From Nitrospiraceae bacterium (GTDB lineage: Bacteria > Nitrospirota > Nitrospiria > Nitrospirales > Nitrospiraceae), in the NCBI GenBank assembly GCA_050246315.1, contig JBFWWG010000001.1, positions 160,001 through 224,000 on the forward strand: DNA of 64,000 nucleotides, written 5' to 3'. Shown piece after piece: positions 1-64,000 of the stretch; the stretch's first letter is position 1, and each line of letters begins with the position of its first letter. A program made the position numbers and the translations under genes. A model generated the notes under the pieces. That model had not been told where the DNA came from. It did not search any database and worked only from the letters and a program-made list of their open reading frames with translations.

Positions 1-1343
1 TGGCGTTTGGCGAGATGGTTTACATCGATGCACTTTCCATGGTCATCCTGTTCATTATCGGCACGGTCGGTCTGGCCTGTTCCTTCTACATGCGCGCTTA
101 CATGGACGACCAGGTCGCACGTGGCGTGATCGCCGCCAGCCGGTTGAACCTCTTCTTCTTCCTGTTTCACATGTTCCTCCTGGCGATGGTGGTGGCCACC
201 GTCGCCAACAGCCTGGGGGTGCAATGGGTCGCGATCGAGGCCACGACCCTGGCGACGACCTTCCTCATCGCATTCTGGCGAAGACGCGAATCCTTGGAGG
301 CCGGATGGAAGTATTTGATCCTGTGCTCGGTCGGCATTTCGCTGGCCCTGTTCGGGGTGGTCCTGACCTATTACTCGTCGCTTCGGGTCCTTGGCGACGT
401 GAGCCGAGCCTTGCAAGTGACTCAACTCCAACTGATCGCCGATCAATTGGACCCACATATTTTGAAGCTGGCCTTTGTCTTTCTTTTCGTGGGCTACGGC
501 ACGAAAGTCGGTCTGGCTCCCATGCACAGTTGGCTCCCCGACGCCTATAGCGAGGCGCCGGCGCCCGTGGCCGCGATGCTGGCCGGCGTGCTGGAAACCG
601 TCGCGGTTTACGCGATCCTGCGAAGCCGCGCCATCGTCGACCAGGCTGTCTCTCCCGACTTCTCGGGCGGCCTGCTCACCCTGTTCGGGCTTGGATCGTT
701 CGCGCTCGCGACTTTTTTCATCCTCTTGCAGCACAACTACAAGCGGCTGTTCGCCTATTCCAGCATCGAGCATATGGGACTGGCCATGGTGGGATTCGGC
801 GTCGGCGGGGCCGTCGGGACATTCGGCGGTCTCTTCCATCTTGTAAACCACGCGTTCGCGAAGTCGTTGGCCTTTTTCGCCGCGGGCAACATCCATCGAC
901 GGTTCAAGACGGTGGAGATGGAGCAGGTCCAAGGCCTGGCTTCGGCGCAGCCCTGGTCTGCCTTCGCCCTGCTGGTGGCTGGGTTCTCCTTAGCCGCCCT
1001 CCCGCCCTTCGCCCTGTTCACGAGTGAGCTGCAGATCATGACGGCCCTCGGGACGGACGGCCTTCCGGGAGGATGGCCCTTCTCCGGGACCAAACTCCCG
1101 CTGTTGCTGTTGTTGGCTTGCGGCTTGGTCGCCTTCGGCGGGCTTCTCTTTCGCGTCACCGGAATGGTCTGGGGGACGCCGGCCAAGGAGATCGCCCGGG
1201 GGGAGGGGTGGTCGGTGGGTCATATCCCCATCATCGTCTTGGGCGCGGTCCTTATCTGGTTCTGCATGACGCTGCCGGATCCGTTTCGGCATCTCCTGGA
1301 CGGAGCGGTGAAGATTCTGCTGAGCACGAGAGGAGCAGCATGA
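1..1343 (+). CDS. hyfF: Hydrogenase-4 component F-like proton-translocating membrane subunit (probably 5'-truncated by the window edge)
   Basis: Very hydrophobic NuoL/M-type antiporter subunit with GYGTKVGLAPMHSWLPDAYSEAP and KRLFAYSSIEHMG; the frame is open back to the window start. Confidence 0.88.
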   Translation, partial: AFGEMVYIDALSMVILFIIGTVGLACSFYMRAYMDDQVARGVIAASRLNLFFFLFHMFLLAMVVATVANSLGVQWVAIEATTLATTFLIAFWRRRESLEAGWKYLILCSVGISLALFGVVLTYYSSLRVLGDVSRALQVTQLQLIADQLDPHILKLAFVFLFVGYGTKVGLAPMHSWLPDAYSEAPAPVAAMLAGVLETVAVYAILRSRAIVDQAVSPDFSGGLLTLFGLGSFALATFFILLQHNYKRLFAYSSIEHMGLAMVGFGVGGAVGTFGGLFHLVNHAFAKSLAFFAAGNIHRRFKTVEMEQVQGLASAQPWSAFALLVAGFSLAALPPFALFTSELQIMTALGTDGLPGGWPFSGTKLPLLLLLACGLVAFGGLLFRVTGMVWGTPAKEIARGEGWSVGHIPIIVLGAVLIWFCMTLPDPFRHLLDGAVKILLSTRGAA

Positions 1344-2935
1344 CGGCTGTCGCATCGGTCGAACAACAGGTCCAGGCGGCGTTTCCATTCCTCGTTCCGG
1401 ACCATCCATCGGGCAAGGACCTGGTGCGATGGCGCCTGGAGCAGGCTCAACTCGTAGAGGTCGCGCGCTGGCTTCATGAGAAAGCCCACGGCCGTTTGGC
1501 CTTACAGTTCGCTGTCGATTGCCGGCCTATCCGATCCGCGGCAGACAAGTATGAGATTCACTATCTGTTTGCGCTCGAGCCGAGCCAACCCTGGGTCCTG
1601 TTGACGATCGAATTGGCGAGGGGACACCGGCTGTTTCCCTCGATCACCCCGTCGATCCATGCGGCGCAATGGTATGAGCGGGAGATCCGAGACCTGTTCG
1701 GCCTGATCCCCCAAGGTCATCCGGATCTCCGGCGATTAATCCGACACGAACATTGGCCGAACGGCACCCATCCGCTCAAGAAAGACTTCCGCTGGGATAC
1801 GGTTCTCGGTCGGCAACAGGGCGAATACCGTTTTCTCCATATTGAAGGGGAGGGGGTCTTTGAAATTCCGGTTGGACCGATTCACGCCGGGATCATCGAG
1901 CCGGGCCATTTCCGGTTTTCCGTGGCAGGGGAACCGATCATGCAACTGGAGCTACGTCATTTTTGGAAGCACCGCGGGGTGGAAAAGCTCTTTGAGCAAC
2001 AGGTCTTGTCCGCCGCCGTTCCGCTCGCCGAGCGCATCTCCGGCGATACGACGGTTGGACATGGTCTGGCCTACTGCCAAGCGGTGGAAACGCTCCTGCA
2101 CATCGACGTACCACGACGCGCCAGGTACCTCCGCTCGCTCTTTTTAGAATTGGAACGCCTTCACAATCATCTCGGCGACATCGGCGCGATGTGCAATGAC
2201 ACGGCCTATGCGCTCGCCCATGCCCACTGTGGTCGTATGAAAGAGCGGATCATGCAGCTCAATGACCGGCTGGCCGGTTCACGGTTTCTTCGAGGCGTCA
2301 TGCGGGTCGGCGGAGTGACTCGCGATATCGACAGCACCCAGCTCGGCCATCTTGTCGATGACCTGAACCGGCTGCAGACAGACTTCTCCGAAGTGGGCGC
2401 CATTATTTTCGCCAATGCCTCGCTCACGGACCGATTGGAAACCACCGGCGTGCTGACAGAACGGACGGCCTGGGATCACGCGGTGGTGGGTATCGTCGGC
2501 CGGGCTTCTGGAATCGACCAGGATGTCCGGAGGGATCGCCCCTTTGCCGCTTACGACGAGCTACCCGTGAACGTGGCACGTTATCGCTACGGTGACGTGC
2601 GGGCCAGATTGCGTGTCCGTGGTGATGAGATTCACGATTCCATCAGGCTGATCCGCGAGATTCATGCGCGAATCCCACCTGGTCCGATCGCGATTGAACC
2701 GGACCGCATGGCGTCTCCGGGACAATGGGCACTCTCCGCAGTGGAGGGTTGGCGGGGAGAAATCCTCTACTTCGTCATGGCCGGCGAGCAGGGCCGGATC
2801 CACCGGTGCAAGGTGCGGGACCCGTCCTTCGTCAACTGGCCGGCGATCCAATGGGCGGTGCTGGGGAACATTATCCCGGATTTTCCCCTGATCAATAAGA
2901 GCTTCAATCTGTCCTACGCAGGCACGGATCTATGA
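1340..2935 (+). CDS. hyfG: HyfG/HycE-like NuoC-NuoD fused large subunit of an energy-converting-hydrogenase-related (Ehr) complex
   Basis: ATGA overlap with hyfF stop and an AGGAG RBS; motifs WYEREIRDLFG, GPIHAGIIEPGHFRF, HRGVEK, KVRDPSF; no CxxC Ni ligands. Confidence 0.88.
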   Translation: MTAVASVEQQVQAAFPFLVPDHPSGKDLVRWRLEQAQLVEVARWLHEKAHGRLALQFAVDCRPIRSAADKYEIHYLFALEPSQPWVLLTIELARGHRLFPSITPSIHAAQWYEREIRDLFGLIPQGHPDLRRLIRHEHWPNGTHPLKKDFRWDTVLGRQQGEYRFLHIEGEGVFEIPVGPIHAGIIEPGHFRFSVAGEPIMQLELRHFWKHRGVEKLFEQQVLSAAVPLAERISGDTTVGHGLAYCQAVETLLHIDVPRRARYLRSLFLELERLHNHLGDIGAMCNDTAYALAHAHCGRMKERIMQLNDRLAGSRFLRGVMRVGGVTRDIDSTQLGHLVDDLNRLQTDFSEVGAIIFANASLTDRLETTGVLTERTAWDHAVVGIVGRASGIDQDVRRDRPFAAYDELPVNVARYRYGDVRARLRVRGDEIHDSIRLIREIHARIPPGPIAIEPDRMASPGQWALSAVEGWRGEILYFVMAGEQGRIHRCKVRDPSFVNWPAIQWAVLGNIIPDFPLINKSFNLSYAGTDL

Positions 2936-3034
2936 GAACATGAGCGGACAATCCCTGGAGGCGTATTGTCCGGCCGCCAAGAGCCATTTTGAGAGTAGGC
3001 CGGTTCACCCGAAGGTTGGTATGGAGGACGTTGT

Positions 3035-3547
3035 ATGTTCCGCATTCTCAAGAAGAGTCTCAAAACCGGCATCGTGACCGGCGAGCATCCTCCCGCCTGC
3101 ACCTCTTCTGAACCGCCGAGCCAGGAGGCGAAGGCTAAAGCAACCCCGTTTTGCCGGTCGCTCTCGATTCGCGAGGTCGATACCGGCTCCTGCAATGCCT
3201 GCGAGATGGAGATGAACGCGCTCATGAATCCGGTCTACGATGCAGAGCGATTCGGCATCCATATCGCGGCCTCGCCTCGCCATGCCGACGCCCTGGTCAT
3301 CACAGGGCCGGTAACCGTGAACATGGCGAAACCGCTCAAGGATGTGTACAAACAAACCCCCGATCCTAAGGTCGTGATCGCGCTGGGCGACTGCGCCATC
3401 ACCTGCGGCGTCTTTGCCGGCAGCTATGCTGTCATCGGCCCTGTCGATCGCCATATCCCCGTCGATGTCCGCATCGCCGGCTGTCCGCCAAAGCCGACTG
3501 ACATTCTTGAAGCTCTGGCGCAGCTAAGGACACCTCAGAGGGGTTGA
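3035..3547 (+). CDS. hyfI: HyfI/NuoB-like Fe-S small subunit
   Basis: GSCNACE, SPRHAD, GDCA, GCPP motifs; GGAGG RBS. Confidence 0.88.
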   Translation: MFRILKKSLKTGIVTGEHPPACTSSEPPSQEAKAKATPFCRSLSIREVDTGSCNACEMEMNALMNPVYDAERFGIHIAASPRHADALVITGPVTVNMAKPLKDVYKQTPDPKVVIALGDCAITCGVFAGSYAVIGPVDRHIPVDVRIAGCPPKPTDILEALAQLRTPQRG

Positions 3548-3692
3548 GAGTGAGATGGCTGAGAGAAGCGCACACCTCCGATGAAAAGCGAACGATCCCG
3601 TCTCTTATTTCCGCCTTTCTCCGAACGGCAAGAGCCGGCACATCGACCCACTCGAAGCAGAAGGAAGAGTAGGAGAACCGAACGTGCACGAC

Positions 3693-5090
3693 CTAGTTTT
3701 TGCGCCGACGATCCAGCATCCAGCGGGTAATCCCGAGATGCTTGGCGGCGAGCGTCTTGTTGCCCTCCGTCCGCCGCAGGATCTCCGTGATAATGCGATC
3801 CTCCAGATCGGCGAGGGAGGCTTCGCCCACTCGAAACGTGATGTGGATCTGCGCAGGATCAACCGAGTCGGCGGCGGCGCCTGTGGTGTCTGGAGATCGG
3901 ACGGCGGGCATCACATGGCTGTCCTGTAGGTCCGAAGGGAAGTGTGAAGCTTCGAGCGATGTTCCGGAACAAAACAGCACGGCGCGTTCCATCAGGTTGC
4001 TCAACTCCCGGACGTTCCCCGGAAACGGATAGCGGCATAAGAGGGCGGTCGCGCTCGCTTCCATGGTACGAACCGGCTTCCCGAGCGCGAGCGCGGAGCG
4101 GGCCAGGAACTGCTCGGCAAGCGGGAGAATGTCTTCACGACGTTCGCGCAACGGGGGCACGGTCAACGCGACCACATTCAGTCTGAAATAGAGATCCTCG
4201 CGAAACTCCCCTTTGCTCACCGCCTCCTTGAGGTTCCGATTCGTCGCGGCCATGAACCGGGCTCCGACGGGAATGGCCGTCGAGCCTCCGACACGACGCA
4301 GCGTGCGGTCTTCGAGCACTCGCAACAGCTTGGCCTGGAGCGAGAGGGGCAGCTCAGCGATTTCGTCGAACAGCACGGTGCCGTCCTCGGCCAACTCAAT
4401 CAACCCGCAGCGTCGACCGGTGGCCCCGGTGAAGGCTCCCTTCTCGTGCCCGAACAACTCGCTCTCGAACAGATCGTGAGGGATCGAAGGGCAATCGACC
4501 TCAATGCAGGGTTTGTGGGCTCTCGCGCTGTTGAAGTGGATCACGCGGCCCACATACTGCTTTCCCGCCCCGGTTTCGCCCTGCAAAAGGACCGTCACCC
4601 GATCGTTGTGGGCGAGTTCACGGACACGATCGAGAAAGTTCAGGGTGACGGCACTCTTGGCAATCACACGGTCGAGCGCATAGCGCGCCGACTCTTGCCC
4701 GCTCTGCAACCGGACTTGGCGTTGCAGGGTCAGCAATTCCGTCGCCCGACTCAGCGCATGCTGCAAGTCCTCCATATCGATGGACTTGGCGACGAAGTCA
4801 AATGCCCCGAGCTTCGTCGCCTCCACCGCGTCCTTGACCGTTCCCTTGGCCGTCAGCAGAATCACCAGCAGTTGAGGCGAGGTCTGTTTGACACGGGCCA
4901 GGACGTCAAGGCCGGAGAGGTTGGGCATAACCACATCGAGCACGAGGATGTCCGGTTCGAACGACCGGAGCAACGTGAGGGCCTCTTCGCCGGACGCGGC
5001 GGTTTTCACGAGATACCCCTGGTCGCCGAGACGCAGCGCGAAGGCCTCACGCACCGACTCTTCATCCTCGACGAGCAACAGTTGCCACAT
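3693..5090 (-). CDS. Sigma-54-dependent response regulator (NtrC/AtoC family: REC-AAA+-HTH)
   Basis: REC domain (LLVEDE, DVVMP), GETGAGK, ESELFGHEKGAFTGA, FREDLYFRL, C-terminal GNKTLAAKHLGI HTH. Confidence 0.93.
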   Translation of the reverse strand: MWQLLLVEDEESVREAFALRLGDQGYLVKTAASGEEALTLLRSFEPDILVLDVVMPNLSGLDVLARVKQTSPQLLVILLTAKGTVKDAVEATKLGAFDFVAKSIDMEDLQHALSRATELLTLQRQVRLQSGQESARYALDRVIAKSAVTLNFLDRVRELAHNDRVTVLLQGETGAGKQYVGRVIHFNSARAHKPCIEVDCPSIPHDLFESELFGHEKGAFTGATGRRCGLIELAEDGTVLFDEIAELPLSLQAKLLRVLEDRTLRRVGGSTAIPVGARFMAATNRNLKEAVSKGEFREDLYFRLNVVALTVPPLRERREDILPLAEQFLARSALALGKPVRTMEASATALLCRYPFPGNVRELSNLMERAVLFCSGTSLEASHFPSDLQDSHVMPAVRSPDTTGAAADSVDPAQIHITFRVGEASLADLEDRIITEILRRTEGNKTLAAKHLGITRWMLDRRRKN

Positions 5091-5094
5091 CCGG

Positions 5095-7086
5095 CTAGAC
5101 CTCGCGTTGCAACGGCAGCCATACCTCGACGACCGCTCCGCTTCCCGGAGGGCTGTGGATCGCCAATTGCCCGCCGTGCCGTTCGACGATGTCGTGCGTG
5201 ATCGTCAGGCCGAGCCCGACGCCTTTCGCCTTGCCGCTGGTGAAGAACGGTTCGAAGATACGATTCAGATCTTCCGGCGGGATACCCTTACCGGTATCCG
5301 AGAAGATCAAGAGGACGCCCATGCATCGTTTGATTTCCGGGCGGACTGCAATCGTCAGGTCTCCCCCGTTCGGCATGGCATCGATCGCATTCATCATGAT
5401 GTTGAGACAGACCTGCTGCACGTGCGCGGGGGACACCTCGACCGCAGGCAGGTCGGCCGCGATGGTCTTCCTCACATGGACCCGCTGTTTATGCAGGTTC
5501 GTCCGGAGCAATGTCAGCGTGTCGTCGATCAGTGAGGGAAGGTCGCACGGGCGGAGATCGAACGGACGCGGCCGCAACTGACCCAAATGGGCTTCCAGCA
5601 ACCCGTCGATCCGCGCCGCTTCGCGGGCGATGAGGCGGCACCGGTCTCGCGCAGCCGGCGGCAACTGTCCCTGGTCCGCAAGATGCGTCGCGAGGCTCCC
5701 GAGCCCGATCAGCGGGTTTCGGATTTCGTGCAGAATACCGCCGGCCAGTTGTCCGACCAGTTTGACCTGCTCGGTATGGCGCAGCGCCTCGAGCATCTGC
5801 TCCCGCTCGCTCAGATCGGTGAGAATCGCCAGATAATATTGTGTCGTGTCGTCGCGGTCCTTCACAGGACTCACGCTTTCCCAGACCAGAAATTCCGCGC
5901 CGTCTTTCCGGCGGTTGACAAAGCGATCGACGAACGGCTGCCCTGACCGGATGGCCTGCCAGAGGCGATGGTAGAATTCCGGCGGATGCTTGCCGGATTT
6001 CAGGATCGACGGCTGCCTCCCCAGCGCCTCCTCGCGCGGCCAACCGGTCATCCGTTCGAGCGCGGGGTTCCATTCCAGGATCCGGCCGTCGGTGTCGGTG
6101 AGCATGATCCCGTCCTGCGCCGACATGAACAGTCGGTGGTAGAGGTCGATCTGAGTATCGGCCCGCCGCCGTCGCTCCAACACCGTGGCCACCGTATTCG
6201 CCACCGAGCACAGAAATTCCTGCTCCTTCAGGGAAAAGTCCCTCACCCGCTTCGCATGCGCGGTCATCACCCCATAGACCTTGTCCTCGACCAGCATCGG
6301 CACGCACATGCCGGCGATACCTCCATGCTCGGTCAGCAATTTCGACGGGGTAAACCGGGTTTCCTTGCGCAAGTCGCGCACGACCACGGGCACCCGTTCC
6401 CGAATGGCGAACCCGGCCTGCGAATGCGTGCCCCCTTCGATCGTCAACTTCCCGATCAGTTCCTCTTCAATGCCGATACCGGCCATCACAGCCAGGTGGT
6501 CGTCCAACTCCCTCGCGATCAGGATCTTGCACAATTCCACCTCCAGGGCCTCCGCCGTGCGCCGAACGGCTTCACTCATCAAGGCTTGAGCCGGCGCGTC
6601 GCTCACCGCCAACGTGCCGATGCGGGCGAGCACCGATTGAAAGCGGGCGACTTGTGACGCCTCCTGGGCAAGCAGCGTGCGTTCCGTCACATCCTGCAGC
6701 ACCAGGAGCACCCCGGTTCCGCCATGATAGGGCACGACGTTGAAGCGGCACTGATAGATCAGCGGCCGGCCTCGCCGATCCGCAAAACGATAGGTGGTCT
6801 TGCCGCGCGTGCGGAGCGATTCACGATTCCAGACGATCGCGTCGGCAAAGAGGCGCGCGCGGGGCGTTATGGCCTGTTCGGGCGAGTCGGGCGCATCCAC
6901 CATGGCCGACGCCGGGGCTTCAATGAGTTCGCCGAACTGCGCGTTCTCGAAAATAAGAATGCCGCGCGAAATCAGGCACACCCCGCCTTCGATACAGTCG
7001 CTGACCCAGGCCAAGACTTCGGCCGCAGCGACTTCCGCGTAGGCCGGCACGGAACTTTTCGAGTTGGGACGTGGCGTGGACGGCAT
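5095..7086 (-). CDS. Cytoplasmic sensor histidine kinase (PAS-like, GAF, PAS, HisKA, HATPase)
   Basis: GAF segment, PAS (WNPALERMTGW), H-box LHEIRNPL, NAIDAM, DTGKGI, FEPFF, GVGLGL; no TM helices; 4 bp from the regulator. Confidence 0.92.
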   Translation of the reverse strand: MPSTPRPNSKSSVPAYAEVAAAEVLAWVSDCIEGGVCLISRGILIFENAQFGELIEAPASAMVDAPDSPEQAITPRARLFADAIVWNRESLRTRGKTTYRFADRRGRPLIYQCRFNVVPYHGGTGVLLVLQDVTERTLLAQEASQVARFQSVLARIGTLAVSDAPAQALMSEAVRRTAEALEVELCKILIARELDDHLAVMAGIGIEEELIGKLTIEGGTHSQAGFAIRERVPVVVRDLRKETRFTPSKLLTEHGGIAGMCVPMLVEDKVYGVMTAHAKRVRDFSLKEQEFLCSVANTVATVLERRRRADTQIDLYHRLFMSAQDGIMLTDTDGRILEWNPALERMTGWPREEALGRQPSILKSGKHPPEFYHRLWQAIRSGQPFVDRFVNRRKDGAEFLVWESVSPVKDRDDTTQYYLAILTDLSEREQMLEALRHTEQVKLVGQLAGGILHEIRNPLIGLGSLATHLADQGQLPPAARDRCRLIAREAARIDGLLEAHLGQLRPRPFDLRPCDLPSLIDDTLTLLRTNLHKQRVHVRKTIAADLPAVEVSPAHVQQVCLNIMMNAIDAMPNGGDLTIAVRPEIKRCMGVLLIFSDTGKGIPPEDLNRIFEPFFTSGKAKGVGLGLTITHDIVERHGGQLAIHSPPGSGAVVEVWLPLQREV

Positions 7087-7199
7087 GGCTGCAATGGCCG
7101 GTGACGCCGGTCCGTCGCGTGGAGATGATCGCCCGTGTGGTGGCGCAGTATACCGAACTACCAGCGAGGCCGTCGAGAGACTGGCCGCCGCGGGCCTCG

Positions 7200-7529
7200 T
7201 TATTTCGCGAGGAAACGATCCCGCCGGCTCACCGCGACGTCCGTGACAAACATCGCGCCCGAATGCCGATTGAAGAGCGGACCCAGACCGGCCAGGATCG
7301 GTTCGACCTTCTCTTCCGGTACGACCGTAAACACGATGACCTGGCTGCTCGTGTCATTGAAGAGCAGGTGCCCTTCATGAAAGCCGTGGTGCCCTTTGCC
7401 GGACACGTTGTTGATAATCGTGTAGCCGGTTGCGCCGGTCCGGTCCAGCAGGTCAGTGACAAACTTCAACTGATCCCCCTGCACAACGATCCTGATTTCC
7501 TTCATGGGATGCAGCGTCAAGCTGATCAT
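7200..7529 (-). CDS. PII-superfamily regulatory protein (SbtB-like)
   Basis: MKEIRIVV...GATGYT...SGKG and C-terminal SRRDRF pattern; GAAGGAGG RBS before ATG 7529; directly downstream of dabA. Confidence 0.8.
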   Translation of the reverse strand: MISLTLHPMKEIRIVVQGDQLKFVTDLLDRTGATGYTIINNVSGKGHHGFHEGHLLFNDTSSQVIVFTVVPEEKVEPILAGLGPLFNRHSGAMFVTDVAVSRRDRFLAK

Positions 7530-10500
7530 GATCCTGTCCTCCTTCATCCAATTCTTCATGAATCCAGTCGGCGGCTCGATCATAGCGATAGCACTGCCGA
7601 TCTCTCGGATCGAGTGCGACGAGAGACACCCAACCCAGATTGAACAATTGTTCCAGCAGCGGATGCCGATAGATGATGCCGCGTATCCGCTCCCGTGGCG
7701 CCTCGATGATGGCCAGCAGCCTCATGGGTTCATGATACGGCGCGGGTCCATTCATCACCGTCTGAGCCGGAAGACCAATGCGCAGATCGCTCCACACCCC
7801 GGACATGACGCCCACGCGACCGGTCACATTGTGGTAGACCTTGCTGCCGCTGCCGTACACCTCGTTATCGACCGTCGAAAAATAATGCTCCATATTGATC
7901 CATTGGGCCACGACAAGCGGGGCGGTCATGATCGTTTCCAAGAGTTTCCCGGACGCATCCTGCCGGTGATCATAGGAATGCAAAAAGGCGCGGCCACGCA
8001 TGTCCACCCGTTGTGTGGCGCTTCGCCGGCCGATGACGATCAGGCTGTTTTTTGAAAGGCCCCATTCCGGGCGGACCTCGGCCCAATCATCGCTGCGCCG
8101 CCGGGCCAACTGCCGAGCGCCTCGAGCGTCGGCGGGTTGGCCCTGGGGAAACGACCCGGCTCGCTCCAGCGCGGCCTGCGCCCCGGCTTCATCGAGGTCG
8201 GCCATCAGCCGCTGGAGGTCTTTCCGGTGTGTGGCCGGCACATCCTCCAGATCGATGAGTCGGACACGGTCCGTCGTGGTGTCATGTTCGGCCGCCAGGA
8301 ATTGGGTATCGCTCGGGATCGGGATGCCCCGGTCCTGCAACAGATTCCGCACCGCAGGCTTGTTGGCCATGGCCGCGATGGTCCTGGCATTCGGCAGACC
8401 GTGGTTACCGCCACAGGCGCCGCAATCGAGCGCCGATTCATACGGGTTGTTGTAGGACGTGCTGCCGTGCGCGCAGAAGACCACGGCACGGGCAAAGTTT
8501 GAGGTCAACCCCATCAGGCGCAGCGCCGCCTCCACGAAGTAGGCCTGTTCCACAATGGAAAATCCCGTGTGGGTCAGTCGATCCAACCGTGAGGAGATGC
8601 CGCGCGGGCTGACCCGGTGGCGTTCTCGGAGTTCCTCATAGAAGACGGTCTCCTCTGCCGGCGTGAATCCCAGCGCCTTCGCCACGTCGCCGTTCGTGTC
8701 CTCGGTCTGACCCACGGCTTTCTTTCGAATCGTCTCCAACAACGTGGGTGAGAGGGCGGCGCCGGAGAGACCGAATCGCTCACGCAGCAGTTCGCGGATC
8801 ACGACCTGCTGCTCGGCCGCCACCATTTCCTCCGCCTGGGCGCGGGCGAGCTTTTCGACCGTCAAGGTGGTCGCCACAGCAGGCATGAAGATGCGCATGA
8901 GCCATCGCTTGACCTGGTCGTACCGGACCGGGAGGAGCGTGCGGCCGAACAACGGCAGGCTGAAGAACCACCCGATCGCCTCCACCATGACATAGGGCGT
9001 GACAACATTCTCTTTCAAATCGTGCAACAGCGCGCGAGCCGCTTGACTGAGCTTCGTCGCGGTCTTGTGCCGATCTGCCAGTGCGCCATGGTAGCTGCGC
9101 GGGACTTCCCGTACCTGGTTCTTGGGTTTAAGCAGCACCGGGCAATGGGAGACCGCGTGGCGGGCGGCAAAGGGTCGGTAGTCTAACGGCACGCCAAAGA
9201 AGCCGGCCAGACCCAGAGTTTCATAGCCCCCTAAGTGTTCGAGATGGCGGCGATACACTTCGGACCGGACATCGATACAGAAGACGACCTGGGCCAACGG
9301 TCGTGACGCGGCAACTGTGTCCGTCGCCGCCAGGTCGGTCGCCGTGGCTTCGGACGCCAGCTTCCTCAACACCTGCCGCCGGTGAGTGGCCTCAAGGGCC
9401 TGTAGCCAGACCGGCTTCTGCCGCGACGCCGGGAAGCTGTCCAACCAGGTGAGCAAGAGGCGAAGGTCGGAGGAAGGCGTGGATTCGATGACGGCGGGAT
9501 CGATCGAGAGGGCACGCGCCAGACGAATGAGCGACCGAGCTGCCTTGCGACGATCCTGCTGCGCGCGCACATCCACCTCCAGGTCGCGGTGCTGGCGTCC
9601 CAATGTCTCCCAGGCCTGATGGTCCAAGCGCTGCTTGCTCCGCAATAGCCGCCTGACTTCCTTGCCGATCGAATCCGGCACCTGTCCGCCGATCCATGCC
9701 CTTCGCAACCGGTAGGCGACGGGATACTGATCCACATAGCGCCGGAGCGCCTCTTCCCCACCGGCGATTCCCAGGTGGGCGCGACAGGCGACCTCCACGA
9801 ACTCTCGTTCATAGAAGAGGCGGACCGAGAGGTACTTGACCAAGTCGATGGGAAACTCTTCCTGCCAAGGATGGCTTCCCTGTTGCGCCCGCCATTTGAT
9901 GTACCCGACCCAACCGGGCATCGCCGCCAGATGCCGTGCGAGATAGGATTCCCATGAAGCCTTTGGAATCGTCATGGTCGCCAGATGTTCCAGCAGCGCA
10001 TCTTCGGAACGGTCGGAAAGGGCAAGGATCTTCGCGGAGGCGTCCGGAATGCCGATCAACCGCAACGTGGTGTCATGCTGTGCAAGCGACTTCCACGCCC
10101 GGTAAAAAGTCTGTTCCCTGCCGGGCATGGACCATCCCACTTCGCCCTCGTCCAAGAAGGCGCTGCACCACTTCACCATTTCCCGATTGATGGTTTCGAG
10201 CAGAGAAGTCCCGAACGTCCGGTCGCACCAGATACCCAGCGTTTCGTCGAGCGGCCATTCAGGCGGAAGGTCCGGGCTGGACACCCGGCCCGAGGAAGCC
10301 GGCTCTTGCGCGGATGCCGCCCGCAGCCACGACAGCACCCTTTCAACGGTCGCCGCATCCTCTTGCGCAGTCGATTCGGCGGCGAACGGTCCGTCCTCGG
10401 TCACCCCGTCGACGATGGAGAGGGTCAGCACATCCAGATGGGAAAGCGAGCGTCCGGCGAAGCACAGCCGGTTCTCGCTCGCCAGCGGCGCGAGCACCGC

Positions 10501-10764
10501 GCGAAGCTCCTTCAGCCCGATGCGTCCCTCACGAACAAAGCAACGATACTCGTCGCTGCTGAGATACCCCCGCCCGCCGAACAGCTCGGTTCCCCGTTCC
10601 ACGGCCTGCTCAAACGGCAACGTCTCCAGCCCGTGCAGCGGATTGTGATGGATGAAGGTGCGCATGGGCCAACACTGAGCGATGACCTCCCCAGCCAACT
10701 CAACATAGGACCGCAACTCCATTCGCTGCGCATCGGTATAGCGGTCACGCGTCGCCTCGGTCAT
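7453..10764 (-). CDS. dabA: DabA (DUF2309/UPF0753) inorganic carbon transporter, beta-carbonic-anhydrase-like subunit
   Basis: FIHHNPL, FCIDVRSE, CAHGS, ALDCGACGG, EVRPEWGL, GSGSKVYHN, HEPMRL motifs; coupled to upstream NuoL-like gene. Confidence 0.92.
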   Translation of the reverse strand: MTEATRDRYTDAQRMELRSYVELAGEVIAQCWPMRTFIHHNPLHGLETLPFEQAVERGTELFGGRGYLSSDEYRCFVREGRIGLKELRAVLAPLASENRLCFAGRSLSHLDVLTLSIVDGVTEDGPFAAESTAQEDAATVERVLSWLRAASAQEPASSGRVSSPDLPPEWPLDETLGIWCDRTFGTSLLETINREMVKWCSAFLDEGEVGWSMPGREQTFYRAWKSLAQHDTTLRLIGIPDASAKILALSDRSEDALLEHLATMTIPKASWESYLARHLAAMPGWVGYIKWRAQQGSHPWQEEFPIDLVKYLSVRLFYEREFVEVACRAHLGIAGGEEALRRYVDQYPVAYRLRRAWIGGQVPDSIGKEVRRLLRSKQRLDHQAWETLGRQHRDLEVDVRAQQDRRKAARSLIRLARALSIDPAVIESTPSSDLRLLLTWLDSFPASRQKPVWLQALEATHRRQVLRKLASEATATDLAATDTVAASRPLAQVVFCIDVRSEVYRRHLEHLGGYETLGLAGFFGVPLDYRPFAARHAVSHCPVLLKPKNQVREVPRSYHGALADRHKTATKLSQAARALLHDLKENVVTPYVMVEAIGWFFSLPLFGRTLLPVRYDQVKRWLMRIFMPAVATTLTVEKLARAQAEEMVAAEQQVVIRELLRERFGLSGAALSPTLLETIRKKAVGQTEDTNGDVAKALGFTPAEETVFYEELRERHRVSPRGISSRLDRLTHTGFSIVEQAYFVEAALRLMGLTSNFARAVVFCAHGSTSYNNPYESALDCGACGGNHGLPNARTIAAMANKPAVRNLLQDRGIPIPSDTQFLAAEHDTTTDRVRLIDLEDVPATHRKDLQRLMADLDEAGAQAALERAGSFPQGQPADARGARQLARRRSDDWAEVRPEWGLSKNSLIVIGRRSATQRVDMRGRAFLHSYDHRQDASGKLLETIMTAPLVVAQWINMEHYFSTVDNEVYGSGSKVYHNVTGRVGVMSGVWSDLRIGLPAQTVMNGPAPYHEPMRLLAIIEAPRERIRGIIYRHPLLEQLFNLGWVSLVALDPRDRQCYRYDRAADWIHEELDEGGQDHDQLDAASHEGNQDRCAGGSVEVCH

Positions 10765-12488
10765 CGTGGCACTCGATCGGAAATCGGCCGCGGGCGGTTG
10801 CGCGGTTCCCTAGGTCCGGAACCGGTACTGACGGCCCTCACTGCATCCTCGACATACAGACCGTTGAGAAACGCAACATAGAGGCGGGTATGGAGCGGCT
10901 CGAGCCAGGCCGGAAGTAACAGTCGCATCCCATGGGCTTTCCCATATAAGACGACCCACACGGCGACGACTAGCAGCGCCGATACCCCGACAAACGCATC
11001 GAACAAATGCTGATTCCAAGCTGCGGCTTGGAAGGATGCGGCCACCTGTCCCGGCTCCGGATAGAGGAAATGCGTGAAGGCTTCACCGGCCCAGAGATAG
11101 GTGAGCCCGATGAACGCCAGGGTCGCGATCATCACGGCTGAAACGTCCCAAGATCCGACGGCGTTGAGGCGGTAGAGGCTGAAGATGGCCTGTGCCGAAG
11201 TCACCCAAGCAAAGAACAGGAAGATGACTGTGCCCTGGGATTGGAAGAGCGGAATATTCACCAAGCCATGCGCGATCAGCAGGATGACCAACGGCAACAC
11301 AAGGGTCAGCGCCAATCCGGTGGCCCAAAGCACGAAGGAAAAGGCCGGCGTCTCCCTCACGGCATGATGGCCGGGCAGCTTGAATTCCGTCCGGGCCTTA
11401 TGGATGTTCACTCCCGAGTTGAGAAACAGCGTGGCCTTGAACAGCCCATGGGCACAGAGATGGAACACCGCCAACGCGAACGCGCCCAGACCACACTCCA
11501 TCACCATGTAGCCCATTTGTCCCATGGTCGAGTAGACCAACGTCCGCTTCACGCTGGACTGAGTCAGCATGGTCGCCGCGCCGATCAGGGCCGTGAGCCC
11601 TCCGATCACGAACATCAGATGGAGGGTCGTCGGTGCAAGGCTGTACAGCGGAGCCAACCTGTTGACCAGGAAGCCTCCTGCGTTGACGATCCCCGCGTGA
11701 AGGAGGGCCGATACAGGGGTGGGAGCCTCTATCGTGCCGGGCAACCAGATGTGAAACGGAAACTGCGCCGACTTGGTCATCACGGAAACCAGCAGGAGCA
11801 TCGTGGTCACAGATGGCACATCCAACTGCAGCCCGGCATCGAGCCATGGGACGGATTGCACCGGAGACTGCCTCACGATGGCGAAGATCTCACCAAGGTC
11901 CACCGTCCCGCAAGTCGCATAGAGCACCAGGACCGCCGCTGCGAATGCGACATCGCCGATTCCTTGGATTCGCAATGTTCTTCGACCGGCTTGGACGGCA
12001 GCCGTGCTCGCCGCACGGAACGAGACGAGCGCGACAAGGAACCATGTGACCAGATGCCACCAGAGAAACAACCACAGCAGATTGCCGCTGGTGACCAAGA
12101 GTAAGAGCACGAATGTCAGCAGCCCAAGAAGAGAGAAGAACCGGAGGTACCTCGGATCGCCGGTCATGTATCGGCGCGAATAGACGTGAATCACCAAACT
12201 GACCCATGTGATCAGAACCATCATCACGGCGGCGAGGCGGTCGACCAGCACGGAGTAGCTCATGAAACCCGAGTGGGCGGCTAGGAGGGTCACCTTGATC
12301 GACTCTCCCTGAAGCACCACCACCAGTGTCGCTACCGATGCCAGAGCCGAGGCCCAGAGCGCCGTGATCCCGATCAGACCGCTTCGCTCCCCCAGACCGG
12401 AGCCGAAAAATGGGATCGCCACCCCTGAGAGCAGAGGTGCGAACAGGGCTATTGCCAGAAAGATTGATTCCACTAGAGGCTCCATCAC
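10761..12488 (-). CDS. dabB: DabB NuoL-like membrane subunit of the DAB carbon pump
   Basis: Multi-TM; KSAQFPFHIWLP, EAPTPVSALLHAG, STMGQMG, HGLFKATLFL; ATGA overlap with dabA. Confidence 0.88.
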   Translation of the reverse strand: MMEPLVESIFLAIALFAPLLSGVAIPFFGSGLGERSGLIGITALWASALASVATLVVVLQGESIKVTLLAAHSGFMSYSVLVDRLAAVMMVLITWVSLVIHVYSRRYMTGDPRYLRFFSLLGLLTFVLLLLVTSGNLLWLFLWWHLVTWFLVALVSFRAASTAAVQAGRRTLRIQGIGDVAFAAAVLVLYATCGTVDLGEIFAIVRQSPVQSVPWLDAGLQLDVPSVTTMLLLVSVMTKSAQFPFHIWLPGTIEAPTPVSALLHAGIVNAGGFLVNRLAPLYSLAPTTLHLMFVIGGLTALIGAATMLTQSSVKRTLVYSTMGQMGYMVMECGLGAFALAVFHLCAHGLFKATLFLNSGVNIHKARTEFKLPGHHAVRETPAFSFVLWATGLALTLVLPLVILLIAHGLVNIPLFQSQGTVIFLFFAWVTSAQAIFSLYRLNAVGSWDVSAVMIATLAFIGLTYLWAGEAFTHFLYPEPGQVAASFQAAAWNQHLFDAFVGVSALLVVAVWVVLYGKAHGMRLLLPAWLEPLHTRLYVAFLNGLYVEDAVRAVSTGSGPREPRNRPRPISDRVPR

Positions 12489-12683
12489 CGGCTTCGATCA
12501 GCAAGAAGGAGACCGCGAGAACCAGGCTTCCTAAACATGATCATAAGACACAGAATCTCCATGGTTACTTGTCTGTCTTCTCTCATGCGGCATGGTTCGA
12601 TACTCAGATCGACGTGAGGAAACGATGTGTGCCGGCGCACTCATGTGCGCCAACGCACCGGTTTATCAACGGGCCATGAGCGT

Positions 12684-12716
12684 GCTGCAATCAACCCCTA
12701 GCTGCAATCAACCCTA
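12684..12716. repeat. Tandem direct repeat GCTGCAATCAACCC(C)TA x2 upstream of dabB
   Basis: gctgcaatcaaccccta immediately followed by gctgcaatcaacccta. Confidence 0.6.
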
Positions 12717-13041
12717 ATAGGTAGATCGCGACTCCTCATACCAACGACTCTCGATCGGTCGTTCCGGCGGCCTGACCGGAGGCCGATGGATTCTGCATGA
12801 GGTGGAAGGATACTGTCACGAGGTTTGTTCAGCGTTGAAGAAGGCATGAAAGAGGAAAGGGGCTGCTGTTCTCGACGATGCGGGACCTGATGGCAGATGG
12901 CGCTACCATTAACCCTCTAACCCTTTCCCTGCTAAGCCAGCTCGATCACCCACAATAACCAAGACCTGAAGGGAGGAATCCGTGAAAACGCAACAGGTGT
13001 GGAGTTTTGGCAACAGCCAACTCATTTCGAGCTCATATCAC

Positions 13042-13108
13042 CAAGTCATTGATATTAAATATGTAATTTACTAAACTTCGGCTCGAACTCTATTGGCACA
13101 TAAGTTGT
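13042..13108 (+). promoter_or_regulatory. Putative sigma-54 promoter of lpxC with upstream IHF site
   Basis: TGGCAC-ATAAG-TTGT at 13094-13108 (-24/-12 like); IHF consensus TATCAA-TGAC-TTG on the minus strand at 13042-13054. Confidence 0.5.
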
Positions 13109-13129
13109 ATATGCCTACCAATCGTCATC

Positions 13130-14074
13130 ATGCGCTATCAACAAACCATAGCCTCTCCGATCACCTGCACTGGTATTGGACTCCATTCCGGGCAGCCGGT
13201 CACCATGACCCTGCTCCCCGCTCCTTCCAACACCGGAGTCGTGTTCCTTCGCAAGGCGGGTGGATCGGCGATTCCGTTGGGCGCCACCATCAGTAATTTG
13301 GTGGCAACGGAACTTTGTACGGCTATCAGCAGCGCCGGCACTCAGATCAAGACCATCGAGCATATCCTGGCCGCACTCTGTGGGTTGGGCGTCGATAACG
13401 TCTACATTGAGATCGACGCCGGTGAAGTCCCGGTCATGGATGGGAGCGCCGGCCCATTCGTGCGTCTGATCAAGGCCGCCGGGATCGTGCCCCAGACCCG
13501 TGCCCAACGGTTCCTCAAGATCACGCAACCGATAGAGATCATGGACAGAGGCCGTCGTGTCGTGATCGAACCGTCTCCGACGCCTAAGGTCACCTATACG
13601 ATCGCCTATGACCATCCGCTGATCGGCATCCAGAGTTACGAGTATGAATGTGCCGCCGACTCGTTCGAACGAGAAATCGCTGATGCGCGGACGTTCGGCT
13701 TCCTGAAGGAAGTGGAAGCCCTCTGGTCGCGCGGACTAGGAAAGGGCGGTTCTCTGGATAATACCGTCGTCCTGTCCGACAACGATGTGATGAACCAGAC
13801 CGGCCTCCGATTCCAGGATGAATTTGTTCGGCACAAGGTTCTGGACTTGGTAGGCGATCTCTCGCTCCTGGGCATGCCCTTCATCGGACATGTCAAAGCG
13901 GAGCGTTCCGGTCATGCCCTCCATACGTCATTGGTCAATCAGATTCTGCGTCGCCCGGAATGCTGGGTTCTTCTGTCCTTGGAGGATCAGCCGGTCGCTG
14001 CGGAACGGTCGCTCCTCCAGCCCTGCACGATTTATCACGCCTCTGCCCTGACGGCTCCGGTCGCCTCGGTCTAA
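13130..14074 (+). CDS. lpxC: UDP-3-O-acyl-N-acetylglucosamine deacetylase
   Basis: GIGLHSG, TIEHILAAL, EVPVMDGSA, ARTFGF, GGSLDN, RHKVLDLVGDL, SGHALH. Confidence 0.97.
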   Translation: MRYQQTIASPITCTGIGLHSGQPVTMTLLPAPSNTGVVFLRKAGGSAIPLGATISNLVATELCTAISSAGTQIKTIEHILAALCGLGVDNVYIEIDAGEVPVMDGSAGPFVRLIKAAGIVPQTRAQRFLKITQPIEIMDRGRRVVIEPSPTPKVTYTIAYDHPLIGIQSYEYECAADSFEREIADARTFGFLKEVEALWSRGLGKGGSLDNTVVLSDNDVMNQTGLRFQDEFVRHKVLDLVGDLSLLGMPFIGHVKAERSGHALHTSLVNQILRRPECWVLLSLEDQPVAAERSLLQPCTIYHASALTAPVASV

Positions 14075-14162
14075 CTCTTCGGTAAAGTCCTTCCCCGATG
14101 ACGTTCGTCTCGACCCGTATCGGGTTTCGGTCGATAAGCCGGAATTCCACCGTCCGCTGCAG

Positions 14163-14202
14163 AAAAAAATGCGCCGGAGGTAAGTGGCCTTACCTCCGGC
14201 GC
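14163..14202 (-). terminator. Rho-independent terminator
   Basis: Perfect 14-bp stem gcgccggaggtaag/cttacctccggcgc with a 4-nt loop, followed by a T7 run on the minus strand. Confidence 0.85.
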
Positions 14203-14221
14203 CTGGAGCGGGGGGAGTGAC

Positions 14222-14260
14222 TTACTTCTTCTTCTTCTTCGCAGCCTTCTTCGTTGCCAA
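14222..14260 (-). CDS. Putative 12-aa lysine-rich microprotein MATKKAAKKKKK
   Basis: TTG start after a strong SD GGGAGGTGA; TAA stop; terminator 20 nt downstream. Confidence 0.6.
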   Translation of the reverse strand: MATKKAAKKKKK

Positions 14261-14683
14261 CGCCCTCACCTCCCTTCACACATGACGTCACGAGTGAATT
14301 GCCGTGGAACGGTCCGCCGCCGCGTCGCGCACGCGAACCGGTGCCGAAGGCCACGCGGCGTGCGGCCTCTTGGTTCGCTGAATTGAACGGAAAATCGATG
14401 ACGATCGTGACGCGCAGGAGCCGAGTTCAGGATGCAGGAATGTCGAAAAGGATGAACTGGAGTGCAGCCTACCACTCAGGTGCGCGGCGAATCCCGCATC
14501 GCTCACGCAAACCCGTTGCGTTGCGGATCGATAATTGGAAACAATCCCGAACGGACAATTAAACGAAACGCGCTTGTCATCAAGCTTGAGAAGGGGAAGG
14601 CGAGAGGCGAAACGTCGTGGTTCGTATTCGATGTTCAATCCTTTGAGTTCTCCAAAATCGGATCTCACTCAAAGCATGTGTGC

Positions 14684-14712
14684 TTTATAGCAACAGCGTT
14701 CACTGAGATCAA
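14684..14712 (-). promoter_or_regulatory. Putative sigma-70 promoter
   Basis: TTGATC-17 nt-TATAAA with extended -10 TGn on the minus strand. Confidence 0.55.
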
Positions 14713-14834
14713 CAAAAATCTCTTGCACTCGGCGGCGACGACGACTCGCTGGCTCTCTTTTCGGTCGTCGCTGGCTCATTTCACCTGAAAGTGTAGCACG
14801 TGTGGATGGTTTATCAATCGAGGCGAGGAACCGA

Positions 14835-15647
14835 ATGAGTCGCGATGCTCAACCAGAATCACTGACACACGCCATGGATACGGCGGTCGCCGCCGCGCGG
14901 AAAGCCGGCGCGCTTCTTCGTGAACAGGCGGAGTCGGGGTTCGGGATCGAACGAAAGACATCAATCGTCAACCTGGTAACCGATGCCGACCGAGCTGCGG
15001 AAGAGTCGATCGTGACACAGCTTCTGGCCGCATACCCGACGCACGGGGTGCTCGCCGAGGAACGGGGACAGGACGGCCGTGTGGAATCACACTGCCGATG
15101 GATTATCGATCCGCTCGACGGCACCACCAACTTCGCCCACGGCTTTCCCTTCTATTCCATCTCCATTGCGCTGGAACAGCAGGGAACCTGCGTCCTGGGC
15201 GTGGTCCTGGACCCGATTCATGACGAACTGTTCACGGGCGAGATGGGACGAGGCGCGCGGCTCAACGGCCGGCCGATACAGGTATCCCGTGTGGCGGTCC
15301 TGGATGACGCGCTGCTGGCCACCGGGTTCGCCTATGACATCCGGGAGGCCGCCGACAACAACCTGGACCACTTCAACCGCTTTGCATTGCGCGCACAGGG
15401 AATTCGCCGCACAGGATCGGCGGCCTTGGATCTCTGCTACGTGGCGGCGGGAAGACTTGATGGCTATTGGGAGGTGACACTGAGCCCTTGGGACTCGGCC
15501 GCCGGATCGGTCATCCTGAGGGAAGCCGGTGGCCGGATCACGCACTTCGATGGCTCCCGCTATTCCATCTACGGTCAGAACCTGGTCGCCAGCAATGGCC
15601 CGCTACATCCATCTCTGTTGCAGGTGTTGGCCGAACGGTCGAAATAG
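14835..15647 (+). CDS. suhB: Inositol monophosphatase family protein
   Basis: LVTDAD, AEE, WIIDPLDGTTNFAHG, RRTGSAALDL, WDSAAG; GAGGA RBS before ATG 14835. Confidence 0.93.
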   Translation: MSRDAQPESLTHAMDTAVAAARKAGALLREQAESGFGIERKTSIVNLVTDADRAAEESIVTQLLAAYPTHGVLAEERGQDGRVESHCRWIIDPLDGTTNFAHGFPFYSISIALEQQGTCVLGVVLDPIHDELFTGEMGRGARLNGRPIQVSRVAVLDDALLATGFAYDIREAADNNLDHFNRFALRAQGIRRTGSAALDLCYVAAGRLDGYWEVTLSPWDSAAGSVILREAGGRITHFDGSRYSIYGQNLVASNGPLHPSLLQVLAERSK

Positions 15648-15741
15648 GGAGGCGACCTTGCGACTGGTGGCGACCGCCCGGGTGTACAGCCCGCAGGTCG
15701 TTGGGGTATGATGCGGCTCCCATTTCATCCAGGTTGGACAC

Positions 15742-16020
15742 ATGGCGTCTCAAGGGCCTCAGAATCAGAACCACGAGCAGGGCGAATCGTCAGACCAGAC
15801 AGTGACGGTCAAGGAGGTCGAACTCCTCCGCGTGATGGTCAGTCGAAGCGGACTGGCGGTCTCCGCCGAGTGGGCGATCCATCCGCAACTCAAGCAGGAT
15901 TTACCTCCCGACGATTGGAAGGAAGTCGCCGACCTCATGGGCAAGGTGACCAATCTGGTGGGTTCTCGATTCAAGCAAGTCCTTTCCGAGGTCGAGCCTG
16001 ATCCACCGGGCAACGCGTGA
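15742..16020 (+). CDS. Hypothetical protein
   Basis: 92-aa ORF with ATG start and protein-like composition, co-oriented with neighbours. Confidence 0.65.
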   Translation: MASQGPQNQNHEQGESSDQTVTVKEVELLRVMVSRSGLAVSAEWAIHPQLKQDLPPDDWKEVADLMGKVTNLVGSRFKQVLSEVEPDPPGNA

Positions 16021-16101
16021 CCGATCCGGCCGTCGCCCCGCCGTCTTCCTCTCTACCGGCCGTGTCCGTTCATCTGATCCGACAGCGTGAAGGAGGCCGT
16101 A

Positions 16102-16434
16102 ATGGAGACCTATTACCATCCCCATGACCTGGGCAAGTTCGCCGATATGGGCAAGGGAAACAAGGAACTGTGGGACAAATTCATGAGTTACTACAGCGCC
16201 GTCTTTGCGGAGGGCGCCCTCACGGAGCGCGAAAAGGCGCTCATCGCCCTGGGAGTTTCCCATGCCGTGCAATGCCCTTACTGCATCGACGCCTATACGC
16301 AAGCCGCTCTGGAGAAGGGTTCGAACGTGGAGGAGATGACCGAAGCCGTCCATGTGGCCTGCGCGATTCGCGGGGGAGCTTCGCTGGTGCATGGCGTGCA
16401 GATGCGGAACGTAGCCGAGAAGTTGTCCATGTGA
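16102..16434 (+). CDS. AhpD/carboxymuconolactone decarboxylase family peroxidase-like protein
   Basis: EKALIALGVSHAVQCPYC (CxxC); AAGGAGG RBS. Confidence 0.88.
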   Translation: METYYHPHDLGKFADMGKGNKELWDKFMSYYSAVFAEGALTEREKALIALGVSHAVQCPYCIDAYTQAALEKGSNVEEMTEAVHVACAIRGGASLVHGVQMRNVAEKLSM

Positions 16435-16539
16435 GAAGGGATGATCGGACGTCAGTCGTCTACCGCCAAGCGGACCAGAGGTGTTGTTCCCTTCGCGATT
16501 GACACATACCCGTTGACGAGTGGCGAATGACGGGCTGGT

Positions 16540-17553
16540 TTACGCCGGCAGGTAGCCATTGGCCCGGAACCAGGAGATGGCGTCCCGGATCGCTTGGTCG
16601 ATCGGACGTTTGGCGGTGAATCCCAGCTCGCGGGTGGCCTTGGAGCAGTCATACTGCTGCATGTGGGCCAACATCTCGACAAAGAAGCCTGGCACCGGCG
16701 ACGGGCGCCTGAGGATCGTCCGGACTCCCCAGTCAAAGGCCTTGAAAGCCGGACGGGCGAACCAGGGTGGTATGGGAACCAGCGGAGCCACCACGCCCAG
16801 CTCCCTGGCGATCAGCCGGTTCACCTCCTGTTGAGTCGTGTTCCAATTGCCAAGCAGATACCGCTCACCGACCCTGCCCCGTTCCGCCGCGAGGATCATG
16901 CCCTCCGCCACGTCTCGCACATCAATCGCGTTGACCGGCCCATCGATATAGCCCGGCATCAGCCTTCGGGCAATCATCAGAACCACCGTTCCGCTGGTGG
17001 GTTTGCTGTCGTAGGGTCCGTAGCAGGCGGTGGGACAGACGATGACCGCCGGTAGGCCTGCCTCGGCCGCCTGCTTCACCTCCCGTTCCATTTCGACCTT
17101 GGCCATCAGATAGGGATTGTCGCGATAGCGGGTCGAAAACACGCAATCCTCATTCGCCAGTTGACCGACTTGGGCGGGATAGCCGATCGTCATCAAGGCG
17201 CTGACGAAGACCATCCGCTCGACGTTGGCGGCGCGGACAGCTTCTAAAACGTGGTGCGTCTCCTGGAGAGCTTGCCGAACTGCTGTGCCGACGGGAACGG
17301 TAGCGGGAGGGTAGTAGCCGGCGACATGATAGACCCTGGCGATTCCCTCGCAGGCTGCGGCGAGTGACCCTGGCTCGTTCAGATCGCCCGGGACACGCTC
17401 GACATCGAGCCCATGAAGGGTCGCATGGCCCTTCGCCTGCTTGCTGGATTGGATCGGCCTGGCCAGCACCCGAACATGCTCACCGCGGGCCAAGAGCGCA
17501 CGGACGAGATTGGAACCGAGAAAACCGGTACCGCCGAGGACCAGGACCCGCAT
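16540..17553 (-). CDS. NAD-dependent epimerase/dehydratase (HpnA/dihydroflavonol reductase-like)
   Basis: GGTGFLG Rossmann motif, YxxxK (YLMAK), DVRDVAEG, GERYLLG. Confidence 0.88.
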   Translation of the reverse strand: MRVLVLGGTGFLGSNLVRALLARGEHVRVLARPIQSSKQAKGHATLHGLDVERVPGDLNEPGSLAAACEGIARVYHVAGYYPPATVPVGTAVRQALQETHHVLEAVRAANVERMVFVSALMTIGYPAQVGQLANEDCVFSTRYRDNPYLMAKVEMEREVKQAAEAGLPAVIVCPTACYGPYDSKPTSGTVVLMIARRLMPGYIDGPVNAIDVRDVAEGMILAAERGRVGERYLLGNWNTTQQEVNRLIARELGVVAPLVPIPPWFARPAFKAFDWGVRTILRRPSPVPGFFVEMLAHMQQYDCSKATRELGFTAKRPIDQAIRDAISWFRANGYLPA

Positions 17554-17637
17554 CCGTCTTCTCCGGGCTCTCTCTCTCGCCCGCTCCCGTGAGAGGAGAG
17601 TAGGGACGAGGAGGTGATGAAGGGGTGGGCCACCGGG

Positions 17638-17985
17638 CTAGCCGCTCACTCGAAACGGCTCAAACGCCCGATCCGCCTTGGCCGCCATATAGAAATCGCT
17701 CTCAGTCAGACCATTGATCTTATGAGTCCAGATCTCCACCTTGCATTTGCCCCAGGCCAGATAGAGGTCCGGATGGTGCCCTTCCGCCTCGGCGATCCCT
17801 CCCACCTTGTTCACAAAATCGAGCGCCTGCGCAAAATCTTTGAAGGTGTAGAGCCGCTCCAAATGCCCCGCCCCATTCAGCGACCAGCCGCGGCCGAGTT
17901 CCGTCAGGAGTTCCTGCGTACGTGCAGCCGGCAGGGGAGGCACCCCGCCCCGGCAGGGCACGCATTTATTGTCCGCCAATCCCAT
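17638..17985 (-). CDS. phhB: Pterin-4-alpha-carbinolamine dehydratase
   Basis: CVPCRGG, AEAEGHHPD, WTHKINGLTESDFYMAAK. Confidence 0.9.
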   Translation of the reverse strand: MGLADNKCVPCRGGVPPLPAARTQELLTELGRGWSLNGAGHLERLYTFKDFAQALDFVNKVGGIAEAEGHHPDLYLAWGKCKVEIWTHKINGLTESDFYMAAKADRAFEPFRVSG

Positions 17986-18075
17986 ATTGCCCCCTTTCAC
18001 CTGCCGCTCCGCCTCAGATAGTCCGTCTTTTGTATGGCACCGAGCCACTCATCGCACGCGACAATACACACCCTG

Positions 18076-18528
18076 TCACGGTTTGTGCCCGCGCTCGAAA
18101 AAGAGTCCGCGATTGACGTCGCCGACGCTGACGATCCCGACCAACTTTCCTCGTTCGACGACTGGGATGCGCCGGAAATTCTTGAGCCCCATGTAAGAGG
18201 CCGCTTGCAATACGGGGTCGTTCGGCGACACGGTCATCGGGTTGACGCTCATAACCTCCTCGACCTTCTTCCCTAACACCTCGGAGTAGCCCTCTTCCAT
18301 CTCGACAAAATCGCGGCTATGGACGTTATCGTGAATGTAGTCGCCGTAGTTGGGGTAGAGGGGCAGGAGCACGTCCCGCAGGGTCACGATGCCCACCAAG
18401 CGTCCGTCGTCCTCGACGACCGGCACAGACGCAAAATGCCGACTGAGCATCTTCACGACCGCCGAGCGCACCGTATCGGTCTTTTTCGCCGTGACTACAC
18501 CGGTCGACATCACCTCATGCACAAGCAT
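18076..18528 (-). CDS. Tandem CBS domain protein
   Basis: Two CBS repeats (VPVVEDDGRLVGIVT; IPVVERGKLVGIVSVGD); AAGGAGG RBS. Confidence 0.9.
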   Translation of the reverse strand: MLVHEVMSTGVVTAKKTDTVRSAVVKMLSRHFASVPVVEDDGRLVGIVTLRDVLLPLYPNYGDYIHDNVHSRDFVEMEEGYSEVLGKKVEEVMSVNPMTVSPNDPVLQAASYMGLKNFRRIPVVERGKLVGIVSVGDVNRGLFFERGHKP

Positions 18529-18650
18529 GGCACCCTCCTTTCGCAGGCTCGTCACGTCCTGAATCGTAGCGCCTGATAACCTCAGGGGGGAAAGCCTAGC
18601 ACCGGGCGGGAATCATCGCAAGGGCGGGGCCGCGGCAAACAGAAGAACTC

Positions 18651-18778
18651 CGTCACTCGTCATTCGTCACACGTCAGATGGATCGGACCGGTACGTCTTC
18701 TCATCCTGGTCTCCTTGTCGCTGCTCGATTGACAGATGACGACTGACGCTTGGCCCTTGACGCCTGACGCTTGACGAC
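18651..18778. repeat. Pair of inverted heptamer tandem arrays (CGTCAnn x4 / TGACGnn-like x7)
   Basis: cgtcact-cgtcatt-cgtcaca-cgtcaga at 18651-18678; tgacaga-tgacgac-tgacgct-tggccct-tgacgcc-tgacgct-tgacgac at 18730-18778. Confidence 0.75.
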
Positions 18779-18844
18779 AGGTCGAGCCGCCGCGATCACC
18801 CACCAATCAGATACCAGCCTGGGAACGGCCTCACCATCCTGACG

Positions 18845-20095
18845 TTACTTCGCATCCCGGGCACAGCGGAAGCCTTCGAACCCTTCACCGGCCCGAGCAT
18901 ACTTTCGGATCTGATAGTCAATCTGCGATCCTTCCATTGGTTTCGCTCGGAACGCGCTCAGACTCCCTCGGATCGTTTTCTCGCGTTGATCGCCGGGACC
19001 GGCGGAGAATCTCGACTCCTGGTAGGGACTGGATGTCCATTCCGTGACATTCGGGTCAAGGATGCGGCCCTCGGTATCATGCGCCGCCTTTTCCCATTCG
19101 TCCTCGGTGGGCAGCCGCTTTCCAGCCCATTTGCAGAAAGCCACGGCGTCGTACCATCCCACGTCATCCACGGCTAGGTTGTGATCGCCGGACCAGTCGC
19201 GCGCTTCCCCGGAGGCTCCCGTGACAGGGCGGCCGGTCGTTTCCACAAATTCCTTGAAGCGTTTGACGGTCACCAGACTCTTATCGATGTAAAAATCATC
19301 GGCGACATAGAGACTGGCGGAAGCAGCATCGACCTCCTCGACGAATCCTCCACCGTAGACCGCTACGATCTTGGTCGGAATACGTCCGGCCCGGATCAGC
19401 ACCATCGGCGCGCCGTCTTTGCCGGTGATCTCCCTCATCGCTGTGCCTTCCGGCATGACCTGCCAGCCTTTCAACGCCACCTCAAGGATGGCCGAAGGCA
19501 CCGCATAGCCCATTCGGTCTCGGGCATCGGTCACGACACCCACAACGGTCCCGGCACGAAGCACCGGGCTTCCTGAATGGCCCTCCTCGATCAGGGCCTG
19601 AAAGGACAGCTCCGGTCCTTTGAGTCCGTTCAGACTGCCGGTCGAAACGGCCCAAGGCGCCAATGTCCGTGGAAACCCGATGAGCGTGATCGGTTCGCCG
19701 CCGGTTATCTGGCCGACGCGATCGATCGTCAGCGCGATCAGGCCTTCAGGGAGCGGACCGGAGACAAGCAATGAGGCGAGACCCTTCTGGTTCTGGCTCT
19801 CGATGCCGATGAGACGGGCGGGGAAGCTCTGTTGAGGCTGGGGATAGAATGTGACCTGCGGCCGAGGATCGCCTTCGATGACGTGGGAGGCGGTGACGAG
19901 ATAGGCGGCACCCTTTTCCAGCCGGACGATGAACCCGCTCCCGACCTTCGGCTGCTGCCCCTCGACCTGCGCCGTGATCCTTACCACACCGCTCTTGAGG
20001 TCTTCGATGTCCTGAGCCCGGAGAAACTGGGAAGGCAGGAACAGGATTAGAATCGCAACAAACGCCCTGATGAAGACCGTTCGCGAAAAGGGCAC
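18845..20095 (-). CDS. Exported trypsin-like peptidase with a degenerate C-terminal FGE-sulfatase domain (start uncertain)
   Basis: Signal-peptide-like segment ending LRA-QD; TASHVI and GHSGSPV; FGE motifs [25 protein letters not shown] and GFRCA. Confidence 0.8.
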
Positions 20096-20282
20096 GCGAG
20101 TGAACCTAATCCGAAAACAATCGAGGCCCCACAACCCCGTATTTCCTTCGCCCCATGTGGGGAGAGGGGAGGGGGAGGGGCACATCCTCGCGGCTCCACC
20201 CTCACCTGTTTCCTCTCCCTCCGCACCCGTTGCATTGAGGAGAGCACAGGGTACCCGGCTGGCGGACTTTTTCAACATCTTG

Positions 20283-21353
20283 CTACTGACGTTCTAAGGC
20301 GAAAGAGCCGGAGTTGCCGTTACTGCAGGTCAGATAACCCTGGATCATTTTTCCGCCGTCAGCGACTTCGGAGGTAAAATCGCAACCCACACCCTGGTAG
20401 ACCTGCGACGCCAGGCGTCCGGCAAAGACATTGCCCTGCACCTGGCCTTGCATCACGCCGGCATCGCCTGCATTGTCGGCATAGGTGCCGCTGACCTGAT
20501 CGCCAGTTTGTTGATAGGTCGTTTGGATGACGGATGTGCCTCCCAACAGGGTCATCGCAAAGCCCTGATACGTGCCAGACACCAATCCTATTGCCGGCCC
20601 ACTTGGCGTTGCCGGCGGTGCCGTCATGACCGGTTCCAGTCGATTTTCAGGAGTGGGTTTCGATGGCGGCTTCGGTTCCTCCGAGAGCCGCACACCCCAG
20701 CTATCCAAGGCAAACCTCGCCACCACGGCGGGTACGGCGGTGTTAAACTTGGCCCCCACCTGCGTCACAATGCCCACGACCCTGCCTTGGAACAAGACCG
20801 GCCCACCCGAGTTGCCCTCATCGGCTGTGCCTGAGAAGGAGAGGGCACTCCCCCGGCGACCCGAAAGCGTGCCCGTGGTCACTGTCCACATAGACCCTTC
20901 CGCGCGTGGGAAGCCGATCAAGGTAATGGGTTCGCCTCCGCTGACGGCAGCCGTCTGGTCGAGAGTCAAGGCCACGAGATCGGCGGGAAGCTTTCCTTCG
21001 ACGAGAATTGCAGCTAATCCGGCCGGATCGCCTCCCTCCAGCCCCAGCACGCGAGCGCGGAAGGAGCGGTGCGGCGCGGCCCAGAAAAACACGTTCGGCT
21101 GTGGATCGCCTTCGATGACATGGGAAGCCGTCACGATGTAGACATGGTCCTCCTCCACCTTGACGACGACCCCGGAACCGACCCGATTCGTGCCTTCCAC
21201 CTGCGCCGTGATCTTCACGACGCCTTTCTTGACCTGGGCGATGTCCTGAGCCAGAACCGGGTCGGGGAACGAGGCGAAGTAGAGGGAGAGCAAGAGGATA
21301 GGAACGAAAGTCACCAACCGCCGAGGCAAATCCAAGTCAATCGAGTGGGGCAT
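20283..21353 (-). CDS. Exported trypsin-like peptidase with Pro-rich linker and unknown beta-rich C-terminal domain
   Basis: Signal-peptide-like segment ending VLA-QD; TASHVI, GNSGGPV; clear paralog of the neighbouring protease domains. Confidence 0.82.
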
Positions 21354-21436
21354 CCTTCTGCATCCCAATCAACGCGATGTTGGAATGACCATTGTAGTTG
21401 AGCATGATCTCATAAACCACCAAGCCGGCCAAGCAC

Positions 21437-21671
21437 TGGCACGCGCACCAGATGACCGATGTTCGAAAAGACACCTGGAGTCTTCACGTCACACGGAACT
21501 GGCGCCTGACCTACCGAGTCGACACCGGCGAACAGGAGAACCGCGACGTAACTAGAGAGGGGTCATGCCGTGCGGATGTAGTCGTCCTGTGACATCGCCC
21601 GCACCAGAAAGCGAGCACGGACCATCAAGGTTCGGCGCTACCTCCACACGGCAGAGGCTCCGGCGCGGTAG
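21437..21671 (+). pseudogene. Fused remnants of HigB toxin and HigA antitoxin C-termini
   Basis: Translates to WHAHQMTDVRKDTWSLHVTRNWRLTYRVD (HigB-like), then RM*SSCDIARTRKRARTIKVRRY (HigA-like); no starts, internal stop. Confidence 0.7.
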
Positions 21672-21754
21672 CATGCCGTGATCTTCCCGCCGGCCGCCTG
21701 TCCATTCATGCCGATTCATTCGACACATCACCCATTCATCCCTGGCGAGATTCT

Positions 21755-21963
21755 CCGCTCGTCTTGAGCATCATTCTCGGTCGTCCTGAGCTTCATCTCC
21801 GTTGGTCCTAAGCTTCCTCTCCGCTCGTCCTGAGCTTCATCTCCGTTCGTCCTGAGCTTCATCTCCGTTCGTCCTGAGCTTCATCTCCGTTCGTCCTGAG
21901 CTTCATCTCCGTTCGTCCTGAGCTTCATCTCCGTTCGTCCTGAGCCAGTCGAAGGACGAACGG
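21755..21963. repeat. 22-bp tandem array (CCGTTCGTCCTGAGCTTCATCT, 8 units) ending in a REP-like hairpin
   Basis: Four identical units at 21843-21930, four degenerate units at 21755-21842, terminal 11-bp stem ccgttcgtcct/aggacgaacgg at 21931-21963. Confidence 0.92.
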
Positions 21964-21997
21964 CCTCCGGACGCACTGTTCAGAGGCTGCGGTGAGC

Positions 21998-22288
21998 CTA
22001 TCGAGTCGGACGCTCCCCTCTCGCCAAGCGAGAGACTTCCGCCCAATCCCCCCGCATCATGGCTTCCTTCTTCTTGCGGCTCCAGCCCTTGATCCGCCGT
22101 TCAGAAGCCAAGGCCTCCTCCCGGGTTGAAAACACCTCGGAGTAGAGGAGCGTTATTGGGCATCTCGTCGCCGTGTAGCCGGTCACCTGGCCGGTATGAT
22201 GTTCGGCCAGACGCTTTTCCAGATCATCGGTATGCCCGGTATAGTACGCCCCGTCGGCGCAGCGCAAGACATACACCCAGAAACTCAT
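21998..22288 (-). CDS. Stand-alone GIY-YIG nuclease (YhbQ/UPF0213-like)
   Basis: WVYVLRCADGAYYTGHT..L..R...H, EALASERRIKGWSRKKK. Confidence 0.92.
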   Translation of the reverse strand: MSFWVYVLRCADGAYYTGHTDDLEKRLAEHHTGQVTGYTATRCPITLLYSEVFSTREEALASERRIKGWSRKKKEAMMRGDWAEVSRLARGERPTR

Positions 22289-22304
22289 GGCACTCGTCCG
22301 GAAT

Positions 22305-22497
22305 TACTGTCGTGCCCCACACATGTGTTCATAATCCGTTCGTGCTGAGCCCTTCGATCAACCAACCGTTCGTCCTGAGGCTCTCGAAGGAGACGGTTGG
22401 TGTTCTCAGGACAGGCCCTTCGACTCGCTCAGGACAGGCCCTTCGACCGGCTCAGGGCGAACGGATTATGACCGGAACCTACGGGACGCAACCCTGG
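22305..22497. repeat. MITE-like shell with nested REP-like palindromes (copy A)
   Basis: Inverted repeat tcataatccgttcg/cgaacggattatga; internal CCCTTCGACnnGCTCAGG units; right end resembles the terminal repeat of copy B. Confidence 0.72.
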
Positions 22498-22509
22498 CTC
22501 ATGGTTCGA

Positions 22510-22686
22510 CTAGTGTTGCGTCCCAGAAGTCCGTTCGTGGTGAGCTTATCGAACCCTGCGGTGAGCTCAGTCGAACCGCATGAACGGAACTCCTTGAACG
22601 TGCGCCCTTCGACCGGCTCAGGACAGGCCCTTCGACTGGCTCAGGGCGAACGGATTGTTACCGGAATTTGTGGGACGCTACACTGG
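22510..22686. mobile_element. MITE-like element with terminal inverted repeats carrying REP-like cores (copy B)
   Basis: Ends ctagtgttgcgtcccagaa / ttgtgggacgctacactgg are imperfect inverted repeats; internal CCGTTCGTGGTGAGC and CCCTTCGACnGGCTCAGG. Confidence 0.72.
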
Positions 22687-22777
22687 CACCAGGAGCCGCC
22701 GATCGGAGCTTGTTGGCCCCTTGCGAGAAACGCCGAAGAACAAGAGAAAAGGGAACAGGGATATAGGGTAAAGGGAA

Positions 22778-24136
22778 TCACCGAACGTCCTGGGCACAGC
22801 GGAACCCGACGTCGCGGTTCCTGCCCATCGGGGTGTACCAGTCCCGGTCCGTGGCTCGCAACCCGGCCGCGAGGCTGTTCCACGACCCACCGCGGATCAC
22901 CTTGCTGTCCCCCCGGTCATAATCCGAACTCGTCCACTCCCACACGTTGCCGGCCAGGTCATGAATCCCATAGGGACTCACGCCCGCCTCATGGCTCCCA
23001 ATCACCCCCAAGGTCCCATAGCCATTCCACTTTGTGTTAAACAGCGCATGCCGACTGGTGGGTTCCTCGTTGCCCCACGGGTACCTCCGGCCGTCGGTGC
23101 CGCGGGCCGCCTTCTCCCACTCCTGCTCGGTCGGCAACCGTTTGCCGTAATGCTTGCAGTAGGCATCCGCATCGTGCCACGTAACATTGACGACGGGTCG
23201 GTCGCCACTTCCCACCAAGGCGACCTGTTGCGACCATTCCTCTGGCTCCGAACGACGGGTCGCTTGCAGGAAAGCGGCATACAGCCTCGTGCTGACTTCA
23301 AACTTGTCTATGTAGAAGGCCGACAGCGACAGCTTCTGATTGTCGTCCCCATACAGGAACTCCCCTTCCGGTACCAACATCATCGGCGCACCGTCCTTGC
23401 CGGTGATCTCACGATCCAGGACCAGTTGCCGCGGTTCCAGTTTGGCCGTCTCAACAGGGGGAGGCGAGGGTTCGGGAGCGGTCGATGCCGTGCTCGTGCG
23501 TTCCCGAGCCATGATGCCGAAGCCCCGAATATACGCTTCGACCCTGTCGGCTGTCAGGCCGCGGCCGGATACCTCTGTCGCCATCACAATCCCAATGACT
23601 TTGCCTTGCCGAATGATCGGACCACCGGAATTCCCAGTGTCAACGGTGGGGGAGAAAAAGATGTCGCTCGCTAAACTCGATCCGACGCTTCCCTTGATCA
23701 CATGCCACGGGCCCGTACCTCGTGGAAATCCAATCACAATGATGTCTTCTCCGGCTGAAAACTTCCTTGTTCCATCGAGCGCCAATGCGGTGATCCCGGT
23801 CGGTAGATTCTGTCTACCCTTCACCAACAGCAATGCCAAACCTCTCATTTCATCATCGCCTTCAGCCCCGCGCAGTACTTCGGCCGGCACCAGGACATGT
23901 TTCTTGGTGAAGAATTCGACCTTGGGGTTGGGATCTGCTGCTACCACATGGGCCGCTGTGAGGATGTATGCCGCATCACTCTCCAAGCGAACGATAATGC
24001 CCGTTCCTGGCCGCTTAGACTCAACTCTGACCACCCCTGATTGCAGACCCGCGACGTCCTGAGCACACACGAAGCCACTTTGGGCCACTCCAAGAATCAT
24101 AACCAGGCAGGCCACAACAATGATTCGGACCCTCAC
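22778..24136 (-). CDS. Exported trypsin-like peptidase fused to an intact FGE-sulfatase (C-type lectin fold) domain
   Basis: GTG start overlapping the TIR gene stop (GTGA); signal-peptide-like segment ending VCA-QD; TAAHVV, GNSGGP; RLPTEQEWEKAARG, YPWG, DLAGNVWEW, RGGSW, GFRCA. Confidence 0.87.
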   Translation of the reverse strand: MRVRIIVVACLVMILGVAQSGFVCAQDVAGLQSGVVRVESKRPGTGIIVRLESDAAYILTAAHVVAADPNPKVEFFTKKHVLVPAEVLRGAEGDDEMRGLALLLVKGRQNLPTGITALALDGTRKFSAGEDIIVIGFPRGTGPWHVIKGSVGSSLASDIFFSPTVDTGNSGGPIIRQGKVIGIVMATEVSGRGLTADRVEAYIRGFGIMARERTSTASTAPEPSPPPVETAKLEPRQLVLDREITGKDGAPMMLVPEGEFLYGDDNQKLSLSAFYIDKFEVSTRLYAAFLQATRRSEPEEWSQQVALVGSGDRPVVNVTWHDADAYCKHYGKRLPTEQEWEKAARGTDGRRYPWGNEEPTSRHALFNTKWNGYGTLGVIGSHEAGVSPYGIHDLAGNVWEWTSSDYDRGDSKVIRGGSWNSLAAGLRATDRDWYTPMGRNRDVGFRCAQDVR

Positions 24137-25674
24137 CGCTTGAACTCCTTCCAGAGCCGAAAGGCGCCGAGGCTGGTGGTGAACACGGCCACGATGATGG
24201 TGAAGAACACCGCCAACTTGGCGTTGTGCCACAGCGCGTCGAACGCCGTAAGCCGGTGTTTCTGAATCGGAAGCTGGCCCGTTTTCGTGCGGATCTGCTT
24301 GGCCAGGCCATTGCCGACCACCGCCAGTCCCTTGCCGTCAGGCGACAGTGCGATGCGCTCGATGGTGAATTTCTCCAGCCGCTCCAAGCCAATGGCCTCA
24401 TCCTCTTTGAGCGGCAGGCTGCCGAGATGCGGATAATCGGGGAAGCTGATCGTACCTTGCCCAGTCAGCGCGCTGACTCGCTCGCCGGATGTCTCCTGCT
24501 TGGTGAAATCCAATGTTGTCACAGGTATGCCGCTGAGGAGCGAGGTTGCCGTCTCTCGTGAGGCAAAACTCGGCGAGAGGATCAGTCCATCCGATGCCGC
24601 AGCTATCTCCATCCAGGAGACTCGGTCCGGCAGGGTAATCCGATAGGTCAGCTCGTCCTGTTTCTGAAACGGAACGTCAGTCACGCCGCGTAGCTCTGCA
24701 TGGTCGGCAATCAATCGGAACGGATCATGAATCGAGAGGGCGACGGTCTCCTGTCCCGCGACCTTGATTGTGAGCCCCTCGTGGCTGCGCCCGCGTGTTG
24801 CCAACATGACGCGCGTTCCCGGCGCCACCGGCAGGGGGTCGAGCCGGATGGTTTCCTTGCCCGCGGTGAGTCCCTCCACCGTCACCCGTGGATGGCGCGT
24901 ACTGTCCTTGACGCTCACGGTGACCTTGGAGTTCGTGGCGGTCAGGGGCTTCCAGGCCGATGGCGGAAAGTCATCCGTTTCGACCTGATATTGCGACGGA
25001 TCGGCCACTTCGATCCGTTCCGGTTCAAAGGCCATCGTGGCAAACTTCTCGATGGCGATCGAGCGGAGCCCGATCCCGCCCAAGGTCGTCTTGCCTTGCC
25101 CCGTCGCCCCGACCTCAAACTCCACCCGTTCCGTGGTCAGTTCGACTTGGACCCGCGCGGCAAGAGGCCACAGCATAAGCCCAACCGCCACGATCGCCGC
25201 TATGGCCGTCGGCAGACTCACGAGCCAGAATGGATGCATTCGTTTCCACCAAGGCCTCTGACCGATTTGGACTTGCCTTGGCGGACTCTTGACGAGTCGT
25301 TCGATATCTTTGAGGAGTTGCGAAAATCCAGGATGATCGATGCCCGCTTCCCAATCCACGAGGGATTGAAAGGTCCGTTGGGTAAAGCCGAGCGGGATGT
25401 CGCTCTTGTCAATTTTGACGGGGAGATATTTTTCTTGATTCTTGGCTTCGGCAGCTTCCGCTTGAACCCACTCGGACTCGACGGATTGTTCGGACCACAC
25501 GACAATCGCGCATTTCGCTGCTCCGAGTTCCTGCCTGATGACGGTGTTGAACGATCCGCCGGTTGGAATGTTGCGATCCCACCAGACGGACCAGCCATAG
25601 GTTCCCAATGTCTTGGCAAGCTTCTCGACCCAGGGACGGTCCTTGCTCGAATAGCTGATGAAGATGTCGCTCAT
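24133..25674 (-). CDS. Membrane-anchored TIR domain protein (TIR-TM-extracytoplasmic domain-TM)
   Basis: DIFISYSSKD, WWD, VVWSEQSVESEWVQAE; hydrophobic helices at about aa 150-172 and at the C-terminus. Confidence 0.87.
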   Translation of the reverse strand: MSDIFISYSSKDRPWVEKLAKTLGTYGWSVWWDRNIPTGGSFNTVIRQELGAAKCAIVVWSEQSVESEWVQAEAAEAKNQEKYLPVKIDKSDIPLGFTQRTFQSLVDWEAGIDHPGFSQLLKDIERLVKSPPRQVQIGQRPWWKRMHPFWLVSLPTAIAAIVAVGLMLWPLAARVQVELTTERVEFEVGATGQGKTTLGGIGLRSIAIEKFATMAFEPERIEVADPSQYQVETDDFPPSAWKPLTATNSKVTVSVKDSTRHPRVTVEGLTAGKETIRLDPLPVAPGTRVMLATRGRSHEGLTIKVAGQETVALSIHDPFRLIADHAELRGVTDVPFQKQDELTYRITLPDRVSWMEIAAASDGLILSPSFASRETATSLLSGIPVTTLDFTKQETSGERVSALTGQGTISFPDYPHLGSLPLKEDEAIGLERLEKFTIERIALSPDGKGLAVVGNGLAKQIRTKTGQLPIQKHRLTAFDALWHNAKLAVFFTIIVAVFTTSLGAFRLWKEFKR

Positions 25675-25701
25675 GGGCGAGACTCAGGTCTCGATGGCAC
25701 A

Positions 25702-26475
25702 CTACCGTGCTGTAGGCCGGTGAAAGAACCGCACGGTCTGTTGCAGGGGCTGATTCGTGTCGAGAAAATAGCCGTTACAGACCAGGGAGTACTGGCCTTC
25801 CCTCGCGCCTCCCGCGTCCCACCGCACGGTGAAGGGACGGCCGCCGGGAATGCGGCGAAACGATTGTGTCATGCGCTCCGACGGTTCACCTTCCCGATAG
25901 ATTTTGCAGGACAGCCGCGCATCTCCGTTGGTTTTCATCGTGAAGAAATACCCGCCGATCTTCTCGGGCGGCTTCCTGTGATAGAGAATTGCCGGCGCAA
26001 TGTCCTCAACCGAGGCCGGCGTGTCCTTCTTGAGACGAATCAACACGCCTAGATCGTATACGTTGAGCTTCTGATCCAACTGCCGCAGCACCGTTCCCGT
26101 CGGCCAGGTGAACTCATTCACCTCATTGGCCTGCCACCGCCTTGGTGGTTTCACGTTGTTGTCGAGCCAATAGTACAGGCGGTAATCCTGTTCCCTGACG
26201 GTCAGATGAACAGGAGTCTGGCCTTGGAGGTAGAAGGCCACCCGAAGCTGGTCTGGCAGTTGCTCGGCAGGCTCCTGGTAATCGACCAGGGCGGAGATCA
26301 CCTCGATATCATAGCCGGAAACCGGCTTGGGCCTGATGCCTTCGTTGTAATCTCCGCGCTTTTGATAATCCAGGCTTGATTCGGCGCCAACAGCCTGAGG
26401 CAGCAGGAAGAGAACAAGAAGGAAAAGGACCTGTGTGAACTTGAGAACCATGGCAGACACCGAAGGGCGGGTCAT
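25702..26475 (-). CDS. Hypothetical secreted protein
   Basis: Signal-peptide-like N-terminus (VLFLLVLFLLPQAVGA), beta-rich body, 27 bp upstream of the TIR gene. Confidence 0.78.
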   Translation of the reverse strand: MTRPSVSAMVLKFTQVLFLLVLFLLPQAVGAESSLDYQKRGDYNEGIRPKPVSGYDIEVISALVDYQEPAEQLPDQLRVAFYLQGQTPVHLTVREQDYRLYYWLDNNVKPPRRWQANEVNEFTWPTGTVLRQLDQKLNVYDLGVLIRLKKDTPASVEDIAPAILYHRKPPEKIGGYFFTMKTNGDARLSCKIYREGEPSERMTQSFRRIPGGRPFTVRWDAGGAREGQYSLVCNGYFLDTNQPLQQTVRFFHRPTAR

Positions 26476-26498
26476 GAGCCACAGATGCGATCGAAATC

Positions 26499-26653
26499 AG
26501 AAGTCATTTCAAAACCCTCCGCCCACCCGGTTCGATCAACTCACCGCAGGCTTCGACGGGCTCAGAGCGAACGGACATGCTCATGAAAACATCCTATTTC
26601 TCCGTTCGTGCTGAGCCTGTCGAAGCACGGTCACGAGGTTTGATATGACTTCT
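26499..26653. mobile_element. MITE-like element with REP-like core
   Basis: Terminal inverted repeats agaagtcatttcaaaacc / ggtttgatatgacttct; internal inverted pair gcttcgacgggctcagagcgaacgga / tccgttcgtgctgagcctgtcgaagc. Confidence 0.75.
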
Positions 26654-26830
26654 AGCTCGCTGGCCTGGATTGGGCGGTAGTGTAGCGGATATGGGTACGT
26701 GAATCTAGCGAGCTAAAACGGACTTGGGCAGGATGAGAGAGAAATACGTGTATTTCGGGGAGCTTTCCTTAATCGCTTCGAACCGGGGGGCGCCGGATTG
26801 GGCCAGGCCTTCGTCCTGATCTCATTCGAT

Positions 26831-27247
26831 TCACGGTTTGAGATCAAAGCTCGGGCAGTGTCGTGGACGAACCAAAGAGAAATGTCGTCGATCCGTTGTC
26901 AACAATTCATTGATCTTGAGCCGTTCCGCCACGGCCACAACCGAGGCGTCCACAAATCCGAGAGCGGCGTCTGAATATTTCGCCATCACCTCGACGGTTC
27001 GCGTCAGATCGTGAATACTCAAAAATTCGACCTTCACTTCCTTTCGATGCAGGGAACGGGCGAATTCTATCTCCACGTGTGCACCTAAATGAGCATCGAT
27101 CAAATAGCACGCCTCCGGCAGCACCGTGATCGGCACAATGAGGCGTCGAGGGAGAGCCGTCAAGAACGCGACGATACGCTCATGCCAACTGTCATCCCGA
27201 TCAACCATGGCGTACAAAGGACCAGTGTCCACCAGAATGGGCTTCAT
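26831..27247 (-). CDS. vapC: PIN domain toxin (VapC family)
   Basis: ILVDTG, E, FVDAS, LTTDRRHF acidic PIN motifs; ATGA overlap with the antitoxin. Confidence 0.9.
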   Translation of the reverse strand: MKPILVDTGPLYAMVDRDDSWHERIVAFLTALPRRLIVPITVLPEACYLIDAHLGAHVEIEFARSLHRKEVKVEFLSIHDLTRTVEVMAKYSDAALGFVDASVVAVAERLKINELLTTDRRHFSLVRPRHCPSFDLKP

Positions 27248-27483
27248 TTCTTCAATTTATGGGGAGCGGTCCAGAGAAGCTCTTCGACCCGTTCGGCAAT
27301 ATCTTTTCTCCCGCTTCTCCCGATGCCGAGAAACGATGGGAGGGCTCCTGAGCCCTGATGTCTATCGACAAATTCTTCCAGCGCGCGCCGAATGGCACCC
27401 GATAGGCTGATGCGCTCTTTCTTCGCGATGTGTCTCAACGCGTCCAACAAGGCCTCATCGGCAAAAATAGTCGTTCGTTTCAT
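27244..27483 (-). CDS. vapB: Ribbon-helix-helix (CopG-type) antitoxin
   Basis: MKRTTIF...A.....SLSGAIRRALEEF RHH pattern, upstream of the PIN gene. Confidence 0.85.
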   Translation of the reverse strand: MKRTTIFADEALLDALRHIAKKERISLSGAIRRALEEFVDRHQGSGALPSFLGIGRSGRKDIAERVEELLWTAPHKLKK

Positions 27484-27637
27484 GCATACACCAACGTATG
27501 CGATATAGTACAATTGTACGCATACATCGTCAAGGCTGGAAATTTCACAGGCTGCTCGTGCAACCGGCAAGAGACACGGGACTGATGGAAGCTCCGGCCA
27601 CGATGGTGGTGAACCGATGGTGCTTCAGAACTTCGTT

Positions 27638-28636
27638 TCACTCGCTCTCATCCGGAAGGCCGCCCGATTTCGCCACATCTTCCGTCTTGATCTTGTCCGG
27701 ATTGAATTTCTCGGCGGCCTGTCTCATCTTCTGGATGGTCTCATCAAAGGCGGGCGGCGGCGCGTCCTTCGGGCGGAAACGAATCGGGTTCACGCGGGCG
27801 ACGACGAAACTCTTGAGATACGGACTGGTGAGGCCGCGGGCCTTCAAGGCCTCGACCTGTTTGACTACCTGATCGTCCAGCTCCAGCACCGTCTTGGCCC
27901 GCTGCTGCCGGACCGTCATCGCCGCCTGCATGGGTCTGGTGAGGAACGCATCCACCCGTTTCAACACCGGATGATACGCGCCGCCGCTGAATCGAGGTCG
28001 CTCCTCATAACAGAGCCCCAACGTGATCAACGCCGGCTCCTCGAATTCCAGGGCATAGGTCTCTTCGGACGATTCATCGAGACGGGCGAGCTCCCGATAC
28101 ATCCGGATGACCTCCAGCGATTTCTCCCGCAGGTTATGCGCCTTCTCCGTATTGAGGGCCAGAATCTGATAGGCCGCGGCCGGCTCGGGAACCACGATGG
28201 CGGTGATGCTCTTCGCCCCCAGCGTTTTCATCGACGAGAGCCGGTGGTGGCCGTTGGGTGTCCAATACTTGATCCCGCCCTCCGCATGGGCTCCGGCGCG
28301 CACGGCGATGATTGGATCGAGGAACCGCCCCAGCTTGCTGATGACGGCCTCCAACTTGCGCACATGAGTATCCGACAGATTCCGCTGGTAGGGCGTCGGG
28401 GCGACCAGGTCGATCGGAAGCGCCGCCATGACCAGCCACTTGCCTCCGTACGGCTCCCGGTACGTCGCCAGCGCCTTGCCGCCGTCCTCTTCGATGGTCC
28501 GATGCAATGAGATCACGTCGCCGGGCGGAGCCGCGGCCTGCAACTCGTCCGCGGCCAGCCCAACCGATGCGCCGGCCGGCTTCCTACGCCGTCGTCCTCC
28601 GGTCGATGCAGCCTTCTTCGGTTTCTTTTCAGCCAT
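27638..28636 (-). CDS. ParB N-terminal domain-containing protein
   Basis: PTPYQRNLS, FLDPII, TPNGHHRL, LNTEKAHNL. Confidence 0.82.
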   Translation of the reverse strand: MAEKKPKKAASTGGRRRRKPAGASVGLAADELQAAAPPGDVISLHRTIEEDGGKALATYREPYGGKWLVMAALPIDLVAPTPYQRNLSDTHVRKLEAVISKLGRFLDPIIAVRAGAHAEGGIKYWTPNGHHRLSSMKTLGAKSITAIVVPEPAAAYQILALNTEKAHNLREKSLEVIRMYRELARLDESSEETYALEFEEPALITLGLCYEERPRFSGGAYHPVLKRVDAFLTRPMQAAMTVRQQRAKTVLELDDQVVKQVEALKARGLTSPYLKSFVVARVNPIRFRPKDAPPPAFDETIQKMRQAAEKFNPDKIKTEDVAKSGGLPDESE

Positions 28637-28731
28637 GGCAGTCCGCTTATGGTAGGCCATCACTCGAAGAGAAAGAAAGCCCCGGCACACTCCGGCACGG
28701 CCTTTCCTGATAGCATGAGGAGGAGAGACTC

Positions 28732-29412
28732 ATGAACCGAATCATCAAGGTCGGTCACCGCGGGGCTGCCGGCTACGCACCGGAAAATACCTTGGCCTCG
28801 CTGCAATACGCGATCAATCTGGGCCTCGACTTCGCCGAGTTCGATGTCCGCCGGTCGCAGGACGGCGTGCTGATCCTCCTGCACGACAAGACGGTGGACC
28901 GGACGACCAATGGCAAGGGCCCCGTGGACCACTTCTCCTTCCGCGATCTGAAGGCGCTGGATGCAGGCCACGGGAACTCGATTCCCTCGGTAGAAGAAGC
29001 CTTGCGCCTGGCGGATGGGAAGATCGGCCTAATCCTTGAACTGAAAGCGCCGGGCATTGCGCAGGACTGCATCGAGATCGTCCGGCATCTCCGGTTTCAC
29101 GGTCCGGTGATCTATGCATCGTTCTTGCTGGAAGAGCTGGCCAACCTCCACGATGCCGATCAGCGGGTATCGGCCATGGCGCTGTTCTCCAACCTTCCTT
29201 CGGATCCGCGCGGCATCGTCGCCAGAGTGCGTCCCACCCACGCCACCCATGTCGGCCTCCGGCATGACACCGTGACGCCGGAACTCATCCAGGATCTGCA
29301 CCAAGCCGGCCGGCTTGTCTTCGCCTATACGGCCAACGAACCGGCCGACATCGAGCGGCTCAAGACAGCCGGCATCGACGGGATTATCTCGGATTATCCC
29401 GACCGACTTTGA
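28732..29412 (+). CDS. Glycerophosphodiester phosphodiesterase
   Basis: GHRGA..APENT, EFDV, HD, ELK, YTAN, GIISDYPD. Confidence 0.93.
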   Translation: MNRIIKVGHRGAAGYAPENTLASLQYAINLGLDFAEFDVRRSQDGVLILLHDKTVDRTTNGKGPVDHFSFRDLKALDAGHGNSIPSVEEALRLADGKIGLILELKAPGIAQDCIEIVRHLRFHGPVIYASFLLEELANLHDADQRVSAMALFSNLPSDPRGIVARVRPTHATHVGLRHDTVTPELIQDLHQAGRLVFAYTANEPADIERLKTAGIDGIISDYPDRL

Positions 29413-29493
29413 CGGAATTTGGTTAAGGGTGAGGCATCGGCTTGTTTGATTGTTTGTCCGGCTCACCCGTGAGATTGGAGAGAGAGGCCCGTT

Positions 29494-30417
29494 TCAACCT
29501 GATGGCCTGAACCGCTTGAGGAGACTTCGAGGGATGTCGAATGAATATCGGATCTGCACGGCCACGTATTTCTGGATCAACCCTGGGCGATCAAGAGGCC
29601 GATCCTCTTCACGATAGACGGCGAACTCGTAGTCCCGCCAACGGACCGCGAGCCCGATGATCCAATCCAACTCGGTCGGCCTCAGGTTGTTGCTGGATTC
29701 GCGGTCGGAGAAGAGATTGGCATCGGCATAGAGCACGACCTTGTTATTGTACAGATCAAGATCCGCATGCGCGACATAGCGAAAGAGCGCCGTACCGGTG
29801 TTGTCGGGGCGGGCAAAGTAGTTATGGTTATAAAACAGCCAGCCGGCGCCCGCATAGGCGGTCAGGTTCTGGCGGGGAAAGGTCCGACGCCACCAGGCAG
29901 AGTCTTGGATCGCCACAAAGCGGCCGGTCGCTAACACATCTCCGTACTCCTGAGAGAGCGTTCGCCGATCGAGCCCCGCATCGCGCTCGTACTGAATCCG
30001 CCAACTCCAGCGATCGATGGAGCCGGTAAACGCATAGGTGCCGTCCCACTCGGATAACTCGATCCAGCCGTTCGTCCGATCCGAGAAAAAGTTCTGATCG
30101 GTATAGAACTGCAAGTACTCCTTGTACAGGTCGGTTTCCAGATGGATCATGTGCCGGAGCCCGACCAGGCCGGTGTTGTCGGGACGGGCGGCAAAGGTCG
30201 GATTGTAGGGGAACGCCGCCGTGAGCAAATAGCCGCTGAACAACGATTCTTGCTCTGGGTCGTTGGAATCCGGCCCCTCCATCGACGGCAGCGGCCTTCC
30301 GTACTTCTCCAGGGCCGCCACCGGGAGCGGTTCAAAACAAAGCCACGCGAAGACGAGACTCGCCCACCAGGCAGCCGCAATCCGGCAATGGCGTGTTTCT
30401 CGGGTACGACCGGCCAT
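29494..30417 (-). CDS. Hypothetical exported protein, probable outer-membrane beta-barrel with internal duplication
   Basis: Signal-like segment; two ARPDNTG...DLY...D.N.FSDR halves; aromatic-rich alternating strands. Confidence 0.7.
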   Translation of the reverse strand: MAGRTRETRHCRIAAAWWASLVFAWLCFEPLPVAALEKYGRPLPSMEGPDSNDPEQESLFSGYLLTAAFPYNPTFAARPDNTGLVGLRHMIHLETDLYKEYLQFYTDQNFFSDRTNGWIELSEWDGTYAFTGSIDRWSWRIQYERDAGLDRRTLSQEYGDVLATGRFVAIQDSAWWRRTFPRQNLTAYAGAGWLFYNHNYFARPDNTGTALFRYVAHADLDLYNNKVVLYADANLFSDRESSNNLRPTELDWIIGLAVRWRDYEFAVYREEDRPLDRPGLIQKYVAVQIRYSFDIPRSLLKRFRPSG

Positions 30418-30551
30418 AGGAATCCTCTGTTCGCGCCAGCGCGAGCGAGAGGATGGGTGTCGGACAGAGTGCCCAGTCCTCAAGTCACGAAGGCACGGAA
30501 TCCAGATTGTTCTTTACCAGAAATTCGCGCGAAAGATCGATGAGGAAACGG

Positions 30552-30971
30552 TTACGAGCAGGGATCGAAAATGGCTTCGCATTGGTCGGTCGCATCGGCT
30601 GAGGAAGGCACCGATTGGTACTGGGCGGCGGTCACGACATCACCTTCAAGCGAGACAGTCGCCCAACAGGCAGGGTGGATGGCCGGCACCGTGCTCTTCG
30701 ACCCCACAACCGACCGCTCAAGGATGGGCGTATGCCGGTAATAGGTCAGGAGGGCATGGTCCGCCTGGTTGGTTTCACGGAGCGGGGGGCCGGCACAGGC
30801 GAGGAGGTCTTGCCGGGACTTTCCAATAATGGCCCGCTGATTGGGAAACAGCTCGTTTTGCCCGTTCTGACTCGGAGGTGTCGCACAACCGACGAGGCAG
30901 AGAACCCCTAGGGCGACAAGTAGGAGTCGGGAGATCGCATGGCGATGAGAACGGGAGGTCATGCCGTTCAT
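30552..30971 (-). CDS. Hypothetical lipoprotein
   Basis: Lipobox LVGC after a hydrophobic stretch. Confidence 0.7.
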   Translation of the reverse strand: MNGMTSRSHRHAISRLLLVALGVLCLVGCATPPSQNGQNELFPNQRAIIGKSRQDLLACAGPPLRETNQADHALLTYYRHTPILERSVVGSKSTVPAIHPACWATVSLEGDVVTAAQYQSVPSSADATDQCEAIFDPCS

Positions 30972-31629
30972 CGGTCGTTTCCGCGGGAAACTCAACAATG
31001 AAGGGGGCAATGCATCGCCACAAACGCCACGGGCCACCGATGCTGACGAGGCGGGAGGTGGCCCGTGGTTGGCGCTTGTGACGCCAAAGGTAGCTGTTCA
31101 GTTGTCATTGAGACTCGCGCAAGGAGGAACCGTGTCGCTTCTGGCCTCGGGGGAGACGGTCGTCAATCCCAGGCGCTTGCGTTCCTCATGCACAGGACCG
31201 CTTCTCCGCTCATCACTTGCGTGTGGCTGTTCTTGCTGTCTCGTGCCGAGAGGCACAGCCGCTGGAGAATCGGCCTGCATGACCGAGCAGAAGTCTAGTC
31301 CTGCCTCGGCGAGCCAACCTGACCCGGTGGCGTCAGATCGCTCATGGCGCACCCCCTTTCATCGTGGAATGATCCGGGGCTCTATCAACAGGCGCGCACT
31401 GTTTCGTCCCCGGTACCCTTCCGATCGTATTCACCCACGGCCATCGACTTGGATGGCCCGAACTGAATCGTACCGACCCTCAGGACGCAGCCCCTATCTA
31501 CTCCTGTTGCATAGACCTGTCAACGTCGAAAATAGCCCGATCGGATGGCTGAATTTCGCAGCATGCTTCTTGGCCGCCCTCACGACGGGTCCCTAACCAT
31601 AGCGCCCGCTTCAGCGGGCAGCGTCGAGG

Positions 31630-32454
31630 CTAGTCAATCACGAGCCGCTCCCAATCGATGTCCGCTGATGGCTTGGGGCGGCCCAGTCTCATCGCTTCCA
31701 GCGCTTCCACCACCACATGCGCGACAAGCAGATTGCGAAACCACTTTCTGTTCGCCGGTACGATGTACCAGGGTGCCGCGTCGGTGCTGGTCTTCGAGAT
31801 CACATCCTCGAAGCCCCGGAGATAATCGTCCCACAGTTTCCGTTCCTCCAGATCGCCTTCGTTGAACTTCCATCGTTTCTCCGGGTTCTGAACGCGCTCC
31901 AGCAGCCGCCGTTTTTGCTCGTCTTTGGAAATGTACAGGAAGAACTTCAGAATCGCGGTTCCGCTTTCGGTCAACAACTCCTCGAATTCTCTGATCTGGT
32001 CGAACCGGCGCTTGGCTACCCGGTCGGAAATCATGCCGTGGACGCGCGTGATGAGCACATCTTCATAGTGGGAGCGGTTGAAGATGCCGATCTGCCCCTT
32101 TGCCGGCACCTCTTGATGGATGCGCCACAGAAAGTCATGGCTCAACTCTTTCTCGGACGGGGCCTTGAACGAGACGACCTTGCAGCCTTGCGGGTTGATG
32201 CCCGAGAGGACGTGCTTGATCGTGCCGTCCTTGCCGCTGGTGTCCATGCCTTGCAGGACAATCAACAGGGCGCGATCTCCGTTCGCATAGAGCCGTTCCT
32301 GTAGCGCGCTGATGCGTTCGATGAGCCGCGCCGTCTGCGCCTTGGCCTTCTCCTTGCTCCGCTCGTGCTTCTTGTAGTCGCCGGTCTCGTCGGGGTCCCA
32401 GCGATCGATATGCAACCGCGTTCCGGGTGTGATGCGATAGGCGTTGCTGGTCAC
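31630..32454 (-). CDS. ppk2: Polyphosphate kinase 2 family protein
   Basis: QGMDTSGKDG, FKAPS, HDFLWR, FNRSHYEDVL, PWYIVPANRKW. Confidence 0.93.
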   Translation of the reverse strand: MTSNAYRITPGTRLHIDRWDPDETGDYKKHERSKEKAKAQTARLIERISALQERLYANGDRALLIVLQGMDTSGKDGTIKHVLSGINPQGCKVVSFKAPSEKELSHDFLWRIHQEVPAKGQIGIFNRSHYEDVLITRVHGMISDRVAKRRFDQIREFEELLTESGTAILKFFLYISKDEQKRRLLERVQNPEKRWKFNEGDLEERKLWDDYLRGFEDVISKTSTDAAPWYIVPANRKWFRNLLVAHVVVEALEAMRLGRPKPSADIDWERLVID

Positions 32455-32473
32455 GGGTCGGGAGTCTTGGCCA

Positions 32474-33265
32474 TTACGGTGTGGTTCGCGGAGCGGGGGC
32501 CGATTTGGGGGCCGCTCCTGGGGTCGCCGGCGCAGTCTTCCGAGTGTCGATCCCGCCCATGAGCGTGTCGTTGTCCATCCTCTTGTATCCAGGAGGCGGA
32601 GCGAAGAGACTCTCTTCCAATCCCCGCGGCTCGATCTTCGTCGCCTCCAGTCGGGATTCCTCCTGGCCGTCTTTGCCTCGGACGATCACGCGCAAGGGAA
32701 AGTCGCCGCTCTTGGCTTGATCCAGCAGCCAAGCCGGCAGCTCCAACGGACTCCTGGCATCGCCCGTCATCAACCCAGCCAGCGCCGGGTTACCGAGCCC
32801 CTTGGCGAGACAGACTTCCTCGGACACCCCGTCGGTCTTGTCCTTCGAGACATACAGCTCGCAGATATGGCCGGCCACCTTTCCGGTTTTCCCGGTGCGG
32901 GTGATGAGGAGATCGTCGAGCAGTTTCTTGGTCATCTCGGGGGGTAGGTCTTCCATGGGAAAGATATAGTACATCTGGTCATCGGGCTCGACGCCGAAGC
33001 CCTGTTGGGTCTTGGCGTCGAACACCAGCACGCCCTTATCGTCTGCGTCCGTGTCGTTCTCAAGCCGGAGCCGGTCGCCCTTGATCGCCAATACGTACTT
33101 CTCGGGCGTCCCCATGGCCGTGCTGCGCATCTTGATCAGTCCTTCGAAATCACCGGCGTGACCGGGCCCAGGCAGACCGGTGGTCGCGAGGCACGCAGCA
33201 AGCATCCACCGAATGCACACCAGAAGCTCCCTTCGACAGAATTCTCGAAGCACGAGAGGATTCAT
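32474..33265 (-). CDS. Exported DUF4412-like protein
   Basis: Signal peptide then DFEG; TGKTGKVAGHIC; LFAPPPGYK; ATGA overlap with otsB. Confidence 0.72.
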   Translation of the reverse strand: MNPLVLREFCRRELLVCIRWMLAACLATTGLPGPGHAGDFEGLIKMRSTAMGTPEKYVLAIKGDRLRLENDTDADDKGVLVFDAKTQQGFGVEPDDQMYYIFPMEDLPPEMTKKLLDDLLITRTGKTGKVAGHICELYVSKDKTDGVSEEVCLAKGLGNPALAGLMTGDARSPLELPAWLLDQAKSGDFPLRVIVRGKDGQEESRLEATKIEPRGLEESLFAPPPGYKRMDNDTLMGGIDTRKTAPATPGAAPKSAPAPRTTP

Positions 33266-34086
33266 CGCGCGACCGGCCGTCCGACCGTCATGATTCCCGG
33301 AGACTCGCCGATCGTGTGCGGAGACGACCGCGTTGACAGACGTTCCACCAGATCGGCCAGCAGACGCGCCACCTGCTCTTGATCGGCCAGGTAGAACTGG
33401 GCGCACGAGTCCCGCTTCTTTCCGATACGCACGGTCACCATGGGGGCATCGGAGAGCGCGAATACGTCTTCATCGGTCTCATCATCCCCCACATAGAGCG
33501 CCGTCGTCGTGTTGAGGTGGTGCATGAGCGAGCGAATCGCCGCTCCCTTATCGGGAGACCCGGCCGGGACGGCATTGACCACGCCTTTCCCCTGGATGAT
33601 CCGGGGCGCCGGGGTCAGGCGGGAGAGCGCCTCCTTCGCCTTCCGCCTCGCGCGCGCGCTGTTCCGCGTCCCCCGAAAATGAAGGGTGAGCGAATAGGTC
33701 TTGTCCTCAAGCGTGATGCCCTCGTCGTGAAGCTGGGCGACTGACCCTCCAAGCTGTTCTCGCCAGGATCGCGACACAACCTGGGCTTGGTCTCGGGCCG
33801 TTGTCTCATCCGGCGTTCCTTCCAGTCCGTGATTTCCAATGAGATAGGGCACGGTTCCGTCGATTCTCGATCGCAAATCCTCCAGCGCCCGTCCGGAGAC
33901 CACCGCCGTCGGAGCCAGCCGCCCAAGGTTGTGGAGCGCCTGTCGTACCTCCGGCCTGAGCTTGGCGCGGTCCCGTTCGCGGACAATCTCCGCCAGGGTG
34001 CCGTCGAAATCAAACGCATAGAGAGCTCTGGTCCGGCTGAGCGCCTCCAACTGCCCCAATCCTCTCTCGGAAAATAGCTCGATCAT
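33262..34086 (-). CDS. otsB: Trehalose-6-phosphate phosphatase
   Basis: DFDGTL, VVSGR, GNHGLE, DKG, GDDETDED HAD motifs. Confidence 0.93.
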   Translation of the reverse strand: MIELFSERGLGQLEALSRTRALYAFDFDGTLAEIVRERDRAKLRPEVRQALHNLGRLAPTAVVSGRALEDLRSRIDGTVPYLIGNHGLEGTPDETTARDQAQVVSRSWREQLGGSVAQLHDEGITLEDKTYSLTLHFRGTRNSARARRKAKEALSRLTPAPRIIQGKGVVNAVPAGSPDKGAAIRSLMHHLNTTTALYVGDDETDEDVFALSDAPMVTVRIGKKRDSCAQFYLADQEQVARLLADLVERLSTRSSPHTIGESPGIMTVGRPVAR

Positions 34087-34286
34087 CGAAGGGATTCCCT
34101 CTCAGCCCGCGTTATTCATGCCGCGGGCTATTCATCGTATTATCGTGTCGTGTTATCGTAACTGCGCCGACGGAGAGACCCTCTCTCCGTATTTCTATTC
34201 CTCCGTGCCCATGGTCGCCCCCGGAGAAATCCCCTCGACTGGCCGGGCTCATCGCCACGGCGTATACACCGTGGCGGTAGGAGCCC

Positions 34287-36530
34287 TCATGAATAATGCG
34301 GGCTAATGGCTTGATCGGGCTGCGTGACCTTGCGCATCACCCGCTGGCGGTGCCGGATACGCGCCGCGTCCATCAACATGCGGCCGGCCCACCGGTAGAC
34401 GTTGAACTCCTGAATCAAACCTCTCATGCTGCGCATGCGCGTCCGTTGCTCGGCCGGCGGTATCGTTAAGGCTAAATGCAGAGCCGCCGCGCACTGGTCG
34501 ATATTGTAGGGGTTCACGACCAACGCCTCAGGCAATTCGCGAGCCGCACCGGTGAACTGGCTCAAGATCAGCACGCCCTGCTCGTCGTCCCGCGCGGCGA
34601 TGAATTCTTTCGCCACCAGATTCATGCCGTCGTGCAAGCTGCTCACCATGCAGAAGTCCGCCCCGCGATAGTATTCGAACGTTCGCGGCGGCTCGTGGTG
34701 CTCCATGTTGAGATAAATCGGCCGGTAATCCTCCCGTCCGAATCGCCGGTTGATCGTATCGGCCAAGGTTCGCACCTGGGCGGCGAATTGTTGGTACTGC
34801 TCGATGATCGAGCGGCTCGGTGCGGCCACCTGGACGAACGAGAACCGGCCGATCCATTCGGGCTGCAATTCCAGCAATCGCTCCACGGCCATAAACCGTT
34901 CGAGGATGCCTTTCGTATAGTCCAATCGGTCCAAGCCGATTCCGATCAGCCGCTCTGGCTCGATGCCGTGCCGCTCGCGGATTTGCCGACGGCATTCATC
35001 GATCGGCGGTTGACCGGCCAGCCAGCGGCTGGGCCATTCGATGGAGATGGGGTAGGGGTTCACCGCCGTGAGCTTGGTTCCGTATGAAATCTTCGAGCTG
35101 TCGCGGTCGATGCGGGCTTCCAGGTACCGATCGACACTGTCGAGAAAGTTGTTGCCGTGGACCCTGGTATGGAACCCCAGGATGCTACTGCCCAAGAGCC
35201 CGTCCAAGAGATCTTCCCGCCAGGGACAGATGCCGAACAGCTCGGCATTGGGCCAGGGAATGTGCCAGAAGGTGATGATGGTCGCATGGGGCAACCGCTC
35301 CCGGATCATCTTGGGGAGCAACGCAAAGTGATAGTCCTGGACCAGGACGACCGGATTGTCCGTCTTGGCTTCCGCCTGCACCGCCTGTGCAAAGCGTGCG
35401 TTGATCTCGACGTAGGCCTTCCAATCGGAGGAGCGGAACACCGGGCGGACATGGGCCAGGTGGCAGAGGGGCCAGATGCCTTCGTTGGCAAATCCATAGT
35501 AGTAGCCCATCTCCTCTTCCGCCGACATCCACACCCGGCGGATATCGTAGGACGGCTCGTCCGGAGGCACCCGCACATGGTCGCGGACATCGACGGCGTC
35601 GCGGTCGGCCGATCCGCTGCCGTGGGCGATCCAGGTGCCGGAACAGGCCCGCATCACCGGCTCCAGCGCCGTGACCAACCCGCTCGCCGGCACCTGGACC
35701 TCAATCTGATCTCCTCGCCAGTTATGGATATAGGGTTCGCGGTTGGACACGGTGAGCACTTCATCTCCCGCCAACTGATCATGCAGGATGCGGCGCAAGG
35801 CGATCGGCGTCCAACTGATCCGGCTCTCATCGCGCAGGCGGCGATCGGCCTCCAGGTCTTGAATTAAGGCACGCAGGTCCTTCGCCACCGGGCGCAACTC
35901 GGGGGCATGGTCTCTATCCGACGGCGCCAAGGGATTGTGCCCCTGCAGCAGATCCCGCACGCCCGCCACCCAGCCCCGCCAACTGACATGGGCCACCAAC
36001 ACGGTCACAAGCGAAATCACCGCACCCATGACGACAAACAGATAGAAGATATAGCGTTTAGTGTCGGCGCTCCGGCGTTCGACCCAGCTCATATCGTGAA
36101 CGAGAATCAGATGCCCGAGGAACCTCCCGTCTACACGAACCGTCTGCGAGGCGATGTGCACCGGCCCCGTCGTCAGCGGCAGGACGGTGGTCCGATCCGG
36201 CGCCACGCTGTTGGGACCTGTACAGGGAATGGCGTCCGGGTAGGTCTGCGTCTTGTACAGCAGGCGCTCGGCCTGATCGCAGAGGCCGATCGCGTACAGC
36301 CGCTCGTCTTGAATGACGCGATGAAAATACGCGAGCAGCTTGCCCTTCGCTTGGTTGGCCAGCATCTCGGCGACGGGTCCTTCCATGGTGCTGGCGATCA
36401 GTTTCGAGCGAATATCCAAATCGCGCACGAACCACTTGAGCGCGAAGGTATCGACCAGGGGAATCACCGCGTAGGCGAGCAAGGCGAGGACGATCGCGAG
36501 GGGGAGAAGAAACCGGAGGGACAGACGCAT
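34287..36530 (-). CDS. otsA: Trehalose-6-phosphate synthase (GT20) with N-terminal two-TM periplasmic module
   Basis: [43 protein letters not shown]; first ~250 aa contain two TM helices around a soluble domain. Confidence 0.92.
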
Positions 36531-36580
36531 GACAAAACCTTAGTTTACTTCAGCAGGCAAATCAAATATTGTTTCGGACT

Positions 36581-38365
36581 ATGTACCCCTACGGCCTGAT
36601 CGGCAACTGCCAGATGTCCGCGCTCGTAAGCGACCAAGGTTCGGTCGATTGGATGTGTCTGCCTCGACCCGACAGCCCGCCGGTGTTCGGGCGGCTGCTC
36701 GATCCGGAGGGCGGGCACTTTTCGATCACGAGCCCGACCCCGTCGGATCACATTCGTGCGTCGCAACTCTATCTGCCCAACACCAACATCCTGGTGACCA
36801 CCGTCACCCTCGGCAACGGCGACGCCTTCGCGATCACGGATTTCTGCCCGCGATTCGAACAATACGGGCGGATGTATCGGCCATATGCCTTGTTTCGCAT
36901 CGTGGAGGCGGTCTCCGGCACCCCGTCCGTGGTGGTCAGTTGCCGGCCGGTCAACGGCTGGGACAAGACGCCCGCGCAGCCGATTCGTGGCAGCAACCAT
37001 ATTCGGTACGACGTCCGCGGCGAGGCCCTGCGCCTGCTCACCAACATGCCCCTGACCTACCTCAGCGAGGAAACGCCGGTGGCGCTGACACGAACGCTCT
37101 ACTTCGGGCTCACCTGGGGGTTGGGAATCGAAGACGACCTGGTCAAGGTGAGCCACGAGTTTCTGGAACAAACGACACGCTACTGGCGCCTGTGGGTCAA
37201 GAACTGTTCGGTCCCGCTGCTCTTTCAGCAGGAGGTCATTCGTTCGGCGCTCGTGCTGAAGCTGCATTGCTATGAGGATACCGGCGCGATTCTTGCGGCC
37301 CTCACGACAAGCCTTCCCGAGCAGGTGGGCGGCACCCGTAACTGGGATTACCGCTTTTGCTGGCTGCGGGACGCCTATTACTCGCTCACAGCCTTCCACA
37401 ACTTGGGGCACTTTGAGGAGATGGAGGCGTTTCTGCAATTCCTCCTGAACATTGCCCACGCCCATGGAGAATCGCGCGACCGTCTGCGCCCCGTCTACAG
37501 CCTCGGCCAGAGTTTGCCGCTGCCGGAAACCGAGCATACGAACTGGAAAGGCTACCAGGGCAGCACGCCCGTGCGGAGCTGCAACCAGGCGGCCGAGCAG
37601 GTCCAGAACGATGCCTACGGCGAGATGATCCTCACGTTTGCGCCGATCTTCTTCGACGAACGGTTCATCGATCTGCGCACCAAGCATCTTGAGGGATTGC
37701 TGGCGCATCTGGCGCAACTCTGCATCCGGAGCATCGGCCAGCCGGACGCAGGGCTCTGGGAGATTCGCGGCGGCTGGCGGGAACATTCCTTCACCAACCT
37801 GATGTGTTGGGCCGGGTTGGAACGGCTGGAACGGATCAAGCGCGCGGGCTACCTAGGCTCCTTTGCGCTGGACCTGGGCGCCTCCCGCATTCGCGCGGCG
37901 GAGGCCTTGCTGCGCGCCGTGAAAGAGGGCGTGGTCCGCAACGGACCGGCGGACGACAGCTTCGACGCGGCCTTGGCCCAACTGCCGATCTTCGGGTATC
38001 CCAACGTGCCTCTCTGTGAAGCCACCACCTTGCAGATTGTTCGAGAACTGTCCCTTCGCGTGGACGACAAGGACACGGGTTTCTTCTATCGGTATGTCCA
38101 CGAGGACGATTTCGGCAAGCCCGACGGCGGCTTTGTCATCTGTTCCTTCTGGGTCGCCCAAGCCCTCGCCCGGCTCGGCCGGATCGCGCAGGCGCGCCAG
38201 GTGCTCTCCGGCGTAATGGCGGGCTCCAACGGGCTGGGGCTGTTCTCGGAACATTTCATTCCCGCCACGCAAACCCAATGCGGCAACTTTCCGCAAGCCT
38301 ACTCGCACGTCGGCCTCATCAACGGGGCCTTCGCCGCCAGCCCCCCATGGAGCGAAGTCTTGTAG
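36581..38365 (+). CDS. Glycoside hydrolase family 15 (glucoamylase/trehalase-like)
   Basis: YGLIGNC, TTSLPE..GG.RNWDYRFCWLRD, DAGLWE, FVICSFW, GNFPQAYSH. Confidence 0.92.
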   Translation: MYPYGLIGNCQMSALVSDQGSVDWMCLPRPDSPPVFGRLLDPEGGHFSITSPTPSDHIRASQLYLPNTNILVTTVTLGNGDAFAITDFCPRFEQYGRMYRPYALFRIVEAVSGTPSVVVSCRPVNGWDKTPAQPIRGSNHIRYDVRGEALRLLTNMPLTYLSEETPVALTRTLYFGLTWGLGIEDDLVKVSHEFLEQTTRYWRLWVKNCSVPLLFQQEVIRSALVLKLHCYEDTGAILAALTTSLPEQVGGTRNWDYRFCWLRDAYYSLTAFHNLGHFEEMEAFLQFLLNIAHAHGESRDRLRPVYSLGQSLPLPETEHTNWKGYQGSTPVRSCNQAAEQVQNDAYGEMILTFAPIFFDERFIDLRTKHLEGLLAHLAQLCIRSIGQPDAGLWEIRGGWREHSFTNLMCWAGLERLERIKRAGYLGSFALDLGASRIRAAEALLRAVKEGVVRNGPADDSFDAALAQLPIFGYPNVPLCEATTLQIVRELSLRVDDKDTGFFYRYVHEDDFGKPDGGFVICSFWVAQALARLGRIAQARQVLSGVMAGSNGLGLFSEHFIPATQTQCGNFPQAYSHVGLINGAFAASPPWSEVL

Positions 38366-38497
38366 CGCCGCACGACCCATCCCTGCTGCACCGGTCCATT
38401 TCCCGGCATGACCTGGACATGAATGCGACCTGACGGCAGATGGCGCCATCGCACGGTTCATAAACGGTACACCTAACATGAAGAGGAGCACTCGACG

Positions 38498-38989
38498 ATG
38501 ATCAAGGACGTGACCGGAGACATTCTCTTATCGAAAGCGGAAGCCATTGCGCACGGCGTGGCCCCGCATGATGATTTCAAGCAGGGTCTGGCCCTCCAAC
38601 TCAGAGAACAGTGGCCGGGCATGTACAAGGATTTCCGTCACTACTGCCAGACCGTGAATCCGAAGTCCGGCACGGTCTGGTCCTGGAAAGGCCCCAACGC
38701 CCCGATCATCATCAACCTCCTCACACAGGAGCCTCCGCCCGATCACCAAAGCCGTCCGGGCAAGGCGACCCTGCCGAACGTCAACCGCGCGCTTCAGGCG
38801 CTGAAGAAGGAAGTCCAGACGCATGGGATCAAGAGCCTGGCGATCACCAGGGTGGCCACCGGCGTCGGCGGCCTCACGTGGGACGAGGTGCGCCCGCTGA
38901 TCACGCAAGTGCTCGGCGACCTCAAGACTCCGGTCTACGTTTATTCGACGTACAAGAAGGGCGTCGCGGCCGAGGAGGTATGGCCGTAG
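38498..38989 (+). CDS. Macro domain protein (ADP-ribose binding/hydrolase)
   Basis: VTGDIL, AHGV, GLA..L, INLLTQ, ATGVGGLTW; GAGGAG RBS. Confidence 0.87.
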   Translation: MIKDVTGDILLSKAEAIAHGVAPHDDFKQGLALQLREQWPGMYKDFRHYCQTVNPKSGTVWSWKGPNAPIIINLLTQEPPPDHQSRPGKATLPNVNRALQALKKEVQTHGIKSLAITRVATGVGGLTWDEVRPLITQVLGDLKTPVYVYSTYKKGVAAEEVWP

Positions 38990-39471
38990 GGGGCAGAGTT
39001 GACGGCCAGTCATCAAGCCGATTTTCTCTGTCTCATGCCACCCGGCTGTCTCAGTAGGGCCTCTTTTCCCCTCCCGATCATTTCTCGATTCCGGAACCCT
39101 GCTTCGTCAACTTACGGCGGATTACGCAGGTGCTTGGCGAGCCAGCCCTCTCCCCTTGGCGCCATTGGTGCTAGGCTTTCCGACCAAATCCCCAGAACCG
39201 ACGGCAGAAGGACGAGTTGCTGGATCGGATCAGTCAGCGACTGGGGCCGAAGATGGATCAAGCGCCGCTCTTTACCTTGCGATGGACACGGGCGTGAACG
39301 TGGCGAACTCGAAAGCCTGGAAACTTCCGAGCGCTTTCGAGTCGAATTCCAAACGCTTACCTCCGGCGTTTCCCCCTGTCCCCGCGCTTTCAATCGGCCG
39401 GGCTCAAAGGTTTCAATTAGCCGGTCACTAACCTTGCACTTAGCCGACACATAACGTTACAATTGGCCGCC

Positions 39472-40719
39472 ATGACGGCACCTGCGTACTACCCACGCTT
39501 TGCCGAGTCCTCTCTCACCGAAGCGCTGGCGGATACGCCGGTCGTCCTGATCCATGGACCGCGGCAATCCGGCAAAACCACGCTGGCGCAAAAGGTCGGC
39601 GAGGCCCGAGGGTACAGCTACTTCAGCTTTGACGATCACGTCGTCTTGACATCGGCGCAAGCCGATCCGGTCGGTTTCATCGGCGATCTGCCCGAACGAA
39701 CCATCCTCGACGAGATCCAGCGCGCGCCGCAGCTCTTCACCGCCATCAAGACCGCCGTCGATCGCCGTCGCACGCCGGGGCGATTCATCCTGACCGGATC
39801 GGCCAACGTGTTGCTGGTTCCCAGGCTTGCCGATTCCCTCGCCGGACGCATGGAGATCCTGCGACTCCACCCGCTGGCGCAGAGCGAACTCGCTGCCCGC
39901 TCGTCGCCCTTTCTCGACCGACTCTTCACCGGAAAGTTCAAGACGAGGACCTACGAGCGCCTCGGGACCGCTCTGATCGAACGACTCGCCGCCGGTGGCT
40001 ACCCGGCCGCTCTGGCTCGACCCACACCGCGCCGTCGCACCGCCTGGTATCGTGACTACATCGAGACCATCGTCCAACGTGACGTACGGGACCTCGCGCG
40101 GATCGGCGCGCTCGACACGCTGCCACGCCTGCTTGCCCTGGCGGCAGGGCAGACGGCGCGGCTTCTCAACTTCAGCGACCTGGCGAGCCCGTTCCAATTG
40201 AGCCGGCCGACGATCCGGGACTATGTCACACTGCTCGAACGTGTATTCCTACTGGAGCCGCTCCCGCCGTGGCATAGTAACCGGCTGAGTCGTCTGATTA
40301 AGACACCGAAGCTCCATCTCGGAGATACGGGGGTCGCCTGTGCGCTGCTGGGGCTCGACGCGGTCGGGCTCGCCCGGGACCGATCCATGCTCGGTCAACT
40401 GCTGGAAACCTTCGTGTTCCAGGAACTGCGGCGGCAGGCGAGCTGGCACGAGATGCCCATCACCTTTCATCATTTCCGGGACAAAGACGGCGCCGAGGTC
40501 GACATGGTCCTGGAGCGCGGCGCCCACGAAGTGGCCGGGGTCGAAGTGAAAGCGGCGGCTACTGTCACGGAGGCGGACTTCCGGGGCCTTCGCAAGCTCC
40601 GGGAGGCGGCCCGCACACGCTTCACGTCGGGCGTGGTGCTGTACGACGGCGAGGCGAGCGCGGGTTTCGGTGAGGGGTTCTACGCCGTGCCGATCCGGCT
40701 GCTGTGGGAGATGGCATGA
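39472..40719 (+). CDS. AAA+ ATPase with DUF4143 C-terminal domain
   Basis: GPRQSGKTT, LDEIQR, LTGSA, GGYP, KTPKLHLGDTG, EVD..LE, EVKAA. Confidence 0.92.
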   Translation: MTAPAYYPRFAESSLTEALADTPVVLIHGPRQSGKTTLAQKVGEARGYSYFSFDDHVVLTSAQADPVGFIGDLPERTILDEIQRAPQLFTAIKTAVDRRRTPGRFILTGSANVLLVPRLADSLAGRMEILRLHPLAQSELAARSSPFLDRLFTGKFKTRTYERLGTALIERLAAGGYPAALARPTPRRRTAWYRDYIETIVQRDVRDLARIGALDTLPRLLALAAGQTARLLNFSDLASPFQLSRPTIRDYVTLLERVFLLEPLPPWHSNRLSRLIKTPKLHLGDTGVACALLGLDAVGLARDRSMLGQLLETFVFQELRRQASWHEMPITFHHFRDKDGAEVDMVLERGAHEVAGVEVKAAATVTEADFRGLRKLREAARTRFTSGVVLYDGEASAGFGEGFYAVPIRLLWEMA

Positions 40720-40756
40720 ATCCGGCGTCATGGCCCATATCAAGCGAGGGACCACC

Positions 40757-41450
40757 ATGACGAATGATCAGCCCGACAAGCTCGACCTCCGGTCCCACGA
40801 CATCGCCGAGGAGAAGCGGCAGGAGCTGCTGAGGCCGTCCTCACGCTCAATGCTTGCGGCGAGGGGGAGAGAAGGTTCTTGTTGATACAACTTCCGGAGC
40901 CGACCACACAGGATGTCTATCCGACAATCGCCGAAATATCCAAGGAGCGTGTCCGGCGTGTGATCAGGGAACTTCAGGAAAACGGCGCGGGAGAATTGGA
41001 TCTGAACGACGGCACTGACAGCGACCGCGGCTTCAAGGTCTTCAAACTGGCCGAATCCAACTTCACGCCTTGGGATTCCGAAGCGCCCACGGATGCCGAG
41101 TCGCTGGCCAAGCAGCTCGAACTGCACATTCACCACATTCGGGACGGCCGCACCGAGCAGGACATCCTGTTTGAGCTTCTGCTCAAAAGCGGCTTTCCGC
41201 TCACCACGCCGGTGGAGAAGCTCTCGCTTCCCCTCACCCCGACCCTCTCCCAAGGGGAGAGGGTCACTTCAAAGACCGTGTACAGCGTCGCCAATGGTGC
41301 GATGCTGATCTGTCTGAAGCGCGAACTGACTCTGGAACTGATCCGCGCCATGGCGGACAAGCAGCCCGAACGCGTGGTGTGCCTCGACGAAGGCTTTGCC
41401 GGGAACGATCAGCTCAAGGCGAACGCCGTGCAAATCTTCAAAACCAAAGG
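40757..41450 (+). pseudogene. Internally deleted type III restriction-modification Mod methyltransferase remnant
   Basis: N-terminus MTNDQPDKLDLRSHDIAEEK, then in another frame a C-terminal block IQLPE...ERVRRVI...GFKVFKL..SNF...FAGNDQLKAN; catalytic DPPY region absent. Confidence 0.75.
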
Positions 41451-41675
41451 AAGCCCTCACGATCATCGCGGGAAGGTTGCCGCCCAGGGTTTTGGGGTTT
41501 GTCATGGAACGGGCGGCTCTACACCGCCAGGAGCTGATGGAAGACTGGGAACTGGCCCGTCGGCAAGTCGATCTCAACCGCATTGCACCACTGGAGTAAC
41601 CACTATATGTTTTTCATCGACGTCGTCGCTGTCACACCGATGGATGGACATCGGCTCGAACTAACCTTCGACGCC
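41451..41675 (+). pseudogene. Fragments of a DUF4160-like C-terminus and a DUF2442-like N-terminus
   Basis: GRLPPRVLGFVMERAALHRQELMEDWELAR...IAPLE* followed by MFFIDVVAVTPMDGHRLELTFD (ATG 41607), truncated. Confidence 0.62.
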
Positions 41676-42026
41676 AACCAGCAGTTTCAGCTCGATGCGG
41701 TCCCTCCATAGCAACGCCGTGGCCAAATGAATCGCGTCCAACGTCCCGAGGACGGTCGGCAAGGGTTGAGAAGCCCTTGCGAGAACGGGCCGAGTCAGTT
41801 CGACGACCTCGACGGCTTCGAGGAAACGAAACACCGCCTCACGCCTGACGGCGATCTCCACGTCGTCCAGGCCCTCTGCCACACGCAATCGATCCAAGGT
41901 GCGCAGACACTCGATTTCCACCAACGCCGAGGCCACGCCTTGTGTGATCGATCGCTACCCCCGAAACGCATGAGGCCGGCCAAGGATGATCCGAAGGATG
42001 GTCGAGGAATCCAGGTACGCAATCAC
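41676..42026 (-). pseudogene. PIN domain toxin pseudogene
   Basis: GTG 42026 IAYLDSS..., in-frame TAG at 41955-41957, continues to LGTLDAIHLATAL and is truncated. Confidence 0.78.
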
Positions 42027-42297
42027 CGTTCGCCTTGGCGCTCTTTGAGGAGGAGTTCAACTACATCAAGATTCCGACGAAGTCGCAGCGGCGGGGGTAC
42101 CCGGATGTCCCTGAGCGAGGGAGCCCCCGGGACCGGGCTGCGCACGGCAAGGGTTGAGGACTGATCGTCGTAGGGCACGATGCGCGCAATCGGCGCGCTC
42201 CGGCCAGCACCGTCACGGTCCGCCCCGCCCGTACTGTACGTAGGTGTTCGCTCAACCTGCTCTTCAGTTCCGCCACGCGCACGCCTTTCATGGTCAT
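42023..42297 (-). pseudogene. Phd/YefM-type antitoxin with a frameshift
   Basis: MKGVRVAELKSRLSEHLRTVRAG.TVTVL, shifting frame near 42203 into RSAPIARIVPY...; stop overlaps the PIN start (GTGA). Confidence 0.75.
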
Positions 42298-42839
42298 AAT
42301 ATGGTCAACTCTGGTCACATTGTCATAGCGACTGAATGAGCTCCTTGATCCACTAATTCCCCGCGGGCGCACGGAGGAGGGCTGTGCCTGAAGAACCCTG
42401 GCACACCAAGCGAGGATTGGCCTGTCAGCCGAAGCAGGTGGGGCCTCAAATGAGAAACCTCTCGGAGCTCACATAATAGAAGACGCAATTTTGGGCGTGG
42501 TAGTTCCGGTGGCCTATGAAAACAGAGGAACGGAAACCCTCATCAGGTGCTTCTCCGCTGGCACAGTTTCGAAAAGCCGATGAAGAGCCGGTGGTTCAAG
42601 CGAAGTGTGGTATCGCGGATAGCGGGGCTTCGCCCGATGAGCCGCCGCATCACACCAACCGAAGGAAGAGCCTCGCGGGAGGTGTTTATCCGCGGGCGTC
42701 AATGAGGAAGGCTTCGCCTGAAGTGCCCGCGGTACACGAAATGCGGTTTTGCAAGAAAGAAAATCACTGGAGGGTTTTCTCCGGCCGCATCCATTACGAT
42801 AAAGCGCAAAAGAGCGGCCGGTTCAACCGAAGGTTGGTA

Positions 42840-43186
42840 TGGTGGAGGCGAGGGGAGTTGAACCCCTGTCCGAAGACCGTCAGCGCACCGACCCTCCATG
42901 CGTAGTCGGCGATTAGGATTCGCCACCGTTCATGTCCGCCGACGGGCTGAGAACGGCCGCTAGCTCAGAATGGTCTCGCCCTTCCCCGCTGAGCACCGAG
43001 GTCGGGCCAGCCTGCCACATCGCGCCCCCTCACCCCCGCAGGCAAGAGATGAGAGAACGTCACAGCTTAAGCTGCGAGTGCCAGTTCTTGATTGGCAGTT
43101 GTGTATGTTCCTCGAGGTTTAACGAGTCTCCAGGAGCTCGGCATGCGTCAGTGGCGTCAGTGTCCCCGTCGAAACCGGTCGCCCCC
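42840..43186 (-). ncRNA. ssrA: tmRNA; tag peptide ANQELALAA* at 43096-43067
   Basis: 5' GGGGGCG pairs with 3' CGCCTCC-ACCA including the G3-U wobble; T-arm GGGGTTCAACTCCCC; internal tag ORF ending ALAA. Confidence 0.96.
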
Positions 43187-43194
43187 TTTCTTGT

Positions 43195-43318
43195 CAGAAT
43201 GTTGAAAAGGGCCTCCAGCCTTGCTCTCCCATTGCGCCGAGCCTCGACGCACCGAAAAGAGTACGTCTCGCCTCTTCACTCGATCGGACCGCGCTGGACG
43301 ACCCTGTTGAACATTCTG
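43195..43318. mobile_element. 124-bp MITE-like repeat with long imperfect terminal inverted repeats
   Basis: cagaatgttgaaaagggcctccagc / gctggacgaccctgttgaacattctg; a related end sequence lies at 20258-20285. Confidence 0.7.
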
Positions 43319-43456
43319 GAAACCCGATGGGTTGTCATAGCCATTGTGTCGGCCATGCTCCCATTCACAATCTAGGTCATGATATCGCATGGATCAAGAG
43401 GATGCCAAGCCGCTCCGTGCCTTTATCAAGGAACTTGGTCTGCTGTAGGATCTCCG

Positions 43457-43714
43457 TTGCCCTACACCGTCCAGTTGGCGCCCGCCGCCCAACGCCAACT
43501 TCAATCTCTGCCCAAACAGCTTCACCGCCAGATCACCAAGCGCCTCCTCAAGTTGGAAGTCACGTCTCGCCCTGAAGGAGTGAAGATGGTTGAGTGAGAA
43601 AAGGATCTCTACCGGCTGCGCATTGGGGACTATCGAATCATCTATGCCATTCGCGACCGCGAATTGATACTCCTCGTCGTCACAGTCGGCCATCGACGTG
43701 AGATCTCTCGATAG
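43457..43714 (+). pseudogene. RelE/ParE family toxin with an in-frame stop, no adjacent antitoxin
   Basis: YTVQL...A..QL..L...RPEGVKMVE*EKDLYRLRIGDYRIIY...VGHRREI; TGA at 43595-43597. Confidence 0.82.
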
Positions 43715-43722
43715 AATGCTCC

Positions 43723-43816
43723 ATAATATGCTGTCCCAGAAATTCGTTCGTGGTGAGCCCTTCGACGGGACCAGGGCGAACGCGTTATCAACGAAATTTG
43801 TGGGACGCTATACTAG
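43723..43816. mobile_element. Short MITE-like copy related to 22510-22686
   Basis: gtcccagaaattcgttcgtggtgagcccttcgac...agggcgaac...aatttgtgggacgctatactag. Confidence 0.68.
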
Positions 43817-43923
43817 CGGAAGTCTCGGGTAGACAACGTTCACTCAAGACCCGTACGAGTCGAGTGGATGCCAGCCTATGACCCAGGACTTCCTCAGGGC
43901 TGAACACACGCTCATCACAAACT

Positions 43924-44434
43924 GGTTCTTCCGGCTTTCGTGTGGGGAGCGAGGATAGCCTTTGTCGCCTCGGCTGACGAAGGCCGGGCGTCTCCGGGCC
44001 TTGCCCTGATGCGATGGTGTCGCCGCCCTCTTCTCATGTCGTCCTGGTGGTCGCCGCGCCTCTGAGGCCGCGTCGGAGCGCGAAGCCGGCGCGGCGACAC
44101 CCGAGCCCGGCACCTGACTGGCTTGCGCCCGCCCGGGCCGCGGCCCTCCGCGCGCCGCCCTTCCAGCCTCGCCTCACGCCTGTCCCGGGGAGCAGAGCGA
44201 GGGAGGCCCGCTCGCATTGCCGGAGGATCGGGGCCCCACCGAGGGCACGGCAGGAAGGAAAGCTGGACCTGGCCGATGCCCCACGGTCGCCAGACCGTGG
44301 CGGAGCGAATTCCAGAAGGGTTCCGCCTGCGGAGCCCCGGAAGGGTCGATCCGGGAGGTGCGAGAGCGGGCGTCCCCTCGCCCGCGCCGAGGATGTGGGT
44401 TTTACAAGCAACCCACCCGATTTCCGGAAGAGCC
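43924..44434 (-). mobile_element. ISL3-type non-autonomous element, copy 1 (511 bp)
   Basis: Ends GGTTCTTCCGG / CCGGAAGAGCC; perfect 8-bp target duplication CACAAACT at 43916-43923 and 44435-44442; near-identical to 48001-48480. Confidence 0.85.
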
Positions 44435-44503
44435 CACAAACTATCGCCTAAGCGAAAAGTCCAGTTCCACTTCCGGTCTCCTTGCTCAACCGACCACTGC
44501 TGA

Positions 44504-45583
44504 TTACGACTCCTCCAGGGGTCCAAAGCGCTGCTCGACTTCCGTCCGATCGCAGGACCAGAGGGAGTCCGTCTTATAGTTCTCGAATCGCCCGTCTGCG
44601 GCGGCGGTCGCCACCCGTTTTCTCAGCGCGTCCATCTCTTGTGCGGTCATCGGGGCGAAGCGCCGGGCGATCGCCAGATTCTGATGCAACACTTCTCGGG
44701 AGTCGATTCCGCTGACGAGCGTCGCAATGGGAAGCGAAAGCACGTAGCGGATCGCTTCTTCTACGGTCACCAGGCCTCTCTTGATCGGCTCGCCTCTCCC
44801 ACAGAGTGATTTCATCCCCAAGGGGGCGATGCCACGGCTGATCAGTTCGGGCAGGACCCGTCGTTCAAAACTCTGGTACGAGGCATCGAACAGATTGAGC
44901 GGGAGCTGGCAGGTATCGAACGGAAAGTCATGTTTGAGAATGCTGAGATGGACCGCCGGATCTTTGTGCCCCGTAAATCCAATGAACCGGACCTTGCCCT
45001 GCTCCTTCGCCTGGAGCAAGGCCTCCGCGGCTCCTCCGGTACGAAAGATAAGCTCGGGATCGTCCTGACAACCGACTTCATGAATCTGCCAGAGATCCAG
45101 GTAATCGGTCCTGAGCCGCCGTAACGATTGCTCCAGGTGCAGCAGGCCGATCGCTTTCCCCCGGCCGTGCGTGCACATCTTGGTCATCAGAAAGACCCGC
45201 TGTCGCCTGCCTTGCAAGGCCTTCCCCATGACCTCTTCGCTGCGGTTGTTGGAGTAGTCCCACGCATTGTCGAAAAAGGTCAGGCCGGCCTCGATCGCTT
45301 CATGGACGACCCTTGCCCCCTCTTCTTCGCTGGTCCTGATGAGGTGCCCCCCACCCAGCGCGAGGATCGGGACAGTGACGCCGGTGCGCCCCAATGGACG
45401 ATGCGGCAGGCCGCCGATCGCCCGCTTGCCTTCGTCCTTTTTTATTTCGGCAAGCACTCGGGAGGCGCCGACCATGTTCCCGACCGCGAGAGCGGAACCA
45501 AGCAGCCCCATGCCTTTCAAGACCTGCCTTCGATCCAGTTTCATGATCGAATCATCTCCGAGTGATGTGTTGTCCTCAGCCAT
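44504..45583 (-). CDS. Aldo/keto reductase with Tat signal peptide
   Basis: DRRQVLK twin-arginine motif; RPLGRTG, FFDNAWDY, FLMTK, DYLDLWQIH, RFIGFTGH. Confidence 0.9.
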   Translation of the reverse strand: MAEDNTSLGDDSIMKLDRRQVLKGMGLLGSALAVGNMVGASRVLAEIKKDEGKRAIGGLPHRPLGRTGVTVPILALGGGHLIRTSEEEGARVVHEAIEAGLTFFDNAWDYSNNRSEEVMGKALQGRRQRVFLMTKMCTHGRGKAIGLLHLEQSLRRLRTDYLDLWQIHEVGCQDDPELIFRTGGAAEALLQAKEQGKVRFIGFTGHKDPAVHLSILKHDFPFDTCQLPLNLFDASYQSFERRVLPELISRGIAPLGMKSLCGRGEPIKRGLVTVEEAIRYVLSLPIATLVSGIDSREVLHQNLAIARRFAPMTAQEMDALRKRVATAAADGRFENYKTDSLWSCDRTEVEQRFGPLEES

Positions 45584-45785
45584 TGGTCGTCCCTCCGGAG
45601 AGTGCCTGCAAGATGTGTGGGCGGGTTTGCTGTCCAATCACCCATTGGCTGTCGGACCTCAACGGTTCCGCCGCGACCCGGAATCGATCGCCGTCACGAG
45701 GTCACTCCTAGCCCCTAGGATAATCCTTTCCGAGTAGGGTATGCTGAGGTTCTTTCGAGTCCACTTTCGCTCACGGAGAAGATCC

Positions 45786-47015
45786 ATGCATTCGACGCGC
45801 TATCTCCTCATCGGCGGCGGACTGACTTCCAGTCAAGCCGCGAAGCAGTTACGGCAGCTCGATTCCGGCGCCTCCATTACGCTGATCAGTGAAGAACCGC
45901 ATCCGCCGTATGACCGACCGCCGCTCTCCAAGGACTTTCTTCGAGGCGAGACCTCCGCCGACACGTTGCCGTACGATCCGGAGACCTCTCTTCGGGAGCA
46001 GAACATTGATCTCATCCTGGACACATCCGTTGAGCGGCTCGACCCGTCCAGCAAAACGGTCTCGTTGAAGGATGGACGCCAGATCCGCTTTGAGAAGGCC
46101 TTGCTCGCGACCGGCGGGCGTCCGGTCCGACTCAATATTCCCGGCGCCGACCTCCCCGGTGTCCACTATCTCCGTAGGATCGAGGACTCCATCGCCATCG
46201 CCGCGGACGCCAAGGCCGGGGCGAAGGCCGTAGTGGTCGGGGCTGGGTTCATCGGATTGGAGGTCGCGGCTTCACTCACGCAACGGGGCGTCCAGGTCAC
46301 GGTGGTTGAATTTCAACCGCACATCTGGGCCCGTTTTGCCGACGCCGGCCTGGCCGCTTTCGTCGAGCGTCATTGCACCACCCGTGGGGTCACATTCCGG
46401 ACGAACGAGGCGGTGGTTCAGATCCAACGCCACAATCAGGCGTTCACTGTGGATCTCAAATCCGGGACCTCGCTGGCCTGTAATTTCGTCTGCATCGGGG
46501 TGGGTATCGTGCCGAACGTCGAATTGGCCCAGCAGGCCAGCCTGCACGTGGACAACGGCGTCGTCGTGAACGAGTATTTGCAGACCTCGCATCCGGACAT
46601 CTACGCCGGCGGCGACATCGCCAACTATCCGGATCCATTATTCGGCAAGCGGCGGCGTGTCGAACACTGGGGCCATGCCGAATACTGCGGCCAGCTCGTC
46701 GCCCAGAACATGGCCGGCGCCAGAAACCGCTACGACCTCCTGACCTATGTCTGGTCCGACATCTTCGATCTTCATTTGGAATTCGCCGGGGATGAAACCG
46801 AACACGACCAGATGCTTGTCCGCGGCGACCTCGACAAGCCGCCGTTTACGCTGTTGTATCTGAAGGAACATCGCCTGCGGGCCTACTTCGCCGTCAATGC
46901 GAATGCCAAAGATTTTCAGCCGTTGCAGCGGCTGATTCGAAGCGGTAAGGACTTACGCGGCCAGGAATTGCAACTTCAGGATGCGGCTGTTCCCGTCAAG
47001 ACTCTGTTGACCTGA
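45786..47015 (+). CDS. FAD-dependent oxidoreductase (ferredoxin reductase family)
   Basis: IGGG, PYDRPPLSK, ATG, VVGAGFIGLEVA, IYAGGD, RRVEHW, WSD. Confidence 0.92.
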   Translation: MHSTRYLLIGGGLTSSQAAKQLRQLDSGASITLISEEPHPPYDRPPLSKDFLRGETSADTLPYDPETSLREQNIDLILDTSVERLDPSSKTVSLKDGRQIRFEKALLATGGRPVRLNIPGADLPGVHYLRRIEDSIAIAADAKAGAKAVVVGAGFIGLEVAASLTQRGVQVTVVEFQPHIWARFADAGLAAFVERHCTTRGVTFRTNEAVVQIQRHNQAFTVDLKSGTSLACNFVCIGVGIVPNVELAQQASLHVDNGVVVNEYLQTSHPDIYAGGDIANYPDPLFGKRRRVEHWGHAEYCGQLVAQNMAGARNRYDLLTYVWSDIFDLHLEFAGDETEHDQMLVRGDLDKPPFTLLYLKEHRLRAYFAVNANAKDFQPLQRLIRSGKDLRGQELQLQDAAVPVKTLLT

Positions 47016-47090
47016 CCGGCCGTCCCGTCTTCGGCCCCTTCAGAGATTTGGCTCCTTCAGAGAGCCGCATCCCACTACCATTACATTCTG

Positions 47091-47291
47091 ATGGGAGGCA
47101 CCACGCGTCACGTCCTCGATCTTGCAAAGGGCCGGCTCGCATTCGACATCGCGACCTATTTTCAAGTCCAACGGCTGGATCTCTTCTACCCGGACATCTC
47201 CATCGTGTTCACGGTCCGCGATCCGTCTCAGCATTGCCACATCTCTCTGCGGTTAAGTCCGTTCGGTTACGCCACGTAACGGGGCGGTTGA
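47091..47291 (+). pseudogene. uraH: 5-hydroxyisourate hydrolase (transthyretin-like) remnant with internal deletion
   Basis: TRHVLDLAKG joined directly to FD..TYF...FYP.I.I.F.V.D..QHCHI.L.LSPFGYAT*RGG; the YRGS signature Tyr codon is now TAA. Confidence 0.72.
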
Positions 47292-47318
47292 GCGGACGCG
47301 TTGGTCGCGTTCGTCCGC

Positions 47319-47870
47319 TTATTTCGGCGCGGGAAGCTTGTGCGCCGCACCGATGCTGTCCAGGCCGGCCTGAGCGCAAGCCGCATCCAGGTGACCGCCC
47401 GGAGCGCCGCCGACTCCGATGCCGCCGACAACCTCGCCGCCGATTTCGATCGGCAGGCCTCCGCCGAGAATCAGGATCTTGTCGTTCATGTCGCGGAGGC
47501 CTTGCACACCTGGCATTCGGCCCAGCATTTCAGCCAGGTCCCCGGTCGAGCCGCGCAGGCTCGCCGCCGTATAGGCCTTCTTACTACTGCTCTCCACCGT
47601 ATGGGGTCCGGCCCCATCTCCGCGCGAAAACGCCCGCAACACGCCCGCCCGATCCGCCACCGCCACGCTGACGCGATAGCCGTCCTTGGTGCATTTCTCC
47701 AAGGCGGCCGCGACCGCCTTGTTGGCCATCGCCAATGGCAGCACCGCCTCGCGGGGGAGATCATCCGCCGTGGCCACACTTGTCATAAATCCAAATGATA
47801 CTGCTAGAGCGCTGGCCAACCCACAGATCGCAGGGCGAGAGCGTGGCCGGCTATACCTTCTATTCTCCAT
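47319..47870 (-). CDS. GlcG/HbpS family heme-binding protein (DUF336), exported
   Basis: VSVAVADRAG, KKAYTAAS, GGGLPI, VGGIGVGGAPGGHLD..CA. Confidence 0.88.
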   Translation of the reverse strand: MENRRYSRPRSRPAICGLASALAVSFGFMTSVATADDLPREAVLPLAMANKAVAAALEKCTKDGYRVSVAVADRAGVLRAFSRGDGAGPHTVESSSKKAYTAASLRGSTGDLAEMLGRMPGVQGLRDMNDKILILGGGLPIEIGGEVVGGIGVGGAPGGHLDAACAQAGLDSIGAAHKLPAPK

Positions 47871-48000
47871 AAGTCCCTCCATAAAAGGTGAACAGTGAGG
47901 TCCGATCATACCCTGTCCGTCGATGCTCGTCTAATATGCCGAGGCGCCTTCGGTAAGGCGATCAGAAATCGTCGTAACCATCCTACTATCTTTGATCTTT

Positions 48001-48480
48001 GGTTCTTCAGGCTTTCGTGTGGGGAGCGAGGGTAGCCCTTCTCGCCTCGGCTGACGAAGGCCGGGCGTCTCCGGGCCTTGCCCTGATGCGATGGTGTCGC
48101 CGCGCCTCTGAGGCCGCGTCGGAGCGCGAAGCCGGCGCGGCGACACGCGAGCCCGGCACCTGACTGGCTTGGGCCCGCCCGGGCCGCGGCCCCCCGCGCC
48201 CCGCCCTTCCAGCCTCGCCGCGCGCCTGTCCCGGGGAGCAGAGCGAGGGAGGCCCGCTCGCATTGCCGGAGGATCGGGGCCCCACCGAGGGCACGGCAGG
48301 AAGGAAAGCTGGAACTGGCCGATGCCCCACGGTCGCCAGACCGTGGCGGAGCGAATTCCAGAAGGGGTCCGCCTGCGGAGCCCCGGACGAGTCGATCCGG
48401 GAGGCGCGAGAGCGGGCGTCCCCTCGCCCGCGCCGAGGGTGTGAGTTTTACAAGCAACCCACCCGATTTCCGGAACAGCC
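48001..48480 (-). mobile_element. ISL3-type non-autonomous element, copy 2 (480 bp)
   Basis: Ends GGTTCTTCAGG / CCGGAACAGCC; lacks a 31-bp segment of copy 1; flanks share only ATCTT (degraded target duplication). Confidence 0.83.
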
Positions 48481-48501
48481 CTATCTTGAAGCAACTGCCG
48501 A

Positions 48502-48747
48502 CTACTTAGGATGAGGAATGATGGAGAGGAGAATGTACGAGTCGCCGTCGATGATGAAGTAGAACCGGTAGTCGTCATCCACCCGAGCCTGCCAGATGTC
48601 TTTTGCTTCGTTGTACTTCTTGGCCCGTAGTGAGGGATGTCGAAGGTTGGAGAGGAGGAAAGCCAACTGCTTGTCGAACTTCGCTTGCCGGTCTTCGGAG
48701 AGCTTCTGATACTGTTTGCGAAAACGAAGCGTGAAGGACGCCGTCAT
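48502..48747 (-). CDS. RelE-superfamily toxin
   Basis: F.KQYQKL, HPSLRAKK, WQARVDDDYRFYF; ATGA overlap with the upstream antitoxin. Confidence 0.8.
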   Translation of the reverse strand: MTASFTLRFRKQYQKLSEDRQAKFDKQLAFLLSNLRHPSLRAKKYNEAKDIWQARVDDDYRFYFIIDGDSYILLSIIPHPK

Positions 48748-48992
48748 GCGGTCCGGCGGCGGAGGGCACGGATCGTTGCCTGAGCGGTGGGGAACGGGCC
48801 TTTCACACGACCGCGCTTAACCTCGTTCAGCGCCAACGTCAATTCGCGGTCAATCGCACGCTTCGGAACCAACGTGATTTTCTTTCCTTCGACTTTCGCG
48901 TCAAGAAGATCGCCTACCGCGACTCCGGCCTTCGCGAGAATCCCAGGCGGAAACGTCACTTGGCAGTGCGATCTCACCTTAACAACGGCCAC
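48744..48992 (-). CDS. AbrB/MazE-type antitoxin
   Basis: VKV....QVTFP..I..K.GV.VGD.L......KKITLVP swapped-hairpin pattern. Confidence 0.8.
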   Translation of the reverse strand: MAVVKVRSHCQVTFPPGILAKAGVAVGDLLDAKVEGKKITLVPKRAIDRELTLALNEVKRGRVKGPFPTAQATIRALRRRTA

Positions 48993-49207
48993 TGTCGGAT
49001 CCCCTTTCGAACAACTACGGAAAGACCTCGATACATGGGCTTCACTATAGATCCGGCTCATTTAGGGTGTCAATGACGTAGGGCAACGTGTCCAGGGGAC
49101 ATATACATTGGCGACAGACTCTTCTACGTAAACTGGTTGCTGCACAGGTCAAGGGGATGCCAGGGTCTGGCAGAATAGGATACCTCTTCTGTGATACGTT
49201 TGACGCC

Positions 49208-49924
49208 ATGCCCACGGTACCGGTGGACATCGCGGCCGGTTTCATCCTTCTCACTCTGACCATGCTCGCGATCCTCAGCGTGCTCTTCGTCAACCGCTCG
49301 CGTTCGCTCTGGATGATTGTCGCACTAATGGTCGCGTGGACGACTTTGACCGCGGCGCTGGCCTTGTCCGGAACATTGAATAGATTCGACCTTCGCCAGC
49401 CTTGGATTCCCATATTGGTCCTGACTCAATTGACTTTCGTGGTCTGGCTAGCCTGGTTTTCATCCTGGAGCGGTCTTCTCACACAGATCCCGCAATTCAC
49501 TCTGGTGGGCCTACAATGCTTTCGCATCCCGGTTGAACTCCTCTTGGCTGCGCTTGCAACCAGACGGATGCTCGCAATGGAGATGACATACTACGGAAGA
49601 AATTTCGATGTGCTTGCAGGAGTCACGGCCATCATTGTGGCAGTCTGGATCAATCGCCATGGGGAAAAGCCCGTCCGTCTTATCGTTCTGACATGGAACT
49701 TGCTGGGCCTGAGCCTGGTGAGCGCTGTGCTCGCGCAAGGTATGCTCTCAGTGCCGTATCCATTCCAACTGCTTCACCTTTCGGTCCCTACATTTATCGT
49801 TGCACAGTTCCCGGTCGTCTGGCTCGTCACTGTCCTTGTCCCCATTGCCTACCTGTTGCATTTCGTGTCGATCCGGCGCTGCTTAGGGGAGACCGTCGAG
49901 ATTTCGACGCCGAGTGCGTCCTAG
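49208..49924 (+). CDS. Hypothetical multi-pass membrane protein
   Basis: About 7 hydrophobic segments; LQCFRIPVE, GRNFDVLAG, FPVVWL. Confidence 0.78.
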   Translation: MPTVPVDIAAGFILLTLTMLAILSVLFVNRSRSLWMIVALMVAWTTLTAALALSGTLNRFDLRQPWIPILVLTQLTFVVWLAWFSSWSGLLTQIPQFTLVGLQCFRIPVELLLAALATRRMLAMEMTYYGRNFDVLAGVTAIIVAVWINRHGEKPVRLIVLTWNLLGLSLVSAVLAQGMLSVPYPFQLLHLSVPTFIVAQFPVVWLVTVLVPIAYLLHFVSIRRCLGETVEISTPSAS

Positions 49925-49960
49925 CCATTCACAATTAGAAGCGTTGCATTGCCTGACTAG

Positions 49961-51595
49961 CTACGCGCTCTTGAATCGGCTCAGCTTCGCGAACAGAATC
50001 GCCGAGACGGGGAGGGCGACGCTGATCACGAGTTGCGCGATCAGCAGCAGGCCGAGGTCGCTGTAGTCCGCCGGGGTCTGGACCATCCCTGTTGCAGGAT
50101 CGCGCATCTCGCGGGTGATCACAAAGACTTGATTGAGATACTTCGTGCCGAGCTGGCTCAACGACAAGGCCAGATTCGTGAAGGACGCCATGACTGCAAA
50201 GAAGGTCGCTTTCAAATTCGCAGGAGCTGAATTGGCGATCCAGGCCAGCATCGGAATCATCGAGATCTGGCCCAGCGGGGATTCGAGCGCCGTGTCCACC
50301 AGGGCGATGAACCGCGCGTTCACCACGCCGCCGGTCATGCGCGCGGTCCATTCGTGGAGGCCGTAATACATGCTCACGATCGGCACCGAGAGCACGAGGC
50401 CCATGAGGGTCAAGAAGCCGATCACGTAGACGATCGACCGCTCCGCCATGAACCGGCGAAACAGAAACAGCCCGGCCAAGGTCAGGCTGCTGCCGATCAG
50501 CGAGAGGACCGACAGAAATTCCTGGTCGAACTTCAGCTCATCGATCATCCACCAGGTCTGGCCCGGACCTGGACCGGGCACGGCCCGGAACATGAAGATC
50601 ACCGCCGCGGTCCCGACGAGTGTGGCCCGTGCAGCAGGTTCCAACTCGCTCGTCAACCGGACCAGGAGGAATCCCACGATGCCGAGCGACCCGGCGAACA
50701 CGATCTCCGCGTTGTAGGCAAACCCTCCGAGTCCGACCGTCAGCGTGAACAGGACGAACAGGAGGCTGCCGCCGAGAATCCACCAGTTGGGTCTCGTCGC
50801 CTCGCCATCCTCGCCATGAACGTTCGTCATCGCCTGAATCTGTTCCGCACTGTACCCTTGGGCACGCAATCGGCGCCGATCGCGCCGTTTGATCAGGGCC
50901 GCAACGGCGATCCCCAGCACCGAGACCATCGGGATGATGAGCGCCATCAGGTAGACCTGTTGATAGATGCCGACGACCTCGCTTTGTGGACGCCCTTCGA
51001 CGCCGCTAAAGAGATACAGGTTGATCAGCGCCACGAGCACGCCGCCGCCGATAATGGCCACCCGTCCCAACGTTTGCATCGTCGTATGCATGAGCTTGCG
51101 AGTCCGGTCGTCGAATGGCAGTCCTCGCTCGTCCACCCGAGGGACTGCCTCGACCGTCATGGCGTCGGCCACGGTGTCTTGGATCACGTACCCAATCGGC
51201 GCGAGCAGGACGCTCAAGACGTACCAGGCTTCGGCGGACATGATGGCCGTCATCTCGTCCCGATGGCCGATCAAGGCCGCCATGATCGAGAGGCTCGACG
51301 TGAGCAATCCGGCCCCTACGCAAATCAGCCAACTCTTCCACCGCCAGAGCAGGTCCACGAGATGGCCGATGGGCATTTTCAACGCCCAGGGGATACCGGC
51401 CCAAAAGCCCAGCGCGGCGAGAAACGCCGCGGAGAGGCCGAGATACTCCTTCACGAAAAAGGTGCCGACGATGCCGGTCAATCCTGAAATGCCGTAGGCC
51501 ATATAGACCATGAGCGGCGGCAGATAGGAAAGGCGCATCTCGCGCCCCAGTTCCATGATGTTGCGGTCGATCCAGCGAAAGAGGGAGGTGAGCAT
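49961..51595 (-). CDS. BT1-like (folate/biopterin) MFS transporter
   Basis: PWALK..IG...D, QDTVADAMTVE, ATFFAVMASFTNL; multiple TM helices. Confidence 0.78.
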   Translation of the reverse strand: MLTSLFRWIDRNIMELGREMRLSYLPPLMVYMAYGISGLTGIVGTFFVKEYLGLSAAFLAALGFWAGIPWALKMPIGHLVDLLWRWKSWLICVGAGLLTSSLSIMAALIGHRDEMTAIMSAEAWYVLSVLLAPIGYVIQDTVADAMTVEAVPRVDERGLPFDDRTRKLMHTTMQTLGRVAIIGGGVLVALINLYLFSGVEGRPQSEVVGIYQQVYLMALIIPMVSVLGIAVAALIKRRDRRRLRAQGYSAEQIQAMTNVHGEDGEATRPNWWILGGSLLFVLFTLTVGLGGFAYNAEIVFAGSLGIVGFLLVRLTSELEPAARATLVGTAAVIFMFRAVPGPGPGQTWWMIDELKFDQEFLSVLSLIGSSLTLAGLFLFRRFMAERSIVYVIGFLTLMGLVLSVPIVSMYYGLHEWTARMTGGVVNARFIALVDTALESPLGQISMIPMLAWIANSAPANLKATFFAVMASFTNLALSLSQLGTKYLNQVFVITREMRDPATGMVQTPADYSDLGLLLIAQLVISVALPVSAILFAKLSRFKSA

Positions 51596-51607
51596 GAAGG
51601 GGCAGGG

Positions 51608-52486
51608 CTAGAAACTGACCGGTTCGTGGCGCCGCTCGATCAGGTTGCGAAGGTGTCGCTGCAACTTCTCAGCGGGCAAGTGAACGCGATGGCCGTGGCC
51701 GGCCAACACCCACTCGAAGCGAATGTCGGCAAGCTTGACAAGGGAGGCACGCAAGCGGTCCTGATCCCACACCAACTGCCGCGGCGCATCGAGTGCCTGC
51801 GTCGCAGGGTCCCACCACAGGTGGTCCCCCGTGAAGAGGAAGCGATTCTTGTATGACAGCGCCTGACTCCCAGGCGTATGGCCAGGCACATGGATGATCT
51901 CAAAATCAGGAGAGACGCGGACACGATCATGCACATCCACGATCCATTCCGCATCGGGCATCGCGCCCGCATCGGCTCGGTGGATAATCCGGGTCGATCC
52001 GAAGTGCGCAGCATAGGCGGCGGCATCGGCAACATCGTCCTCATGCGTGAGGAAGACGAATCGGATTCCACCCATTCGATCGAAGGCCTCGACCAGATGC
52101 TTGACATAGCGCGGCGAATCGATCAGCCAGTTGCCTTCGGCATGCGCCACGAAGTAACTATTTGCGCCGAATGATTGTGCCGAATGAAATCCGCAATAGT
52201 ACACGTCGCCTTCGAGATGGAGGGGGAAACTCGCCTTGGCCTCCCGCAAGACCTCCTTGTCGCTGTGTTGCGTGCCGATCGACCCGGTCGGGCAGGCGAG
52301 CAGGGCTTGATAGGCCCGGAACGTTTGGGCCTCTCCCTCCGGCTGCCGTACGACCGAGGAAAAGTCGCCGACCTCTTCGAAGCTGTCAGGGGCCAATTGC
52401 CGGCAGGTGTCGCAATTGATGCAGGTCGCATCGACGAAGAAATGTCCTTCGACGTTGGTGGTCAATCGTTTGCGCTCATCCGCCAT
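51608..52486 (-). CDS. Ferredoxin-fused metallo-beta-lactamase fold hydrolase
   Basis: CINCDTC...CP ferredoxin; THEDD, PGHTPGS, FTGDH, AGHG. Confidence 0.88.
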   Translation of the reverse strand: MADERKRLTTNVEGHFFVDATCINCDTCRQLAPDSFEEVGDFSSVVRQPEGEAQTFRAYQALLACPTGSIGTQHSDKEVLREAKASFPLHLEGDVYYCGFHSAQSFGANSYFVAHAEGNWLIDSPRYVKHLVEAFDRMGGIRFVFLTHEDDVADAAAYAAHFGSTRIIHRADAGAMPDAEWIVDVHDRVRVSPDFEIIHVPGHTPGSQALSYKNRFLFTGDHLWWDPATQALDAPRQLVWDQDRLRASLVKLADIRFEWVLAGHGHRVHLPAEKLQRHLRNLIERRHEPVSF

Positions 52487-52490
52487 GACA

Positions 52491-53369
52491 TCAGCCGCCT
52501 GTCGCGCCTCGCTCCGTGTCGAAACAGATTCTCAGATCCGCTTCAGGTAGTGCAAGACCGAAATGATCTGCCAGCACCGATCGATAGGTCTCCAGAGTTT
52601 TGACCGCTTCGGTCTGGCCATGGCCGTTATGTCGAATCTTGAGCGCACGATTCTGCAGAATGATCCGCCCGTTCGGCGTGGGCTTTGTGCACAATCGCTT
52701 CTGGGTGAACAGCGAGTCCGGCGAATGAGAGTGAAAGTAATTGGCAAAGGCGTAGTCTACCGGCAAATAGGATTCCGTCGTGAACGAGTACATCGGCTCC
52801 CAGGCGTCCTTGACCAGACAGTCGATTCGATATTCCTGCCGATCTTCTTGTCGGGATTCTCCTCCCGACGCTTGTCGATCTCTCCCCCGAGCTTCGCGTT
52901 GCCCCTGAGTTTCCCCAACACTCATCACTCGGAACCGGTCCGCATATTGCCGCTCCTCGTGACCGGCGGCCAGTGGAACAGCGGCGATCAATCCATTACC
53001 GCCGAACCCGACATCCGCAATCCACCGCTCGCCCGCCGACTCGACCAGCAGCACGCGATGACTGAGCGGGCTGACCTCCGTGTGCCCCCACAGAACCCTG
53101 GCCATCAGGTGGCGCACGGAAAACCCGATCCGTTCCAACAAGAGGGCGAAGAGTCCGTTCAATTCGAAACAGTAGCCACCTCGTCGACGATGCACGATTT
53201 TGTCGAATAGCGACGAAGGATCGAGAGAAATGGGATTTCCGAGATGAATGTCGAGATTCTCGAAGGGTACGGCGAACGTGTGGGCCGTATGCAGCTCGCG
53301 AAGACTCTCGGGCGTGGCCTCTTGCGTCCCTTGATAACCGATGCGATCGAGATAGGCCGCCACGTCCAT
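52491..53369 (-). CDS. Arylamine N-acetyltransferase
   Basis: YLDRIG, VPFENL, RGGYCFELN, H, DVGFG catalytic triad motifs. Confidence 0.92.
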   Translation of the reverse strand: MDVAAYLDRIGYQGTQEATPESLRELHTAHTFAVPFENLDIHLGNPISLDPSSLFDKIVHRRRGGYCFELNGLFALLLERIGFSVRHLMARVLWGHTEVSPLSHRVLLVESAGERWIADVGFGGNGLIAAVPLAAGHEERQYADRFRVMSVGETQGQREARGRDRQASGGESRQEDRQEYRIDCLVKDAWEPMYSFTTESYLPVDYAFANYFHSHSPDSLFTQKRLCTKPTPNGRIILQNRALKIRHNGHGQTEAVKTLETYRSVLADHFGLALPEADLRICFDTERGATGG

Positions 53370-53395
53370 CGTTACGTCACCCGCCCTCCCGATAT

Positions 53396-54376
53396 CTATG
53401 CTCCAACCGCAACTCCGACTGTCGGCCGGCTGTGGCCCGCCTTTGGATGCCGCGCGAGCGGATAGTTGCGCTCGCGCCAGGCGTCGAGGCCCCCTTCCAA
53501 CGGTCGCACCTGATGGATCCCATTGCGTTTGAGCCTCAGCGCCGTGCGGGCGCTGCTGACCTCGTTCGGGCAGGAGCAATAGAGGATCACCTCCCGGTCT
53601 CGCGGAATCTCGTGGTGCCGCCTGTCGATATCCTCCAACGTAATATGGATGGCTCCCGGGATCATGTCAGGATCAGCCTGCACCTCCCGCGCGTGCCGGA
53701 CGTCGATGACCGCCAGCGGTTCCCCTGCATCCAACCTGGCCTTCAGTTCCTCGACGGACATCTTGGCCATCCGAAGCTGTCCCAGGAATCGCCGGCGCTG
53801 GATGAATTTATAGCTCACATAGGCGAGCAGCCCCAGGAGGATGATCGGGACGGCACGACTCCCGACGTCTCCCAAGGACGCGATGAGCATTTCCAATTGA
53901 TCACTGAACAGATGGCCCGCCCCGACGCACAACCCGGCCCAGATGAGCGCGCCGGCCAGATCGTAGGTAAGAAATCTTGTCAGGCCCATGCCGAAGATGC
54001 CTGCCATGGGCGGCGCCACCGTGCTGAGACCCGGAACAAACTTCGCCACCAGGAGAGCACGTGTACCGTGCAGGAAAAACAGATTCTCGGTCTTGCGCAC
54101 GCAGGAGTCCGGTTCGAGGGAAATTCGGCAGAGCCAGCCGAGCACGCGCCCTCCACGTACGCGGCCCAACCAATACCAGATGATGTCCGGAGGCAGGGAT
54201 GCGGCGACCGGGAGGAGGAGGGCGGCGGCGAGGGACATCTTTCCCTGGCCGACTAGCGCGCCGGCGGCGACCAGCAGGGGAATGGCGGGAATCGGCAGCC
54301 CGATCTGCTCGAGCAGGACGGTCCAGAAGAGGAGCGACTCCTTGTGCTCGGCGAGAAATTGAACCCCGTTCTCCAC
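53396..54376 (-). CDS. DedA/VTT domain-rhodanese fusion
   Basis: EQIGLPIPA, KFVPG, PPMAG; C-terminal IDVR, YCSCPNE, LEGGLDAW. Confidence 0.9.
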   Translation of the reverse strand: MENGVQFLAEHKESLLFWTVLLEQIGLPIPAIPLLVAAGALVGQGKMSLAAALLLPVAASLPPDIIWYWLGRVRGGRVLGWLCRISLEPDSCVRKTENLFFLHGTRALLVAKFVPGLSTVAPPMAGIFGMGLTRFLTYDLAGALIWAGLCVGAGHLFSDQLEMLIASLGDVGSRAVPIILLGLLAYVSYKFIQRRRFLGQLRMAKMSVEELKARLDAGEPLAVIDVRHAREVQADPDMIPGAIHITLEDIDRRHHEIPRDREVILYCSCPNEVSSARTALRLKRNGIHQVRPLEGGLDAWRERNYPLARHPKAGHSRPTVGVAVGA

Positions 54377-54562
54377 GTTCGATCCTTCCGGTGTCTAACC
54401 CGCCTCATTCGTGAACGCTTCTCCTGCAACCGCCCTGAGACACGTGGCCGAGACCCGTTGCACCTTGGAGCGCGAGGGACACTCCACCGCAACGGGCGAA
54501 CCGTCACGAACTCTTGTGAATCAGGCGGGCTAACGGTCGCTGTGCCGGCAACTTGGCGCTGA

Positions 54563-56062
54563 TCACATGCCGGAGCCGGTCCGCTCTTGGCGTGCGACGA
54601 CAGGGCCGGAAGACGTCGAGTCGGCGCGCTCAGCAGGAGATTCCTCCGGCGACCAGCCCCCTCCCAGCGCCTTGTAGAGTTGGACGACGGAAACCAGGTG
54701 CAAGCGATGGGTGCCGGTGAGCGCCAGTTCCGCATCGAACAGATTCCGTTGGGCGATCAGCACGTCGAGATAATTGGCAAGCCCGCCCTTGTACCGCAAG
54801 TTGGCCAAGCGCAAGGCCGAACGGAGCGCTTCCACCTGCTGTGCCTGCGCCTCTCGCTGCTCACGGGCTGTCCTAACTGCGACCAGTGCATCTTCCACTT
54901 CCCTGAACGCCACCAGGATGGACTGCTCATAGCTGGCCAGGGCCTGGCGCGCCTGCGCCTCGGCAGCTTCCTGTTGAAACCCGAGAATCTGCGCGTTGAA
55001 CAGCGGGCCGGCCAGGCTCGGCCCGACCACCCCGAAATCGCTGCCAGCTGTGAAGAGCTTGGACAGTTCAGGATTGGCCACACCCAGCATGCCCGTGAGC
55101 GAGAGCTTGGGGAACCGATCCGCCTTCGCCATGCCGATGCGGGCCGTCGTCGCCGCCAGTTGCTGTTCGGCGACGAGCACATCCGGCCGGCGCTGCAACA
55201 GTTCCGACGGAAGTCCGGGCGGGACGACCGGTGGAATGACCTGTTCCGTCAATGAACGACCGCGCGTGATCTGGCCAGGATTTCTGCCGAGCAGGACACT
55301 GAGCTGATTTTCCTTTTGGACCATCTGGCGCTCGAACTCGGCCGCGCGGGCGGCGGCGTTCGCCCGCTCCGCCTCGAACTGATCGGCGTCCAGCTTGGCG
55401 ATCACCCCTTGACGGAGGCGCGCCTTGGCGATGCGGACCGATTCCTCCCAGGATTGAAGAGTGCGCCTCGCGATATCCAATTGCATGTCGAACTGAAGCA
55501 GGTCGAAGTAGGCTTGCGCCACGCTACTGACCAATTCCAGTACCACCGCTCGCTGATTTTCATTCTTGGAGAGCAAATCTCCGCGCGCGGCTTCGTTGGA
55601 ACGTCGGATACGACCCCAGATGTCCAACTCCCACGATAAGTTGCCCTGGAGATAGTAGTTGAACGGGTTGGGAAACCCCGCGAACTTAAAAGGCGAATTA
55701 CGACCGAACGACGGGGAATTCACGATCCCGTCGAGCTTCGGCGCATAGTCCATCCGGGAAATGAACAGGCGCGACTCGAATTCCTCTACGGTCGCCACCG
55801 CGCGCTTCAAATCCTTGTTTTCCTCCAGCGAGATGCGGATGAGTTTCTGGAGTTCTTCGTCGCGCAACAATTCCCACCAGGGTAGATTGGCGACGGAAGG
55901 ACCCGTTGCTGACGCCTCCATCATGCGAAACTGGTCCATGGTCGTGGCGGAGGGACGGGAATAGTCCGGGCCCACGGCACAGGCGGTCAGAACCAGCGGC
56001 ACCAGTAGCGCAGCGCCGCAGGCTCCATGGCCGGGATGGCCGCGCCTCACACTCCTACGCAT
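54563..56062 (-). CDS. RND efflux outer membrane lipoprotein (NodT/OprM family)
   Basis: LTAC lipobox, WELDIWG, LPSELLQRRPD, LYKALGGGW. Confidence 0.93.
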   Translation of the reverse strand: MRRSVRRGHPGHGACGAALLVPLVLTACAVGPDYSRPSATTMDQFRMMEASATGPSVANLPWWELLRDEELQKLIRISLEENKDLKRAVATVEEFESRLFISRMDYAPKLDGIVNSPSFGRNSPFKFAGFPNPFNYYLQGNLSWELDIWGRIRRSNEAARGDLLSKNENQRAVVLELVSSVAQAYFDLLQFDMQLDIARRTLQSWEESVRIAKARLRQGVIAKLDADQFEAERANAAARAAEFERQMVQKENQLSVLLGRNPGQITRGRSLTEQVIPPVVPPGLPSELLQRRPDVLVAEQQLAATTARIGMAKADRFPKLSLTGMLGVANPELSKLFTAGSDFGVVGPSLAGPLFNAQILGFQQEAAEAQARQALASYEQSILVAFREVEDALVAVRTAREQREAQAQQVEALRSALRLANLRYKGGLANYLDVLIAQRNLFDAELALTGTHRLHLVSVVQLYKALGGGWSPEESPAERADSTSSGPVVARQERTGSGM

Positions 56063-59000
56063 GTTGGTATTCCTCCTCCTCAGCTTCAGCCGGAGCCGGC
56101 AACACCTCTGGCGGCTGACGTTTGCGCCCGGTCAATCGATGACTGAGCTTCTGGATCAATACGAAAAACAGCGGCACGAAGAAAATGGCGAGAAAGGTGG
56201 CGGCCAGCATGCCGCCGAACACGCCGGTTCCGATGGAATGGCGACTGGCGGCGCCGGCCCCGCTCGCAAACACCAGCGGGACCACACCCAAAATAAAGGC
56301 CACGGACGTCATGATGATCGGGCGAAAGCGCAGCCTGGCGGCCTCCAGGGCAGCCTCCCAGGGAGACATGCCGGCCTCAACCCGGTGATTGGCGAACTCG
56401 ACGATCAAAATGGCATTCTTGGCCGAGAGACCGATCAAGGTAATGAGCCCGATCTGGAAGTAGATGTCGTTGGCCTGCCCGCTCACCCACACGGCGGTCA
56501 TCGCACCGAACACGCCGAACGGCACCGCCAGGATCACGGCAAACGGCACCGACCAGCTCTCGTACTGGGCGGCCAGCACCAAGAACACCATGAGCAAACC
56601 GAACGCGAACGCAAAGACCGACTCCGATCCTGCCTTGTGTTCCTGATAGGAGATGCCGCTCCAATCGATTCCATAGCCCTGCGGCACCAACACCTCCTGC
56701 GCCACGCGTTCGAGCGCCTCCAGCGCCTGCCCGGAACTGAACCCCGGCGCGGCGATTCCCAAAACCAAGGCCGTGTTGAAGCCGTTGAAGTGGGTCACAG
56801 GGTCGGGTCCGCTGGTATACTCGGCGGTCACCACCGTATCCAACGGAATCATCCTCGACCCTTGGGACCCTAGAGCCCGGACATAGATTTTGCTGATGTC
56901 CTCCGGCGTCGAGCGATAGTGGGCGTCGGCTTCCGTCTGCACTCGGTACACCCGACCGAACTTCACGAAATCGTTGATGTACAGGTTCCCGAAGAAGGCC
57001 TGCATCGTATCGAACACTTCCGAGATCGGCACACCCAGCGACTTGGCCCGTTCCCGATTGATCTTGGCATTCAGCCGTGGGGCGCTGACGCGGAAGCTCG
57101 TCCCGATGGCCCCGATTCCCGGCGTCTGTCTGGCCTTTTGGATGAAGGCTTGGGTCACATCTGCAAATTTGTTGAAGTCCCCACCGCTCGGATCCTGCAC
57201 TTGCAACGAGAATCCGCCGGTGGCGCCGAGCCCACGGATCGGCGGTGCGTTGAAGGCCAGAATCAAGGCCTCAGGAATTTTGGCGAATTCGCCGTAGGCG
57301 GCGCCGATCAGCGCCTTCACATGTTGGTGCGGCGCTTCTCGCTTGTCCCAATGATGCAAGGGCAAGAACATCGTGGCGGCATTGGCGCCTCGGGTGTTGA
57401 ACACGAAGTTCTGGCCCGACAGGGCATCGGTGGAATGGATCGACGGATTGCCCAGAAAATACCGTTCAATTTTTTCGAGCACGGCATCCGTCCGTTGTTT
57501 CGAGGCGCCGTCCGGCAGTTGGACGACCGTGATGAAATAGCCCTGATCCTCCTCCGGGAGAAAACTGCTCGGGATCATCCGGAAGATTCCGACGGCCGCC
57601 ACCACCAGCATGGCGAAGATGGCGACCGCCAACGCCGACCGCTTCATCACCACCCCCACGACCTTCGTATAGCGGTCGCGCGTCCAGTCGAAGACCCGGT
57701 TAAACCGGGAGAAGAATCCACGCGGCGGCCGGTGCTCCGACTTCAGCACCAACGCGCATAACGCCGGACTCAGCGTGAGCGCGACGAATCCGGAAATGAC
57801 CACCGCGATGGCGATCGTGATTGCAAACTGCTTATACAGTTCTCCCGTGATGCCGCCGAGGAACCCCACCGGGACAAAGACGGCGCAGAGTACGAGGACA
57901 ATGGCAATCACGGGACCCGTCACCTCGGTCATCGCCTTCATTGCCGCCTCCTTGGGCGGCAGCCTTCCTTCGCGCATGTGCCGCTCGACGTTCTCCACGA
58001 CCACGATCGCGTCGTCCACCACGATGCCGATCACGAGGACCATTCCAAAGAGGGTCAACGTGTTGATCGAGAACCCCAGGGCTTGCAACCCGATGAAGGC
58101 ACCGATCAGCGAGACCGGCACCGCCACGGCCGGGATCAGCGTCGCGCGCCAGGTTTGGAGAAACACGTAGACGACCAGGATCACCAGGATCATGGCCTCG
58201 CCGAGCGTCTTGACGACCTCCTTGATGGAGACCTCAATAAACTTCGTTGTGTCATACGGAATGTCATACGACACTCCGGAGGGAAAGCTCTTGGCCACGG
58301 ACGCCATTTCGTCGCGGATATGCTTCACGGTCTCCAGTGCGTTGGCGCCAGGCGAGAGGAAGGTGAGCAAAAACACGTTGGGCTTGCCGTTCCAGCGGCC
58401 TTCGAGCGCATAGGATTGCGCGCCCAGCTCGATTCTGGCGACGTCCTTCAAGCGGATCATCGATCCATTGGGTAGGGCTCGGACAATCATCTCCTCAAAG
58501 TCCCTGACTTCGGTGAGCCGTCCCTGCGTGATGACCGGGATGGTCAGCTCGGTGCCCTTCAGCGCCGGCTCGCGCCCGATCACCCCGGCCGGAAAATCCC
58601 GATTCTGTTCTCGGACCACATTGGCGATGTCGGTCGGCGTCAGATTGAGCTGGGCCATCCGGACCGGGTCGAGAATCAAGCGCATCGAATAGTTCGCGCT
58701 GCCGAACACGATCGCATCGCCCACGCCCTTTAACCGTTTCAGATTGTCGATCACTCGGAGAATGGCGTAGTTGGACAGGTAGATGGTGTCATGGGTGGGA
58801 TCGGTGGAGCTGAGTGCCACCACGGCCAACAAATCTGGTGAAACCTTCTTCACGGAGATGCCCTGCCGGACCACTTCCGGCGGCAATTGCGGCTCCGCAA
58901 GTTTCTGCCGATTTTGTGTCTGGACCTGCGCGATGTCCACGTCGGTGCCGATCTCGAACGTGAGCTTGATCGTCATGTGGCCGTCGTTGGTGCTGGTCGA

Positions 59001-59240
59001 ATCGTAATAGAGCAGGTTGTCGATACCGGGCAACTGCACTTCGATCGGGCGCGCCACCGAATCGGCCACGACCTCCGCGCTGGCGCCGGGATAGTCGGCA
59101 TCGATCTGCACGACCGGCGGTGTGATCTCCGGAAACTGCGCGACCGGCAGGGCGTGCAAAGCCACCAGGCCGATCACGACAATGATGATCGACAGGACGG
59201 ATGCGAAGATCGGACGCTGAATGAAGAAATGCGACGTCAT
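56055..59240 (-). CDS. RND efflux permease (AcrB/HAE1 family)
   Basis: FFIQRPIFA, YPGASAE, GIVVDDAIVVVEN, KNAILIVEF, RFRPIIMTS. Confidence 0.95.
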   Translation of the reverse strand: MTSHFFIQRPIFASVLSIIIVVIGLVALHALPVAQFPEITPPVVQIDADYPGASAEVVADSVARPIEVQLPGIDNLLYYDSTSTNDGHMTIKLTFEIGTDVDIAQVQTQNRQKLAEPQLPPEVVRQGISVKKVSPDLLAVVALSSTDPTHDTIYLSNYAILRVIDNLKRLKGVGDAIVFGSANYSMRLILDPVRMAQLNLTPTDIANVVREQNRDFPAGVIGREPALKGTELTIPVITQGRLTEVRDFEEMIVRALPNGSMIRLKDVARIELGAQSYALEGRWNGKPNVFLLTFLSPGANALETVKHIRDEMASVAKSFPSGVSYDIPYDTTKFIEVSIKEVVKTLGEAMILVILVVYVFLQTWRATLIPAVAVPVSLIGAFIGLQALGFSINTLTLFGMVLVIGIVVDDAIVVVENVERHMREGRLPPKEAAMKAMTEVTGPVIAIVLVLCAVFVPVGFLGGITGELYKQFAITIAIAVVISGFVALTLSPALCALVLKSEHRPPRGFFSRFNRVFDWTRDRYTKVVGVVMKRSALAVAIFAMLVVAAVGIFRMIPSSFLPEEDQGYFITVVQLPDGASKQRTDAVLEKIERYFLGNPSIHSTDALSGQNFVFNTRGANAATMFLPLHHWDKREAPHQHVKALIGAAYGEFAKIPEALILAFNAPPIRGLGATGGFSLQVQDPSGGDFNKFADVTQAFIQKARQTPGIGAIGTSFRVSAPRLNAKINRERAKSLGVPISEVFDTMQAFFGNLYINDFVKFGRVYRVQTEADAHYRSTPEDISKIYVRALGSQGSRMIPLDTVVTAEYTSGPDPVTHFNGFNTALVLGIAAPGFSSGQALEALERVAQEVLVPQGYGIDWSGISYQEHKAGSESVFAFAFGLLMVFLVLAAQYESWSVPFAVILAVPFGVFGAMTAVWVSGQANDIYFQIGLITLIGLSAKNAILIVEFANHRVEAGMSPWEAALEAARLRFRPIIMTSVAFILGVVPLVFASGAGAASRHSIGTGVFGGMLAATFLAIFFVPLFFVLIQKLSHRLTGRKRQPPEVLPAPAEAEEEEYQHA

Positions 59241-59245
59241 GAGGT

Positions 59246-60490
59246 TTACTCTGCCTTCGCGTCGGCCGGGGATTCGGCGGCTGCGTTTGACGGATTCGAT
59301 GGGTGATCGGGCGCCGGAGGCGACTCCACGCTCCCCTCCGCTCCTCCCGCAGGTCGATCGACCGGAACCGGTTTCACCGGCGCTCCGGGCTGAATCCGGT
59401 GGACGCCATCCACGATCACGCGCTCGCCTCCCTTGAGTCCGTCTTCAATCAACCACTGCGTGCCTTGCCAACTGGTCGCCTGGACGGGACGAATTTCCAC
59501 CTTGTCGCCGTCGCCGATGACGAAGACGATCGGTCCCTTTGGCCCCTGTTGAACCGCCCGTTGCGGAACCAATATCGCGGACGGTCTCGTATAGCCCTTG
59601 ACCCGCACCCTGACGAACTGTCCGGGGAGAAGCGCGCCGGTCGGATTGGGAAAGACGAATCGTGCGTCGCGAGATCCCGTGTCCGTTCGCAATCCCACGT
59701 CCAATAGATCCAACGCCCCTTCCTGCGAATAGACGGAGCCGTCGGCGAAAGTAATCACGGCCTTCAGACGATACTGGTCCGGTTGCTCCATCTGCCGAGA
59801 GGCCAACTCGCGGCGCTGTTGGAGGATATAGGCCTCGGGGAGGCTCGCGGTCACATACATCGGATCGATCTGATGGATGACGGTCAGCAAGTCGGTCTGG
59901 GCCGCCACCAGCCGGCCTTCGTACACCTTGGTCCGCTCGATCATGCCGCTGATCGGTGCGATGATGACCGTGTTGTCCAAATCGAACTTGGCCTTAACCA
60001 ACTGTCCCTTCGCGGCCTCCAGCGCGGCCTTGGCCGCCAACTCCTCCGCCACCGCATCGTCCACGTCCTTTTGGCTCACCGCCTGCTCTGCCAACAACGG
60101 CTTGACGCGGGCCAAGTTCTGTTTGGCCTGTACCAACCGCGCTTCCGCCTGCGCGACCGTGGCCTTGGCCGTCAGGACCGCGGCCTCGAACGGGACACGA
60201 TCGATACGATAGAGCTTGGCACCCTGCTTGACACCCCGGCCTTCCCTGAAGAAGCGCTCTTTGATAATCCCCGTGACTTGTGAACGGATCTCGACCGGTC
60301 GCGATGACTCCGACTGCGCCACAAACTCCGGCTCCTCGGCCAGCGACTGTGTCGTCACCGTCGCCACCTGAACCTCGGGTGGCCCGGGAGCCGGCAAAGA
60401 GGCCGCCTCCTGTTTGCAAGCCGCCAGCCCGACCCCGAGGCTGAGCGCCAAGGCCCCGACCTGAATCAACTGGTGAACCGTCTTACCCAT
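59246..60490 (-). CDS. RND periplasmic adaptor (AcrA-like lipoprotein)
   Basis: LAAC lipobox, EIRSQVTGII, APISG, LLPGQFV, LVPQRAV. Confidence 0.93.
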   Translation of the reverse strand: MGKTVHQLIQVGALALSLGVGLAACKQEAASLPAPGPPEVQVATVTTQSLAEEPEFVAQSESSRPVEIRSQVTGIIKERFFREGRGVKQGAKLYRIDRVPFEAAVLTAKATVAQAEARLVQAKQNLARVKPLLAEQAVSQKDVDDAVAEELAAKAALEAAKGQLVKAKFDLDNTVIIAPISGMIERTKVYEGRLVAAQTDLLTVIHQIDPMYVTASLPEAYILQQRRELASRQMEQPDQYRLKAVITFADGSVYSQEGALDLLDVGLRTDTGSRDARFVFPNPTGALLPGQFVRVRVKGYTRPSAILVPQRAVQQGPKGPIVFVIGDGDKVEIRPVQATSWQGTQWLIEDGLKGGERVIVDGVHRIQPGAPVKPVPVDRPAGGAEGSVESPPAPDHPSNPSNAAAESPADAKAE

Positions 60491-60639
60491 GCCGATCTTC
60501 TCCAAATTAAGAGTCTCTGATGTCTCTTCCGTGCGATCGCTCCAGGCGGCGCGCGTCAATTCTAGCGACGACCTCCGCCGACAACAAGCCTTATCTCGGA
60601 GCTTCCTTCGCACCGGCCGACATGGCCTCGCCACCGATC

Positions 60640-60960
60640 TCAGTGGCACTGCCCTGCCGAACCGATCGATCGGTCCCGCGAGCGATTCCGGCAGGACTCG
60701 GTCACATCGTCGACGATCGCCCTGGTCAGACAGCCTCCCGCACGAAACGTCGCGCCTTGCCGGCAGAGGGAGACCAAGAGCGCCTTACCGCCGGCGTCGA
60801 TATAGGTGGTCTCTCGGAGGTCAATCACAGCGGTCTCCCGATCAGACGGGGCCGTCTGAGACCAGCACTGTTCCAATTCACGCACCCATGGCCCTGCCAG
60901 CTTTCCCGCTAACGCAAACGTCTTGCCTTGCTCGTCCTGTGACACCGTAATTTTCAACAT
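60640..60960 (-). CDS. STAS-like domain protein
   Basis: LAGKLAGPWV.EL, IDL.ETTYIDAGG..LL. Confidence 0.75.
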   Translation of the reverse strand: MLKITVSQDEQGKTFALAGKLAGPWVRELEQCWSQTAPSDRETAVIDLRETTYIDAGGKALLVSLCRQGATFRAGGCLTRAIVDDVTESCRNRSRDRSIGSAGQCH

Positions 60961-61083
60961 GGATCTTCATCCTCACCGGCGCGGTTCGTCGGGCACAGCA
61001 TCCCATTTCAGTCTATGCAATCCATTTGATTCAGCGAGCAGACCCCGCTTGCGACCCCTCCTTCACGCAAGATCTCACTCTCT

Positions 61084-61512
61084 CTAATGCTCCATCCACC
61101 GACGGATGTGCTCGACCGCTTCCGCCTTTTGTTCGGGCGTCAGGCTCGCATGCCACTCCGCCACCTTAGGCAGCACCTTGTCCAGTGTCTGCCGTTGCAA
61201 CGCTTGATGCTGTTCAAAGAGTCGAACCAATTTGGTCTGGTCCAACCGATCGCTCTGCACCTGTGCGAGCAAGGTCTCCATCAAGGCCCGGTGTTCTTGT
61301 TGTGCCGATGCCCGCGCCGCGAGGAATTCATCCTTCGCCGCGGCGAGCTTCGTCTTCTGTGTCGCGTCCAATTCCAACTCCTTGGCGACTTTGTCCGCCA
61401 TCCACTGCGCCCGCTCGGCCGGACTCTGGGGACGATGACAGGCCGAGGCGGTCAGGGTGACCGTCGCCAAGGCGGCGAACAGAATGGTTTTCAGCCGTAT
61501 CTGGGATTTCAT
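61084..61512 (-). CDS. Spy/CpxP-like periplasmic lipoprotein
   Basis: ASAC lipobox; LELDATQK and LTPEQK motifs; helical. Confidence 0.78.
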   Translation of the reverse strand: MKSQIRLKTILFAALATVTLTASACHRPQSPAERAQWMADKVAKELELDATQKTKLAAAKDEFLAARASAQQEHRALMETLLAQVQSDRLDQTKLVRLFEQHQALQRQTLDKVLPKVAEWHASLTPEQKAEAVEHIRRWMEH

Positions 61513-61583
61513 TGGGTGCTCCCTCCGTTAATCGTGAACCATAGAGCTCGATCGCTCTTCGTCATCGATGCCCATCCTCGTCG

Positions 61584-61715
61584 TCATCGGCCGGGCTCTT
61601 GGCGCCGCACCGATGCCGGTTTCATGGCCCAATCCCTGGCCAGCACCCCGATCAGCCACACAGGCAATCCGAGCAACAACAGGTACCATCCGGCCCAAAG
61701 TATGATGTTATTCAT
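61584..61715 (-). CDS. Putative 43-aa single-pass membrane protein
   Basis: GAGGTG SD; MNNIILWAGWYLLLLGLPVWLIGVLARDW...; below the ORF-track length cutoff. Confidence 0.5.
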   Translation of the reverse strand: MNNIILWAGWYLLLLGLPVWLIGVLARDWAMKPASVRRQEPGR

Positions 61716-62144
61716 CGCTTCACCTCTTTCCTCTCGTCTTTCTTCATCATCTGAAATCTGCTGTTCCCACTAGTGCTCTTGAGCAAGGGGCGTTCCTTTT
61801 TTCAAGCCACGCGGATCGCTCGTAACTCATTGACAAATTTTCAGTCCTCGACCTGAGACCCAGCAGCGTCGGTACCTTCGCTTCACATCGTCGATGCCGA
61901 CTACTCGTCACCTGCCGATAATTCGGCACCAGTCCTCGGCCGCTCAAACCAGGATGAATTCTTCTGTCAATGAAGATGAAACTGCTGCTGATTGATTGGC
62001 AAGGGATGCGGGTAGGCCTCGATCACCTGAGGCAAGCTCGGCATACTGCCATGTCCCGTGATGAGGCAGCCCATAAGGCTCGCTGAGCGATCAGGTGAAC
62101 GGGTGGGAGAGAGGACGAGGGTGTGAGCCGGTGCGCCAGGTCGG

Positions 62145-62831
62145 TTAGGCGCTCCGCTTCACAGCGAACAAATAGAGTTTCTCCAATGGGACTTCGAACT
62201 CGTAGGGTCTTCGCGTCACGGTCTCCTCCACGTCAAATCCGGCCTCGGTCGCATAGCCCGCCAACTCCGCCGGTTCGAAGAGCGTGGCATCCAGCGAGAC
62301 GGGCTGCCCGAACCGCTCATCGGCATGAAGGTCCTGTTGCCCCCGATGACACCCCACCAGGAGACGGCCGTTCTTTCCTAGCACGCGCGCCATGTCCTGG
62401 AGCACCGGCACCACGTGATTCCGACGAAGGTGAATCAACGAGTAGAAGGCCACGATCGCTCCCAACGAACCGGCCCGCAGATCCAGCGCCCGCATGTCGC
62501 CGACCTGGAACGGGATCGCCGGGTATCGGCGCCTCGCCAGGTCGATCATGCGGGGGGAGAGGTCGAGACCGAAAGCCTGGGCCCCACGCAGACGCAGGTA
62601 CGCGGTGACGTGGCCCGGTCCACACCCAAGGTCGCAGACAGGACCGTGAACCAATTCCGCAAACCGGTTCAAGAGGGCTTGATCGAAAGGCGCCCGACCG
62701 AGGTCATTCGCGTAGGCGTCGGCATAGAACTTGGCGATTCGGTCATAATCACCGGCGAGATCGGGATTCCAATGGCCTTCCTGCTGGGTCATGTCAACGT
62801 GCGGCGGATGGTCAACTGCCTTGTCGATCAT
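62145..62831 (-). CDS. Class I SAM-dependent methyltransferase
   Basis: DLGCGPG, GLDLS, GDM, FYSLIH. Confidence 0.9.
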   Translation of the reverse strand: MIDKAVDHPPHVDMTQQEGHWNPDLAGDYDRIAKFYADAYANDLGRAPFDQALLNRFAELVHGPVCDLGCGPGHVTAYLRLRGAQAFGLDLSPRMIDLARRRYPAIPFQVGDMRALDLRAGSLGAIVAFYSLIHLRRNHVVPVLQDMARVLGKNGRLLVGCHRGQQDLHADERFGQPVSLDATLFEPAELAGYATEAGFDVEETVTRRPYEFEVPLEKLYLFAVKRSA

Positions 62832-62925
62832 GCATCAGGCAACCATCGTGGGTAATCTCGCATGATTCGTGAAGGCTGCTACGGCCCATTGCTCACTCCA
62901 GCATCGGACGATCGGCCTGCCAGGC

Positions 62926-63287
62926 TCAGGCATCGATCAACACCTTGAATCCGCCGTAGACCATTCGCTTAGCATCGAAGGGCATGGAGTTGGCATCGCA
63001 CATTCCTGCGATCCTCGGATCCTTCATCACTCGCGCGTTGACGCGGTCACGATGCGCGCGCGACTTGTACAGGATGTAGGCGAACACCACCGTCTCGCCA
63101 GGCTTGGCCTTGGCGCTTTTCGGAAACGGAACTCCCATCTTGGTGTTGAGATCGTCGCCGGCGCATTCCTTGTAATCCAGCGCGCCATGCTCTCGCCAGA
63201 TCTTGCTCGCCTTCTGAGCCATGCGGCGGTAGGCTGAAAGTTTTTCTTCGGAACAGGCAAGAGAAATCCATCGAGATAGCGTGGCAT
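62926..63287 (-). pseudogene. DUF1428 family protein with a 1-nt frameshift
   Basis: MPRYLDGFLLPVPKK in one frame; AYRRMA...EHGALDYKEC..DD...PFDAKRMVYGGF in another; break at the A-run near 63240. Confidence 0.8.
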
Positions 63288-63499
63288 TCGAACCTCCTTT
63301 GTACGCTCACCTCCTGTTCGTCTCCTGCCCGCACGGTTCCGTTCTCAATGATCCCTTCGGATCGGCCACTCGACCCGTCTCCAACCACGCCCAACATCCG
63401 CGCGGGAGTCGGCTGTGGCATCGCACCCGGTTCCACAGCACCGCGTCACAGGGGCCACCCAGCCTGCCGACCTCCGCCATTCACGCACTTCCGCCCGAG

Positions 63500-64000
63500 T
63501 CATGGCTTCCGCTTATACGTGATCTCCATCATCTTCGATTCCTTTTCGCCATGATGCGCCCCATACATCTCAATCGCCTGAGTATGGTCGTCCACGATCT
63601 TCCATACCGCACGATGCGTCATCTTTCCTCCTCCCGGCTCAGGGTGCGAGCCGTTGAGCGTGATGGTCTTGCCATCCGGGCCGGCCGTGCCTTCCATAAT
63701 GAAAATCCCTGTGCCCATCGAATCCATCCAGGCCGTCACGTACTTCTCGGTCATGTTGTCGTAGGCGTCGATGCCGATTCCGGAGAAGGGTTGCCCCATC
63801 ATCTGGCCGTGAAATTCCTGGTAGAGAAAGCGTCCATCCAACAACATCTTTATCTCCGCGGTGCCGGTGGATTCCGCCGGAGGCTTCCCCGGCTCCATCC
63901 ACTCCTTGGTGGTGGTCGTCCAGCTCCCTACCAGACTCGCGAAGAGCTGATGCGGTGCTCCGGGCTGGGCGAGTTTCTTCCACAGCTCCATCATCTCTTG
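63500..64000 (-). CDS. DUF1579 family protein (5'-truncated by the window edge)
   Basis: PGAPH..F..LVGSW, LDGRF, YDN...KYV..W.DSMGT, MEITYKR. Confidence 0.83.
   Translation of the reverse strand, partial: QEMMELWKKLAQPGAPHQLFASLVGSWTTTTKEWMEPGKPPAESTGTAEIKMLLDGRFLYQEFHGQMMGQPFSGIGIDAYDNMTEKYVTAWMDSMGTGIFIMEGTAGPDGKTITLNGSHPEPGGGKMTHRAVWKIVDDHTQAIEMYGAHHGEKESKMMEITYKRKP

Follow-up and report, generated by a model that had tools for sequence, protein, structure and literature searches.

The lysine-rich tails of histone H1 and of bacterial H1-like proteins act by neutralising and compacting polyanions. The bacterial representatives, Hc2/HctB (PF07382), the Burkholderia family NF038053 and Pseudomonas AlgP, are low-complexity chains of Lys, Ala, Thr and Pro of about 150–350 residues. 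According to PMC2848022, the length of Hc2 varies with the number of short lysine-rich repeats, and PMC9239181 links AlgP to polyphosphate granules. The micro-gene family described here has the same type of low-complexity composition, with a peptide of 12 residues at the locus under study, and homology is not demonstrable for such sequences. In contrast to the H1-like systems, this micro-gene has a very strong initiation site of its own and a fixed place beside lpxC.

Three other kinds of described systems are comparable in size or layout. Tiny basic ribosomal proteins (bS22, bL37, Thx, eL41) occur in some bacteria, archaea and eukaryotes. They share with the present peptide a very small size, a very basic character, a presumably high abundance and the ease with which gene callers overlook them. 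However, their sequences are fixed and non-repetitive, whereas the micro-gene family ranges from 12 to 74 residues and includes tandem copies. Attenuator leader peptides and the poly-cysteine short ORFs known from mycobacteria combine a micro-frame rich in one codon with a following hairpin, as here. Unlike in these systems, the present frame is the last element before the terminator of its transcript, has no downstream sense gene and is conserved as a whole peptide. Dual-function small RNAs that double as messages for a small protein, such as SgrS/SgrT, RNAIII/hld and SR1/SR1P, are short self-contained transcripts with a tiny frame and a terminator, and in this they look similar to the present unit. 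The difference is that beyond the genus, and beyond those relatives that lack the upstream gene called X below, conservation of this unit is confined to ribosome-binding site, frame and hairpin.

The 12-codon frame and its signals

In the 64,000-nucleotide stretch of Nitrospiraceae DNA analysed here (the window), the minus strand of the interval between lpxC and a suhB-like gene reads as a promoter, a non-coding leader of about 417 nt, a Shine-Dalgarno sequence, a 12-codon frame and a terminator. The features are as follows, in window coordinates.

13130-14074 (+): lpxC, convergent neighbour (PF03331, E 1.5e-104)
14202-14163 (-): terminator; stem 14202-14171 with 14 pairs, 10 of them G-C, and loop GCCA, then A and seven T (14169-14163)
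14220-14205 (-): C-rich box between stop codon and hairpin, also in relatives
14260-14222 (-): micro-gene; TTG 14260-14258, 11 further codons, TAA 14224-14222; peptide MATKKAAKKKKK
14277-14266 (-): Shine-Dalgarno 12-mer GAAGGGAGGTGA, with a 5-nt spacer to the start codon
14640-14278 (-): remainder of the leader, non-coding, in the position occupied by gene X in relatives
14585-14572 (-): weak terminator-like hairpin within the leader, from a signal scan; 5 pairs, tail GCGTTTCGTT; stem kept within the genus
14674-14641 (-): 5' leader hairpin, stem CTTTGAG/CTCAAAG, from folding prediction and conservation
14692-14684 (-): extended -10 element TGcTATAAA (TG 14692-14691, TATAAA 14689-14684); predicted transcription start about 14677
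14712-14707 (-): -35 element TTGATC, with a 17-nt spacer to the -10
14817-14790 (-): second promoter-like site, TTGATA, 16 nt, TGcTACACT, from the consensus scan; overlaps the start of the suhB-like gene; conserved in the genus
14802-15647 (+): inositol-monophosphatase (suhB-like) gene, divergent neighbour (PF00459, E 4.5e-71)

If transcription begins where the conserved extended -10 promoter places it, the transcript would run for about 515 nt to the terminator.

Among the 95,627 frames of 8–25 codons in the whole 4.39-Mb genome, the MATKKAAKKKKK frame is the sole Lys-rich one (at least six K and at least 45% K). When 40 relatives and the window's own genome were searched by DNA similarity, 23 of the 41 genomes gave matches. 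Outside the genus, the match covers only about 115 nt, from the ribosome-binding site through the frame to the hairpin. All 19 loci found by BLAST have a TTG start; the peptide is identical in 17 of them, and the remaining two differ by whole codons. Across the 17 BLAST-found loci of 12 codons, variable columns number 0/13, 0/13 and 7/13 at the first, second and third codon positions (Fisher p = 1.1e-4), and all substitutions are synonymous, including a TAA to TAG change of the stop codon. A pattern scan with one genome per species found at least 120 stretches; 75 of the 80 titled matches listed come from records named Nitrospira, Nitrospiraceae, Nitrospirales, Nitrospirota or Nitrospirae, one of them N. 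moscoviensis NSP M-1, where the gene lies within NZ_CP011801.1 43910-46955. The 138 loci with a frame encode MATKKAAKKKKK (110 loci), MATKKAAAKKKKK (12 loci) or other close variants, and their lengths differ by whole codons.

The Shine-Dalgarno sequence GAAGGGAGGTGA is a 12-nt complement of the tail of the genome's own 16S rRNA, the gene of which has the 3' end ...GGATCACCTCCTTTCT... In an alignment of 126 distinct relatives anchored at GGTGA, in which the bases 5' of GGTGA did not belong to the search pattern, conservation sets in abruptly seven bases 5' of GGTGA, at the first base of the 12-mer. Four positions of the 12-mer are variable, with A/G exchanges only. All four lie opposite a U of the 16S tail, so that the 12-nt pairing is always preserved. 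The genome contains such a 12-mer at only 23 places, among them the 16S gene itself; at another, it precedes a frame which, by eye, resembles the start of ribosomal protein S2.

The hairpin downstream of the frame is also well supported by comparison. In 75 sequences, 98.9% of its cells are paired and 12 of the 14 pairs show compensatory changes, a covariation reached by none of 500 shuffles; slid registers drop to 41–51% paired. A GCCA tetraloop is found in 92 of 124 distinct relatives, and a stop-to-stem distance of 15–17 nt in 82 of them. The window has both parts of an intrinsic terminator, the G+C-rich hairpin and the U-tract. In contrast, only 29 of the 124 relatives have at least five T within 8 nt after the stem, and thus many of their hairpins are not classic terminators. 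In these relatives the hairpin may serve another purpose, such as protection of the 3' end. In sequence, the 5' arm of this hairpin is similar to the ribosome-binding site (GGAGGTAAGG versus GGAGGTGAGG); like the C-rich box after the stop codon, it could pair with the real site.

Variation at third positions with invariant first and second positions, the 12-nt complement to 16S rRNA and the compensatory changes in the hairpin argue for a coding frame rather than a chance one. Judged from these sequence comparisons, the 12-codon frame is a real, conserved protein-coding gene, unannotated and under selection at the protein level. The earlier note had proposed, from the letters of the window, an unannotated transcription unit with a near-perfect Shine-Dalgarno sequence, a 12-residue frame on the minus strand and a strong terminator. 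The unit is indeed free-standing, with a promoter conserved in relatives, and each of these three elements was found again where proposed. The conservation of Shine-Dalgarno sequence and frame in related genomes, which that note had suggested as a check, is observed for both (126 distinct relatives and 17 loci, respectively).

Gene X, the promoter and the leader

In 126 of the 138 loci the gene order is X, micro-gene, lpxC. At these loci, gene X (about 170 codons) stops 25–45 nt short of the ribosome-binding site; an example is given here.

L005:1638-2195 (-): gene X; equivalents in relatives, highly conserved; absent from the window's genome

Judged by gene order, X and the micro-gene form a two-gene unit in most Nitrospiraceae, in which X comes first. 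Gene X carries a HARE-type winged helix (PF05066, E 3.9e-12), and public records name it hypothetical or winged-helix. In a structural model of mean pLDDT 80, a helix of residues 2–82 is followed by a disordered linker and a winged helix. None of its fold matches was stronger than E 0.001; the best were RNA polymerase delta and, at E 2.5e-3, the DNA-binding domain of the Bacillus nucleoid protein Rok. With its long coiled coil joined through a linker to the winged helix, X is like the nucleoid proteins Rok and H-NS in architecture. Gene X itself stands behind a near-consensus extended -10 promoter.

Neither X nor the HARE-HTH domain was found in the window's genome by protein search (E up to 10) or with the family profile, at an estimated completeness of 100%. 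X is also missing from the locus in the other members of the genus and in a few other lineages. A relaxed tblastn search of the leader in the genus gave no remnant of X (best E 0.5–0.7). Decayed pieces of X are present in one lineage, L160 (E about 1e-19), and there is a faint trace in another, L017 (E 0.004).

The promoter upstream of the leader has the same design as the one upstream of X. A TTGAnn hexamer, a 17-nt spacing and a TGnTAnnnW element precede X in 68 of 75 distinct X-bearing loci, and TTGACA-like hexamers stand before the X genes of relatives at the place equivalent to the window's -35. Since the design is shared, the micro-gene promoter appears to be the old promoter of the two-gene unit. 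The comparison thus indicates that the window's lineage lost X while keeping its promoter and the micro-gene, the leader now filling the place of the lost gene, a point that the earlier note had missed. That promoter and micro-gene outlived X suggests that the peptide matters independently of X. The predicted promoter agrees with the TTGATC-17-TATAAA proposed earlier, to which the extended TG can be added. The TTGATC, the 17-nt spacer, the extended TG and the -10 hexamer are invariant in six sequences from lineages that lack X. The consensus scan, which did list the terminator, passed over this promoter because its rule demands a -10 element ending in T. A proximal sigma-70 promoter close to the ribosome-binding site on its 5' side was also looked for by eye in the genus, where no convincing hexamers were seen; relatives show a weak A/T-rich signal at this place.

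Within the genus, the leader is conserved in three parts: a nearly invariant block of about 130 nt with the promoter and first hairpin, a poorly conserved middle with indels that are not multiples of three, and a last 150 nt that are invariant. Identity is about 93–100% within the genus over window positions 14590-14722 (-), which hold the promoter and the first 100 nt or so of the leader. In three further lineages without X, the promoter and 5' hairpin keep 75–79% identity. Of the two leader hairpins put forward initially, the one at 14674-14641 is conserved, its stem being kept with one G-U change in six sequences of four genus-level lineages; it may stabilise the transcript. The other, at 14378-14333 (gcgaacc/ggttcgc), is unsupported by conservation, as it sits where the leader varies most. 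A coding leader was considered and rejected, since its 126-codon frame (14288-14668) has no Pfam match and the indels in the genus are not multiples of three. No conserved coding frame was found, in agreement with the initial reading of a leader without a convincing coding sequence. Scans found no tRNA or tmRNA in the unit. There was no family of Rfam 15 in it either, the sole match being at chance level (16 bits against a gathering threshold of 49, E 0.64) and outside the unit.

A single-codon run in a tiny frame, followed by a terminator hairpin, recalls an attenuator, in which stalling at the lysine codons of a lysine-sensing leader peptide would control terminator formation. Such control needs a gene to regulate, but no same-strand gene follows: the next gene, lpxC, is convergent, and the order X, micro-gene, lpxC leaves none at 126 of 138 loci. 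It is this lack of a downstream sense gene that excludes the attenuator reading. The residues other than lysine are conserved as well, and no conserved alternative pairing was seen. The C-rich box can pair with the G-rich Shine-Dalgarno site according to pairing computation, but covariation between the two is marginal (11 of 300 permutations as low). This pairing was set aside as too weak to claim, given -11.07 kcal/mol with the own box versus -10.90 +/- 0.09 with swapped partners. Altogether, lysine sensing by this frame is regarded as highly improbable.

Distribution of the family

Of 401 Nitrospirota genomes, 163 matched a start-region pattern made up of GGTGA, a start codon and the four codons that follow. 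The window's family accounts for 75 of these genomes, of which 73 matched; the reversed control gave 7 matches. Fifty loci were read. Six are the starts of unrelated long proteins, and the other 44 hold Lys/Ala/Thr/Pro-rich frames of 12–74 residues behind the same strong ribosome-binding site. Members of 48–74 residues are built of AKKA/PAKK-type repeats, and some loci are tandem pairs. Outside the window's family, lpxC is convergent and immediately downstream in 18 of 24 true loci, with lpxC identity down to 38%. The shared convergent position indicates that the frames of 12–74 residues are orthologues of very different length. Synteny in relatives, another check suggested earlier, is thus borne out for the lpxC side. 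These observations identify the MATKKAAKKKKK gene, by sequence and position, as the shortest form of a low-complexity Lys/Ala/Thr/Pro family found throughout Nitrospirota. The gene upstream depends on the lineage: it is X in the window's class and elsewhere a protein (about 181 residues) that weakly matches ArsR/MarR-type winged helices. At three loci (L173, L174 and L144), the upstream gene is instead a nucleotidyltransferase-HEPN pair, toxin-antitoxin-like and not winged-helix. Some rows come from genomes marked unpublished, G009 (L014), G475 (L212) and G528 (L217), while G457 and G485 enter the tally only; no claim depends solely on them.

Ten members of 20–74 residues have no exact copy among the roughly 15 billion predicted proteins of a large collection, and searches of the main texts of the literature gave no account of a micro-gene of this kind. 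The N. moscoviensis transcriptome paper (PMC6606698), searched by term, returned none either, and a methods passage there states that small RNAs were removed. A 12-codon gene cannot be detected by gene callers. In one Nitrospiraceae genus, a separate locus upstream of an M90 peptidase gene holds a further Lys-rich micro-gene, which starts with ATG and has 21 codons (L192:1519-1581, +).

One of the pattern matches listed came from a record with the title Candidatus Rokuibacteriota. In the phylum of that record, 112 of 151 genomes match (control, 3 matches). The 34 loci read there contain 45 frames of 8–27 codons, most commonly of length 12, with MAKKKAAKKKKK and sequences close to it. Tandem pairs spaced by about 90–110 nt are frequent, each frame having a strong site and a hairpin, and no lpxC lies within 1.5 kb at the loci read. 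The phylum of a record titled Woesearchaeota gave matches in 29 of 101 genomes; six of the 19 frames read are Lys-rich (13–40 residues), and the rest are ordinary proteins starting with MAKKK. From the frames in the Rokuibacteriota-titled phylum, the family is also present in at least one phylum besides Nitrospirota. The MAKKK... frames of 12–13 codons in that phylum, often in tandem, are those at L195 (the same as L026) and L197-L226, and L026 adjoins an AbiEi-like gene and a RecG-like gene.

This distribution bears on the idea that the peptide is a ribosome-bound micro-protein, a very small and very basic subunit filling a pocket of rRNA. The peptide is tiny and extremely basic, near-universal in its family (73 of 75), and present in near-identical forms of 12–13 residues in a second phylum. 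Its initiation site is of the same class as the one before the ribosomal-protein-like gene. The suhB-like neighbour points the same way, suhB having a role in rRNA transcription. However, same-locus orthologues that grow from 12 to 74 residues by repeat expansion, and tandem duplicates, are atypical of a subunit fitted to a fixed rRNA pocket, and the gene lies outside any ribosomal operon. A ribosomal subunit is therefore considered unlikely.

RNA-library contigs and possible functions

Sixteen RNA-labelled runs from several studies contain part of the stretch. Four were examined, all as assembled contigs, from which strand, ends and level are not readable; the depths obtained in two of them are listed here.

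Run X1 (study P1): 14223-14260, depth 1404; lpxC end, 14.7; leader, 31.9
Run X5 (study P2): 14211-14278, depth 254; 14249-14303, depth 397; lpxC, 54; leader, 25

Contigs over 14211-14303 thus have depths of 254–1404 versus 15–54 in neighbouring contigs, in two studies. The suhB-like gene is without cover in run X5, which argues against carry-over of DNA. In run X8, the depth is flat across the region. The deepest contigs cover sequence shared with other Nitrospira, possibly present in the same samples. Contig ends fall at 14278, 14303 and 14749, and adapter-bearing ends at 14208-14222; like the stretches that lack cover, these positions are not readable as transcript ends. The contig ending at 14749 runs upstream of the predicted promoter. 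Taken together, the contigs hint weakly at abundance of RNA from the 3' part of the unit, and so at the high expression that the earlier note proposed.

Another contig spans the end of lpxC and the hairpin, as might be expected if the unit acted at the RNA level. It would then be a dual-function or antisense RNA facing lpxC, read-through or 3'-end pairing tuning lipid A synthesis, and translation of the frame serving to stabilise or gate the RNA. The convergent lpxC in 18 of 24 loci outside the family, at lpxC identities down to 38%, fits this scheme. So do the scarcity of T-tracts after the stem (29 of 124 relatives), the GCCA loop (92 of 124) and the 15–17 nt between stop and stem (82 of 124). 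The substitution pattern is nevertheless of the protein type, the same micro-frames occur in a second phylum without lpxC within 1.5 kb, no Rfam family matches and the terminator is canonical in the window. The dual-function small RNA suggested in the earlier note gains no support, in view of the missing Rfam match and of the conservation restricted, beyond the genus and the X-less relatives, to Shine-Dalgarno sequence, frame and hairpin. Action as an RNA on lpxC is thus held to be improbable.

The most likely function, to which we give about an even chance, is that of an abundant, genetically encoded polycation neutralising or compacting polyanions (DNA, RNA or polyphosphate). Removal of the first methionine would leave an 11-residue peptide with seven lysines. 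Produced in large amounts, this peptide would neutralise and compact polyanions, the nucleoid DNA first and possibly RNA or polyphosphate. We infer this role from the H1-like composition, the variation in repeat number and the association with the DNA-binding-like X. The 12-residue peptide is too short for profile searches, and the H1-like scores therefore come from longer family members. A member of 68 residues scored 33.2 bits against HC2 (PF07382), below the gathering cut-off of 40, and 26.5 bits against the Burkholderia H1-like family NF038053, below the cut-off of 80; a member of 26 residues reached 13.9 bits against HC2. The likeness to a histone H1 tail put forward earlier is hence upheld for the AKKA/PAKK-type composition of the wider family, but not by scores above the HC2 and NF038053 cut-offs. 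On this sequence evidence, it is a compositional resemblance and not membership. Against the polycation reading counts the possibility that a 12-residue peptide may be short-lived, and a role in the nucleoid leaves the fixed convergent place beside lpxC unexplained. As for small polycations, the window's genome has a weak match to a spermidine-synthase domain (37.9 bits, within a 581-codon frame, L227) and no match to an AdoMet-decarboxylase domain. The usual spermidine route may be missing there.

More tentatively, and with considerable doubt, oligolysine micro-genes some 12 codons long, each behind a maximal ribosome-binding site, could form a widespread, overlooked "polyamine-like" class of genetically encoded cell components. 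It would extend over Nitrospirota, the Rokuibacteriota-titled phylum and perhaps DPANN-type archaea, with a possible coupling of the polycation or its transcript to lipid A synthesis through lpxC in Nitrospirota. Nitrite-oxidising Nitrospira are central to the nitrogen cycle and to wastewater treatment. Should the peptide reach the amounts that its expression signals point to, these bacteria would carry an abundant polycation that is missing from annotations, proteome searches and metabolic models. The natural series of 12–74 residues at one orthologous locus makes the minimal working length of a histone-tail-like protein directly testable. Two leads to function are available, the conserved pairing with lpxC and the pairing with a protein of Rok/H-NS-like architecture.

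Two minor observations concern the flanks of the locus. On the suhB side, an RNA-library contig extends to 14825, near the second minus-strand promoter-like site (14790-14817). On the other side, about 640 nt (12489-13129) without a long frame separate a NuoL-like gene (10761-12488, -) from lpxC, and the G+C content falls to 44–45% near 12900-13200. The 12489-13129 interval may be the promoter and leader region of lpxC.
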